Shown here one piece after another: positions 1-45,563 of a stretch of DNA of 45,563 nt (position 1 is the first letter of the stretch; each line of letters starts with the position of its first letter). The position numbers were made by a program, and so were the translations under genes. Source of the DNA: Methyloceanibacter sp. (GTDB taxonomy: Bacteria; Pseudomonadota; Alphaproteobacteria; Rhizobiales; Methyloligellaceae); contig DASQLK010000088.1 in assembly GCA_035630055.1 (NCBI GenBank), positions 1-45,563 on the forward strand, given 5' to 3'. The notes under the pieces were generated by a model that was not told where the DNA came from, made no database searches, and worked only from the letters and a program-made list of their open reading frames with translations.

Positions 1-218
1 CCGCCCAAAGAGCGCGCAGCGGCGAGGCCCCACAGGCCGAACAGGATATGGACGATATTGTGCAGCGGGTTCACCGGGAACATGCCGAACAAGTTGCCGT
101 GCTCCATGTTCGCGATGGCGCCGCCCTCCGCCGGCTGCACCAAGAAGGGCAAGAAACCGGCAGCGCCGATCGCGAGAAAGACGATGCCGAAGATCGTTGC
201 GAAGGTGCGCGTGGTCAT
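1..218 (-). CDS. DUF4383-family membrane protein (partial, runs off window start)
   Basis: Hand translation from ATG at 218: MTTRTFATIFGIVFLAIGAAGFLP...LFGMFPVNPLHNIVHILFGLWGL; the FPVNxLHNxVH motif is typical of DUF4383. Not in the ORF track because it is truncated. Confidence 0.75.
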   Translation of the reverse strand, partial: MTTRTFATIFGIVFLAIGAAGFLPFLVQPAEGGAIANMEHGNLFGMFPVNPLHNIVHILFGLWGLAAARSLG

Positions 219-302
219 CCGGCTCTTCCTGTTTCGGCACAAATTTCGAGATGGCGGGAGAGTTAACGGACCTGAGCAGGACAAGCCAGTCGCTTCGCCG
301 CG

Positions 303-1844
303 TCAGGCTGCGTCGGAGATTCTCGACGGGCTCTGGACGGAGGCGAGATAGGCGGTGAGTTCGCTTTCGGGCATGGCCGGCGCGTAGAGATGGCCCTGCA
401 AGGCGTCGCAGCCGGCCTCGAGCGCAATCTGCTCTTCTTCGCGGCAGGAAATGCCCTCGGCGACGACTTCGAGGGCCATGGCATGGCCGAGCGTTACCGC
501 CGCGCGGATGATCGCGACGCTCTGGTCGCGTGCGGCGATGTCGATGAACGAACGGTCGAGCTTGATCTTGTCGACCGGGAATTTGCGCAGGCACGAGAGC
601 GACGAATAGCCGGTCCCGAAATCGTCGAGAACGATCCTGAAGCCGTCGCGGCGAAGCTCCTGAATGGTGGCGCCGCACAGCGTGCCATGTTCGATGAACA
701 GCCCCTCGGTGATCTCCAGCTCGAGTTGGTTGGGCTCAACCCCCTCGGCCTCGACGATCGAGCGAAGCGTCTGCGCGAAGCGCGGCGCGCGAAACTGCAG
801 CGGCGACAGATTGACCGCGACGTAGAGCTCCGGGAAGCGCCGCGCCATCCGGCAGGCGTCGCGGAAGGAGAGCAGGCCGAGCTCGTCGATCACGCCGCAT
901 TCCTCGGCGATCGGGATGATCTCGTTGGGCGGGATGATGCCGAGCACGGGATGCTCCCAGCGCACCAGGCCTTCCAGCCCGGTGACCTTGCCGCGGCTGC
1001 CGATGATCGGCTGGAAATGAAGGTCGAGCCCCTCGCCTTCGCGAAGATGGGCGCGAAGCGCGGATTCGATCTGGTCGCGGCGCTGGACGTCGGCGTCCAT
1101 CGCCTCGGTGAACATGCGGAAGCAGTCGCGGCCGGCCGCCTTGGCGCGGTACATGGTGATGTCGGCCTTGCGCAGCAGCTCGGACGCCTCCGCCATATCC
1201 TTGGTGGCGAAGACCGCGCCGATCGAGACGCCGACCCGCGCTTCCCGGTCGCCGATGATGAACGGCTTGCGGATCACCGAGATGATCCGCTCGCACAGCC
1301 GGCGCACGTCGGCCTCGCCCTTGGGGCTGACCTGGACGATGGCGAATTCGTCGCCGCCGATGCGCGCGACGGTGTCGGTTTCGCGCAGCAGCGAGCGCAG
1401 CCGTTCGCCGACCTCCTGCACGAGCTTGTCGCCGGCATTGTGGCCGAGCGTGTCGTTGACCTGCTTGAAGCGATCGAGATCGAGCATCAGCAAGGCGACC
1501 TGCTCGCCGGAGCGGCGGTAGCGCGTCAGCGCCTGCGACAGGCGGTCTTCGAGGAGGGCGCGATTGGCCAGGCCGGTAAGCTGGTCGTGAAGCGCCTGAT
1601 GCTGGGCATTGGCCTCGCGCTGCTCGAGCTCGTCGACCAGATCGACGATCGATTTGTAGAGGAACGACATGACGAGGATGACGGCGACGGCGGAGGTGAG
1701 CGCGATCGGCCAGATGGAGCCGAACAGCTCCAACCTCGAATGGGAAGCGTCCTTGACGATGCTGACCGTGGCGAAATTCGTCATTACGAGGGTCGCCACG
1801 GCTGCAGACACAATCGGTGGGCCTACTTTGCGCGAATATCTCAC
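303..1844 (-). CDS. Diguanylate cyclase/phosphodiesterase (membrane anchor + GGDEF + EAL)
   Basis: HDQLTGLANR, LDLDRFK, RETD I-site five residues before GGDEF; EAL domain with EGL variant, ELEITE, DDFGTGYSS, KLDRSF; two N-terminal hydrophobic segments. Confidence 0.93.
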   Translation of the reverse strand: MRYSRKVGPPIVSAAVATLVMTNFATVSIVKDASHSRLELFGSIWPIALTSAVAVILVMSFLYKSIVDLVDELEQREANAQHQALHDQLTGLANRALLEDRLSQALTRYRRSGEQVALLMLDLDRFKQVNDTLGHNAGDKLVQEVGERLRSLLRETDTVARIGGDEFAIVQVSPKGEADVRRLCERIISVIRKPFIIGDREARVGVSIGAVFATKDMAEASELLRKADITMYRAKAAGRDCFRMFTEAMDADVQRRDQIESALRAHLREGEGLDLHFQPIIGSRGKVTGLEGLVRWEHPVLGIIPPNEIIPIAEECGVIDELGLLSFRDACRMARRFPELYVAVNLSPLQFRAPRFAQTLRSIVEAEGVEPNQLELEITEGLFIEHGTLCGATIQELRRDGFRIVLDDFGTGYSSLSCLRKFPVDKIKLDRSFIDIAARDQSVAIIRAAVTLGHAMALEVVAEGISCREEEQIALEAGCDALQGHLYAPAMPESELTAYLASVQSPSRISDAA

Positions 1845-1934
1845 TAAAATCTCCCCGACGTCGGGGGATTACCACTGCTCGGTTAACAAAGTCCTGAGTT
1901 CGGCAAGGCCGCTCCACAACAGCGCGTCAGTCGT

Positions 1935-3377
1935 TCAGCCGTCTCCTGAGAGAGAAAAGCTGATCCCCTGCGCCAAAGGCAGGTCGCGGCCGTAGTTAAT
2001 CGTGTTGGTCGCGCGGCGCATATAGGCGCGCCAGGCGTCCGAACCGCTCTCACGGCCCCCGCCCGTCTCTTTCTCGCCACCGAAGGCGCCGCCGATCTCG
2101 GCGCCCGAGGGCCCGATATTGACGTTGGCGATCCCGCAGTCGGAGCCGGCGGCGGAGAGGAAGGCCTCCGCCTCTCGAAGATCGGTGGTGAAGATCGAGG
2201 AGGCGAGGCCCTGCGGCACGCCGTTCTGCAAGCCGATCGCCTCGTCGAGCGCGCGATAGCGCAGCACATAGAGAATGGGCGCGAAGGTCTCGCTTCGCAC
2301 CACCGCGCTCTGCGCCGGCATCTCGACCAAAGCGGGGCGGACGTAGCAGCCGTCCATCGCCTCCCCGCCATGAACGGTGCCGCCCTGCCCGCGCGCCTCT
2401 TCCAGCGCGGCCTGCATGGCGTCGACGGCAGCGGCATCGATCAGCGGTCCCACCAACGTCCCGGGATCGAGCGGGTCGCCGACGCTGACGTCCGACCAGA
2501 TCGCCTTGAGACGCGGCACCAGCCGGTCGTAAAGCTCCTCGTGGACGATCAGCCGCCGAAGCGTCGTGCAGCGCTGGCCGGCCGTGCCCATCGCGGCGAA
2601 GGCGATCGCCCGCTCGGCGAGAGCAAGATCGGCCGAGGGCGTCACGATCATCGCATTGTTGCCGCCGAGTTCGAGCAGCGAACGCCCGAACCGGGCCGCG
2701 ACGCGTGGGGCCAAGGCGCACCCCATCCGGGTCGAGCCGGTCGCCGACATGAGGGGCACGCGCTGATCGTCAGCGAGGGCCTCGCCCGTCTCGCGCCCGC
2801 CCTGCACCACCTCCAACAGTCCCGCCGGAACCTCACCGAAGCGCTCCGCCGCCTTCGCGAACAGCGCGGCGACGCGCTCGGCGCAGATCGGCGTCTTTTC
2901 GGAGGGCTTCCAGACCACGCTGTCGCCGCAGACGAAGGCGAGGCACGCGTTCCAGGCCCAGACCGCCACCGGAAAGTTGAACGCCGAGATCACGCCGACC
3001 ACGCCCAGCGGATGCCAGGTCTCCATCATCCGGTGATCGGGTCGTTCAGTGGCGATGGTGAGGCCGTAAAGCTGACGCGACAGGCCGACCGCGAAGTCGC
3101 AAATGTCGATCATCTCCTGGACCTCGCCGAGGCCCTCCTGAAGGATCTTGCCGCACTCCTTGCTGACCATCCGGCCGAGCGCGTCTTTCTCCTCGCGCAG
3201 CACCTCCCCGAACAGCCGGACCAGTTCGCCACGACGCGGCGCGGGCACCAGCCGCCAGGCGAGAAACGCCTCGTGCGCGCGCCCGACCGCCGCCTCGACC
3301 GCGCGAGCGTCGGCGATTTCGACCCGGCCCAAAGCGGCGCCGTCGATCGGCGATATGGAGTGCAATTCGGCCGTCAC
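1935..3377 (-). CDS. Aldehyde dehydrogenase, ALDH7/antiquitin-like (piperideine-6-carboxylate / aminoadipate-semialdehyde dehydrogenase type)
   Basis: GEVQEMIDICDFAVGLSRQLYG, SAFNFP, ELGGNNA, GQRCT, SGAEIGGAFGGEKETGGGRESGSDAW; GTG start at 3377 preceded by GAGG. Confidence 0.92.
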   Translation of the reverse strand: MTAELHSISPIDGAALGRVEIADARAVEAAVGRAHEAFLAWRLVPAPRRGELVRLFGEVLREEKDALGRMVSKECGKILQEGLGEVQEMIDICDFAVGLSRQLYGLTIATERPDHRMMETWHPLGVVGVISAFNFPVAVWAWNACLAFVCGDSVVWKPSEKTPICAERVAALFAKAAERFGEVPAGLLEVVQGGRETGEALADDQRVPLMSATGSTRMGCALAPRVAARFGRSLLELGGNNAMIVTPSADLALAERAIAFAAMGTAGQRCTTLRRLIVHEELYDRLVPRLKAIWSDVSVGDPLDPGTLVGPLIDAAAVDAMQAALEEARGQGGTVHGGEAMDGCYVRPALVEMPAQSAVVRSETFAPILYVLRYRALDEAIGLQNGVPQGLASSIFTTDLREAEAFLSAAGSDCGIANVNIGPSGAEIGGAFGGEKETGGGRESGSDAWRAYMRRATNTINYGRDLPLAQGISFSLSGDG

Positions 3378-3409
3378 GATCCTCGCTGTGCAGCGGCGCC
3401 GTTCGCCTG

Positions 3410-4414
3410 TCAAACCGTCGCCGGCACATGATAAGCGGCGCGCCGATCGGCATAGATCCGCCAGATCTCGTCGAGCCGGCGCTCATAAGCGTCCAGCGCG
3501 TCAGCCCTGTCCGAGCCCAGCGCGCGGGCGAGCATCGCGCCGCCGGCGATCGCCGAGAACAGACCCTGCGACGAGAGCGGATCAAGCGCCATCGCCGCAT
3601 CCCCGCAGGCCGCCCAGGCGGGACCCCGAACCGGCGCCAGCCGGGCGCCGCCCGCCGGACTTCCCCGCGGTGGCTCGAAGCTGCCCGCGGTCTGCAGGAG
3701 TGGCGCGAGGTAGCGGGTCTCCTCGAGCCGCTCCCGCCAGTTCGCTCTCGCCGCGCCGCCCTCCCGCGCCAGGGCATGGAAGGCGGCATAGGTTCGCCGC
3801 GGGTCAAGACGAACCGCGAACCACCAGCCGTCGGCAACGCGCTCGATCATCGGCCGCTCGAGCCGCTCGGGCGCATCGCCGGTCGCGACCGACCATAAGG
3901 CGATCTGGTCGTGCATGACCGTGAGCCCGGCGTCCGCCAGCCGGCCCATCCGCGCGGCGCGGCCGGTGGCATCGACGACGAACGCGGCCTCGGTCGAAAG
4001 GCCCTCGCCCGCCAGCCGCCAGCCGCCCGGCAGCCGCCGCGCGTTCTCGACCGCGCCGTCGAGGAAGGTCGCGCCCGCGCGCTCGGCCGCATCTCTTAGC
4101 GCGCGATCGAAAGCGCCCCGCTCGATCAGCCAGGCTGGCCCGTCCGGCGACCCCAGATAGTCGGTCTCGACCGGCGCACCGTCCCAGGCCGAGCTGATCC
4201 CGGTCAGGCTGCGATGCGGTCCACCAGGCGCCGGCACCGGCAAATCAAGCGTCCGCAGCAGGCGGAGACCGGCCCCGGCCAAAGTCTCGCCGGGCCGCGG
4301 CGCGGACGAGGCCGGCCGCGCCGCCACGACGACAGTCCTGCCAGCCCGCGCCAGCAGCGTCGCAACAGTAAGTCCAGCCGGCCCGCCGCCGACGATCGCG
4401 ACGTCATAAGTCAT
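3410..4414 (-). CDS. LodB/GoxB-like FAD-dependent oxidoreductase (CTQ maturation)
   Basis: GGGPAG FAD motif, PGETL, DATGR, GDAAMALDPLSSQG; directly downstream of a LodA-like gene. Confidence 0.85.
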   Translation of the reverse strand: MTYDVAIVGGGPAGLTVATLLARAGRTVVVAARPASSAPRPGETLAGAGLRLLRTLDLPVPAPGGPHRSLTGISSAWDGAPVETDYLGSPDGPAWLIERGAFDRALRDAAERAGATFLDGAVENARRLPGGWRLAGEGLSTEAAFVVDATGRAARMGRLADAGLTVMHDQIALWSVATGDAPERLERPMIERVADGWWFAVRLDPRRTYAAFHALAREGGAARANWRERLEETRYLAPLLQTAGSFEPPRGSPAGGARLAPVRGPAWAACGDAAMALDPLSSQGLFSAIAGGAMLARALGSDRADALDAYERRLDEIWRIYADRRAAYHVPATV

Positions 4415-4430
4415 CGCCCCGCGCTGTAGG

Positions 4431-6416
4431 TCAGCGGCGATTGCGGAAGCGCACCGCTTCGAACGAGCGCCGATGCTCCTCGCTGCGCCAGCCGGCCTCG
4501 GCCAGCGTGCCGGACGCGGGCGCTTCGCCGTCGGCGGCGACCTGCTTGAGCGCTTTGGCGAGCAGCTTGGCCTTGGGCTTGGCGATCGCCTTCGAGACGT
4601 AGATTTCCGACGGAATGTCCGGATCGCCGGCCGGCCCCGGGCGCTTCTCGACGATCCCCATCCGGTCGAAATCGGCGATCATGCTTTCCGCGATCGCGGG
4701 ATAATTGAGGTGCCCCAGCACGGAGAATTCCCAGTCCACGCGATTATGGAAGGCGGTCAGCCGCTCGGCGCGCGGCCGCTTCGTATCCATCGCGATCTCA
4801 TAGTCCGCCTCGTCGAGCACCTGATTGGGCACGCGCGCAGGCCAGAAGGTCGAAAGATAGGGATCGTAATCGGGATCGTAGCCCGACCGGCAGGTCGCGG
4901 TATCGCCATGCCAGGGCAGCGCCATATAGCGGGTGATCGTCCCCGGCCCCTGCGCGTAGAGCGGCCCATCCAGGCCGAGCGCGATCACCTGGTTGAGCTT
5001 GGCGCCGTAATAGCGTTCCTCCTGCCCCTCCGGGCGGCGGCGGATGCGGAACGGCGCGGCATAGAGCGTGGGATGGCGCATCGGCCAGGTCATCTCGCAG
5101 CCCGGGTGGAAGGCGTCCGCCAGGCAATGGCCGAGCGCCGCCTGATCCAGCATCGCGGGCTGCTCGGCCACCGGGAGCGCTTCGACATCGGTCGTGATCG
5201 CCACGGCGGTGGCGCGATCGTCGACGAAGGTGCCGTTCACCCACTGCCGCATCAGCGAGGCCTGGAAGTTCGGCAAAGCGAGATTGTTGCGCGGCGAGGT
5301 CGGGCTGAACGAGCCGAACGCGTCGCCATAGAGCCAAGGCCAAAGCCCCGGCGAATAAGCGTTCAGAGTCTCGGCGCGGAAGCTGTTGTAGATCGTGCGG
5401 CGCAGCTCCAGCCACGGATCGTGATCGGCGTCGGCCGGGACCGTCGCCAGCCGCTCGATCAAATCGGGGTCGTCGAAGTCGAGCGGGCCGCCGGCGCCGA
5501 ACATCCCGGCGATCCCCTTATTGACCCATTGCAGCCCCGACATCCGCCGCAGCAAGGGCAGGATGTCGCGCGAGAACAGCACCTTGTCGGGCAAGGGCAG
5601 CTGGCCCGCGGTGGTGAAGATGTCGCGCTGCAGATCGTACATCGAGCGCCAGCCGATCAGATCGGGCGCATAATTGGGCGGGGCCACGATCACCCAGGCG
5701 CCGTCCGCCTCAAGCTCAACCCCGTCCACCCGCACCGTCGCCGAAATCGGCCCGTCCGAGGTGTCATCGTACCAGCCGTCGGCATTGTTATAGCTGTCCT
5801 GATCGTTCGGATCGTAAAGCGGGCTGTTGTTTGGGGAGCCGGCGTCGCCGAGGCCGCCGAGGAAGATCAGCCGCCCCGCCTCGTCGGTCAGGATCTCGCC
5901 GAGGTCCACCGCCTTGCCCATGAACTTGCCGCTATCGAGCCGCCACGCCTTCTTGCCGCGTTGCGAGGTGCCCGCAATGCTGCGCGGCCCGGGATCGATC
6001 ACCAGGCTGCCCCGATCCGCCTCGGCGACCGCCTTGTTGCGCAGGATCGTCTGCAGATCGACGGCATCGGGGATGTCGAGCGCGGCGATGAAGCGGTACC
6101 AATCGCCCTTGCGGTTGGCGACGTGGACGGTCCATTCGATCGAGTCGCCGCCCTTCTTGTCGCCGCATGTGATCTCGCGGACCACCTCGCCCGCGGCATT
6201 ATAGCCATAGACCCGGAAACGCGCGCCCTGGCGCTTCAGCGCGCCCTTGGCGTCGCGATAGAAGCCCGGCTCGCGCTCTGCCGGCGCCATCGTCTCGGGG
6301 CCGATGAAATAATCCCTTGCACTGTTGCCGATGCGGGCGACGCCGATGCCCGGAAAGATCGCCGCGCGCACGATCCTGGTGTCGGCGGTCGCCGCCTTTT
6401 GCCCCTTGATGCCCAT
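4431..6416 (-). CDS. LodA/GoxA-family CTQ-dependent amino acid oxidase
   Basis: IFPGIGVARIGNS, KRQGARFRVYGY, WTVHVANRK, GWYDDTSDGP, FHPGCEMTW, MALPWHGDTATC (Asp/Cys) and FWPARVP (Trp). ATG at 6416 with GGGAGAG upstream. Confidence 0.92.
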   Translation of the reverse strand: MGIKGQKAATADTRIVRAAIFPGIGVARIGNSARDYFIGPETMAPAEREPGFYRDAKGALKRQGARFRVYGYNAAGEVVREITCGDKKGGDSIEWTVHVANRKGDWYRFIAALDIPDAVDLQTILRNKAVAEADRGSLVIDPGPRSIAGTSQRGKKAWRLDSGKFMGKAVDLGEILTDEAGRLIFLGGLGDAGSPNNSPLYDPNDQDSYNNADGWYDDTSDGPISATVRVDGVELEADGAWVIVAPPNYAPDLIGWRSMYDLQRDIFTTAGQLPLPDKVLFSRDILPLLRRMSGLQWVNKGIAGMFGAGGPLDFDDPDLIERLATVPADADHDPWLELRRTIYNSFRAETLNAYSPGLWPWLYGDAFGSFSPTSPRNNLALPNFQASLMRQWVNGTFVDDRATAVAITTDVEALPVAEQPAMLDQAALGHCLADAFHPGCEMTWPMRHPTLYAAPFRIRRRPEGQEERYYGAKLNQVIALGLDGPLYAQGPGTITRYMALPWHGDTATCRSGYDPDYDPYLSTFWPARVPNQVLDEADYEIAMDTKRPRAERLTAFHNRVDWEFSVLGHLNYPAIAESMIADFDRMGIVEKRPGPAGDPDIPSEIYVSKAIAKPKAKLLAKALKQVAADGEAPASGTLAEAGWRSEEHRRSFEAVRFRNRR

Positions 6417-6597
6417 CGAATCTCTCCCTCGGCTGCCAAGCTTACAGGAGGAACGACGCCGCTCAAGCAAAGACTAGGCCAAATCGCGAAGTCTTTTCAG
6501 ACACTCGTCTGACATCGAATCGTTACCGAAACAAACTGTCCTTGCCAGCGGCTTCGGCGTCTCTATTCTAATCGAAACTCTGACAAGAGGATCAGCC

Positions 6598-6942
6598 ATG
6601 GACTATCCCGATTCGCGCAATTGGAAGGCTCAGGAAGCGCAGGCCAGCATCGCCGGCGGGCCCTGGACATTGTCGGTCTCGGGCGAGGTCAAGGTCCCCG
6701 CCTCCTCGCCAGCGCTCGTCGTCTACCAAAGGGACGAAGCCGGCGGCCGCATTCGCCTCGAAGTCGCGCCCGTGGACTTCGCCGACGACGACGAGGCCGA
6801 GCCGAACGGCGATCCGGGGATGACCTGGCGCAAGGTGGGCTTCACGAAATCGGGGCTGGAAGAGCCGCTCTACAACGAGGTCATGGTCCTCTATTCGGAC
6901 TTCGTGCTCGCGGAATTCGGCGTCCAGATCATCCACAGCTGA
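6598..6942 (+). CDS. Small acidic hypothetical protein
   Basis: 114-aa ORF with GAGG RBS, host-like codon use, fills the gap between lodA-like gene and DUF72. Confidence 0.65.
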   Translation: MDYPDSRNWKAQEAQASIAGGPWTLSVSGEVKVPASSPALVVYQRDEAGGRIRLEVAPVDFADDDEAEPNGDPGMTWRKVGFTKSGLEEPLYNEVMVLYSDFVLAEFGVQIIHS

Positions 6943-6958
6943 GCGCTGGGCTCGCCGC

Positions 6959-7756
6959 TCAGGCCAGCCGTCCGTTCAGTGCTTCGGCCGCCGCCGGATT
7001 GCGCACCTTGGCGCCGCTGATGAAGAAGCAGAAGACATCGCGGGCCTGCGCCGGCGCCTGCTCGGCCGCGACATAATCAAGCCCGTCAGGGCTCGCGCCG
7101 GAGGCCCAACTCCGCACCACGTCCGCCCAGCGGTCGAGCGCTTCCTCGCTATAACCGGCAACCTCCGCCTCATCGGCGCGCTGCAGCCGCGCATAGACGA
7201 AATCGGCGGTGAGATCGGCGATTTCGGGATAGGTATCGTGATCGGCGAACACGATCGCGACGTTCGCGGCGCGCGCCAGCTCGACGAACTCGGGATCCTG
7301 GAAACTCTCATGCCGTACTTCGAGCGCGTGGCGCAGCGCGATCCCGTCGCGGTCCGGCGGCAGCAGCGCGAGAAAGCCTCGGATCTCATCGGCGTCAAAG
7401 CGCTTGGTCGGGGCGAGCTGCCACAGGATCGGCCCCAGCTTGTCGCCGAGCTCGGTGAAGCCCTGTCCACAGAATTTACCGATCGATTCCCCCGCCTCTG
7501 CCAGCGCCTTGCGGTTGGTGCAGAAGCGCGACGCCTTGACCGCGTACTTGAAGCCCTCCGGCACCAGCCTCGCCCAGCGCGCGAACAGCGCGGGCGACTG
7601 GAGCTTGTAATAAGTGGCGTTGATTTCGGTGGCGTTGAGCCGCGTACCGAGATGCTCGAGCTGCTTCGTCTTCGCCAGCCCCGGCGGATAGAAGGTCCCC
7701 CGCCACGGATCGAAATCCCAGCCGCCGATGCCGACGAAAATCTGTTCTGCCATCAT
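6959..7756 (-). CDS. DUF72 (YecE-like) protein
   Basis: IFVGIGGW, WRGTFYP, EINATYY, KASRF, LGPILWQL, ALEVRHESF, FVYARL; ATG-ATG at 7756/7753 after GAGG. Confidence 0.9.
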   Translation of the reverse strand: MMAEQIFVGIGGWDFDPWRGTFYPPGLAKTKQLEHLGTRLNATEINATYYKLQSPALFARWARLVPEGFKYAVKASRFCTNRKALAEAGESIGKFCGQGFTELGDKLGPILWQLAPTKRFDADEIRGFLALLPPDRDGIALRHALEVRHESFQDPEFVELARAANVAIVFADHDTYPEIADLTADFVYARLQRADEAEVAGYSEEALDRWADVVRSWASGASPDGLDYVAAEQAPAQARDVFCFFISGAKVRNPAAAEALNGRLA

Positions 7757-7773
7757 AGAACCTCGGCATTCGC

Positions 7774-7787
7774 TGGCTGGGGCGGCA
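7774..7787. repeat. att core, left junction (duplicated 3' end of tRNA-Gln)
   Basis: TGGCTGGGGCGGCA, identical to 30083-30096 (reverse complement of the last 14 nt of the tRNA including CCA). Confidence 0.88.
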
Positions 7788-7900
7788 CCCGTCCGCCTAA
7801 ACCTATTCAACGCCTATGACATCACAAACGCCGATTCACGGCAAGCCGCACACGATGAGTGTACGCCCAAGTCGCGCCCGCGTGGGCCGGGGGGCCGGCG

Positions 7901-8350
7901 ATGACCGGGTTCGGATATGGGAAGCGCGAAGCGCCCTTCTCTTTGCGGCTATCCTTCGAAGAGAAGGTGAAGTTGCAGAGGGCGGCGGGTGGCCTGCCAC
8001 TATCGTCCTATATCAAATCCCTGCTGTTTGCGGATGAGCCTGCGGCCTATCGCCCGAGGCAGAGAGCGCCGATCAAGGATCATAAGGCGCTGGCCGAAGT
8101 GCTGGCCTGCCTCGGCGCTAGCCGCATTGCCAATAATCTCAACCAACTCGCCAAGGCTGCCAATTCTGGAAGCCTCTATGTCGAGTTTGAGACGAAGGCG
8201 CGGCTGAACGCTGCCTGCGATGATGTGCGCGTGATGCGCCAACTGCTTATGGTCGCCCTCGGCATGCCCGTCGATGGCGAGGCAGCAGGGAAGCAATCCA
8301 CCTCGCAAAGCTTCGCCCGCGCGGTAGGGCCGCCAAGGCCGCAGCCGTGA
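7901..8350 (+). CDS. mobC: MobC-like relaxosome accessory protein
   Basis: N-terminal RHH-like PFSLRLSFEEK...LSSYIK and LGASRIANNLNQLAKAAN MobC motif; stop overlaps relaxase start (GTGA). ATG at 7901 chosen as start. Confidence 0.82.
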   Translation: MTGFGYGKREAPFSLRLSFEEKVKLQRAAGGLPLSSYIKSLLFADEPAAYRPRQRAPIKDHKALAEVLACLGASRIANNLNQLAKAANSGSLYVEFETKARLNAACDDVRVMRQLLMVALGMPVDGEAAGKQSTSQSFARAVGPPRPQP

Positions 8351-9627
8351 TATTAAAAGCCTCTCAACGCGCCGGGGCCGGAGCGCTCGCGGCGCACCTC
8401 CTTAATGAGCGGGATAACGAACACGTCCGCGTGCACGAATTGCGCGGCTTCGTGGCCGACGATCTGGGCGGCGCGCTGCGCGAGGCCCAAGCCATCGCCA
8501 AGGGCACGAAGTGCAGGCAGTTCATGTTCTCGCTGAGCCTCAACCCCCCGCAAGGCGCTGCGGTCGGCGAAGCGGATTTCGAGAAGGCGGCGGACCGGGC
8601 CGAACGGGCGCTCGGCCTAGAGGGGCTGCCGCGCGCCCTCGTCATCCATGAAAAAGAGGGGCGCATGCACGCGCATGTCGTGTGGTCGCGGATCGATGCC
8701 GGATCGATGACGGCGATCAACCTGTCTCACTTCAAACGCAAGCTGTCGGCGCTCTCGCGCGATCTGTTCCTCGAACATGGCTGGTCACTGCCCGATGGGC
8801 TGAAAATGGGCGGCGGCAAAAGTCCCCTGAATTTCACGCTGGCGGAATGGCAACAGGCCAAACGCTTGGGTCGCGATCCGCGCGAGATCAAAACCGTCTT
8901 CCGGGAAGCATGGGAGCGATCCGACACGCTCGCTTCGCTCGGCAACGCCCTCGCGGAGCGGGGCTATTTCTTGGCTGGAGGCAAACGCGGCTTTGTCGCC
9001 GTCGATACGGATGGGGTGATTTACAGCCTCGCCAAATGGGCGGGGATCAAGGTGCGCGAAGCGCGCGCCAAGCACGGCGAAGCCGCTACCCTTCCAAATG
9101 TCGCAGACGTTCAAGCCACGGTCGCAAAGCTGGTCAGCGCCAAGCTGAAAGCCTTCGCTGCCGACACCAAGGTGAAGCACGAAAAGCAGGTATCGCCGCT
9201 GCAAGGCGAAATCCGGCAGATGCAAAACGCCCACAAGGCGGAGCGCGAACTGCTTCTGAAAAGGCAATCCGAACGCTGGCAGGCGGAGACGCAGGAACGG
9301 GCCGAACGCATGCGCGCCGGGCTGCGCGGATTGTGGGACAATATCACCGGACGGGCGCGCGCCATAAGAGCGATCAACGAGGCGGAAGCCATAAAGGGAG
9401 TGCGCCGCGACCGCGCGCAGCGGGACGCGCTCGTTCTCGCGCAGCTGAAAGACCGCGCGCCCTTGCAAGCGAGAGTGCAGTCGCTGCGCGCCCGGCATGC
9501 TCAAGAACGCAAAGCGCTCGCCCAAGAGATCGTGCGCCACATGCGCGCGCGTGTCGCGAGGCTCGACGCCGAACCGCCTTCCCTCTCGCGCCGCCCGCGC
9601 CGGCGCGACCGCGCTCTCGAACGATAG
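8347..9627 (+). CDS. Relaxase / mobilisation nuclease (MOBP/VirD2-like)
   Basis: MILKASQR start, SLSLNPP, HEKEGRMHAHVVWSR (His triad/HUH), C-terminal coiled coil. Confidence 0.88.
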   Translation: MILKASQRAGAGALAAHLLNERDNEHVRVHELRGFVADDLGGALREAQAIAKGTKCRQFMFSLSLNPPQGAAVGEADFEKAADRAERALGLEGLPRALVIHEKEGRMHAHVVWSRIDAGSMTAINLSHFKRKLSALSRDLFLEHGWSLPDGLKMGGGKSPLNFTLAEWQQAKRLGRDPREIKTVFREAWERSDTLASLGNALAERGYFLAGGKRGFVAVDTDGVIYSLAKWAGIKVREARAKHGEAATLPNVADVQATVAKLVSAKLKAFAADTKVKHEKQVSPLQGEIRQMQNAHKAERELLLKRQSERWQAETQERAERMRAGLRGLWDNITGRARAIRAINEAEAIKGVRRDRAQRDALVLAQLKDRAPLQARVQSLRARHAQERKALAQEIVRHMRARVARLDAEPPSLSRRPRRRDRALER

Positions 9628-9633
9628 GAGAAA

Positions 9634-11133
9634 ATGATGCGTCTCAAACCGCATTTGCCGCCGACGGAATACGATTTCCCGCGCGGCGAGGGTCTGTCCT
9701 CGATCCCCGCGACGGGGGACCGCAACAAGCCGCAATCGGCGATCTGGTGGACAAAGGCTCAGGTGCAAAGCGAGAGGCGACTCGCCTTCGAGCCGGGCAT
9801 GATCTTCCTCGGCCGTCTCGATCAAAAAATGATCGGGCTGCGCGACAATCGCCATGTCGTGACGATCGCCGGAAGCCGGGGCGGCAAGTCCGCCTGCCTG
9901 CTGATCCCCAACCTCTTGCTCTATCCAGGCTCCGTTCTCGTTATAGACCCGAAAGGCGAACTCGCGCGGGAAACCGCTGCCCATCGCCGCGAGGCGCTGG
10001 GGCAGGACGTCCATGTGCTCGATCCTTGGCGCGTCAGCGGCATTGATGACGGATTGCTCTCAACCTTCGATCCGATCGCCGAACTGCATGACGATCCGGC
10101 CAATCTCATCGACAATGCCGATCTCATGGCCGAGGCGCTGATCGTCGCCAACGCCAAGGATCCGCACTGGACGGACGCGGCGCGGGCGCTGCTGCGCGCG
10201 CTCATTTTGTATCTCGCGCTCGATCCGGCAGACTCCGGCGGCTCGCTCGCTGATCTGCCGCGGATCATCGCGCGCATCGCGTCAGAGCAAGGTTCTGACG
10301 CCGAAGATGGGCTGCTCCGCCAACTCGCCGCGTGGCGCGACGAGGACGAGCAACGCGATGAAGCGCTCGCCGTCATCCGCAACCAAGCCGAAGTCATTCT
10401 CGGCGCGAATGACAAGGAAATGGCCTCGATCATCTCGACGGCGCGGACGCAGCTTGTCTGTCTCGAAAGCCCGGCGCTGGCTCGCAATCTCGGCCTGTCG
10501 CTGCTCCGCCTGTCCCATCTCAAGGCGGGGCCGACGACGATCTATCTTTGCCTGCCCGCCGCGCGGCTCGCCACGCATGGCAGGTGGCTGCGCCTTATCG
10601 TCTCGCTCGCCATGGCGGCGCTGGAGCGCGCCGAAACGCGCGAGCATAGCGAGCCGGTCCTGTTCATTCTCGAGGAGTTCGCGGCGCTCGGCTACATGCG
10701 CGCGCTCGAACAGGCCGTGGCCTACATGGCGGGCTATGGCGTCAAGCTGTGGGCGGTCCTGCAAGACCTCACGCAGCTGAAGCGCCATTACAAGGAAGGC
10801 TGGGAAACCTTCCTCGGCAATGCCGGGATCATCCAAGCCTTCAGCGTTTGCGACCTCACCACCTGCGAATATCTGTCAAAGCGCCTCGGCGAGACGACGT
10901 TCCAGATTACCAACAAGATCGATGTCGGCTCGGACCAGGCGCGCAGCGGCGATCTGGGCCTGCGGCGCGAGTTCAAGACCGCGCCGCTGCTCACCCCTGA
11001 CGAGATCGCGCGCGCCTTCGCGCGCAAAAGCGACGAGCGCGGCGCCACGCGCGGCGGTGCAACCCTCGTGCTGGTGGCTGGCGCTCATCCCTTCGCCGTC
11101 GACCGCGTGTTTCACAAGGAGTTGGAGTCATGA
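9634..11133 (+). CDS. Type IV coupling protein (VirD4/TraG-like)
   Basis: Walker A AGSRGGKS, LIPNLL, VIDPKGEL, Walker B LFILEEF, LQDLTQLK..Y, LLTPDEI. Confidence 0.9.
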   Translation: MMRLKPHLPPTEYDFPRGEGLSSIPATGDRNKPQSAIWWTKAQVQSERRLAFEPGMIFLGRLDQKMIGLRDNRHVVTIAGSRGGKSACLLIPNLLLYPGSVLVIDPKGELARETAAHRREALGQDVHVLDPWRVSGIDDGLLSTFDPIAELHDDPANLIDNADLMAEALIVANAKDPHWTDAARALLRALILYLALDPADSGGSLADLPRIIARIASEQGSDAEDGLLRQLAAWRDEDEQRDEALAVIRNQAEVILGANDKEMASIISTARTQLVCLESPALARNLGLSLLRLSHLKAGPTTIYLCLPAARLATHGRWLRLIVSLAMAALERAETREHSEPVLFILEEFAALGYMRALEQAVAYMAGYGVKLWAVLQDLTQLKRHYKEGWETFLGNAGIIQAFSVCDLTTCEYLSKRLGETTFQITNKIDVGSDQARSGDLGLRREFKTAPLLTPDEIARAFARKSDERGATRGGATLVLVAGAHPFAVDRVFHKELES

Positions 11134-11861
11134 ACTGGGTGGTCAAAATTCGGCCGGATGGCCTGCCGTCATGGAAGGGCATCGACAGCGTCTATGATTT
11201 GAACTGGCGCAACAGATGGGAGTGGTGGCTGGCCAGCTTCCTCCTGCTGCCGCTCGCTTTCTTCGCCACATACGGCGCTGTGCTGGCCGTGGCCTCGGTC
11301 ATCATGCATGCCCTTCCGAATGGCGCGCTCGATATGTTCGACGATGACAATCTCGCGGTCTTTATTCCCTTCGTCGCGCTCGTCGTCGGGAGTTCCGCCT
11401 ATGCGACGTGGCGGACACGGCGCGCCCTGAAAGAGCGCTGCCCCCGCCCAGGCAAGTTCTATGAGCGGGTGTGGCGCCTGGAAGCGACGCCGGGCAATCT
11501 GTGCTACAACGCGGAAGACTTCACGCCTTATCTCGACCCGCGCGGCGTCAGCCGCCAAGGGCATTTCTGGCTGGTAACGCTCGATCAGATCGCGCGCGTG
11601 GAAAGCGGCCCGACTGTCGAATGGCAGCGCATGCGCGAGTACGAGGGCAGGCCATCCTTCATGGACCAGTTCCAGCCGATCCCGCCAGCCGAATATCAGA
11701 CCTTCCTGTTCCTCAATGACGGCTCGCGCCGCGTGATCCTCACCGCCAATGCCGACCGCGAAAGCTGCGGCACGCTGGCGATGTCGATCCGCGCTTGGTT
11801 AGTGGAACAACGGAACAGGACGGGGGTGCCTGTGGGTACTGCGGCAGGCTTCGGCCTCTAG
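11130..11861 (+). CDS. Hypothetical membrane protein
   Basis: ATGA overlap with T4CP stop; two hydrophobic segments followed by a soluble domain. Confidence 0.7.
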   Translation: MNWVVKIRPDGLPSWKGIDSVYDLNWRNRWEWWLASFLLLPLAFFATYGAVLAVASVIMHALPNGALDMFDDDNLAVFIPFVALVVGSSAYATWRTRRALKERCPRPGKFYERVWRLEATPGNLCYNAEDFTPYLDPRGVSRQGHFWLVTLDQIARVESGPTVEWQRMREYEGRPSFMDQFQPIPPAEYQTFLFLNDGSRRVILTANADRESCGTLAMSIRAWLVEQRNRTGVPVGTAAGFGL

Positions 11862-11919
11862 TCGGAAGGTGCGTACACGCGGTCCGTCCTCAGGTTCCCG
11901 TTCGCCGAAATGGCAATCC

Positions 11920-12288
11920 TTATGCGGCTGCGGGTTTATCGGTACCGCTTGCCGTCGGTGCCGTGGTGGCCTGATGGAAAAGGTAAGCCCCATGTTGCAG
12001 GGCAAAGAAAAAGAATTTGTTCTTTTTCGTCAGAAGATACCGACTGCGATAAGACTCGGTAGCGTCATAGTCCTTCTGAGCCATGTCGAGGGTGCAGCTG
12101 TGTTCTGACTCCGAGCCAAACGGAGGGTTAGCCTTAAAGGGGCACCGGTTGTTTTTGCCATCGGCCAGCGCCAGTTTCACCAGCGCCTTGAGAGCGCGAC
12201 CCTTGTTGCCGTGCCTCACGGTCGCCCGCTGAATGATGACATCCAGAGCTCCCGATACTTTGCAGTGCAGCCGGATCATCCCTAGCAA
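11920..12288 (-). CDS. Possible hypothetical protein
   Basis: TTG start with GGAGGGG upstream; no recognisable motif. Confidence 0.35.
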   Translation of the reverse strand: MLGMIRLHCKVSGALDVIIQRATVRHGNKGRALKALVKLALADGKNNRCPFKANPPFGSESEHSCTLDMAQKDYDATESYRSRYLLTKKNKFFFFALQHGAYLFHQATTAPTASGTDKPAAA

Positions 12289-12652
12289 CGCCCCCTCCGA
12301 AGCATGGCTCTTTATGTCAGGAACGGTAGGGATGAAAGAAAAATATATTCTGGGAAGGACGGGAGGAACGGGAGGACTGGATGAAATAGGATTTACAGTC
12401 CAACCAGTCCTAGTGTTAAGAAATTATGAATAGATATTGAAATTCCTCTTTGCTGAAGCGGGCAAGCATGATAAATCTGGACAAGCAGGAAGTGTGACAA
12501 ATCCAAGATGCCTTTCTTACGCAGAAATAGCAAACTTGTTAAGACTGAATTTTCCAGAATTCTGGGGAACATGGATTGTGCCGTTGCCGAAACTCGCCAT
12601 ATAATTGCACAAGCGGGGGAGCAGTTAGAAGTGTCGACAAGGCGCGAAGAGG

Positions 12653-13045
12653 ATGCACGGCGGACAACATCTGATAGTCGCCATAGAGGGCATCGGCAGG
12701 CTGATAGCGCTCGCGCTCGACTCCGCTAATCCCGTTTACGTTTTTATCGCCGCCGTTTTGGTGCCCGTTGGCGCATATGTGCTGGCGCAGATCGGCGCAG
12801 CGATCATCGGACTGTACGCTCAGCGCTACTGGATCGCGGCCTTTGAGGAACGGGAGCGCCAAGTCGTCGATGCTAACCGAATGCTGAGGGCGACGGTTAG
12901 GAAGCTGCTGCGGGCCAATTCCCTGCTGACGAGCCGGAACGCCATGCTCGTTCAACAAGCCCGGGATGCTAACGCTCGCGCGGAGCATGCCGAGAGCCTG
13001 CTTACTCATCTTCAGCAAACCGACGACCTGGACTTTGTCATCTAA
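12653..13045 (+). CDS. Hypothetical protein (transmembrane segment + coiled coil)
   Basis: Hydrophobic N-half, heptad-like C-half; followed by a hairpin. Start uncertain. Confidence 0.55.
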   Translation: MHGGQHLIVAIEGIGRLIALALDSANPVYVFIAAVLVPVGAYVLAQIGAAIIGLYAQRYWIAAFEERERQVVDANRMLRATVRKLLRANSLLTSRNAMLVQQARDANARAEHAESLLTHLQQTDDLDFVI

Positions 13046-13046
13046 A

Positions 13047-13068
13047 GGGCGCGCTTTGCGGCGCGCCC
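13047..13068. terminator. Hairpin between convergent genes
   Basis: GGGCGCGC-tttgcg-GCGCGCCC. Confidence 0.55.
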
Positions 13069-13078
13069 CGATTGCGGA

Positions 13079-13300
13079 TCAAGCCGCGCGCTCCTGAGTC
13101 TCCTCGCGCGGGGCGCGAAGGACGATGCGCCCGTCGATCGGCACGGTTTCCAGCTGGAGCGACATGCCGTTGCCGTCGTGATGCAGCCAGCTGGCGCCGA
13201 CTCGGTTCCAGAAGGTTTTCTCGCCCTTGGTGAGGACGTGATAGGCGATGAAGTCGGGAAGTTTTGGCGCGTCGGCCGGGGCGTTCTGAGTGCGTGCCAT
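13079..13300 (-). CDS. Small mobile-element protein (WxRxGAxW...LQL..VP.DGRIVLR type; possible ssDNA-binding)
   Basis: 73 aa from ATG 13300, strong AAAGGAG RBS; sequence pattern common in plasmid/IME small proteins. Confidence 0.78.
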   Translation of the reverse strand: MARTQNAPADAPKLPDFIAYHVLTKGEKTFWNRVGASWLHHDGNGMSLQLETVPIDGRIVLRAPREETQERAA

Positions 13301-13322
13301 GATGATCTCCTTTGGTTGGGGT

Positions 13323-13478
13323 TGGCTCGTAACGCCTGCCCAAAAGGCCGAACGGAGAAGGCCGCAGGTCAATGGCGCGAAGCGCGGACCCTACACGGGT
13401 GAGCGCAGCGCACTGGCGCGGGCGGGGCATTGACCTGCGGACGCGTTCGACCAGGCATAAGGCGTAAAGAGCGAGCCA
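13323..13478. promoter_or_regulatory. Long imperfect inverted repeat (Frpo/ssi-like candidate)
   Basis: Nested arms TGGCTCG/CGAGCCA, ACGCCT/AGGCGT, CGAACG/CGTTCG and perfect 13-bp CCGCAGGTCAATG (13362-13374) / CATTGACCTGCGG (13428-13440). Confidence 0.55.
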
Positions 13479-13610
13479 TCCCTTCAATCGAAGTCGTTCA
13501 TGACAGCGTGCATGCGCTCCGGTCGTGCCCTCCCACCGATCAGCCTCACAGCGGCATGGGCGGAAAGATCTGGATCAAGGCGGACTCACGCGCAAACATC
13601 GGCTAGGAAA

Positions 13611-13638
13611 TCGGCGCGCCCCTTGCGGAGCGCGCCGA
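13611..13638 (-). terminator. Probable intrinsic terminator of the lipoprotein gene
   Basis: TCGGCGCGC / GCGCGCCGA 9-bp stem followed by TTT on the minus strand. Confidence 0.5.
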
Positions 13639-13682
13639 CCGTCAGAGTCTCGTTCGCCGAATTGCCGCCAGTTATCGGCCGC

Positions 13683-14318
13683 TCATTCCGAGTGGCTCTC
13701 GGGCTCAAGATTGTCGTTTGACTGCCATGTGTCGAGCCTTCCGCTGAACGCGCATGCGGCGGCGTGATGTTCGCCGCAATTGTCCTCTTCCACCACCAGC
13801 GAGCGACCCTGCCGCGAAAAGGTCAGGCGGCACTGCCCTTCGACGTATTGATTGCGAGCGGTCAAAACCAACCTGCCCGCGAGCATTTGTGCTTGGCCCT
13901 GCAATTCGCCTGTGCACCCGCTCGCGTCCGCCATTTCCACGCGGACGCCATAACGCCCGCGGCCCGACGCCGCGATCGTGGCCGAACCGCCCGCGCCGTC
14001 CATCTGCCCCGTCCAGTACCCGGCAAAATCGCCAGCGACCGGACCGCTGGACGCATTGGCTTTGGACGGCTCGCAAGGAGTGCCGCCCAGGCGCTCCGCA
14101 ACGGCGCGCTCTCGCCCCGACAGGCCGGGATCAAAACAGCCCGGCATGCCTCCCCCTTCGACGTAACTGAAATCCGGCATGCCGCTGCCCTGCTTGTCCT
14201 GCGCATTGGCGGCCGGCTGCGCCTCGGCCTCGCCGGCCAGCACGTTGTTGGTGAGGGCCGCGCTGCCACAGGCGGCGAGCGCGACGGTGGAGAAAAGCTG
14301 GAAGATCGAACTACGCAT
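13683..14318 (-). CDS. Putative lipoprotein
   Basis: Signal peptide with LAAC lipobox; several Cys; beta-rich C-terminal domain. Confidence 0.7.
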   Translation of the reverse strand: MRSSIFQLFSTVALAACGSAALTNNVLAGEAEAQPAANAQDKQGSGMPDFSYVEGGGMPGCFDPGLSGRERAVAERLGGTPCEPSKANASSGPVAGDFAGYWTGQMDGAGGSATIAASGRGRYGVRVEMADASGCTGELQGQAQMLAGRLVLTARNQYVEGQCRLTFSRQGRSLVVEEDNCGEHHAAACAFSGRLDTWQSNDNLEPESHSE

Positions 14319-14349
14319 AACATCGCTCCGGTTCGAGGGGAGCGCAGAG

Positions 14350-14395
14350 AATCACACTCATCGTGTCGGATCAAGTGAAATCACACTGATCGTGT
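14350..14395. promoter_or_regulatory. Tandem operator pair upstream of XRE regulator
   Basis: AATCACACTCATCGTGT (14350-14366) and AATCACACTGATCGTGT (14379-14395), each containing ACAC-N5-GTGT dyad. Confidence 0.65.
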
Positions 14396-14431
14396 ATGGT
14401 GCAATTAGCACGGTGACGCGACCGTCCCGGG

Positions 14432-14656
14432 GTGAAAGCCGATCCCGATCTAATCGCCCTCGGGCGGGAAGTGCGCCGACTGCGCAAAGAGCGCGGTCTG
14501 AGCCAGGAAGCGCTGGCCGATCTCGCCGGCCTGCACACGAATTACGTGGGCGGGATTGAGCGCGGCGAACGCAACGTCGGCGTCAAAGCGCTGCTAGCGT
14601 TGGCACGCGGCTTGGACGTTCGGCCCGCCGTGTTGTTCGTCGGCTATACAAGCTGA
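14432..14656 (+). CDS. XRE-family HTH regulator (C-protein-like)
   Basis: LGREVRRLRKERGLSQEALADLAGLHTNYVGGIERGERNV. Confidence 0.92.
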   Translation: MKADPDLIALGREVRRLRKERGLSQEALADLAGLHTNYVGGIERGERNVGVKALLALARGLDVRPAVLFVGYTS

Positions 14657-15468
14657 ATCTCCACTTGCACCCATTCGCCGCTCCCTACGGCAGTCGGGAT
14701 ATGTAAGGCGATCTCGTCGACTGTGAAAACGGTCAGGGATTTGGAGGGGAATTTCCAAACGTGAAAGCGGTAAGAATCGCTGAATTTCAGAGCGATTGCC
14801 CATTCGCCACGGGTGAGAAACATCCGGGGCGCTTTGTCGGTGGTAGCTTTCACCTCGATGAGCTGGTTTATGGGACCGAACTCAGAAGGAGCAAAAGACA
14901 GGACATCGTATCCAGCCGAGTTGTCTTCGATGGCGATCCACCTAGGCTGTAGCTCCACTCCAAGCTTGGTCAGCCGTTCGCGTTCACGATCGAGGGTGAG
15001 AAGTTCAGCTTCGCGCCCTTTGGCGCTTCGAACGTCGTCTTCAAGCGCTCGGAATTGCGAAGCGAAGCGGTACCACCAATCGACGACGGACGGGTCCGGC
15101 GGGCTGTCCATCAAACCCGCGCTGCGGAAAGTTTGCACCTCGTCGGTGCTTAGGCCGTTGGCGACCAGCTGGCGGCCCGAGGGAAAGAGACGGCACCACC
15201 AAGGCTGTCTCGTTTCGATCAAGTGAGTGAGCGCTGCGCGAATTCCAAGCCTGGCGTCCGTGAAAACGATGTGCGCCGGAAGAATTTCAAATAGCTTCAG
15301 TGCCGTTGCAAAATCGGCAGCCGCATAATCCGAGTCTGAGCGGTGTAATGCTTCTGCTGCCTCCTCAGGTGAAGCCTCAGGATGTTGTAGGAGATAGCGC
15401 TTAATCCCGAGCAGGGGCGTGAATGCGCTCATGCGAAAGAGTCGGATTTCCTCTTGACCCGCACTCAC
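14644..15468 (-). CDS. DUF3883 / NO VEIN C-terminal PD-(D/E)xK nuclease domain protein
   Basis: GREAE...ERERL, AGYDVLSF, LIEVKAT, FLTRGEW; GTGA overlap with SNF2 gene. Confidence 0.85.
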   Translation of the reverse strand: MSAGQEEIRLFRMSAFTPLLGIKRYLLQHPEASPEEAAEALHRSDSDYAAADFATALKLFEILPAHIVFTDARLGIRAALTHLIETRQPWWCRLFPSGRQLVANGLSTDEVQTFRSAGLMDSPPDPSVVDWWYRFASQFRALEDDVRSAKGREAELLTLDRERERLTKLGVELQPRWIAIEDNSAGYDVLSFAPSEFGPINQLIEVKATTDKAPRMFLTRGEWAIALKFSDSYRFHVWKFPSKSLTVFTVDEIALHIPTAVGSGEWVQVEIQLV

Positions 15469-17372
15469 TCCATTTCCTCATCGGGATAGGTGCCGCGCCC
15501 CTCAAGCGCTTCGATAAGATCCTTCACGTCCTCCGGACTGATGTCCCAGGCGATAGGGTCCTCCGAGTTTTCTTCGTCATAGGCGATTTCGTGCAGATCC
15601 GGATCGTCCAGCAAAATCTGCAACGCGCGTAGCTTTTGCCGCAGTCGATGGCTGACAGAATGGTCGATGCACCCCAGCCCCATTGGCGCGAGTGTCCGAT
15701 ATATATGAATGTTAGTCTCGACGCCTTTCGGCAGACCAAGGCGGTGGATGCGATCGATCGATTGCAGATAGTGCGTCGTGACGTAGCTTCGGTCCAAATA
15801 GATCGCGTCGTGGCAAATCTTGTGTAAGCTGATGCCTTCGCCGGCTGCAGCCGGGTTCGCGATCATCACCTTACAGGCCGGATCATTGTGGAATCGCCTG
15901 ATGCGCCCTTCGCGCGTGATAGGGTCGGTCGGCTCTCCCGTGGGGACCGCTCCATACAGGGAGACTGGATTAAGATCGGCTAGGAGAAACTCCATCTGGT
16001 GGATGGTGTCGGTGAAAATCGTCCAAATGACCGACTTGCTGTCTTGCTTGGCGAGTGCCCGGGCGTGGTCCGCAACAGCCCGCATTTTGGTAGATGGACC
16101 TTCGCGAACGACCTCATCCAGAATGGCCGAGTCCAGCATGATGGACTCGTCGGCGATGGCTCGTAAGGCAAGAAGAGGATTGGCCGAAAGCTGCAAGAGC
16201 CGCATGACGGAGCGGCGCGCGGCGGGCGCGTCAAATCGGCCGTCGAGTGAAAGGGAACTCACCTGCCTGAGAAACTCGTTCTTGACGATGCCGTATAGAG
16301 CCATTTGGCCGGGCGCCATCGGAACGTCGAGAAAGTGTCTCCGAGGTTTTGGCAGCCCCAAGTCTTGCTTTGTAGTGCGTACATAGAGTTGGCCGAGCAC
16401 CTGCCGCGGCGGATCACCGCGCGCGATTTGCAAACCAAGCCCAACGCCAGGCCAAAGGAAATCGAGTTGCGACTGAATGTCGGAGGGCGCTTGCGGCATA
16501 GGCGTGCCGGTCAAAATATCGCGCCTGATAGGAAGCGGCGCCATGTTAAGGAGCAGCGCCCCGCGCTGTGACCCGAACCCCGCCTTCATTCTATGGGCTT
16601 CGTCCAATACGAGATGGACTTGGTTCTGAGCGATAAATTGAGTCACAACCTCGGGGCGCTGGATCATCATGTCATAGCTGAGCACCAAACGAGTGCATCC
16701 AGCATCGACGGCTTTCTGCAGTCCTTCGCTCCCGCTGGTCACGATCGTAAATGGTTCAGCGTTCCCGTTCGGAGCATCCAATTCGACGCATTCCTCTACA
16801 ACTTCCCGCCAAGCCGGGAATGAAGCTTTCGGTCCGATGACCAGCAATATCTGGCCGGGCTTGCGCGTAAGGATATGAAGTGCGAGCGTGACGGTTGTCT
16901 TGCCCGCGCCCGGGACTGAGAAATTTGCTCCGTTCTCCAACGACAGCAATCGCTGGAGATCGCGGGTCTGGAACTCCTCAAGCTTGCGCCTTGTGAAGCC
17001 TTCCTGCTTGAGCCGCTCCTCGATCTCTTCTGCTGAAATCGCGAGTTGGAGCGAGCCTTTAGCGGCTTGGACCTTTTTGAATTGGACGACGAAGGCCGCA
17101 AGCCGGCTCTTGGCCTCCTCGTCGCGAGCGGCAAAACGGAAGTTGAGGGCTTTCTGTTGGCTAGCAAATTGGCCGATAATTGTGAGGGCTCCAGCCCAAG
17201 TGAGTTCGAGGGATTGCGGCCCTGAATCATATTCGAGCCCAAGATCCAAAACGGCTTGCTGCATCCTCTCCCAGATGGATGTGGTCGGGTCGCCTTCCTT
17301 GACGAACCTTCCCGTCAAGCGCGAGGGGGTGAAGTGGATGCCGATCGTGACCGGACTCGCGTCCATCGTCAT
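15465..17372 (-). CDS. SNF2-family helicase/ATPase
   Basis: VPGAGKT, LDEAH, LTGTP, NPAAAGEGISL, QSIDRIHRLG. Confidence 0.92.
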   Translation of the reverse strand: MTMDASPVTIGIHFTPSRLTGRFVKEGDPTTSIWERMQQAVLDLGLEYDSGPQSLELTWAGALTIIGQFASQQKALNFRFAARDEEAKSRLAAFVVQFKKVQAAKGSLQLAISAEEIEERLKQEGFTRRKLEEFQTRDLQRLLSLENGANFSVPGAGKTTVTLALHILTRKPGQILLVIGPKASFPAWREVVEECVELDAPNGNAEPFTIVTSGSEGLQKAVDAGCTRLVLSYDMMIQRPEVVTQFIAQNQVHLVLDEAHRMKAGFGSQRGALLLNMAPLPIRRDILTGTPMPQAPSDIQSQLDFLWPGVGLGLQIARGDPPRQVLGQLYVRTTKQDLGLPKPRRHFLDVPMAPGQMALYGIVKNEFLRQVSSLSLDGRFDAPAARRSVMRLLQLSANPLLALRAIADESIMLDSAILDEVVREGPSTKMRAVADHARALAKQDSKSVIWTIFTDTIHQMEFLLADLNPVSLYGAVPTGEPTDPITREGRIRRFHNDPACKVMIANPAAAGEGISLHKICHDAIYLDRSYVTTHYLQSIDRIHRLGLPKGVETNIHIYRTLAPMGLGCIDHSVSHRLRQKLRALQILLDDPDLHEIAYDEENSEDPIAWDISPEDVKDLIEALEGRGTYPDEEME

Positions 17373-18709
17373 TTCTCGGTCGTGGTCGACTGACCGCCTC
17401 CGGCCTTGATCTCCTCAAGTTTGGTCCTGAGTTCCTGAGCCCGGTGCAGAATCTCCTCAAGCTGTTTGAGAATACTGTCGTGCGTTTTGGGGTCCGCGGT
17501 GCTGAAATCGATCTCTGTCAATCGCACATTGGCGTCCTGCGCAGCGCGCAAGGCAGCCTTGCCCTGCGCGCTGGCCTGCCCCGTATCTAGCACGGTCTGA
17601 CAAACGGCGCGCAGTTCGTCGAACACCTCGTCGCGCCGAGACTCATCTTCGAACAATGAAATGACCGGCTCGAATGAATCGCCGGAAGCCTCGTCGCCCA
17701 AATCGATTTCGAGGCCGTCATCCGCGCCGCCTTCGTCGGCACCGACAGTTTCCTCAACCTCGAGCCGGTCCGCTAGCTGAGCCAGGACATGCTCGGCCTT
17801 CTCGCCCAGGACCTTGTTAAACGCGTATATCCTCGTGCCCAAACTGTCGCGGTTATCGAAAAGCATCCACGCCATCCGCAAATTTGCCTCCAGGAGCGGC
17901 CCGCTTTTTCCTTTCAAGCGGCCCACCAAATCTGAGAAAAATTGCTCGCCGCCTTTCTCCACTAGCCTGTAATCGCCTGGCGCCTTTCTCCAATCTCGCA
18001 GATAAATCTCGGCGTAATTCAGTGCGCTGATCATCTTCCTAATTTCCGGAACGGACTTACGACGGACCTCCGCGATGTCCTTTTCGGTCTTGCTCTTCTG
18101 AGCAAGCTGGCGGCGGATTTTCAGGGTTTCGTTGATCCAGCTATACGGCAGCTTTGTCTCCGGTCGCTCCTGCAGCCTCGTCTCGATATCATCGATCTGA
18201 TCTTCAGTCAGAGGCGGGAGGACCATGCATTCGACATCCCCGAATGTCGGGAATTCGGACTTGCGATCGCCGTAGAGCATCCTCATCGCCGCAAGGCGTC
18301 GGTTGCCGTCGATAACGACGCCGGCGGGGGTGATCAGGAGGGGTTTGGTCTGCTTAGCGCGCTCCAGTTCCTCCAAAATCGATGCGATGGATCCTGGGTT
18401 CTCTCGGGCAAACTGGACCAGGATCGCGTGCTGAGTTTGCTGGGCTTCCTCGTTGTCCTGTCCTGCCGAAAAATAGTCGGCGTCACGCTTGTTTTCAGCG
18501 ATATGCGCAAGCTGCTCAGTTTGAGTTCGTGCATTCGCCATCCGGTAGACCGGGACGTCGATAGGCAGCTTGATTACGGGCAGCAACGTCCTCTGGCTTT
18601 CGTACACGTCAAATGTGGGCTGCTCCCCGCCGACCGGGTTCTGACACAGCGCTGCGATCATGTCTTTCCGCTCGTGGGCGGGTCTCACGCAAACTTCAAA
18701 CGCACTCAT
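17369..18709 (-). CDS. ParB/Srx N-terminal domain protein
   Basis: QTKPLLITPAGVVIDGNRRLAAM (GxxR motif) followed by HTH-like segment and acidic helical C-terminus. Confidence 0.82.
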   Translation of the reverse strand: MSAFEVCVRPAHERKDMIAALCQNPVGGEQPTFDVYESQRTLLPVIKLPIDVPVYRMANARTQTEQLAHIAENKRDADYFSAGQDNEEAQQTQHAILVQFARENPGSIASILEELERAKQTKPLLITPAGVVIDGNRRLAAMRMLYGDRKSEFPTFGDVECMVLPPLTEDQIDDIETRLQERPETKLPYSWINETLKIRRQLAQKSKTEKDIAEVRRKSVPEIRKMISALNYAEIYLRDWRKAPGDYRLVEKGGEQFFSDLVGRLKGKSGPLLEANLRMAWMLFDNRDSLGTRIYAFNKVLGEKAEHVLAQLADRLEVEETVGADEGGADDGLEIDLGDEASGDSFEPVISLFEDESRRDEVFDELRAVCQTVLDTGQASAQGKAALRAAQDANVRLTEIDFSTADPKTHDSILKQLEEILHRAQELRTKLEEIKAGGGQSTTTEK

Positions 18710-18717
18710 TTTGCCCC

Positions 18718-19179
18718 CTATTCAAATCCCACGACCAAGAGAGGGAACGTAATGATGCGGTCGAACAGCTGGACCTCGTTCCAAACTCTCTCGACATTCG
18801 CGACATTCGACGCGATCAGGGAACTCGCGGATTTTGTAGGAACCGCAAGCGCCGCCGCCTCGATTTTTCCCTGCCCATACAGATATTGAAATTTGAGCAA
18901 GTCATACATTGCTCGGCTAATATTTCCGGTTTGGACCTGGAAGGCGAGATCGCGATATCGGCCAGTGACGGTGAGGTCGTAGTTGGGATCGATCCTCACG
19001 GAGTGCGCCCAGCCCGCTTGCGTCAACTCATGTTCAAGATGATCGCGAATGTTGCCGGTGCATTTAGGCCCGACCGGAATGTTCGGAGCCTCAAAAAGGT
19101 CGGTCAGCCATTCCGTGAGTTCGCGCCTTTCCCATTCGGCATCGCCATTGTGAAGGGAATAGGCGCCAGCAAACTTCAT
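18718..19179 (-). CDS. BglII/BstYI-fold restriction endonuclease-like protein, probably catalytically degenerate
   Basis: L..AGW, xVQTGN, YDLLKFQYLY...IEAAALAVPT, NVANVE, PLLVVGF fit the family layout; the D...ExQ motif reads T...QVQ. Confidence 0.7.
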   Translation of the reverse strand: MKFAGAYSLHNGDAEWERRELTEWLTDLFEAPNIPVGPKCTGNIRDHLEHELTQAGWAHSVRIDPNYDLTVTGRYRDLAFQVQTGNISRAMYDLLKFQYLYGQGKIEAAALAVPTKSASSLIASNVANVERVWNEVQLFDRIITFPLLVVGFE

Positions 19180-20033
19180 TGCTCATCCTTCAGGGGTGGT
19201 TGATAAATTGGTTTGTTCATGGGCCGCGTCCTTAGAACACCTTCTTCAAGGTCCGTGACGCGCTCAAGGGCCACATCCACATATTCCTGCATAATATCGC
19301 ACCCGTATGCATGTCGACCATTCTTGAGAGCCGCGATCGCAGAGGATCCCACTCCCATGTACGGATCCAAAACACTGTCCCCCTTGTCCGTGAGCGCTAA
19401 CACGAGGCGTTCGACTAAGCCGACAGGAAATTGGCACGGATGTGCGGTTTTCTCAACATGGTTGGCTTTGACGTTGGGAATCTCCCACACGTCGCCCGGA
19501 TTCTTGCCGAGCGGATTGCTAGACACTTGTCCGCGCTTCGGGCCTTTGAAGTGCTTTTTCTCTGGGTACTTGGAAGGAACCCGCACGGGATCCAAATTGA
19601 ATGTGTAGTCGTCAGACTTGGTAAACCAGAGGATTGTTTCATGCCGTCCGGACAGTCTGCGTTGGCAGTGCAGCCCGTGTCCGAACGTCCATATGATCCT
19701 GTTACGCAGCTTCAGGCCATGGTTCTTGAATAGTGGATACAGCAAGATGTCGAGCGGGAACACCTCGCCATCATCGATGTGGTTGCCGACTTGCCAGCAG
19801 ATCGAGCCCTTCGGATGGAGCAATCGGGCCGCCTCAGCGATCGTCGCGACCTGGTGCTCAATGTACAGATCGTTGCAAGTCCGGCGCTCGTAGGCCTTGC
19901 CGATGTTGTAAGGCGGGGAGGTGACAATCAGCTTCATGCTTCCCTTCCTCAGGGATCGCATGAATTCGATGTTGTCCTTGCACTCGATTTTGACGTTGAG
20001 CGCCCGTGAAAAAGGGAGGATGTTTCCATCCAT
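19176..20033 (-). CDS. Beta-class amino DNA methyltransferase (likely N4-cytosine)
   Basis: Motif IV TSPPYN precedes motif I VLDPYMGVGSS; HPCQFP. Start could be 20033 or somewhat upstream. Confidence 0.92.
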   Translation of the reverse strand: MDGNILPFSRALNVKIECKDNIEFMRSLRKGSMKLIVTSPPYNIGKAYERRTCNDLYIEHQVATIAEAARLLHPKGSICWQVGNHIDDGEVFPLDILLYPLFKNHGLKLRNRIIWTFGHGLHCQRRLSGRHETILWFTKSDDYTFNLDPVRVPSKYPEKKHFKGPKRGQVSSNPLGKNPGDVWEIPNVKANHVEKTAHPCQFPVGLVERLVLALTDKGDSVLDPYMGVGSSAIAALKNGRHAYGCDIMQEYVDVALERVTDLEEGVLRTRPMNKPIYQPPLKDEQ

Positions 20034-20136
20034 CGTGCGGGCAGGGTTAAACATATCCCGCGCGACGCTAGGGGAGGATTTTGGGGTCGTCCAGCGAGAT
20101 CGTGACATAGGCACCGAAACCTTCGGGCGGAGATTT

Positions 20137-20151
20137 GTTCCGCTTCTGTTC
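20137..20151. promoter_or_regulatory. Alphaproteobacterial LexA (SOS) box upstream of methyltransferase operon
   Basis: GTTC-CGCTTCT-GTTC = GTTC-N7-GTTC. Confidence 0.7.
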
Positions 20152-20201
20152 CACGCTAGTCTGAATCGCATAGGGGATCAACCGCATATTCCCGCATGGC
20201 C

Positions 20202-20549
20202 TCATTCGATAGTATGCTCACTTGTTTCGCGCTGGCGCGCCAGATGCCGCAAAAATTCAGAGTCCGGCGGATAGCCGACCTCGCGGCAAATCCCCGCGAG
20301 CGCTGATCGCGCGTTCGTCCCCCGGATATAGGCGTCCATGGTGCGACCTGATCTCGGAGCGGTTGCTTCGACCCAAAAGGAATCCCAAATCCATTTCAGC
20401 TTCGGGTCCGCGCCGCTCGCGGCGAAGGTGTACATCAGCAAGAAGCGCAGCCCGAGTGTCTTGCGCGCCGGGCGCTCCCCGCACTCGTCGGCGATCTCGC
20501 TGAGCGCGGCCAGGGCTTTCCGCACAAGCTGTTCGTGCAACAGGGTCAT
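20202..20549 (-). CDS. Hypothetical protein
   Basis: 115 aa from ATG 20549 (MTLLHEQLVRKAL...LGLRFLL...WDSFW); LexA box just upstream. Confidence 0.65.
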   Translation of the reverse strand: MTLLHEQLVRKALAALSEIADECGERPARKTLGLRFLLMYTFAASGADPKLKWIWDSFWVEATAPRSGRTMDAYIRGTNARSALAGICREVGYPPDSEFLRHLARQRETSEHTIE

Positions 20550-20563
20550 CGACGCCACGCTTG

Positions 20564-20578
20564 GAACAGATGTAGAAC
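20564..20578. promoter_or_regulatory. LexA (SOS) box between divergent small genes
   Basis: GAAC-AGATGTA-GAAC = GAAC-N7-GAAC. Confidence 0.72.
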
Positions 20579-20639
20579 GACGAGCAAGCGATTCGTTCTG
20601 AATTTTGGGAATGAGCCTGTGCGCGACCTCGTCAATCCG

Positions 20640-20918
20640 ATGCGCGATCTCTTCGACGCGACGGCGCATCACTATGCGATCAAACTCACCTGCCAGGGCT
20701 GCCGCCGGCAGCGCGTGTTCGTCGCGGCCGCCGTGTGGTGGCATTTCAAGAGGCGCGGTCTGCCCGATGGGCTGCGCGACGTACCGAAGAGATTCAGATG
20801 CCAGGGCTGCGGCCGCCGCGGCCCGGCCCTCGACCTCGTTCACGAGGACGCGACGGACACAAGCCTGCCGCTGCCGAACGAGCAGGACTGGAAACGCGAA
20901 CTGCGAAGGCGCCGTTAG
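20640..20918 (+). CDS. Small zinc-ribbon protein
   Basis: Two CQGC motifs, basic C-terminus; start uncertain. Confidence 0.68.
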   Translation: MRDLFDATAHHYAIKLTCQGCRRQRVFVAAAVWWHFKRRGLPDGLRDVPKRFRCQGCGRRGPALDLVHEDATDTSLPLPNEQDWKRELRRRR

Positions 20919-20961
20919 AAGCCTTTCGGCCTCGGACGGCAATCGACAACGTTCGGTTCAG

Positions 20962-21375
20962 CTATGACCGGTCAATAAGACTAATCAATTGTTGCAGCGC
21001 CGAGATGATCCAGTTCTCGTCGATGTCCTTAGTGCTCAACGTAAAGGGCTTTCCGCCCCCGGATATCCGAAAACCGCTGCCTGGGCGAGGTTCTAGCCAG
21101 AGGGCTAGCATTTGGCCCTCTACCTTCATCCACAACGTGGCAATATCCCTAGGCGTGGAACCCTGGGTCGAGAGGGCAAATCGCTTCCTACGATCGTCGG
21201 TGGGTTGCGACGCCAAGATCAGATCTTTTCGATGCTCGAACGCCTGTAGTGCAAGCCGCTCGGCCTCCAGCAACGACGCGCCGCTCGTCCGAGCCCATTC
21301 TAGCTTTTCAAACTGCTCAGGGTCGGCCAGTCGCGACAGCCGGTCACACTCCAGATCAAACGTACTGTCGGCCAT
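20962..21375 (-). CDS. Hypothetical protein
   Basis: 137-aa ORF with GAGGAGAG RBS. Confidence 0.6.
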   Translation of the reverse strand: MADSTFDLECDRLSRLADPEQFEKLEWARTSGASLLEAERLALQAFEHRKDLILASQPTDDRRKRFALSTQGSTPRDIATLWMKVEGQMLALWLEPRPGSGFRISGGGKPFTLSTKDIDENWIISALQQLISLIDRS

Positions 21376-21498
21376 TTTTCTCTCCTCAAGCGGAGCGACA
21401 TGGCGACTGACCTACGAGCGCACAAGGCCTGTGGAACTGACGACGCCGTCGTGAACGTGGGCTTAGAACTCGCGTCAGGGCCGTGCTATCGCACGGAC

Positions 21499-22146
21499 AT
21501 GTGCAACCTCTACACCACCAAGGCGAGTCCGGCCGAGATCGCCGCTCATTTCAGAGCGCAGCTTCTGCTGTCTTTCAACGCCGGCGAAGGCGAGGTCTAC
21601 CCGGGCGGCCAAGGCATGGTCGTGCGCGAAGAGGCAGGCGAACGCATCGTTCAATCCATGGCGTGGGGCTTCCCGCTTGCTCAGAAGAGCAAAAAGACCG
21701 GCCTGCCGATCAAGCCCAAGCCGGTGAACAACATCCGCGATCTGTCCAGCTTCATGTGGCGCTTCGTTGCGCCGCGGCGGGAGAACCGCTGCCTCATCCC
21801 CCTGACCGGCTTTTGCGAAGCCGAAGGCGAGAAAGGCGCGATGACCCGCACTTGGTTCGGGGTCCATGAGCGAACCATTTTCGCCTGGGCGGGAATGTGG
21901 AAGGTCAGCGACGAATGGGGGCCGGCCTATTCAGGGCTCATGACGGAGTGCAACGAAATCGTCCGGCCCGTCCACGATCGCATGCCCGTCCTGCTCCATG
22001 AAGAGGATTACGACCGCTGGCTGCATGGCAGCCTCGAGGACGTGATCGAATTTCAGGAGCGCTGCTTCCCAGACGAACTCACCGCGATCGAGCGAACGGC
22101 GGATCCGTGGTTTCGCCGCAAATCGACCGAGTTATCCAGCTTCTAA
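21499..22146 (+). CDS. SOS response-associated peptidase (SRAP/YedK/HMCES family)
   Basis: MCNLY start with catalytic Cys2, RCLIP.TGF.E, AGMW, VHDRMPVLL. Confidence 0.92.
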   Translation: MCNLYTTKASPAEIAAHFRAQLLLSFNAGEGEVYPGGQGMVVREEAGERIVQSMAWGFPLAQKSKKTGLPIKPKPVNNIRDLSSFMWRFVAPRRENRCLIPLTGFCEAEGEKGAMTRTWFGVHERTIFAWAGMWKVSDEWGPAYSGLMTECNEIVRPVHDRMPVLLHEEDYDRWLHGSLEDVIEFQERCFPDELTAIERTADPWFRRKSTELSSF

Positions 22147-22296
22147 GACGGCGCTTTCCCAGCCCGGAGCGATTTCCGGTCAAAAGTAAGAATAGATTTG
22201 AAAACCTTTCTTTCAGTGGTCAGTATATGGACTCAGGGCCGGAGTCCTCGTGAGTCGCACAATTTTTGAGGCGAGTCGGACCTAAGGAGGGGGAAA

Positions 22297-24195
22297 ATGA
22301 GCGCTCAGGAACTGCTGCTCGGCGGCTTTGCGGCCACTGTCGCTCTCTCCCTCATAATTGGTGCATGGGGAAGACGCCGCAGCAGCCGATCGCTTATCAG
22401 CTTCTTTTGGGGCGATAACAATCTGAGCGTGGCCCAAGGCACCCATCTCAATCTTTCGACCAGCTTTGCGATCAACGGCGTTCTGTACTCGGCATGGCTT
22501 GGCTATGTGGCCGGATTGGCGTCATTACTGCCGCAGCTTTTTTGGTGTGCCGGATTTTTGTTCCTCTCGCGCTATTCAAAGCGGCTAGGGCACTTGTCAC
22601 GCACAGGCACCCTGCACGGCAACATCGGCTATGTCTTCGGCAAATCAGCCGCAGCGTGGGCGGCGCTTGCCTCCATCATCGGATTCACGCTCCTCTTCGG
22701 ATGGGAACTTTACATCGGGGCATCGATGTTTCGGGCCGTGATGCCCGAACAGTCACAGTCTGCCCAGTTAGAGACTATCCTCTATTTCTCGCTTGCGGCG
22801 ATCGCGGCCATTTACTGCATGTTGGGCGGCCTGCGTGGCAATCTCCAGGCAAACCAGTTCCAGAACTATCTCAGCGGTGGGGCTCTCGTGCTGGCGATCG
22901 TTTACCTCGGTTGGTTCGCCACCGGGACGCAGCATTTCTCGTGGAGCGACATGATTGACGTCTCGACCGTACCCGCTCTCGCGGTCGAACTGACGATTGC
23001 GGGGATGATAACGAACGCCGTCCTATTCCTAGTTTACCAGTTCTTGGACATGTCGGTGTGGCAGAACATCGCGTCCGTTGCTGATGAACGGAAAAAGCCA
23101 CGCAAGACCCTTTGGTTCTCGGCGTTCTGGATTCTCATTTTCCCGGGACTCACCGGCTCGATGCTCGGAATGGTGATGCGGTCGTTTGAGACGGGCGTAG
23201 ACCCGAACTCCATCGTTCCGCTTCTTCTAGAGCAGGTGATGGCGCAGCCGGTCATTTTCGTCGTGCTTGTGATGGGCTTCTTCGCGATGATGCTGTCGAC
23301 GGTGGACGGTCTCTTGCTCGCCGCCTGTCAAGCTGTGACGTGGGACTTGACGGATCGCAAATCGGTCCTGCAAATCTTGACGGCTCGCGGGACCCCCGAT
23401 CTTGACGAGGTGGACATCGCCGAACCGCAAGCGCTGGCGGCCAAACTCGCAGCGCAGGGTGACTCCGTGTCCAAATACCTTTGGGATCGTTTTCCGCCCG
23501 ATACCCAGGCAGCATTGAAGCAAACTGGGATCCTCTCGGATGGCGGGATGGCCAGGCTTCTCGCGGAAGCGCTTAACGCCGCTGTCAAAACGGAGGCGCT
23601 TTTTGAACCTGCTCGTTTCGAAGGCAAGACGCTCAGTTCCGAAGCCAAATCGCTCATCGATGCACCGACGAGCGAAGCCGATCGCCGGCTGTTGAACCGG
23701 TGGTTGCTTGAAGAAGCTTACCCGAATGAGATTGCCTACAATCAGTTCTCGAACACGCTGCGGCGCGAGCAAAGCTTCCGCGACCCGGACTGGTTTCTCC
23801 GGGAAGAGAAGCTTAAGTCGATCGAAGCCCGGACCCTCGATCGGGCGAAGTATGCAATATTCCTCATCGCCCTGATCGGAGGCGGTATCACACTGTACCT
23901 CGTGCGGCGCTTCGACGTCGATGCGTTCAATCTGCTTTATATTACCTATGTGGCGCAGATGTCATTGTTCCCCACCATCTGGGTCATCATCAACGGCGAA
24001 CGCAGGCTCCAGCCGCGCGGCGCAGCGAGCATCGGACTCGGCCTGCTCGCCGGATATGCTGCTGTGATTTACGGGCTGAACTCCGACTCATCCATCGCGC
24101 TATGGGCACCCACGATCGCCGTTGCGGTGGCTTGTGCCGTCTATTGGCCCTTCCGGCGAATATCCACAGAACCGGTCTCGGGGCCTGGCCAATGA
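22297..24195 (+). CDS. Sodium:solute symporter-like membrane protein with inserted soluble domain
   Basis: Many TM segments; YCMLGGLRG..AN.FQ and AMMLSTVDG.L SSS-like motifs; AAGGAGG RBS. Confidence 0.75.
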   Translation: MSAQELLLGGFAATVALSLIIGAWGRRRSSRSLISFFWGDNNLSVAQGTHLNLSTSFAINGVLYSAWLGYVAGLASLLPQLFWCAGFLFLSRYSKRLGHLSRTGTLHGNIGYVFGKSAAAWAALASIIGFTLLFGWELYIGASMFRAVMPEQSQSAQLETILYFSLAAIAAIYCMLGGLRGNLQANQFQNYLSGGALVLAIVYLGWFATGTQHFSWSDMIDVSTVPALAVELTIAGMITNAVLFLVYQFLDMSVWQNIASVADERKKPRKTLWFSAFWILIFPGLTGSMLGMVMRSFETGVDPNSIVPLLLEQVMAQPVIFVVLVMGFFAMMLSTVDGLLLAACQAVTWDLTDRKSVLQILTARGTPDLDEVDIAEPQALAAKLAAQGDSVSKYLWDRFPPDTQAALKQTGILSDGGMARLLAEALNAAVKTEALFEPARFEGKTLSSEAKSLIDAPTSEADRRLLNRWLLEEAYPNEIAYNQFSNTLRREQSFRDPDWFLREEKLKSIEARTLDRAKYAIFLIALIGGGITLYLVRRFDVDAFNLLYITYVAQMSLFPTIWVIINGERRLQPRGAASIGLGLLAGYAAVIYGLNSDSSIALWAPTIAVAVACAVYWPFRRISTEPVSGPGQ

Positions 24196-24779
24196 TTCCG
24201 CTCGGGCTAGCGTTCGCATCGATCTTCCTCGGCGTAACGGCCCCGATTTGGTTTGGGCTGGCGCGGCCGGTTCGGCGTCTACGCAAAGGCGCGGAGTGGC
24301 TCGATCCTAAACCTGTGAGTCCTCCCGCGGCGGAACCGATCACCGTGCAGACGCTGCGCGAATATCAGCGATGCGGAGACAAGGTCGTCGTCGCGCACCA
24401 TCTCGCCGATTGGTCACGCGATCTTCAACGCAAGATATTTCAGACACTCGCCGTGAACGGCGCGATAACGTTCGTCGTGGTGGTCGTCTACGTCGTCAAG
24501 CAGGACGCGCGCCTCCAAGCCCCAACGGCGACATGGACCGACTTAGGCGCCGCGCTGGCTGCCAGCTGGCCAATCTCGATCACGATGGCGATAGCGCTTG
24601 TTGAGATCGGCTTGTTTTTCAAATTGGTTTCTGACCAAGCAGCCAAATACCGCAGGGCCATTGAGGATGCCCGCCCGCCAAAAAAATCGATGCTCGCGTG
24701 GCTTCCAAATCCTTTTAGGCGAGTCGAACCATTGCAAGCTGCAGCTGCGCCGTCAGCAAGCGGAACTCCCCCCGCATAG
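24192..24779 (+). CDS. Hypothetical membrane protein
   Basis: ATGA overlap with symporter stop; three hydrophobic segments. Confidence 0.65.
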   Translation: MIPLGLAFASIFLGVTAPIWFGLARPVRRLRKGAEWLDPKPVSPPAAEPITVQTLREYQRCGDKVVVAHHLADWSRDLQRKIFQTLAVNGAITFVVVVVYVVKQDARLQAPTATWTDLGAALAASWPISITMAIALVEIGLFFKLVSDQAAKYRRAIEDARPPKKSMLAWLPNPFRRVEPLQAAAAPSASGTPPA

Positions 24780-25132
24780 CGAGCAAAAAACTCGGTTAGG
24801 GCTATTGTTTAGCGATCACGGGCGCGCGTCCCCATTCTTGATCTATGGCGATGCGCGGTCGTGTTGGCCGGCGATCAGAGCCAGGCGGAGTCTCAACTTC
24901 CGCCTCACGATGGGCCAGGCCTCTTCTGATGCATGGGGTTCGCAGGGGAGCAGGGACGCTCCCTTGTGCGCGCTCGACCGGCGCACGGTCGTCATGGTTC
25001 GGTGCAGGTGGAGAGCGAAGTCTCCAAGCCCTGCGAGTGATCCAACGGCTCCACGTTGGCATGACACGGGATTGACCGGGCGCCTTTCGCGCATCGGTTC
25101 ATGAACCGTGTCATCTAGCCGGGGTATCCAAC

Positions 25133-25195
25133 AGGGGGGCTGCGCCTGAGCCCCCCTTTGGCAAGATGTGCGGTACTACCGCACACATCTTGCAA
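25133..25195. other. Candidate oriT (MOBP-like)
   Basis: GTGCGGTA-c-TACCGCAC inverted repeat followed by ACATCTTG|C, resembling R64 ACATCCTG| and RP4 CTATCCTG|; upstream 9-bp GC hairpin at 25133-25157. Confidence 0.6.
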
Positions 25196-25219
25196 TCGCC
25201 GCTAACGAGACTCGCTAGA

Positions 25220-26167
25220 TTAGCCGGAAAAGCGTGGTAGCCTGTTCCGATCCACGCGCAAATCTTCAAACTCAAGTACGAAAAACATACGACTCGTTCG
25301 GGTGAGATTGCCAAACTGCCTGAGCACTTGGCGACCATTCAGATAAAGCCGCACGACCATCGGACACCGCATCGGAACGAACTGATGTCCTTGGCGACGG
25401 AGTTCCTCATCGGCCGCGCGAATTTCATTGCGCAGTTCCGCCGGAGTCCCGAGGGGGGCTCTCCCCGTCACTCTAATTCGTATCTTGGCCGATCTCCACG
25501 CGCGAAAAGTCTCAAAGCGGCCCAGGTCGGCAAGGAAGTCATGAAAAATGTACGCATCACTTAGTCGAGTGCTCACTCGGCTTACGAGGCTAACCTCGGT
25601 CGTATAGCCGGTGCTCAAGGCAACCTGAACGGCTTCGACTGTGGGATAACCCGGATAAGGGTGGTCGATGAGCGGACAGCTATAATCAACCGAGACGGCG
25701 ATCCGCTCTGGAGAAATCCGGTTACTTTCGCTGAAAACACGCTGGAGGACGTTGAGCGTGTTGGCTTGTGCCTCTCGCTGGATGTTGTCGCTGACGCGCA
25801 GCGTCTGGCCGGCGATGCCGTACAGCAGTTCCTGGCGCGAGAGCGAGTTTTGCATCCCGGCCTGCAGCTGCGTGAGCGACTCGGTCGCACCCTCTAGTTT
25901 TTCCATTTGCTGGCGAAACTGATGCGTGCGCTCGCGCGCCTCTGCCTGCTCCTTTTGATGGCTGATGATCTTGTCGCCGAGACCCAGCGCGAAGGTCAGC
26001 AACCCCAGGCCGCACATAGCGATGGCCAGCTTACGTCCCTTTGGGGTCAGCTTGCCACTTCTGACGAGGTTGGTGTGGAGGCCCCTTATGCCGATATAGA
26101 TGGTGACGCCAATCGTGAGCGCCGTCAGCGCCAGGATCACCAACGAAGGCCAAGAGACGTCGATCAT
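25220..26167 (-). CDS. Hypothetical membrane protein (2 TM + coiled coil + soluble domain)
   Basis: Long ORF in lower-GC DNA; start 26167 or 26188. Confidence 0.65.
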   Translation of the reverse strand: MIDVSWPSLVILALTALTIGVTIYIGIRGLHTNLVRSGKLTPKGRKLAIAMCGLGLLTFALGLGDKIISHQKEQAEARERTHQFRQQMEKLEGATESLTQLQAGMQNSLSRQELLYGIAGQTLRVSDNIQREAQANTLNVLQRVFSESNRISPERIAVSVDYSCPLIDHPYPGYPTVEAVQVALSTGYTTEVSLVSRVSTRLSDAYIFHDFLADLGRFETFRAWRSAKIRIRVTGRAPLGTPAELRNEIRAADEELRRQGHQFVPMRCPMVVRLYLNGRQVLRQFGNLTRTSRMFFVLEFEDLRVDRNRLPRFSG

Positions 26168-26373
26168 GATCGAAATTCGGCTTAGCACAAAAACCTAGTT
26201 GTCCGGCGATTGTTCGCAGCCTTCGAACCTGCGATCAGCGGATGTTTCTGCCGACTTCGCCCGTCCTTGAAGTCATCGGTCTTACCTTCAGGCACCATTT
26301 CGTCCCGCCCGTGCGCCACCCAAACGGGCAAGTGGACCCCGCGACTCGGGAAATTCTGCGCTGAGAGAAGGTG

Positions 26374-26949
26374 CTATTTTGGTCCAGCAGCCCTGCGCCG
26401 CGCTTGGTGCAATTCTCTAATCCGGAGCCTTTGCTTTAGGAAAATCTCTTGCAGTGACCCAGGCGGAGCGGCTTGAAGGGCGCGATCCAATCGCTTTTGG
26501 CGGGGCGGTGGCAAGTGCCTAGACGCATCCAGCCCCTTAGAATGACAATAGGAGCGAACAGCTTGGCAAAGTCTTGCGTCCCCAAGCCTCTTGATGTCCT
26601 CCTGATATATCACTCCTGCGCGAATAAACGGCCCCCAAATTCTTTTCATGAATTGTATCGGTGTTTCTTCGGGTAGGCGATCCGAGCGATTAGACCACTT
26701 TGCAGGCGCGGCCATAGGTAGTTCTGCGACGACGCTCGCCTGAACGGCTTGTTGAAAGGCGATCGTCGCGGAACCGAGGGAATCCAGGATTTCCCGCGAG
26801 TCGCGCATGAAGGGGTGATTTGCTGCTTCCGGCCCATGGAGTTCATCCATGGCGAAATGGGCGATCCTCTTACAATTCGCCGCACTCAGTCCCAATTCGC
26901 GAAGGCGCTTTTCAATCGCAGAAGCCGTTAATGAAGTCACAAGTTGCAA
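26374..26949 (-). CDS. Hypothetical protein
   Basis: 191-aa ORF, TTG start next to AT-rich intergenic DNA; basic C-terminus. Confidence 0.55.
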   Translation of the reverse strand: MQLVTSLTASAIEKRLRELGLSAANCKRIAHFAMDELHGPEAANHPFMRDSREILDSLGSATIAFQQAVQASVVAELPMAAPAKWSNRSDRLPEETPIQFMKRIWGPFIRAGVIYQEDIKRLGDARLCQAVRSYCHSKGLDASRHLPPPRQKRLDRALQAAPPGSLQEIFLKQRLRIRELHQARRRAAGPK

Positions 26950-27414
26950 GAACTATTTCATAAATCCTAGTAGAATGTCAAAGTATTATTAATATATAAC
27001 TCGGAATATCGGGCACAGATCATTAATTACGATCACCTTATAGAGTGCTGATGTAGATTTATTAAAGTACTATCCGTCCGTTGGGATGCGTTGAAAAGCA
27101 TTTTTTTCCAGTCAATAAAGATTAATTTTTGCATTGTTTTGGGGTTCGCGTTTCAGTTAGTTTGCGGCGATCCGATAAGTGTGTGGTAATTTCATCGTCA
27201 TGCTCATATATGAGGCTGGTGGGGCTCGAGATGAGCCAGAGCAGACGGAGTAGCGTGATGTCAGATCACCAAGTCCGATAGCCGGGGACCGACGAGAGCG
27301 CGTCACTAGAGGGCTGGCTTAAGCCAGTTGGTAAGAGGCTCGATTCCCCGCACCGCCGCGAGGCATCATTCGAACAAGCATCAATATGCGCCAGGAACGC
27401 CGGGAAGGCGAACG

Positions 27415-27651
27415 ATGAACTGTGCCAAAAGCCTAGAGGCCGAACGGCTCGCGAAGGCGCGTCGTGATGGAGCAAGCCTTGGAAGACGCTTCAGCTGGCG
27501 GCCATGCCTCCGCGCCATAATGCGAGCCAGCAATTGCGAACTTGCGGAGGCGGAAGCGTACGCAGGTGCCCATCATTTGGCGGTCAAGGGTCGCCGCGGC
27601 CAACCAGCAACGAGATGGGAGTCCGTAGTGTGCTCGCCTTTCCGCTCATGA
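27415..27651 (+). CDS. Small hypothetical protein (first of three similar ORFs)
   Basis: ATG 27415 after GGAAGG; stop overlaps next start (ATGA). Confidence 0.45.
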   Translation: MNCAKSLEAERLAKARRDGASLGRRFSWRPCLRAIMRASNCELAEAEAYAGAHHLAVKGRRGQPATRWESVVCSPFRS

Positions 27652-27800
27652 ACCGCGCATTCGATCTCGGTCGTCAACGGGCTGAGGCTGGCAGACGGCT
27701 GCCGACTGCCGACGAGTTGCGCCGCGTCTGGGGCCTCGGCCGTGAAGACCGGGCGCTCTTTGTGAAGGGCTATTTAGGAGTAACCTCCAATGTCCAATGA
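27648..27800 (+). CDS. Small hypothetical protein (second of three)
   Basis: MNRAFDLGRQRAEAGRRLP...FVKGY; coupled at both ends. Confidence 0.5.
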   Translation: MNRAFDLGRQRAEAGRRLPTADELRRVWGLGREDRALFVKGYLGVTSNVQ

Positions 27801-28029
27801 AAGCTACAGTTCGGGCCGCCGCTGGGCGATGCATCACGACATTCTTCCCTGCGAGCCTTGGCTGGAAGAGCAGGGCTTCAGACCGCTCGACAAGCGCCAT
27901 TTCGAGTGCGGCTTTCGCGACGAGAAGGCGGCAAGCGCGCTGTCCGGCCAGGTCATCCCGCGCTTCCGGGAGTGCCATTGCCAAAGCGGGTGCGAGACGG
28001 ATTTCCCGGGCCTGCAAGGGCTTGGCTGA
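27790..28029 (+). CDS. Small hypothetical protein (third of three)
   Basis: AGGAG RBS at 27776-27780; overlaps previous ORF by 11 bp. Confidence 0.5.
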   Translation: MSNESYSSGRRWAMHHDILPCEPWLEEQGFRPLDKRHFECGFRDEKAASALSGQVIPRFRECHCQSGCETDFPGLQGLG

Positions 28030-28156
28030 AAGCCGGCCCGGATATCATACCGAAGAACATACCGTGGTAGTCTGAGCATCGCACCACTCAAAGTTGTGGA
28101 TAATTCTTATGAAATACTATAGATTGTAATTAGGCGTGAAAGGCGTCGGGTGACAC

Positions 28157-28342
28157 ATGACATCTAACAGTAAGAAAGGTGATCTCACCTCTAAATCTTC
28201 GTTTAAGGCGGCTTCTCTTAATCTAGACCCGTCTCTAATCGCCATTGCCTGTCATCTTGCGGCGATTGCGGCGGAGGATGACTACGACTCTTTCAAATCT
28301 GGTCAGCTTGATTATGCTGCTCCCAAAGTGAAAGGGGCCTAG
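28157..28342 (+). CDS. Small protein upstream of recombinase (candidate directionality factor)
   Basis: 61 aa, ends 2 bp before the recombinase ATG; amphipathic helix DPSLIAIACHLAAIAAEDDY. Confidence 0.5.
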   Translation: MTSNSKKGDLTSKSSFKAASLNLDPSLIAIACHLAAIAAEDDYDSFKSGQLDYAAPKVKGA

Positions 28343-28344
28343 CC

Positions 28345-30171
28345 ATGAGGGCCATACTGTATGCCAGATACTCAGACAAAGAGAGACAAAACGAGAACAG
28401 CATTGAGCAGCAGCTGAGGCTTCTTCACGATCGTGCGGCACGCGAAGGATGGGAAGTCGTCGCCAGCTACGACGACAAAGGCATGACCGGGGCAAACCGC
28501 TTCCGGCCCGGAATCCAGCAGCTGATCGGCGCTATTCAGGGGCGCGAATTTGACATTCTCCTCACGGAATCGATCGACCGCTTGAGCCGCGACCAGGAGG
28601 ATATCGCGTTCATTCACAAGCGCTGCCGGCACAACGGCATTCAGATTGTCACGTTGTTGGAGGGCGAGATCACCGAGTTACACGTGGGCCTCAAGGGCAC
28701 CATGTCGGCGCTCTATCTGAAAGACCTAGCCCGCCGCACGCATCGCGGGCTTGAGCAGCGGGCCCTCGAAGGGGAAAGCACAGGGGGCAAAAGCTACGGG
28801 TATGACATCGAACCAAAGTTCGATTTGAAAAAGGGCCGCCGGGTCGGCGGGGAAATTACAATCAACCCCGAGGGGGCCGCGATTGTTCAGCGCATTTTCT
28901 TGGAATATCTGGGAGGTAAGTCGCCCCGAATGCTCGCTCACGAATTTAACGCTAGCGGCATTCCGGCGCAATCGGGCCGGGCCTGGACTGCCAGCACGAT
29001 CTACGGCAACCGAAGGCGGGGCACCGGGATCCTAAATAACGAACTGTATATCGGCCGGAAAATCTGGGGGAAGCAAAGCTTCTTCAAGGACCCCGATACT
29101 GGCAGAGAGACAGGACGCCTGAACGATGAGTCCCAGTGGATCCGCACTGAGGTTCCGCACCTGCGTATCATTTCCGATGAACTATGGTTCGCCGTCAAAG
29201 CTTATCAGGGCGAGTTGGATCGCAAGCCGACGGTCCGGGAAAAGAGGCGTCCAAAAAGGCTTTTTTCGTTCCTGCTTCGTTGCGGCAAATGTGATGGTGG
29301 CTTCTCAAAAATCGGGAAAGACCACTACGGCTGCTCAACGGCGCGGAACAAAGGGACGTGCGACAATCGCCTCACCATCAGCGAGCGAACGTTGGAGCAA
29401 GCCGTTCTCGGATCGCTTCAATCTCAGTTGATGCAACCGGAAGTGTGCGAGGTCTTTTGCGCTGCGTATACCGAGCGAGTGAACCAAAAATGTCGCGAGG
29501 ACCACGCGGCCCGGGATTCCAATTCGGCGGAACTGGCGCGAACCGAACACGCGATCGAAAAGTTGGTTCAAGCCCTCAAAAGTGGCGTCGATCCGACCTT
29601 GCTCAAGGATGAGATCAACAGCCTCCAGCAGCGCAAGATCACTCTTGAAGCCGCGCTGAACGATGCTCCACCTGCACCTGTTTTCGTGCATCCGAACATG
29701 GCCTCGCGGTTTCATGATGGCATTCAAAACCTCATCGCGCGCTTCAACGATCCGAAACACCGCCAAGGTTCTGCTGAGATGCTGCGGAGTCTGATTGAGA
29801 AAATTGTGCTCACCCCCAATGCGGAGAATCGCGCGCTAATCGTCAATCTGGAAGGTCGGCTGCGCGGGATTCTTGAATTGGCCGCTGGCCATACCGCGCA
29901 AGCCATGGGTGCAGCGGCCAGCACCCTTAGTGGAGTTGAGGCGAGGGAAATCGAGCAGGTCCAAGTGGTCGCGAGCGCAGAAATGGATAGAAATCAGCTT
30001 AGGGGCAGTCTCCCAGGGACTGATGGCTGGGGCACCTCTCTTTCATCAAAACCTGCGAGCGATGAAAATTCGCAGGTAGTGATGGCTGGGGCGGCAGGAT
30101 TCGAACCTGCGAATGGCGGCACCAAAAGCCGCTGCCTTACCACTTGGCGACGCCCCAGCATGAGCGCGTGA
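28345..30171 (+). CDS. Large serine recombinase (integrase)
   Basis: YARYS catalytic Ser, ESIDRLSR, GGKSYGY, GILNNELYIG, zinc ribbon CGKC...YGC...C, coiled coil. Last 29 codons are the att core, antisense tRNA and host DNA. Confidence 0.95.
   Translation: MRAILYARYSDKERQNENSIEQQLRLLHDRAAREGWEVVASYDDKGMTGANRFRPGIQQLIGAIQGREFDILLTESIDRLSRDQEDIAFIHKRCRHNGIQIVTLLEGEITELHVGLKGTMSALYLKDLARRTHRGLEQRALEGESTGGKSYGYDIEPKFDLKKGRRVGGEITINPEGAAIVQRIFLEYLGGKSPRMLAHEFNASGIPAQSGRAWTASTIYGNRRRGTGILNNELYIGRKIWGKQSFFKDPDTGRETGRLNDESQWIRTEVPHLRIISDELWFAVKAYQGELDRKPTVREKRRPKRLFSFLLRCGKCDGGFSKIGKDHYGCSTARNKGTCDNRLTISERTLEQAVLGSLQSQLMQPEVCEVFCAAYTERVNQKCREDHAARDSNSAELARTEHAIEKLVQALKSGVDPTLLKDEINSLQQRKITLEAALNDAPPAPVFVHPNMASRFHDGIQNLIARFNDPKHRQGSAEMLRSLIEKIVLTPNAENRALIVNLEGRLRGILELAAGHTAQAMGAAASTLSGVEAREIEQVQVVASAEMDRNQLRGSLPGTDGWGTSLSSKPASDENSQVVMAGAAGFEPANGGTKSRCLTTWRRPSMSA
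30083..30096. repeat. att core, right junction
   Basis: TGGCTGGGGCGGCA identical to 7774-7787. Confidence 0.88.
30083..30157 (-). tRNA. tRNA-Gln (anticodon TTG)
   Basis: TGGGGCGTCGCCAAGTGGTAAGGCAGCGGCTTTTGGTGCCGCCATTCGCAGGTTCGAATCCTGCCGCCCCAGCCA; cloverleaf, GTTCGAATC T-loop, encoded CCA. Confidence 0.97.
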
Positions 30172-30220
30172 CGCGGGCTATATAGCCGCGAGGTGCGGGA
30201 GCGGAACCCCTGGAGCCCGA

Positions 30221-31108
30221 TTAGGCGTCGGTGATCCGGCGGTTGACCAGATCGAGATAGTCGGTGCGCAATTGCAGCGTCAGATCGCCGACTTCGAAGG
30301 TCCACGGCCCGACCGACTGGACCGGGGTCACCTCCGCCGCGGTGCCGGTCAGGAACATCTGTTCGAAGCCTTCCAGCTCCTCCGGCCAGATCGCCCGCTC
30401 GTGCACCTCAAGGCCCCGGCGCCGCGCAAGATCGATCACCGTGCGCCGGGTGATGCCATCGAGAAAGCAATCGGGCGTCGGCGTGTGCAGCGCGCCATCC
30501 TTGACGAAGAAGACGTTGGCGCCCGTCCCTTCCGCGACGCGACCGCGCCAATCGAACATCAGGGCGTCCTCGAAGCCCTTGGCCTGCGCGCTGTGCCGCG
30601 CCAAGGTGCAGATCATGTAGAGCCCCGCGGCCTTGCTCTCGGTCGGCGCCGTATAAGGTGCGGGCCGGCGCCAGGTCGAAATGTCGAGCCTCAGCCCCTT
30701 GCGGACCGCTTCTTCCGCGAAATAATTGCCCCAATCCCAGCAGGCGATGGCGAGGTGGATCTTCGTCTTCTGGCCGGAAACCCCCATCTGCTCGGAGCCG
30801 CGCCAGGCGAGCGGGCGCATATAGGCGTCGGCAAGGCCGCTGTCGGCGAGCGTCTCGCGGCAGGCGGCGTCGATCTCGGCCACCGAATAGGGAATTTCGA
30901 AGTCGAGCAGCCGCGCGCTGTTGCGCAGCCGCGCGCTATGCTCGCTCAGCTTGAAAATCTCGCCGCCATAAGCGCGCTGCCCCTCGAACACCGAGGAGGC
31001 GTAATGGAGCGCGTGGGTGAGGACATGGGCATTGGCCTCGCGCCAGGGCACGAGCTTGCCGTCGAACCAGATCGTGCCGTCGCGATCGTCATAGGGGCGG
31101 GGATCCAT
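30221..31108 (-). CDS. ilvE: Branched-chain amino acid aminotransferase
   Basis: THALHYASSVFEG, SKAAGLY, EGTGANVF, LDGITRRTV, LTGTAAEVTPV. Confidence 0.95.
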   Translation of the reverse strand: MDPRPYDDRDGTIWFDGKLVPWREANAHVLTHALHYASSVFEGQRAYGGEIFKLSEHSARLRNSARLLDFEIPYSVAEIDAACRETLADSGLADAYMRPLAWRGSEQMGVSGQKTKIHLAIACWDWGNYFAEEAVRKGLRLDISTWRRPAPYTAPTESKAAGLYMICTLARHSAQAKGFEDALMFDWRGRVAEGTGANVFFVKDGALHTPTPDCFLDGITRRTVIDLARRRGLEVHERAIWPEELEGFEQMFLTGTAAEVTPVQSVGPWTFEVGDLTLQLRTDYLDLVNRRITDA

Positions 31109-31139
31109 CGCGGCGGGATAGGCCCGACCGCGCGGTCGG

Positions 31140-31961
31140 TCAATCTGAGGTGCGGGCGGCGGCCGCGAGTTCGAGCCCGCGCACGCGCGACGCATCGAGC
31201 GTGCGCTGGACGAGCGCGCGTAGGGCGCCGTCGGCGTCCAGCACCTGCAACCCCGCCTCTGTCGTGCCGCCGGGGCTCGCCACCTTGCGGGCCAGCGTTG
31301 CCGGATCGTCCTCGAACGCGGCCGCGAGCGCACCGGCCCCTTCGACCATAAAGAGCGCGAGCCTAAGCGCCTGCTCGGGCGGGAGGCCGAGCTGCCCGGC
31401 CGCCGCCGCGAGGGCCTCGGTGAAGCGAAACAGGAAGGCGGGCCCTGCCCCGGTCAGATGCCCGGCGAGCTGGAAATGCGTTTCCTGCTCGATCCATTCG
31501 GCATGGCCGAGCGGCGCCATCAGCGCGGTGACGAGAGCCCTCGCGCTCGGGTCGTCGCGCTCGCTCGCGAGCAGCACCACCCCTTTGCCGATCCGCACCG
31601 GCAAATTGGGCATCGCCCGCACGATCGTGCGCGGCGCCGGAAAGCGCGCACGCAGCGAGGCCAGCTCAACCCCGGCGAGGATCGAAACCAGGATCGTCCC
31701 GGGGTCGAGGATCGGCGCCAGCCCCGGCGCCACCGCGTCGAGTTGATGCGGCTTCATGCCCAGCATCACGATCGCCGGCACCTCGTCCTCGGGCCAGCTC
31801 GTCGTGACCCGAACCCCCTCGCCCCCCGCGCGCCCGCTCGGCCGGATCACGCTGACCCGGGCGGGATCGATCCCCTCCTCCAGCCAACGGCCAAGCATCG
31901 CCCCGGCCATATTGCCGCAGCCGACGAGCCAGAGCGGGCCGGGGAAGATCGGGTCGGTCAC
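31140..31961 (-). CDS. proC: Pyrroline-5-carboxylate reductase
   Basis: GCGNMAGA, SILAG, RAMPN, GAGPAF, VASPGGTT. Confidence 0.95.
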   Translation of the reverse strand: MTDPIFPGPLWLVGCGNMAGAMLGRWLEEGIDPARVSVIRPSGRAGGEGVRVTTSWPEDEVPAIVMLGMKPHQLDAVAPGLAPILDPGTILVSILAGVELASLRARFPAPRTIVRAMPNLPVRIGKGVVLLASERDDPSARALVTALMAPLGHAEWIEQETHFQLAGHLTGAGPAFLFRFTEALAAAAGQLGLPPEQALRLALFMVEGAGALAAAFEDDPATLARKVASPGGTTEAGLQVLDADGALRALVQRTLDASRVRGLELAAAARTSD

Positions 31962-31997
31962 AGCGCTTTCCGATCAGGATACGGCATCATACCACCA

Positions 31998-32081
31998 CCG
32001 TTCGCCCTGAGCCTGTCGAAGGGCTTTCCTTCTTTCCGCCTTACAAGAAGGAACGGGCTTCGACAGGCTCAGCCCGAACGG
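31998..32081. repeat. Intergenic REP-like palindromic element
   Basis: CCGTTCGCCCTGAGCCTGTCGAAG ... CTTCGACAGGCTCAGCCCGAACGG with inner TTCCTTCTT/AAGAAGGAA stem. Confidence 0.8.
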
Positions 32082-32115
32082 AATTTTGGGCATTCGGTTT
32101 GCACAAGCGTGGCGC

Positions 32116-32622
32116 TCACGCCTCCCCTTGCGTCTCGATCAGCGCTGCGGCGATCGCTTCCTGGGGGGTCTTGTCGGCCCAGAGCACGAACTGGAAGACC
32201 GGGTAGAAGCGCTCGCACTCCTCGATCGCGGCCTCGACCAAAGTCTCGGCCTGCTGCAGGCTCAGCAGGCAATCGTCGCCCTCGAGCAAGGCGGCATGGC
32301 GGAACAGGACCAGCCCCGAGGCCGACCACAATTCGAAATGGCCAAGCCACAGCTGCTCGTTGATCAGGCCGATCGTCTCGTACATCGCGGCGCGCTTCTC
32401 TGGTGAGACGCGCACGTCGGGCAGGGCCAGGAACTGCAGCACCTGATCCTCGGCGCGCCAGATCGCGCGCAGCTCATATTGCGTCCAGCTGCCCTGGAAG
32501 GACGAGACGATCTCGTCCTCGCCATTGCGCTCGCAGGCCCAGCCGAGCGCTCCGAAATATTGTTCGAGCATGTCGATCGGGGCACTGCCCTCGCGCTCGA
32601 GCTCGTACTCGTCCACATCCAT
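32116..32622 (-). CDS. YbjN-domain protein
   Basis: PIDMLE, INEQLWLGHFELW, ECERFYPVFQFVLW, ET.GEA; usual neighbour of proC in Alphaproteobacteria. Confidence 0.85.
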   Translation of the reverse strand: MDVDEYELEREGSAPIDMLEQYFGALGWACERNGEDEIVSSFQGSWTQYELRAIWRAEDQVLQFLALPDVRVSPEKRAAMYETIGLINEQLWLGHFELWSASGLVLFRHAALLEGDDCLLSLQQAETLVEAAIEECERFYPVFQFVLWADKTPQEAIAAALIETQGEA

Positions 32623-32723
32623 CGAGGCGTTCCCCGGTCCTCTTCTGTTCACGGGGAATCTGCCCGTCTCACGCTCAAAGCGCAAGGCGAGCCGCTCGGT
32701 TCCCCGCACAAAGCTGTGGATAG

Positions 32724-33008
32724 TCAGCCGGCGGCGTCGGCGCCGGGCTTGCGCTTCGCCGGCTTGGCGGGCTTGCCCTCCAGCGCGGCGAGGCGCGCGG
32801 CCAGCGCCGCGTTCTCCTCGCGCGCGGCAATCGCCATCGCTTTGACCGCCTCGAATTCCTCTCTGGAAACCAGGTCGAGCCCGCCGATCCAGTCGCGCGC
32901 GCGCTCCTGCATCGCCGCCTGCGCCTCACGGGTCATCCCGGCGATGGTGCCGGCGGCACCGTTCATGACCTTGACGAAATCGTCGAACAATTTGTTTTGG
33001 GACTGCAT
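32724..33008 (-). CDS. ubiK: UbiK/BMFP-family accessory factor
   Basis: LDLVSREEFEAVKAMA...LAARLAALE. Confidence 0.85.
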   Translation of the reverse strand: MQSQNKLFDDFVKVMNGAAGTIAGMTREAQAAMQERARDWIGGLDLVSREEFEAVKAMAIAAREENAALAARLAALEGKPAKPAKRKPGADAAG

Positions 33009-33020
33009 CGGCCGCTTCCT

Positions 33021-33584
33021 TCAGATCGCATTGAGCTGGATATCGAGAGTCCGGGGCCCGGCTTCAAGCGTCGCGGCGTCGGGATTGCGCGAGACGATCT
33101 CGTAATTCAGCACCGAGGCGAACATCAGCCAGCCCAAATAGGGGTAGAGAAGCAGGCCCGCGAGCAGCCGGATCCGCCAGGCGAGGAGGATCAGCACGGC
33201 GGTGGCGACCAGCATCGCGGCGATGATCGACAAGGCCAGATCGGGCCGCTGCAAGCTGAAGAAGACCGGCGACCAGGCGAGATTCAGCGCCAGCTGCAAA
33301 CCGAAGAGGAGCAGCGCCCGGGTGCGGTTGGCGGCGCCCTTGGCGTGGAGCAGCATCGCCAGCGACAGGCCGAGCATGGCGTAGAGGATCGGCCAGACCA
33401 CGCCGAACACCCAGCCCGGCGGATTGAGCGGCGATTTTTCCAGCGCCTGATACCATGCATTGTCGGCGCCCGAGCCCGACAGCGCCCCGGACAAGGACCC
33501 CAGCAGCACCACGGCGGGGACGGTGATCAGGGCGTAGCGCAGGAAGCTCATCCTGAGCTGCGACTTGGATGCGATCCCGGTCAT
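33021..33584 (-). CDS. tspO: TspO/MBR sensory protein
   Basis: WYQALEK.PLNPPGWVFGVVWPILY, QLALNLAWSPVFF, PYLGWL.FA..LN. Confidence 0.92.
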   Translation of the reverse strand: MTGIASKSQLRMSFLRYALITVPAVVLLGSLSGALSGSGADNAWYQALEKSPLNPPGWVFGVVWPILYAMLGLSLAMLLHAKGAANRTRALLLFGLQLALNLAWSPVFFSLQRPDLALSIIAAMLVATAVLILLAWRIRLLAGLLLYPYLGWLMFASVLNYEIVSRNPDAATLEAGPRTLDIQLNAI

Positions 33585-33600
33585 GCCCCTCCTTCGCCGA

Positions 33601-36600
33601 TCATTCGGCCGGCTGAGGCTGCGGCTGGGGCCCGGACAGCTGACCCTCCAGCCGGCGGCTCACCGCCAGCGGCGAGCCGGTGAAGCGCGCCAGCCGCGAA
33701 TAAAGCAAGGGGATCATGAACAAGGTGATGATCGTGGCGATCGAAACGCCGAAGACGATGACCACGCCGATCGCGGTCCGCGCCGCCGCGCCCGCGCCGC
33801 TGGCGAGCATCAGCGGCACCGCGCCGGCCGCGGTCGCGATGGAGGTCATCAGGATCGGCCGCAACCGCCGCCGCGAGGCCTCGCGGATCGCCGCGCCGAT
33901 ATCGCGCCCGGAATCGCGCAGCTGATTGGCGAATTCGACGATCAGGATGCCGTTCTTGGCGGCGAGCCCGACGAGCATGACCAGCCCGACCTGCGAATAG
34001 AGGTTGATGGTCTGGCCCATCAGGAACAGGCCGATCACCCCGCCGGCGATCGCGAGCGGCACCGTGGTGATGATCACGCCGGGGTGGACGAAGCTTTCGA
34101 ACTGGGCGGCGAGGAGCAGATAGACGACCAGGATGGTGAGCAGGAAGACGAGATAGATCGAGCCTCCCGCCTCGCGAAACGCCTGGCTCTCGCCGCGATA
34201 GCCGACCGAGACCACTTCCGGCGCGGCCGCGGCCTGCTCTTCGAGGAAGGTCAGCGCCTCACCGAGCGAATAGCCCGGCGCGAGGCCGCCCTGCAGGGTG
34301 ATCGCGCGCAGCTTGTTGTAGCGCCCCAGATCGCGCGCGCCGGCGGTGTCGCTCGCCTGGACGAGGCTGGAGAGCGGCACCAACGTGTCGGTGCGGCTGC
34401 GCACATAGATGCTCGCCAGATCGGTCTCGGTCGCCCGCGCCGCTTCCTCGGCCTGGACGACGACGCGATACTCCTCGCCGCGGTCGACATAGGTCGAGAC
34501 CCGGCGCGAGCCCAAGAGGCTCTGCAGCGCCTGGCTGACCGCTTCGACCGAGACGCCGAGATCGCCGGCCCGGGCGGTATCGACCGCGACCCGCATCTGC
34601 GGCTTGGTTTCCTTATAGTCGCTGTCGAGATTGACGATCCCCGGATTGTCGGCGGCGGCGGCGATGATCCGGTCGCGGGCGCGGGCGAGATCGGCATAGG
34701 TCGCGCCGGCGAGGACGAAATTGACCGGCTGGCCGCGGCCGCGCGACAGCGAGTTGCGCACCGAGGCATTGCCCCGCACCGAGGGGATCTGGGCGATCGT
34801 CCGGTTGACCTGGGCGACCACGTCCTGGGTCGTCTCCTCGCGCTCTTCCCAGGGTTTCAGGAAGATCGAGACCGAGCCGCTGTTGAAATCGTCGCTCTGC
34901 CCGAAGCCGCCGGGCGTGCGGGTGATCATCGAGCGGACCGCGCCCTCGCCGACCAGAGGCAGCAGCCGCGCCTGCACATCGGTCATATAGCGGTCCATCT
35001 CGGCAAAGCCGGTGCCTTCGGGCGCGTTGACGTTGACGTTGACGATGCCCGCATCCTCGACCGGCACCAGCTCGGACTGCAGGGTGAAGAACAAGGCGCT
35101 CGAGCCGGCGAGGAAGATAAGGATCGCGATCACCGGGATCAGCGGCCTGGTCAGCGTCCGGTCGAGCCAGCGCGCATAGCCGTTCTCAACGCGCTGGAAG
35201 CCGCGATCGAGGCGTAAGGAGAAGCCCTTGCGCTCCTCGTGCTTCAACAGCTTAGAACAGAGCATCGGCGCCAGGCTCAAGGCGAAGAAGCCCGAAAAGG
35301 CGACCGCGCCGATCATCGCCGCCGCAAGCTCGCGGAACAAGAGGCCGGTCTGCCCGGAAATGAACATGATCGGCACGAACACCGCGCACACCACCATCGT
35401 CGTCGACAGCACCGCGAAGCCGACCTGGCGGGCGCCGTTATAGGAGGCGGCGAGCGGCGCCTCGCCCTGCTCGATCCGGTGATAGACGTTTTCGAGCACG
35501 ACGATGGCGTCGTCGACGACGATCCCGATCGACAGGACCAAAGCGAGCAGGGTCAGCAGATTGATCGAAAAGCCGAACAGCCAGAGCACGCCGAAGCTCG
35601 CCAGCAGGCAGAGCGGCACGGTGATCGCCGGGATGAGGGTCGCGCGCCAGCTGCCGAGGAACAGGAAGATGACCAGGACGACCAGCACCGCCGCTTCCGC
35701 CAGCGTCACCCAGACCTTCTCGATCGCCCGGTCGATGAACAGGCTCTCGTCCGAGCCGACCACGATCGTCATCCCCTCCGGCAGGCTGGTCTGGACCTGC
35801 TCGACCATCGCCTTGGCCGCATCGGCGACGGCGAGCGTATTCGCGCCCGACTGGCGCACGATACCCAGGCCCACCGCCGGATTCCCGTTGAGGCGGAAGG
35901 CGGTGTAGGGATTCTCCGCACCCTGCTCGATCCGGGCGATATCGCCGAGCCGCACCAGATAGCCGTCCGTCCCGCGCCCGACGACGAGCTGGCGGAATTG
36001 TTCGGGGGTGGCGAAGGGCCGATCGACGCGCAAGGTCACGTTCTGCTGCGCCGATTCCAGCCGTCCCGCGGGGAGCTCGACATTTTGCGTGCGCAGCGAA
36101 TTTTCGACGTCGCCGGGGGTCAGGCCGAAGGCGGCGAGCCGCTCGGGCTTCAGCCAGATTCGCATCGCCGGCCGCGCCTCGCCGCCGATGAACACCCGCG
36201 CCACCCCGTCGATGGAGGAGAAGCGGTCGAGCAGATTGCGGTCCACCCAGTCGGACAGCTGCAGCGGCGACCAGCCCGGCTTGGAGATGACCATGAACAT
36301 GATCGGCGCCGCATCGGCATCGACCTTGCGGACCACCGGCGCCTCGACCTCTGCCGGCAGATTGTTCGCCGCCGCGCCGACCCGGTCTCGCACGTCGTTG
36401 GCGGCGCTTTCGACGTCGCGGCCCGGGGCGAACTCGATGCTGATGCTCGACTGGCCGTCCTGCGAGCGCGAGGTGATCGTATCGAGGCCTTCGAGGCCCG
36501 AGAGCTGTTCCTCGAGAACCTGGGTGATCCGGGTCTCGACCACGCTCGCCGCGGCGCCGATATATTGGGTCTGCACCGACACGACCGGGGGATCGACATC

Positions 36601-36714
36601 GGGATACTCGCGGACCGAAAGAGCGAAGAAGCCGACCAGGCCGATCACCGCGATCAGCATCGCCATGACGGCCGCGAAAACCGGACGCTTGACCGAGAGA
36701 TCGGAGATTTTCAC
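33601..36714 (-). CDS. RND efflux permease (AcrB/AcrD/AcrF family)
   Basis: 1037 aa; [32 protein letters not shown]. Confidence 0.95.
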
Positions 36715-36725
36715 CGGCGCGAGCC

Positions 36726-37799
36726 CTAGCCGCCTTGCCGTGCCGCCGGCGCCTGCTGGGCGCGCTGCTGCGCCGGCCGGCCGGCGATCCGCACCTGCAT
36801 CCCGTCGGCGACCTTGACGACACCTTCGGTAACGATCCGCTCGCCCTGGCGCAGGCCTTGCACGATCTCGATCCGGCCGTTCATCCTGACCCCGGTGCGC
36901 ACCGCCCGCCGCCGCGCCCGGCTCTGCCCGTCGAGGACGTAGACGAAGCGCTGATCGCCCTCGCCCACCACCGCAAGCTCGGGCACCGAAAGCCCGACGC
37001 GCGGCGCGTTCTCGATGCCGACGTTGAGCATCATCCCGGGTCGCAGCCGCCGTCCGGGATTGGGCAGCCGCGCCCGGATCGTGACCGCGCGGGTATTGGG
37101 ATCGACGACGGTATCGACGGTGTGGATGGTGCCGTTGAACGGCTGTTCGGGATAAGCGGCCGAACGCGCCTGGATGGTGAGGCCGGGGCGGATCGAGGCC
37201 AGCATCGTTTCCGGCACGGTGAAATCGAGCTTGATCGTGTCGATGTCGCTGATCGTGACGATCTCGGTGCCCTGGCTGGCGATCGCGCCGACCGAAATGT
37301 TGCGCAGGGAGACCCAGCCGGAGAAAGGCGCGCGGATCACCCGGTCGCCGATCTGCGCCTGAGAACTCTGCGCCTGGGCGCGCGCGGCGGCGGCGGCGGC
37401 GACCCGGCTGTCATAATCGGCGCGGGTCGCGAAGCCGCGATTCTTGAGCGCCTCGACCCGCTGCAATTGCTGCTGTGCCTCGCGGGCGCGGGCCTGGACT
37501 TCGCGCAGTTCGGCGGTCTGCTGCGCCTGTTGGAGGACGGCGACGATCTGGCCGCGGCGAACGAAGCTGCCGTCGTCGAAGTTGAGCCTCACGATCCGTT
37601 CGGTGACCGGCGCCGACAGCGTCACCTGCTCGTTGGCAACCGCGGTGCCGACCGCCTCGATCCGGTCGACGAAGCGCATCGGCGAGGCGGCCTCGGCCTT
37701 GACCAGCGGCACCTGCTTCTCGCGGCCTTTCGCATCCCCGCCCCCGCAAGCCGCGAGTGCGACAGTCAGCGAAAGCAAAAAAGACAGTCTTCCCAGCAT
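36726..37799 (-). CDS. RND periplasmic adaptor (membrane fusion protein)
   Basis: LAAC lipobox, [22 protein letters not shown]. Confidence 0.92.
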
Positions 37800-37847
37800 G
37801 TGTGGCTCAATGCCCAAAAACCCCCGCTTGTCGAGAGCGGCCTTGTA

Positions 37848-38600
37848 TCAAACTGTCTCAATCGCATCGCCGTTCCGGGCCGCGATCAGGAATTCGACAT
37901 TGCCCTCGGGGCCGGTGATCGGGCTCTGGGTGATCCCCTCCACCGCCCAGCCGCGGCCGGCCAGCCAAGCCGAGACTTCGGCGCAGACGCGGCTATGCAC
38001 CTCGCCGTCGCGCACCACCCCGCCTTTGCCGATCTCGTCGCGCGCGGCTTCGAACTGGGGCTTGATCAGGGCCAGCAGCCGCCCGCCGGGCCTGGCGAAA
38101 TCCAGCGCGCGATCCAGCACCTTGGCGAGCGAGATGAAGCTGGCGTCGCAGGTGATGATGTCGATCGCCTCGGTGATCACTGCGTCGGTCAGATAGCGGG
38201 CGTTGGTCTGCTCGTGGACGACAACGCGCGGGTCCTGCCGAAGCGACCAGGCGAGCTGATTGGTGCCGACATCGACCGCGAACACCTTGGCCGCGCCCTT
38301 CTGGAGCAGGACATCGGTGAACCCGCCGGTCGAGCTGCCGACGTCGAGCGCGACCGCGCCGGTCACCTCCCAGCCGAAATGCGCCAGGCCATGGGCCAGC
38401 TTGATCCCTCCCCGCGACACCCAGGGATGGTCCTTGCCCCTCACCTCCAGCGCCGCGTCCGCCGCCAGCGGCTGCCCCGCCTTGTCGATCTTGCGCTCCC
38501 CTGAGAAGACCAGCCCGGCGAGGATCAGCGCCTGCGCCCGGCTCCGGCTCTCCACAAGACCGCGGTCGACGAGCAACTGATCGGCGCGCAGCTTGGCCAT
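37848..38600 (-). CDS. tlyA: TlyA-family rRNA 2'-O-methyltransferase
   Basis: S4 domain, VSRGGIKL, LDVGSSTGGFTD, DASFISL, LIKPQFE, SPITG.EGNVEF. Confidence 0.95.
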   Translation of the reverse strand: MAKLRADQLLVDRGLVESRSRAQALILAGLVFSGERKIDKAGQPLAADAALEVRGKDHPWVSRGGIKLAHGLAHFGWEVTGAVALDVGSSTGGFTDVLLQKGAAKVFAVDVGTNQLAWSLRQDPRVVVHEQTNARYLTDAVITEAIDIITCDASFISLAKVLDRALDFARPGGRLLALIKPQFEAARDEIGKGGVVRDGEVHSRVCAEVSAWLAGRGWAVEGITQSPITGPEGNVEFLIAARNGDAIETV

Positions 38601-38607
38601 GCCGCCG

Positions 38608-39300
38608 CTAGCGATTGGGCAGCCCGCGTGAGGCGCGCTCCTGGCGGATCTGCGCCTTGTTCGCCCGCACATAATCGATCAGCTGGCCCATGCCGGCGCG
38701 CTGCTCGGCGATCGCGGCGCGGCAGGGTTCACGCGGTTCGAAGCCGTTGCGGGTGGTCTCGTCCCAGGCGCGAGCGCGCTCCATCGCCGCGACCCAGGCG
38801 TCCGGATCGGCGCCGGCATATTCGTTGATCGGGGTTCCGGCGACCTCCTGCAGCGAGGCGAACAAAGCCGGCTCGGTCCCCGGCGGCAGCTCGGGATGAC
38901 AGGCGAGGCGAGAGCGATAGCGTAACTGGCCCGCATAGAACCAGAACACCGCCTCGTCCTTGCGGTCGGCCTCGAACAGCCTCGTCGCCAGCACATAGTA
39001 AAAAGAGGGATGCTGATCCGGGATGATCCGGATCAGCTCGTCCAAGGGCACCGTCTGCGCATTCACGCTGTCGTCGCACGGCTCGCGCTGGGGCCGCTGC
39101 TGCAAGCGCACCTGGACCGCGTCGATGCCGTGCGCCTGCACCGAGCAAGGGATCGGCCGCGGCGCCGTCGCGTCGGCCTGCGCCGCCCCGGATTCGGCGG
39201 CATTGGATGGGTTGTCCGCGCCAAGCGCGTCGCAGGCTGTGAGGGCGAGGGCGATCGTGGGCAAAAGCAGCCACGCCCGGTCGGCTCTATTTGGCTTCAC
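38608..39300 (-). CDS. Putative lipoprotein
   Basis: LTAC lipobox; helical domain with EAVFWFYAGQLRYR. Confidence 0.7.
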   Translation of the reverse strand: MKPNRADRAWLLLPTIALALTACDALGADNPSNAAESGAAQADATAPRPIPCSVQAHGIDAVQVRLQQRPQREPCDDSVNAQTVPLDELIRIIPDQHPSFYYVLATRLFEADRKDEAVFWFYAGQLRYRSRLACHPELPPGTEPALFASLQEVAGTPINEYAGADPDAWVAAMERARAWDETTRNGFEPREPCRAAIAEQRAGMGQLIDYVRANKAQIRQERASRGLPNR

Positions 39301-39712
39301 TGGTCATCCTTTCCAGGTCCTGCCGCAGGATTCGCCGCCGCGCTTCAAACTGCTCGAGCAGCGCAGTGAACTCCAGAATGTCCTGCGAACGGCTCGGTTC
39401 AGGTCGGCTTTCCATGGCCCGGAGCGGGTCGCCGATCTTCCCGGCCTGCACGGCCAGCTGCCGAGTCATGCGCTGGAGAGCGCCGGCGGAGGAACGCTGC
39501 CCCTCAGTGCAGCCCTCAAGGGGCATTTGCGCCAGATTATCGCTCGTGCGGGCAAATATGGCGGCGAGGCCGGCTTCGCGCGGGTTGGCACGGACCGCTT
39601 CGCTCGCCTGAACGAGCCGCTCCTGGCACGCAAGTTCGGCTGCTCGCAGATCGGCTCCGCAGGAGGGCGCAAAAACAAGCGCCGCCGCCGCAAAGCTGGC
39701 GCGTTCGATCAA
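39287..39712 (-). CDS. Hypothetical exported protein
   Basis: Overlaps dxs stop and next gene start; signal-like N-terminus. Confidence 0.55.
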
Positions 39713-41634
39713 GCGCGCGCGCCCTCGACCACGCCGGCGCTATTGTGCCTCAGCGCCTTGAGCACGGTCTCGACGATCGCGTCGGCGTCGAGGCCGGCAT
39801 CCGCATATTGCTTGTCGGGCTTGTCATGCTCCTGGAAGATATCGGGCAGGCGCATCGTCCGAAGCTTCAGCCCGCCGTCGATCAGCCCGCGGTCGCTGGC
39901 CATGGTGAGGACGTGGGCGCCGAGGCCGCCGATCGCGGCCTCTTCGACCGTCACCGCGACTTCATGGGTGGTCAGCAGGCGGCGGATCAGTTCCTCGTCG
40001 AGCGGCTTGGCGAAGCGCAGATCGGCGACCGTCGTGCTCAGCCCCTTGCCGTCGAGGATGTCGGCGGCCTTCAGCGCCTCCTGAAGGCGGGTGCCGAGCG
40101 AGAGGATCGCCACCTTCTTGCCTTCGCGAACGATCCGGCCCTTGCCGATCTCGAGCTGCTCCGGAACCTCGGGCAGGGCCACGCCGGTGCCGTTGCCGCG
40201 CGGATAGCGCAGCGCGATCGGGCCGCTGTCGTGCAGCGAAGCGGTGTAGACCATGTGCACCAATTCGGCCTCGTCGGCCGCCGCCATCACCACGAAATTG
40301 GGCAAAGTGGCGAGGTAGGTGACGTCGAAACTGCCCGCGTGGGTGGCGCCGTCGGCCCCGACCAGCCCGGCCCGGTCGATCGCGAAACGGACCGGCAGAT
40401 TCTGGATGGCGACATCGTGCACGACCTGATCATAGGCGCGCTGCAGGAAGGTCGAATAGATCGCGCAGAACGGCCGCATGCCCTGCGCGGCGAGGCCGGC
40501 GGCGAAGGTCACCGCATGCTGTTCGGCGATGCCGACATCGAAGGCGCGCTCGGGATGGGCCTTGGCGAAGCGGTCGACGCCCGTCCCCGACGGCATCGCC
40601 GCGGTGATCGCGCAGATCCTGTCATCGCTCTCGGCGAGCCTGGCGAGCGCGTCGCCGAACACGTTCTGATAAGCGGGCGGCCCGGCCTCGGCCTTAACCT
40701 GCGTGCCGGTGATCACGTCGAACTTCTGGACGCCGTGATATTTGTCGGCCGCGGCCTCGGCGGGCGCATAGCCCTTGCCCTTCTTGGTGACGACATGGAC
40801 GAGCATCGGCCCGTCGGCGGCGTCGCGCACGTTCTCGAGGATCTTGACCAGCCCGTCCACGTCATGGCCGTCGACCGGGCCGACATAGTAAAAGCCCAGC
40901 TCCTCGAACAGCGTGCCGCCGGTCCACAGTCCGCGCGAATATTCCTCCATCCGTCGTGCCATCAGATGGAGTCGCTTGGGCAGCTTGCGCGCGAAGCGCT
41001 GGGCGAACCGCCGCAATGTCAGATATTTGCGCGAGGAGACCAGCCGCGCGAGATAATGGGAGAGCCCGCCGACCGGCGGCGCGATCGACATGTCGTTGTC
41101 GTTGAGGATGACGACCAGCCGGTTGCCGGCGACCTGGGCGTTGTTCATCGCCTCATAGGCCATGCCGGCGGACATCGCGCCGTCGCCGATCACCGCGATC
41201 GCCTTGCCCGGCGTCCCGGCCAGCTTGTTCGCCACCGCGAAGCCCAGAGCGGCCGAGATCGAGGTCGAGCTGTGCGCCGCCCCGAACGGGTCGTATTCGC
41301 TCTCGCTCCGCCTGGTGAAGCCGGACAGGCCGCCGCCCATGCGCAACGTCCGGATCCGCTCGCGCCGGCCGGTGACGATCTTGTGCGGGTAGCATTGATG
41401 GCCGACGTCCCAGACCAGCCGGTCGGTGGGGGTATCGAAGACATAATGGATCGCCACGGTCAGCTCGACCACGCCGAGACCGGCGCCCAGATGCCCACCC
41501 GTGACCGAGACCGCCGAAATCGTTTCCAGCCGCAGTTCGTCGGCGAATTGGCGGAGCTTGTCCTTGTCGAGCTTGCGGATGTCGGCGGGCGTCTCGACCG
41601 TGTCGAGCAGGGGCGTTTCGGGACGATCACTCAT
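39709..41634 (-). CDS. dxs: 1-deoxy-D-xylulose-5-phosphate synthase
   Basis: [52 protein letters not shown]; ATG 41634 after GGAGG. Confidence 0.97.
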
Positions 41635-41739
41635 GACGGCCTCCATACGCGCCGGCAAATATGAAGTCGAACGGGAAAGGAAAGCGCACTCTTGCCGGGA
41701 AGGCTCGTCAGGAGCAAGATTGTCCAGGGGGGATTGGAC

Positions 41740-43392
41740 ATGGCGAACGAGAGCGACGCGGCGGCTGTCGAGGAGGTTGGCATCCTGCTTGTCCACGGCA
41801 TGGGCGAGCAGGAGCAGCATGCGCACCTGAAGGCCACGGCCCGGGAGTTCGGCTTCTTCCTCGATGCAACGCAGGACGTGCTGCGGCTCAGCATCGTCGA
41901 GCAGCCGGAAAAGCCTGGAATCATCGTCGTCGATGCCGCGTTCAAGCATTCGGGCGGCGGCGAGCGACGCGTGCGCTTCCATTTGCACGAGGCGTGGTGG
42001 GCCGATCTCGGGATCAGCGGCGGCGCGGGCGCGCAGCTCAAATTCTGGCTGTGGGGGCTCGGCATGTGGGCGGCCCGGGTTATCCGCAAGGGCAATCCGA
42101 GCCGCAACACCATGAAGCTGATGACCGTACCCCATTTCGGCCCCCAGAAAAGCGAGGCCAATGCAGTCGCGCCCGGCTTCTTCCGCAAGCTGCCGTCGCG
42201 GGCCATGCTGGCCGGGGCGGCGTTGCTCGCGATCCTCACCTTCTTCACCTGGTCGGCCGCGAAGCGGGTAATCGCCTTTCTGTCGAACCGTGGACCCGAT
42301 CCAAGCCTCATTTTCCTCTTCCTCGGGGACGTGATGATCTATGCCGAAGACGGCGGCCCCACCGGCGGCAGTCTTCAGGATCCCGGCCAGCCGATGCGCG
42401 CGACAATTCGCCGGCGCGTCGTCGGCAAGATGGTGGAGATGGCAGCGTATGGCTACGACCGCTGGTACATCTTCGCGCACAGCCTGGGCACCGTCCCGGC
42501 CTTCAACGCGGTGCAGGAAACCGAGCTCGCTCTGCCCAATTATTTGACTGAGGCGCAATGGAGGGGCCTGCCAAAGGCGCTCAAGACAAAGAACCCTTAT
42601 GTGCCGGCCGCTACGAAGCACGATCCTCCAAAGACGAAGCGGATGATGCCCCGCCGGCCGGCCTGGCTTGAAGACACGGACGCGATCGACCGTGTGAAGC
42701 TGTTTGCGCGCTTCCGCGGCCTCGTCACCTATGGTTCGCCACTCGATAAATTCGCGGCCTTGTGGCCCCGGGTCGTGCCGCTGAACCTACAGGCGGACGT
42801 CTTTCCTGTGGGCTGCGAGTGGGTGAACCTGCACGATCCGACCGATCCCGTGTCGGCCAGTCTCGACGCCTTCGCTCCGCCGCCGAATATCCACGATCCG
42901 AGTTTGAAACTGGCTCCGATCAAACCGCACAACGTCCCGACCCGTGCCTCGCCGATCTTCGGCCTGTCGCACATCCGCTATTTCTGTCCTCGCCGGGGCA
43001 GCCCCAATTCGATGCCGGAGGCGATCGCCGAGGCGCTGGCGGACGGGACCAGCCTGGCGCGCGCGACCGACAATGCCAAGATGACCACTGCGGAGACATG
43101 GGCGCGCGCGCTCTGGTCGCTGCTGCAGCTGATCGTGCTCGTTGCCGCGCTGACCGTTGCCGCCGCCTACGTGTTGATCCTGGTCGGCAAGGCGCTGCCC
43201 GATCAGGCGGCCGCACGCGTCCGGCAGGTGCTGGATGCGATCGACCCGAGGCTCGTCGAAATGATCCGGGGAGATTGGCCCGAAGCGCTGCTCGCCAGCG
43301 GGCTTATCCTCCTGGCGCTCGCGGCGCTGGCGATTCTCGCCTCCGGCCTGACCAGGATGGTGGCCGATCTGATCCGGCCGGCGCACAGTTGA
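41740..43392 (+). CDS. Membrane-associated alpha/beta-hydrolase-fold protein
   Basis: [13 protein letters not shown] nucleophile elbow, [15 protein letters not shown]; C-terminal TM segments. Confidence 0.72.
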
Positions 43393-43407
43393 GCGAGAAC
43401 CAAGGCG

Positions 43408-43872
43408 CTAGTCCGCCGCGCACTCCCCGCAGCGTCCGCGTACCTCGATCACCGGCCGGTCGGCGGTAAAGCCGGCCGCCTTCGCCGCCGCCCGAACCCC
43501 GCCGGTAATCGCGTCGTCGTCGATATGCTTGGCCTGGCCGCAATGATCGCAGATCAGGAAGATGCAGTCGTGCAGGCAATCGGGGTGATCGTTGGCGATA
43601 TAGGCGTTGGCGCTCTCGACCCGGCTGGCGAGGTTCGCGCCGACGAACAGGTCGAGGATCCGGTAGACGCTGTTGGCCGCGACCCGGCGGCCCTGCGCGC
43701 TCGAAACCTTCTCGGCGATGTCATAGGCCGAAGCGGGCTTGTCGAAGCCGGCGAGCGCTTCAAAGACGGCGGCGCGCATCGGCGTCCATTGCTCGCCGGA
43801 GCGTTCCATGGTGCCCTTGGCGGCGTCGGCGAGAGCCGGACCCTGGTGGCTGTGATGATGATGTGCGGCCAT
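43408..43872 (-). CDS. zur: Fur-family regulator, Zur-like
   Basis: His-rich N-terminus, SAYDI, NSVYRILD, CDHC and CGEC; Zur box upstream of the operon. Confidence 0.85.
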   Translation of the reverse strand: MAAHHHHSHQGPALADAAKGTMERSGEQWTPMRAAVFEALAGFDKPASAYDIAEKVSSAQGRRVAANSVYRILDLFVGANLASRVESANAYIANDHPDCLHDCIFLICDHCGQAKHIDDDAITGGVRAAAKAAGFTADRPVIEVRGRCGECAAD

Positions 43873-43929
43873 GAATGCGGATGTAAGCGCTTGGCGGCGG
43901 CGTAACAAGCCGCCCGCAGAGCGGTCGCC

Positions 43930-44298
43930 TCAGAGCGCCGCGCGGCGATTGAGATCGTGGCCCAAAGCGAGGACGAGCACGCCGAGCATCGAATAGACCA
44001 TCTCACCGCCGCCGTGGTCGAGCGTCAGGGCCCCCGCCATCATCCCGAGCCCAAGGCTGCCGATCGCGGACGGCATCATGAAGCCGTGCTGACGAATGCC
44101 CATGCCGAGCCCGACCGTGCCGACCAACAAGGCGGCGATCAGCCCGGCCTCGTGGAAGATCGGGTGCAACAGCAGGCCGCCCGCCGAAGCGAGTACGGTC
44201 AGCAGGACGGCGCTGGCGATGCAATGGACGAGGCAAAGGCCCGACAGGCCGATGGCCAGCCGGTCGATCGCTCCGGACCTGATTGCACTTTGCAACAT
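43930..44298 (-). CDS. MerC-domain membrane protein
   Basis: DRLAIGLSGLCLVHC, FHE, GH..N. Confidence 0.82.
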   Translation of the reverse strand: MLQSAIRSGAIDRLAIGLSGLCLVHCIASAVLLTVLASAGGLLLHPIFHEAGLIAALLVGTVGLGMGIRQHGFMMPSAIGSLGLGMMAGALTLDHGGGEMVYSMLGVLVLALGHDLNRRAAL

Positions 44299-44339
44299 GC
44301 GCGCGAATCTCCTGTCGCCCTTTATAGGCAGGTTCGACA

Positions 44340-44360
44340 GAGGTTACAATATAACATTCG
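44340..44360. promoter_or_regulatory. Zur box
   Basis: Minus strand GAATGTTATATTGTAACCTC, close to proteobacterial GAAATGTTATA-N-TATAACATTTC. Confidence 0.75.
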
Positions 44361-44392
44361 AGTTTTTGCGCGTCATCCGTTCGGCATGCAAA

Positions 44393-44420
44393 CAGCGCCA
44401 CCCGATCGGGGGTGGCGCTG
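44393..44420 (-). terminator. Intrinsic terminator of beta-helix gene
   Basis: CAGCGCCACCC / GGGTGGCGCTG 11-bp stem followed by TTT on the minus strand. Confidence 0.6.
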
Positions 44421-44474
44421 CTGGCATCGCTCGAGATGGGCGATCACGCCACCCGATCTACATGAGCACGGACC

Positions 44475-45464
44475 CTAGCTTGGATCCAGGATCGGCAGGG
44501 TGAACGCACCGTTGGTGTCGTTCTCGATAAGTCTGTTGTTGCCGAAGCTGTTGATCTGGCCTCCTCCCAGGATCGAGAGGCCGGTGGTGTTCTTGAAGAT
44601 TGTCGAGTCGGACATGAAGATCCGGGCGAAGTTGCCGTTGGAGAGCACCCCGGTGGCATGATCGGTGATGAGAGAACGGTCCACCATCAGCCTGGCGGCG
44701 GCTCCACCGACCGGCGTCAGCATCGAGATGCCGGTCGTGCTTTGCGCTATCTGACTGTCCTCGACCGTCACAAACACACCGGCGGTCGAGGGGTTGCTCG
44801 TCGTGTCGATCCGCAGAGCGATATTGGCGTTGCCCTGCAACCTGACGTGACTGAGCCGGACCCTCGCGCCTCCGGCCGCACCCGTCGGCTGGATCAATAT
44901 CCCTCCTCCGGTGGCACCGTTGCCGTTCTGGGTGATCGTGGTGTTGGTGATGAACAGACGGGCGAGGCCGCTCGGCTGAAACGAAACGCCGAAGCTGTTC
45001 GCGGCATTGAAGCGGCGAATGGCCGAATCCTCGATGTGAAGCGCGGCGCCGGAGATGAAGCGCACTCCGTTCGACGGCGGGTTGACGCCGAAGATGTCGA
45101 GCCCGCGCAAGACGACGACCGCAGTGCCCGGCGTCGCGGTCGCGCTGTCGTTGACGACGATGCCGTTACCGCCGGCGAGCGCGCCGCCCTCGGTATAGGG
45201 GCACGAAATGGTCATCGACTTGGTGATCGTCACCGCGCCGAAGCCGCCCGGATCGAGGCAGTTGATCTCGCCGCCCGCAGCGGTCTTGGAGATCGCTCCG
45301 GCGAAGGTCTTGCAGGGCGCCGTGCGGCTGCACGGATTGACGTCGTCGCCGACCCCGGAAACCCAGGTGCGAGTCGCCTGGGCGGCCGCGGGCGAGGCAA
45401 ACACAAAAGCCGTGGTCGCGGCCGCGGTGGCGAGACCGAGCCGAAGCATGGTGATCCTGTTCAT
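44475..45464 (-). CDS. Secreted right-handed parallel beta-helix protein
   Basis: Signal peptide, then QATRTWVSGVGDD.NPCSRTAPCKTFAGAISKTAAGGEI; Asn/Gly/Ile-rich repeats. Confidence 0.85.
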   Translation of the reverse strand: MNRITMLRLGLATAAATTAFVFASPAAAQATRTWVSGVGDDVNPCSRTAPCKTFAGAISKTAAGGEINCLDPGGFGAVTITKSMTISCPYTEGGALAGGNGIVVNDSATATPGTAVVVLRGLDIFGVNPPSNGVRFISGAALHIEDSAIRRFNAANSFGVSFQPSGLARLFITNTTITQNGNGATGGGILIQPTGAAGGARVRLSHVRLQGNANIALRIDTTSNPSTAGVFVTVEDSQIAQSTTGISMLTPVGGAAARLMVDRSLITDHATGVLSNGNFARIFMSDSTIFKNTTGLSILGGGQINSFGNNRLIENDTNGAFTLPILDPS

Positions 45465-45563
45465 AATTCTCCCCTTCTTTGAGCCGGGCAACTTTACTGC
45501 ATTTTGCAGATCGTAACTAGCCCGTAATCATCCCGACGAGCCCTGCTCCACCGCTCGCGCGGC

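What the first reader, a model, noticed from the sequence alone, without database searches (positions are those of the whole stretch)
14644..20033. Candidate undescribed defence system: m4C MTase - dead BglII-fold - ParB-like - SNF2 ATPase - DUF3883 nuclease
Seen: five co-oriented genes joined by ATGA (19176-19179), an 8-bp gap, ATGA (17369-17372) and GTGA (15465-15468), carried as cargo on an IME. Known: each domain occurs in anti-phage systems, but this set does not match Type I-IV RM, BREX, DISARM, Dnd/Ssp or the DUF499/DUF1156 restriction-like system as I recall them. Inference: the MTase marks self, the BglII-fold protein reads unmethylated sites, the ParB-like protein acts as an NTP-gated clamp or switch, and the SNF2 motor delivers or activates a separate nuclease. 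This would be a Type II RM pair rebuilt into a motor-driven system.
Basis: partly seen in the sequence, partly recalled or inferred. Interest (0 to 1): 0.88.

Follow-up and report, generated by a model that had tools for sequence, protein, structure and literature searches.

The report
AbiR-related cassette with disarmed restriction enzyme
A mobile five-gene cassette found in many bacterial groups pairs a DNA methylase with a restriction-enzyme look-alike that lacks its cutting residues and likely only reads the DNA site, probably directing a ParB-like clamp, a DNA motor and a separate nuclease against unmarked foreign DNA, which would also suggest how the old, unexplained phage-defence system AbiR tells self from non-self.

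Summary
The five genes and their junctions are real, and sit on a 22-kb mobilizable element at tRNA-Gln. The order recurs in 69 of 74 assessable GTDB loci (nine phyla) and 41 of 49 loci of a distant clade. The BglII-like protein has the BstYI fold (Z 21) but lacks the catalytic Asp and Glu in 146 of 146 relatives. Methylase, ParB, SNF2 and NOV_C motifs are intact. The methylase groups with those of intact BstYI-type pairs, so the site is likely RGATCY. The ParB-SNF2 core is homologous to that of AbiR-like plasmid loci (AbiR itself not obtained), so this is a new variant of a known, unexplained kind. It is not AbiR: no PLD fusion, no sigma-like subunit, a different methylase. Two other lineages put a different dead restriction domain beside the same core, each near its matching methylase, which supports a swappable reader slot. 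Function is untested. Six paper searches found no description. This scan noted the cassette before on at least eight other genomes.

The parts
19176..20033 (-). Beta-class amino-methyltransferase (SPPY), 285 aa from ATG 20033 (the ORF is open to 20171); likely m4C at an RGATCY-like site
   Evidence: PF01555. SPPY in 138 of 138 relatives. 69% and 66% identical to methylases beside intact BstYI orthologues. Tree.
18718..19179 (-). 153-aa BstYI/BglII-fold protein lacking the catalytic Asp and Glu (T72, Q81); predicted site reader
   Evidence: Model pLDDT 96.7. VIA Z 21.0 BstYI, 20.8 BglII. Asp at 72 in 0 of 146, Glu at 81 in 0 of 146. Q83, G85, N86, R89, D93, K96, R131, E135 invariant in 148.
17369..18709 (-). 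446-aa ParB-like protein: N-terminal ParB/Srx domain, helical middle with a likely helix-turn-helix, long C-terminal helices; predicted NTP-gated clamp
   Evidence: Foldseek top hits ParB, Noc, KorB; highest query TM to 5K5D. G135-N-R-R138, E176, Q180 in 153 of 153. Full-length homology to AbiR-like ParBs.
15465..17372 (-). 635-aa SNF2-family ATPase with no fused nuclease
   Evidence: PF00176 and PF00271. Walker A and DE[SA]H kept in 133 of 133. Related to AbiR-like PLD-SNF2 proteins, 253-275 bits.
14644..15468 (-). 274-aa stand-alone NOV_C (DUF3883) PD-(D/E)xK nuclease with an uncharacterised N-terminal half
   Evidence: PF13020. E155, D188, E205, K207, E222 in 130 of 130. N-terminal 150 aa had no named match.
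7774..7787 (+). Left end of the carrier element: 14-bp repeat of the tRNA-Gln 3' end (likely att site)
7859..11133 (+). Mobilisation module of the carrier: MobC, MobA/VirD2-like relaxase, VirD4-type coupling protein
28345..30171 (+). Large serine recombinase of the carrier; its 3' end overlaps the tRNA gene on the other strand
30083..30157 (-). tRNA-Gln(TTG), the likely insertion site; its 3' 14 bases are the right-hand repeat

Best explanation
This is a conserved, mobile five-gene cassette with an AbiR-related ParB-SNF2 core that likely acts as a methylation-gated restriction or abortive-infection system, in which the disarmed BstYI-like protein probably binds unmethylated RGATCY-like sites and the cutting is likely done by the separate NOV_C nuclease. 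Inferred, step by step: (1) the methylase marks host RGATCY-like sites, likely as m4C; (2) a reader dimer sits on unmarked sites of incoming DNA without cutting; (3) it loads or stalls the ParB-like protein, which would close round DNA as an NTP-gated clamp; (4) clamp-bound SNF2 moves along the DNA and licenses NOV_C to nick or cut away from the site; (5) phage or plasmid replication falls, and a host without the methylase would be poisoned, as reported for AbiR.
For: Synteny: 69 of 74 and 41 of 49 assessable loci, down to 24% median ParB identity. Reader disarmed in 146 of 146 by more than one substitution (Q/H in one clade, C/G/V/A in the other), yet residues aligned with the DNA-facing loops of BamHI and BstYI are kept. 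Reader distances track the core (Spearman 0.72-0.79 in the near clade, 0.69-0.71 in the far clade). The slot has been filled three times by different dead restriction domains, each with its matching methylase nearby: (a) BstYI-like plus BstYI-pair methylase; (b) in four plasmid loci, a PDLC03501-family protein with DY..IELKG changed to [VI]Y..IIQKG, where the nearby Dcms in three loci are 58-64% identical to methylases beside motif-intact members; (c) in L193, a stand-alone Sau3AI C-terminal domain (E 4e-42 to 2REU), described as catalytically inactive in PMC5766183 (passages), whose Dcm is 57% identical to a Sau3AI-pair methylase. AbiR needs its methylase, is toxic without it and lowers phage DNA replication (PMC13064643, passages). 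NOV_C is a nickase needed for HmaA defence (PMC11232893, passages).
Against: A methylase directly precedes ParB with no reader in L077, L107, L112, L138, L106 and L114 (gaps 23-88 bp); L036 and L062 also lack it. RGATCY is depleted in the cassettes (O/E 0.50-0.72 by gene) but equally in flanking genes (0.61); only 37 of 76 loci were lower inside than outside. Lineage (b) is four related loci, the Kozakia one shows no methylase in the stretch fetched, and lineage (c) is one locus. ParB has Asn where canonical ParB has a catalytic Glu (recalled), so the nucleotide and the clamp behaviour are unproven. No DNA binding, cleavage or phage protection was measured.
Confidence: 0.6

Rival explanations
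1. The core (ParB helix-turn-helix or the NOV_C N-terminal half) reads the site itself. The dead enzyme is an accessory: a decoy, inhibitor or repressor that tunes the core.
For: ParB proteins normally find their own loading site (recalled).
Against: Three different dead domains each match the local methylase family, which an unrelated accessory would not be expected to do.
Confidence: 0.2
2. A guard or addiction module. It senses loss of host methylation or phage anti-restriction proteins (for example DNA mimics caught by the dead enzyme) and kills the cell or stabilises the element, instead of cutting incoming DNA at sites.
For: AbiR is classed as abortive infection and is toxic without its methylase. 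Related ParB-SNF2 pairs attach to many RM types: Type III (L200), Sau3AI (L201, L202), Type I plus McrBC (L195), an intact-looking BglII-family pair (L137). The cassette rides on mobile DNA and was found in 0 of 60 relatives.
Against: Most loci hold no second restriction enzyme within the cassette to guard.
Confidence: 0.14
3. The BglII-like protein is a real nuclease with a rearranged active site, and the other three genes form a separate back-up module.
For: Q83 and nearby R89, D93 and E135 are invariant. PD-(D/E)xK residues can migrate (stated in PMC11232893). I had no coordinates to measure distances.
Against: No acidic residue at 72 or 81 in 146 sequences; an acidic residue anywhere in 70-74 in only 6; D68 in only 39. 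Position 72 is often Phe. Motif-intact relatives are 190-203 aa with D..EVQ.
Confidence: 0.05

Closest known systems
AbiR of Lactococcus lactis pKR223 (AbiRa sigma70-like, AbiRb ParB-like, AbiRc nuclease-Snf2, plus M.LlaKR2I)
   Same: ParB-like gene coupled to an SNF2 gene, a nuclease and a cytosine methylase. The review superposes AbiRb on 5K5D, also my highest query TM. Plasmid loci that fit the AbiR description (L193, L194, L201, L202) hit the family ParB profile (88 and 54 bits for L193 and L194) and the SNF2 profile, and group outside this family in both trees.
   Different: Nuclease is a separate NOV_C, not an N-terminal PLD. No sigma70-like subunit. Methylase is a BstYI-pair SPPY enzyme, not a Sau3AI-type Dcm. 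A dead BstYI-fold gene is present. Identity is only 14-20% (ParB) and 23-26% (SNF2). AbiR's own sequence was not obtained.
BstYI / BglII / BamHI / OkrAI Type IIP restriction-modification pairs
   Same: Same enzyme fold (Z 21.0, 20.8, 15.6, 17.4). Methylase 66-69% identical to partners of BstYI orthologues, gene order M then R.
   Different: Catalytic Asp and Glu absent family-wide, protein about 50 aa shorter, three further coupled genes.
Hma / Type-1 BREX-related systems (HmaA SNF2-NOV_C fusion)
   Same: SNF2 plus NOV_C nuclease plus a methylase (PMC11232893 and PMC12839542, passages).
   Different: SNF2 and NOV_C are separate here. No DUF499 ATPase or DUF1156 methylase. ParB and a dead enzyme are present. 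No Hma model was hit.
DISARM (DrmD), Zorya I (ZorD), Dpd (DpdE)
   Same: Weak partial SNF2 hits only, E 1e-10 or worse.
   Different: None of their partner genes is hit; scores are far below family level.

Membership tests
AbiR | ParB-like subunit homologous to AbiRb | tested here: inconclusive
   Full-length homology to ParBs of AbiR-like loci and the same 5K5D match. True AbiRb not compared: record and original papers not held.
AbiR | SNF2 ATPase encoded right after ParB | tested here: met
AbiR | PLD-type nuclease fused N-terminal to SNF2 | tested here: not met
   635 aa with no PLD hit. AbiR-like proteins are about 860 aa with PLDc_2.
AbiR | Large sigma70-like subunit AbiRa | tested here: not met
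   No such ORF in or beside the cassette in the window.
AbiR | LlaKR2I methylase (Sau3AI-type m5C on GATC; type recalled) | tested here: not met
   The methylase is N4/N6 class with SPPY.
AbiR | Toxic without the methylase; lowers phage DNA replication | not testable with these tools
   Bench test
BstYI/BglII Type IIP RM | BamHI/BglII/BstYI fold | tested here: met
BstYI/BglII Type IIP RM | Catalytic D...E-x-Q (BstYI D119, E128, Q130; catalytic role recalled, numbering) | tested here: not met
   T72, Q81, Q83. Asp 0 of 146, Glu 0 of 146.
BstYI/BglII Type IIP RM | Adjacent cognate amino-methyltransferase | tested here: met
BstYI/BglII Type IIP RM | RGATCY specificity | tested here: inconclusive
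   Inferred from methylase kinship; site depletion was not cassette-specific.
Hma / Type-1 BR | NOV_C fused to SNF2; DUF499 ATPase; DUF1156 methylase | tested here: not met
   Separate genes in the loci; no such Pfam or PADLOC hits.
DISARM / Zorya I / Dpd | DrmABC, ZorABC or DpdA-type partner genes | tested here: not met
   PADLOC and NCBIfam scans of the cassette and 8-11 neighbouring proteins.
ParB CTPase clamps | ParB/Srx fold with an arginine-rich motif | tested here: met
   (GNRR in 153 of 153)
ParB CTPase clamps | CTP binding, clamp closure, sliding | not testable with these tools
   Bench test; Asn stands where canonical GERR has Glu (recalled).

The most novel reading that the evidence does not exclude
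A class of restriction system not yet recognised: one universal ParB-clamp / SNF2-motor / nuclease machine, addressed by a plug-in, catalytically dead Type II enzyme and its methylase. Specificity is reprogrammed by swapping that pair, as seen at least three times (dead BstYI, dead PDLC03501-family enzyme, solo Sau3AI effector domain). A ParB clamp would be loaded by a restriction-enzyme reader instead of parS. AbiR would be one branch of this class.
Probability: 0.4. Interest if true: 0.87.

Novelty: new variant of a known kind. Interest (0 to 1): 0.66.

Why it matters
A 2026 review says it remains unclear how AbiR's parts give phage resistance. This cassette shares its core, is widespread (212 relatives among GTDB candidates; 1,992 ParB clusters at 50% identity) and exposes a testable logic: a dead enzyme as address label, the methylase as self mark, ParB plus SNF2 as delivery. 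It would add a nucleotide-gated ParB clamp to restriction biology and give a modular, re-addressable nuclease. PADLOC 2.0 sees only its methylase, so it is probably uncounted in defence surveys and may be a hidden barrier to transformation in its hosts.

Tried and rejected
Site avoidance: RGATCY looked depleted in the cassettes (O/E 0.62 and 0.56), but flanking genes showed 0.61; dropped as evidence. Complex prediction of ParB 1-320 with two reader copies gave no answer (score 0.00); not evidence either way. Phages DC1 and BcepIL02 first looked like carriers of an orphan counter-defence methylase, but it has a motif-intact BstYI-like partner. D68 as a substitute catalytic Asp was rejected: outside the strand and in 39 of 146 only. 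The XRE gene at 14432-14656 as a controller was rejected: near 2 of 160 cassettes (the zero came from a mis-framed query). Repeat search showed no parS-like array among the largest repeats. The empty-site check was inconclusive: matches were only 63-69% identical and had no tRNA nearby. Viral scans with the middle ParB clades (A5, A6) returned few loci and none clearly of those clades, so their synteny is unsampled. In the methylase tree L186 was mis-framed and is ignored; the deep branching there is weak. Atlas search of the NOV_C N-terminus gave no named family. PDB sequence search with the ParB profile found nothing. AbiR record (accession recalled) and both original AbiR papers were not held; the review's supplements were not readable and might hold AbiR models. 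The single Lactococcus plasmid hit was a Type III-linked ParB-SNF2, not AbiR.

Full report
Observation. The window is one whole contig of an incomplete genome (G000:C88; 63% complete). Pfam names the methylase, SNF2 and NOV_C, and weakly the BglII-like protein. PADLOC 2.0 gives strong hits only to Type II methylase models, plus weak partial SNF2 and nuclease hits; the ParB-like protein hits nothing. NCBIfam gives no hit above cut-off. The cassette lies inside a 22-kb element with MobC, relaxase, coupling protein and a serine recombinase, bounded by tRNA-Gln and a 14-bp copy of its 3' end at 7774. An empty site was not demonstrated.

Conservation. A GTDB scan with the ParB alignment confirmed 212 relatives and returned the best 80. 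Of these, 74 had enough flank, and 69 had all five genes in order. By record titles these span nine phyla (Pseudomonadota, Spirochaetota, Acidobacteriota, Verrucomicrobiota, Planctomycetota, Binatia, Nitrospirota, Nitrospinota, Bacteroidota; phylum names assigned from my knowledge). A profile search found 1,992 ParB clusters at E up to 0.001. I took a distant clade among the best 150 (tree) into a metagenome scan (491 confirmed, best 80 kept): 41 of 49 assessable loci were complete and 31 were cut by contig ends. These tallies include a few near-duplicates, and both sets are the best hits, not random draws. The middle clades were not sampled.

The BglII-like protein. Its model (pLDDT 96.7) matches BstYI, BglII, OkrAI and BamHI at Z 21.0, 20.8, 17.4 and 15.6, with the next hit at 6.2. 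The profile alignment and the strand pair 70-75 / 78-82 put T72 at BstYI D119 and Q81 at E128 (that these are catalytic is recalled, and a paper search to confirm it failed). None of 146 aligned relatives has Asp at 72 or Glu at 81; the near clade has Gln or His, the far clade mostly Cys. Q83, G85, N86, R89, D93, K96, R131 and E135 are invariant and N125 nearly so; N86 and S124-N125 align with BamHI loops that I recall as contacting bases. The protein is strongly kept (median 55% identity in the near clade against 37% for ParB) and co-diverges with the core. This is the pattern of a binder that no longer cuts.

The other four. SPPY is kept in 138 of 138 methylases, Walker A and DE[SA]H in 133 of 133 SNF2s, GNRR, E176 and Q180 in 153 of 153 ParBs, and five nuclease residues in 130 of 130 NOV_C proteins. 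The ParB model's top Foldseek hits are ParB, Noc and KorB (best E 5e-4). The closest methylases outside the cassette family, on a Sphingobium plasmid and on phage DC1, lie beside 203-aa enzymes that match BstYI end to end (E 6e-90 and 4e-89), and they group with the near-clade methylases (FastTree support 0.94). Hence RGATCY is the likely site. m4C is inferred from SPPY (recalled rule); one BglII-family RGATCY enzyme has an m6A partner (PMC10734518, passages), so the base needs testing. Site avoidance did not help.

Variants. At least six loci have the methylase directly before ParB and no reader; eight carry a long SPPY or long m5C methylase instead; L137 has an intact-looking BglII-family pair beside the core. 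Four alphaproteobacterial plasmid loci put a different protein before ParB-SNF2-DUF3883. It belongs to REase model PDLC03501, but where motif-intact relatives read DY..IELKG it reads [VI]Y..IIQKG, and the Dcms near three of them are 58-64% identical to the methylases beside those intact relatives. A Lactiplantibacillus plasmid has Dcm, ParB, PLD-SNF2 and a stand-alone Sau3AI C-terminal domain, the inactive effector half (PMC5766183, passages), with a Sau3AI-pair-like Dcm. So three unrelated dead restriction domains sit beside a homologous core, each matched to the local methylase family.

AbiR. Earlier notes of this scan pointed to AbiR, and I tested that. The review PMC13064643 (passages) describes AbiR as sigma70-like + ParB-like + nuclease-Snf2, needing the LlaKR2I methylase, toxic without it, mechanism unclear. 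The window's SNF2 finds, after its own family, Firmicute plasmid loci of that make-up. Their ParBs hit the family profile, L193 over nearly its whole length (88 bits; L194 54, L195 38), and their SNF2s score 253-275 bits. ParB and SNF2 trees agree on three groups: AbiR-like; dead-PDLC03501 plus a Streptomyces locus; and this family (26 picked loci at most plus 13 plasmid loci, rooted on two distant sequences, no clade test, so no direction of descent is claimed). The cassette fails three AbiR features, so it works like AbiR but is not a member.

Mechanism and odds. Most likely (0.6): the methylase marks self, the dead enzyme binds unmarked sites, the ParB clamp and SNF2 carry the signal, NOV_C cuts. 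Rivals: the core reads the site itself (0.2), guard or addiction (0.14), cryptic nuclease activity (0.05). All functional steps are inferred.

Literature. Searches found no description of this gene set in the open library. I saw passages only of PMC3710099, PMC12839542, PMC11232893, PMC10853773, PMC6458302, PMC2441816, PMC10734518, PMC5766183 and PMC13064643; the passages shown treat other systems. Subscription papers, supplements and DefenseFinder models were not seen. This scan reported the same cassette on at least eight other genomes and the Sau3AI-half variant on others; these are not independent evidence.

Verdict. Real, widespread and unnamed in what I could search: a new variant of the AbiR kind with a plausible plug-in reader logic. 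Interest 0.66.

Noticed in passing
window 14432-14656 (+): 74-aa XRE helix-turn-helix gene converging on and overlapping the NOV_C 3' end; a relative lies within 1 kb of only 2 of 160 cassettes.
   Followed up: yes
window 22297-24195 (+): 632-aa hydrophobic ORF on the element that looks like a multi-pass transporter with a soluble insert, but has no Pfam, PADLOC or NCBIfam hit.
   Followed up: no
window 21400-22146 (+): SRAP (SOS-response-associated peptidase) gene on the same element, 1.4 kb from the methylase start.
   Followed up: no
window 28345-30171 (+): The recombinase frame runs through the whole tRNA-Gln gene on the other strand, so its C-terminus may change on excision.
   Followed up: no
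L184:2995-4543 (Burkholderia phage DC1): The phage carries a motif-intact BstYI-type methylase and enzyme pair between its terminase genes; BcepIL02 has the same methylase.
   Followed up: partly
L187:3950-6686, L190:3441-6239: The same methylase family sits directly before a roughly 600-aa DGQHR (DndB/DpdB-like) protein on rhizobial plasmids, a second methylase-plus-ParB-superfamily pairing.
   Followed up: no
L200:4002-12016; L195:290-12698: AbiR-like ParB-SNF2 pairs without a fused nuclease are coupled to a Type III RM (Lactococcus plasmid), or lie between a Type I RM, an 860-aa unknown and McrBC (Enterococcus lactis plasmid).
   Followed up: partly
L196:4316-17290, L197:6510-17221: Rhizobial plasmid clusters of SNF2, ParB-like genes, DGQHR, radical SAM, ATPases and a PIN protein; possibly another modification-linked system.
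   Followed up: no
L140, L154, L168; L080, L086, L094, L115, L149: Two families of unusually long methylases (531-551 aa m5C; 471-511 aa SPPY) with about 200 extra C-terminal residues replace the usual one.
   Followed up: partly
L006, L010, L017, L054, L071: The SNF2 gene is in two or more pieces in these genomes (decay or sequencing error).
   Followed up: no
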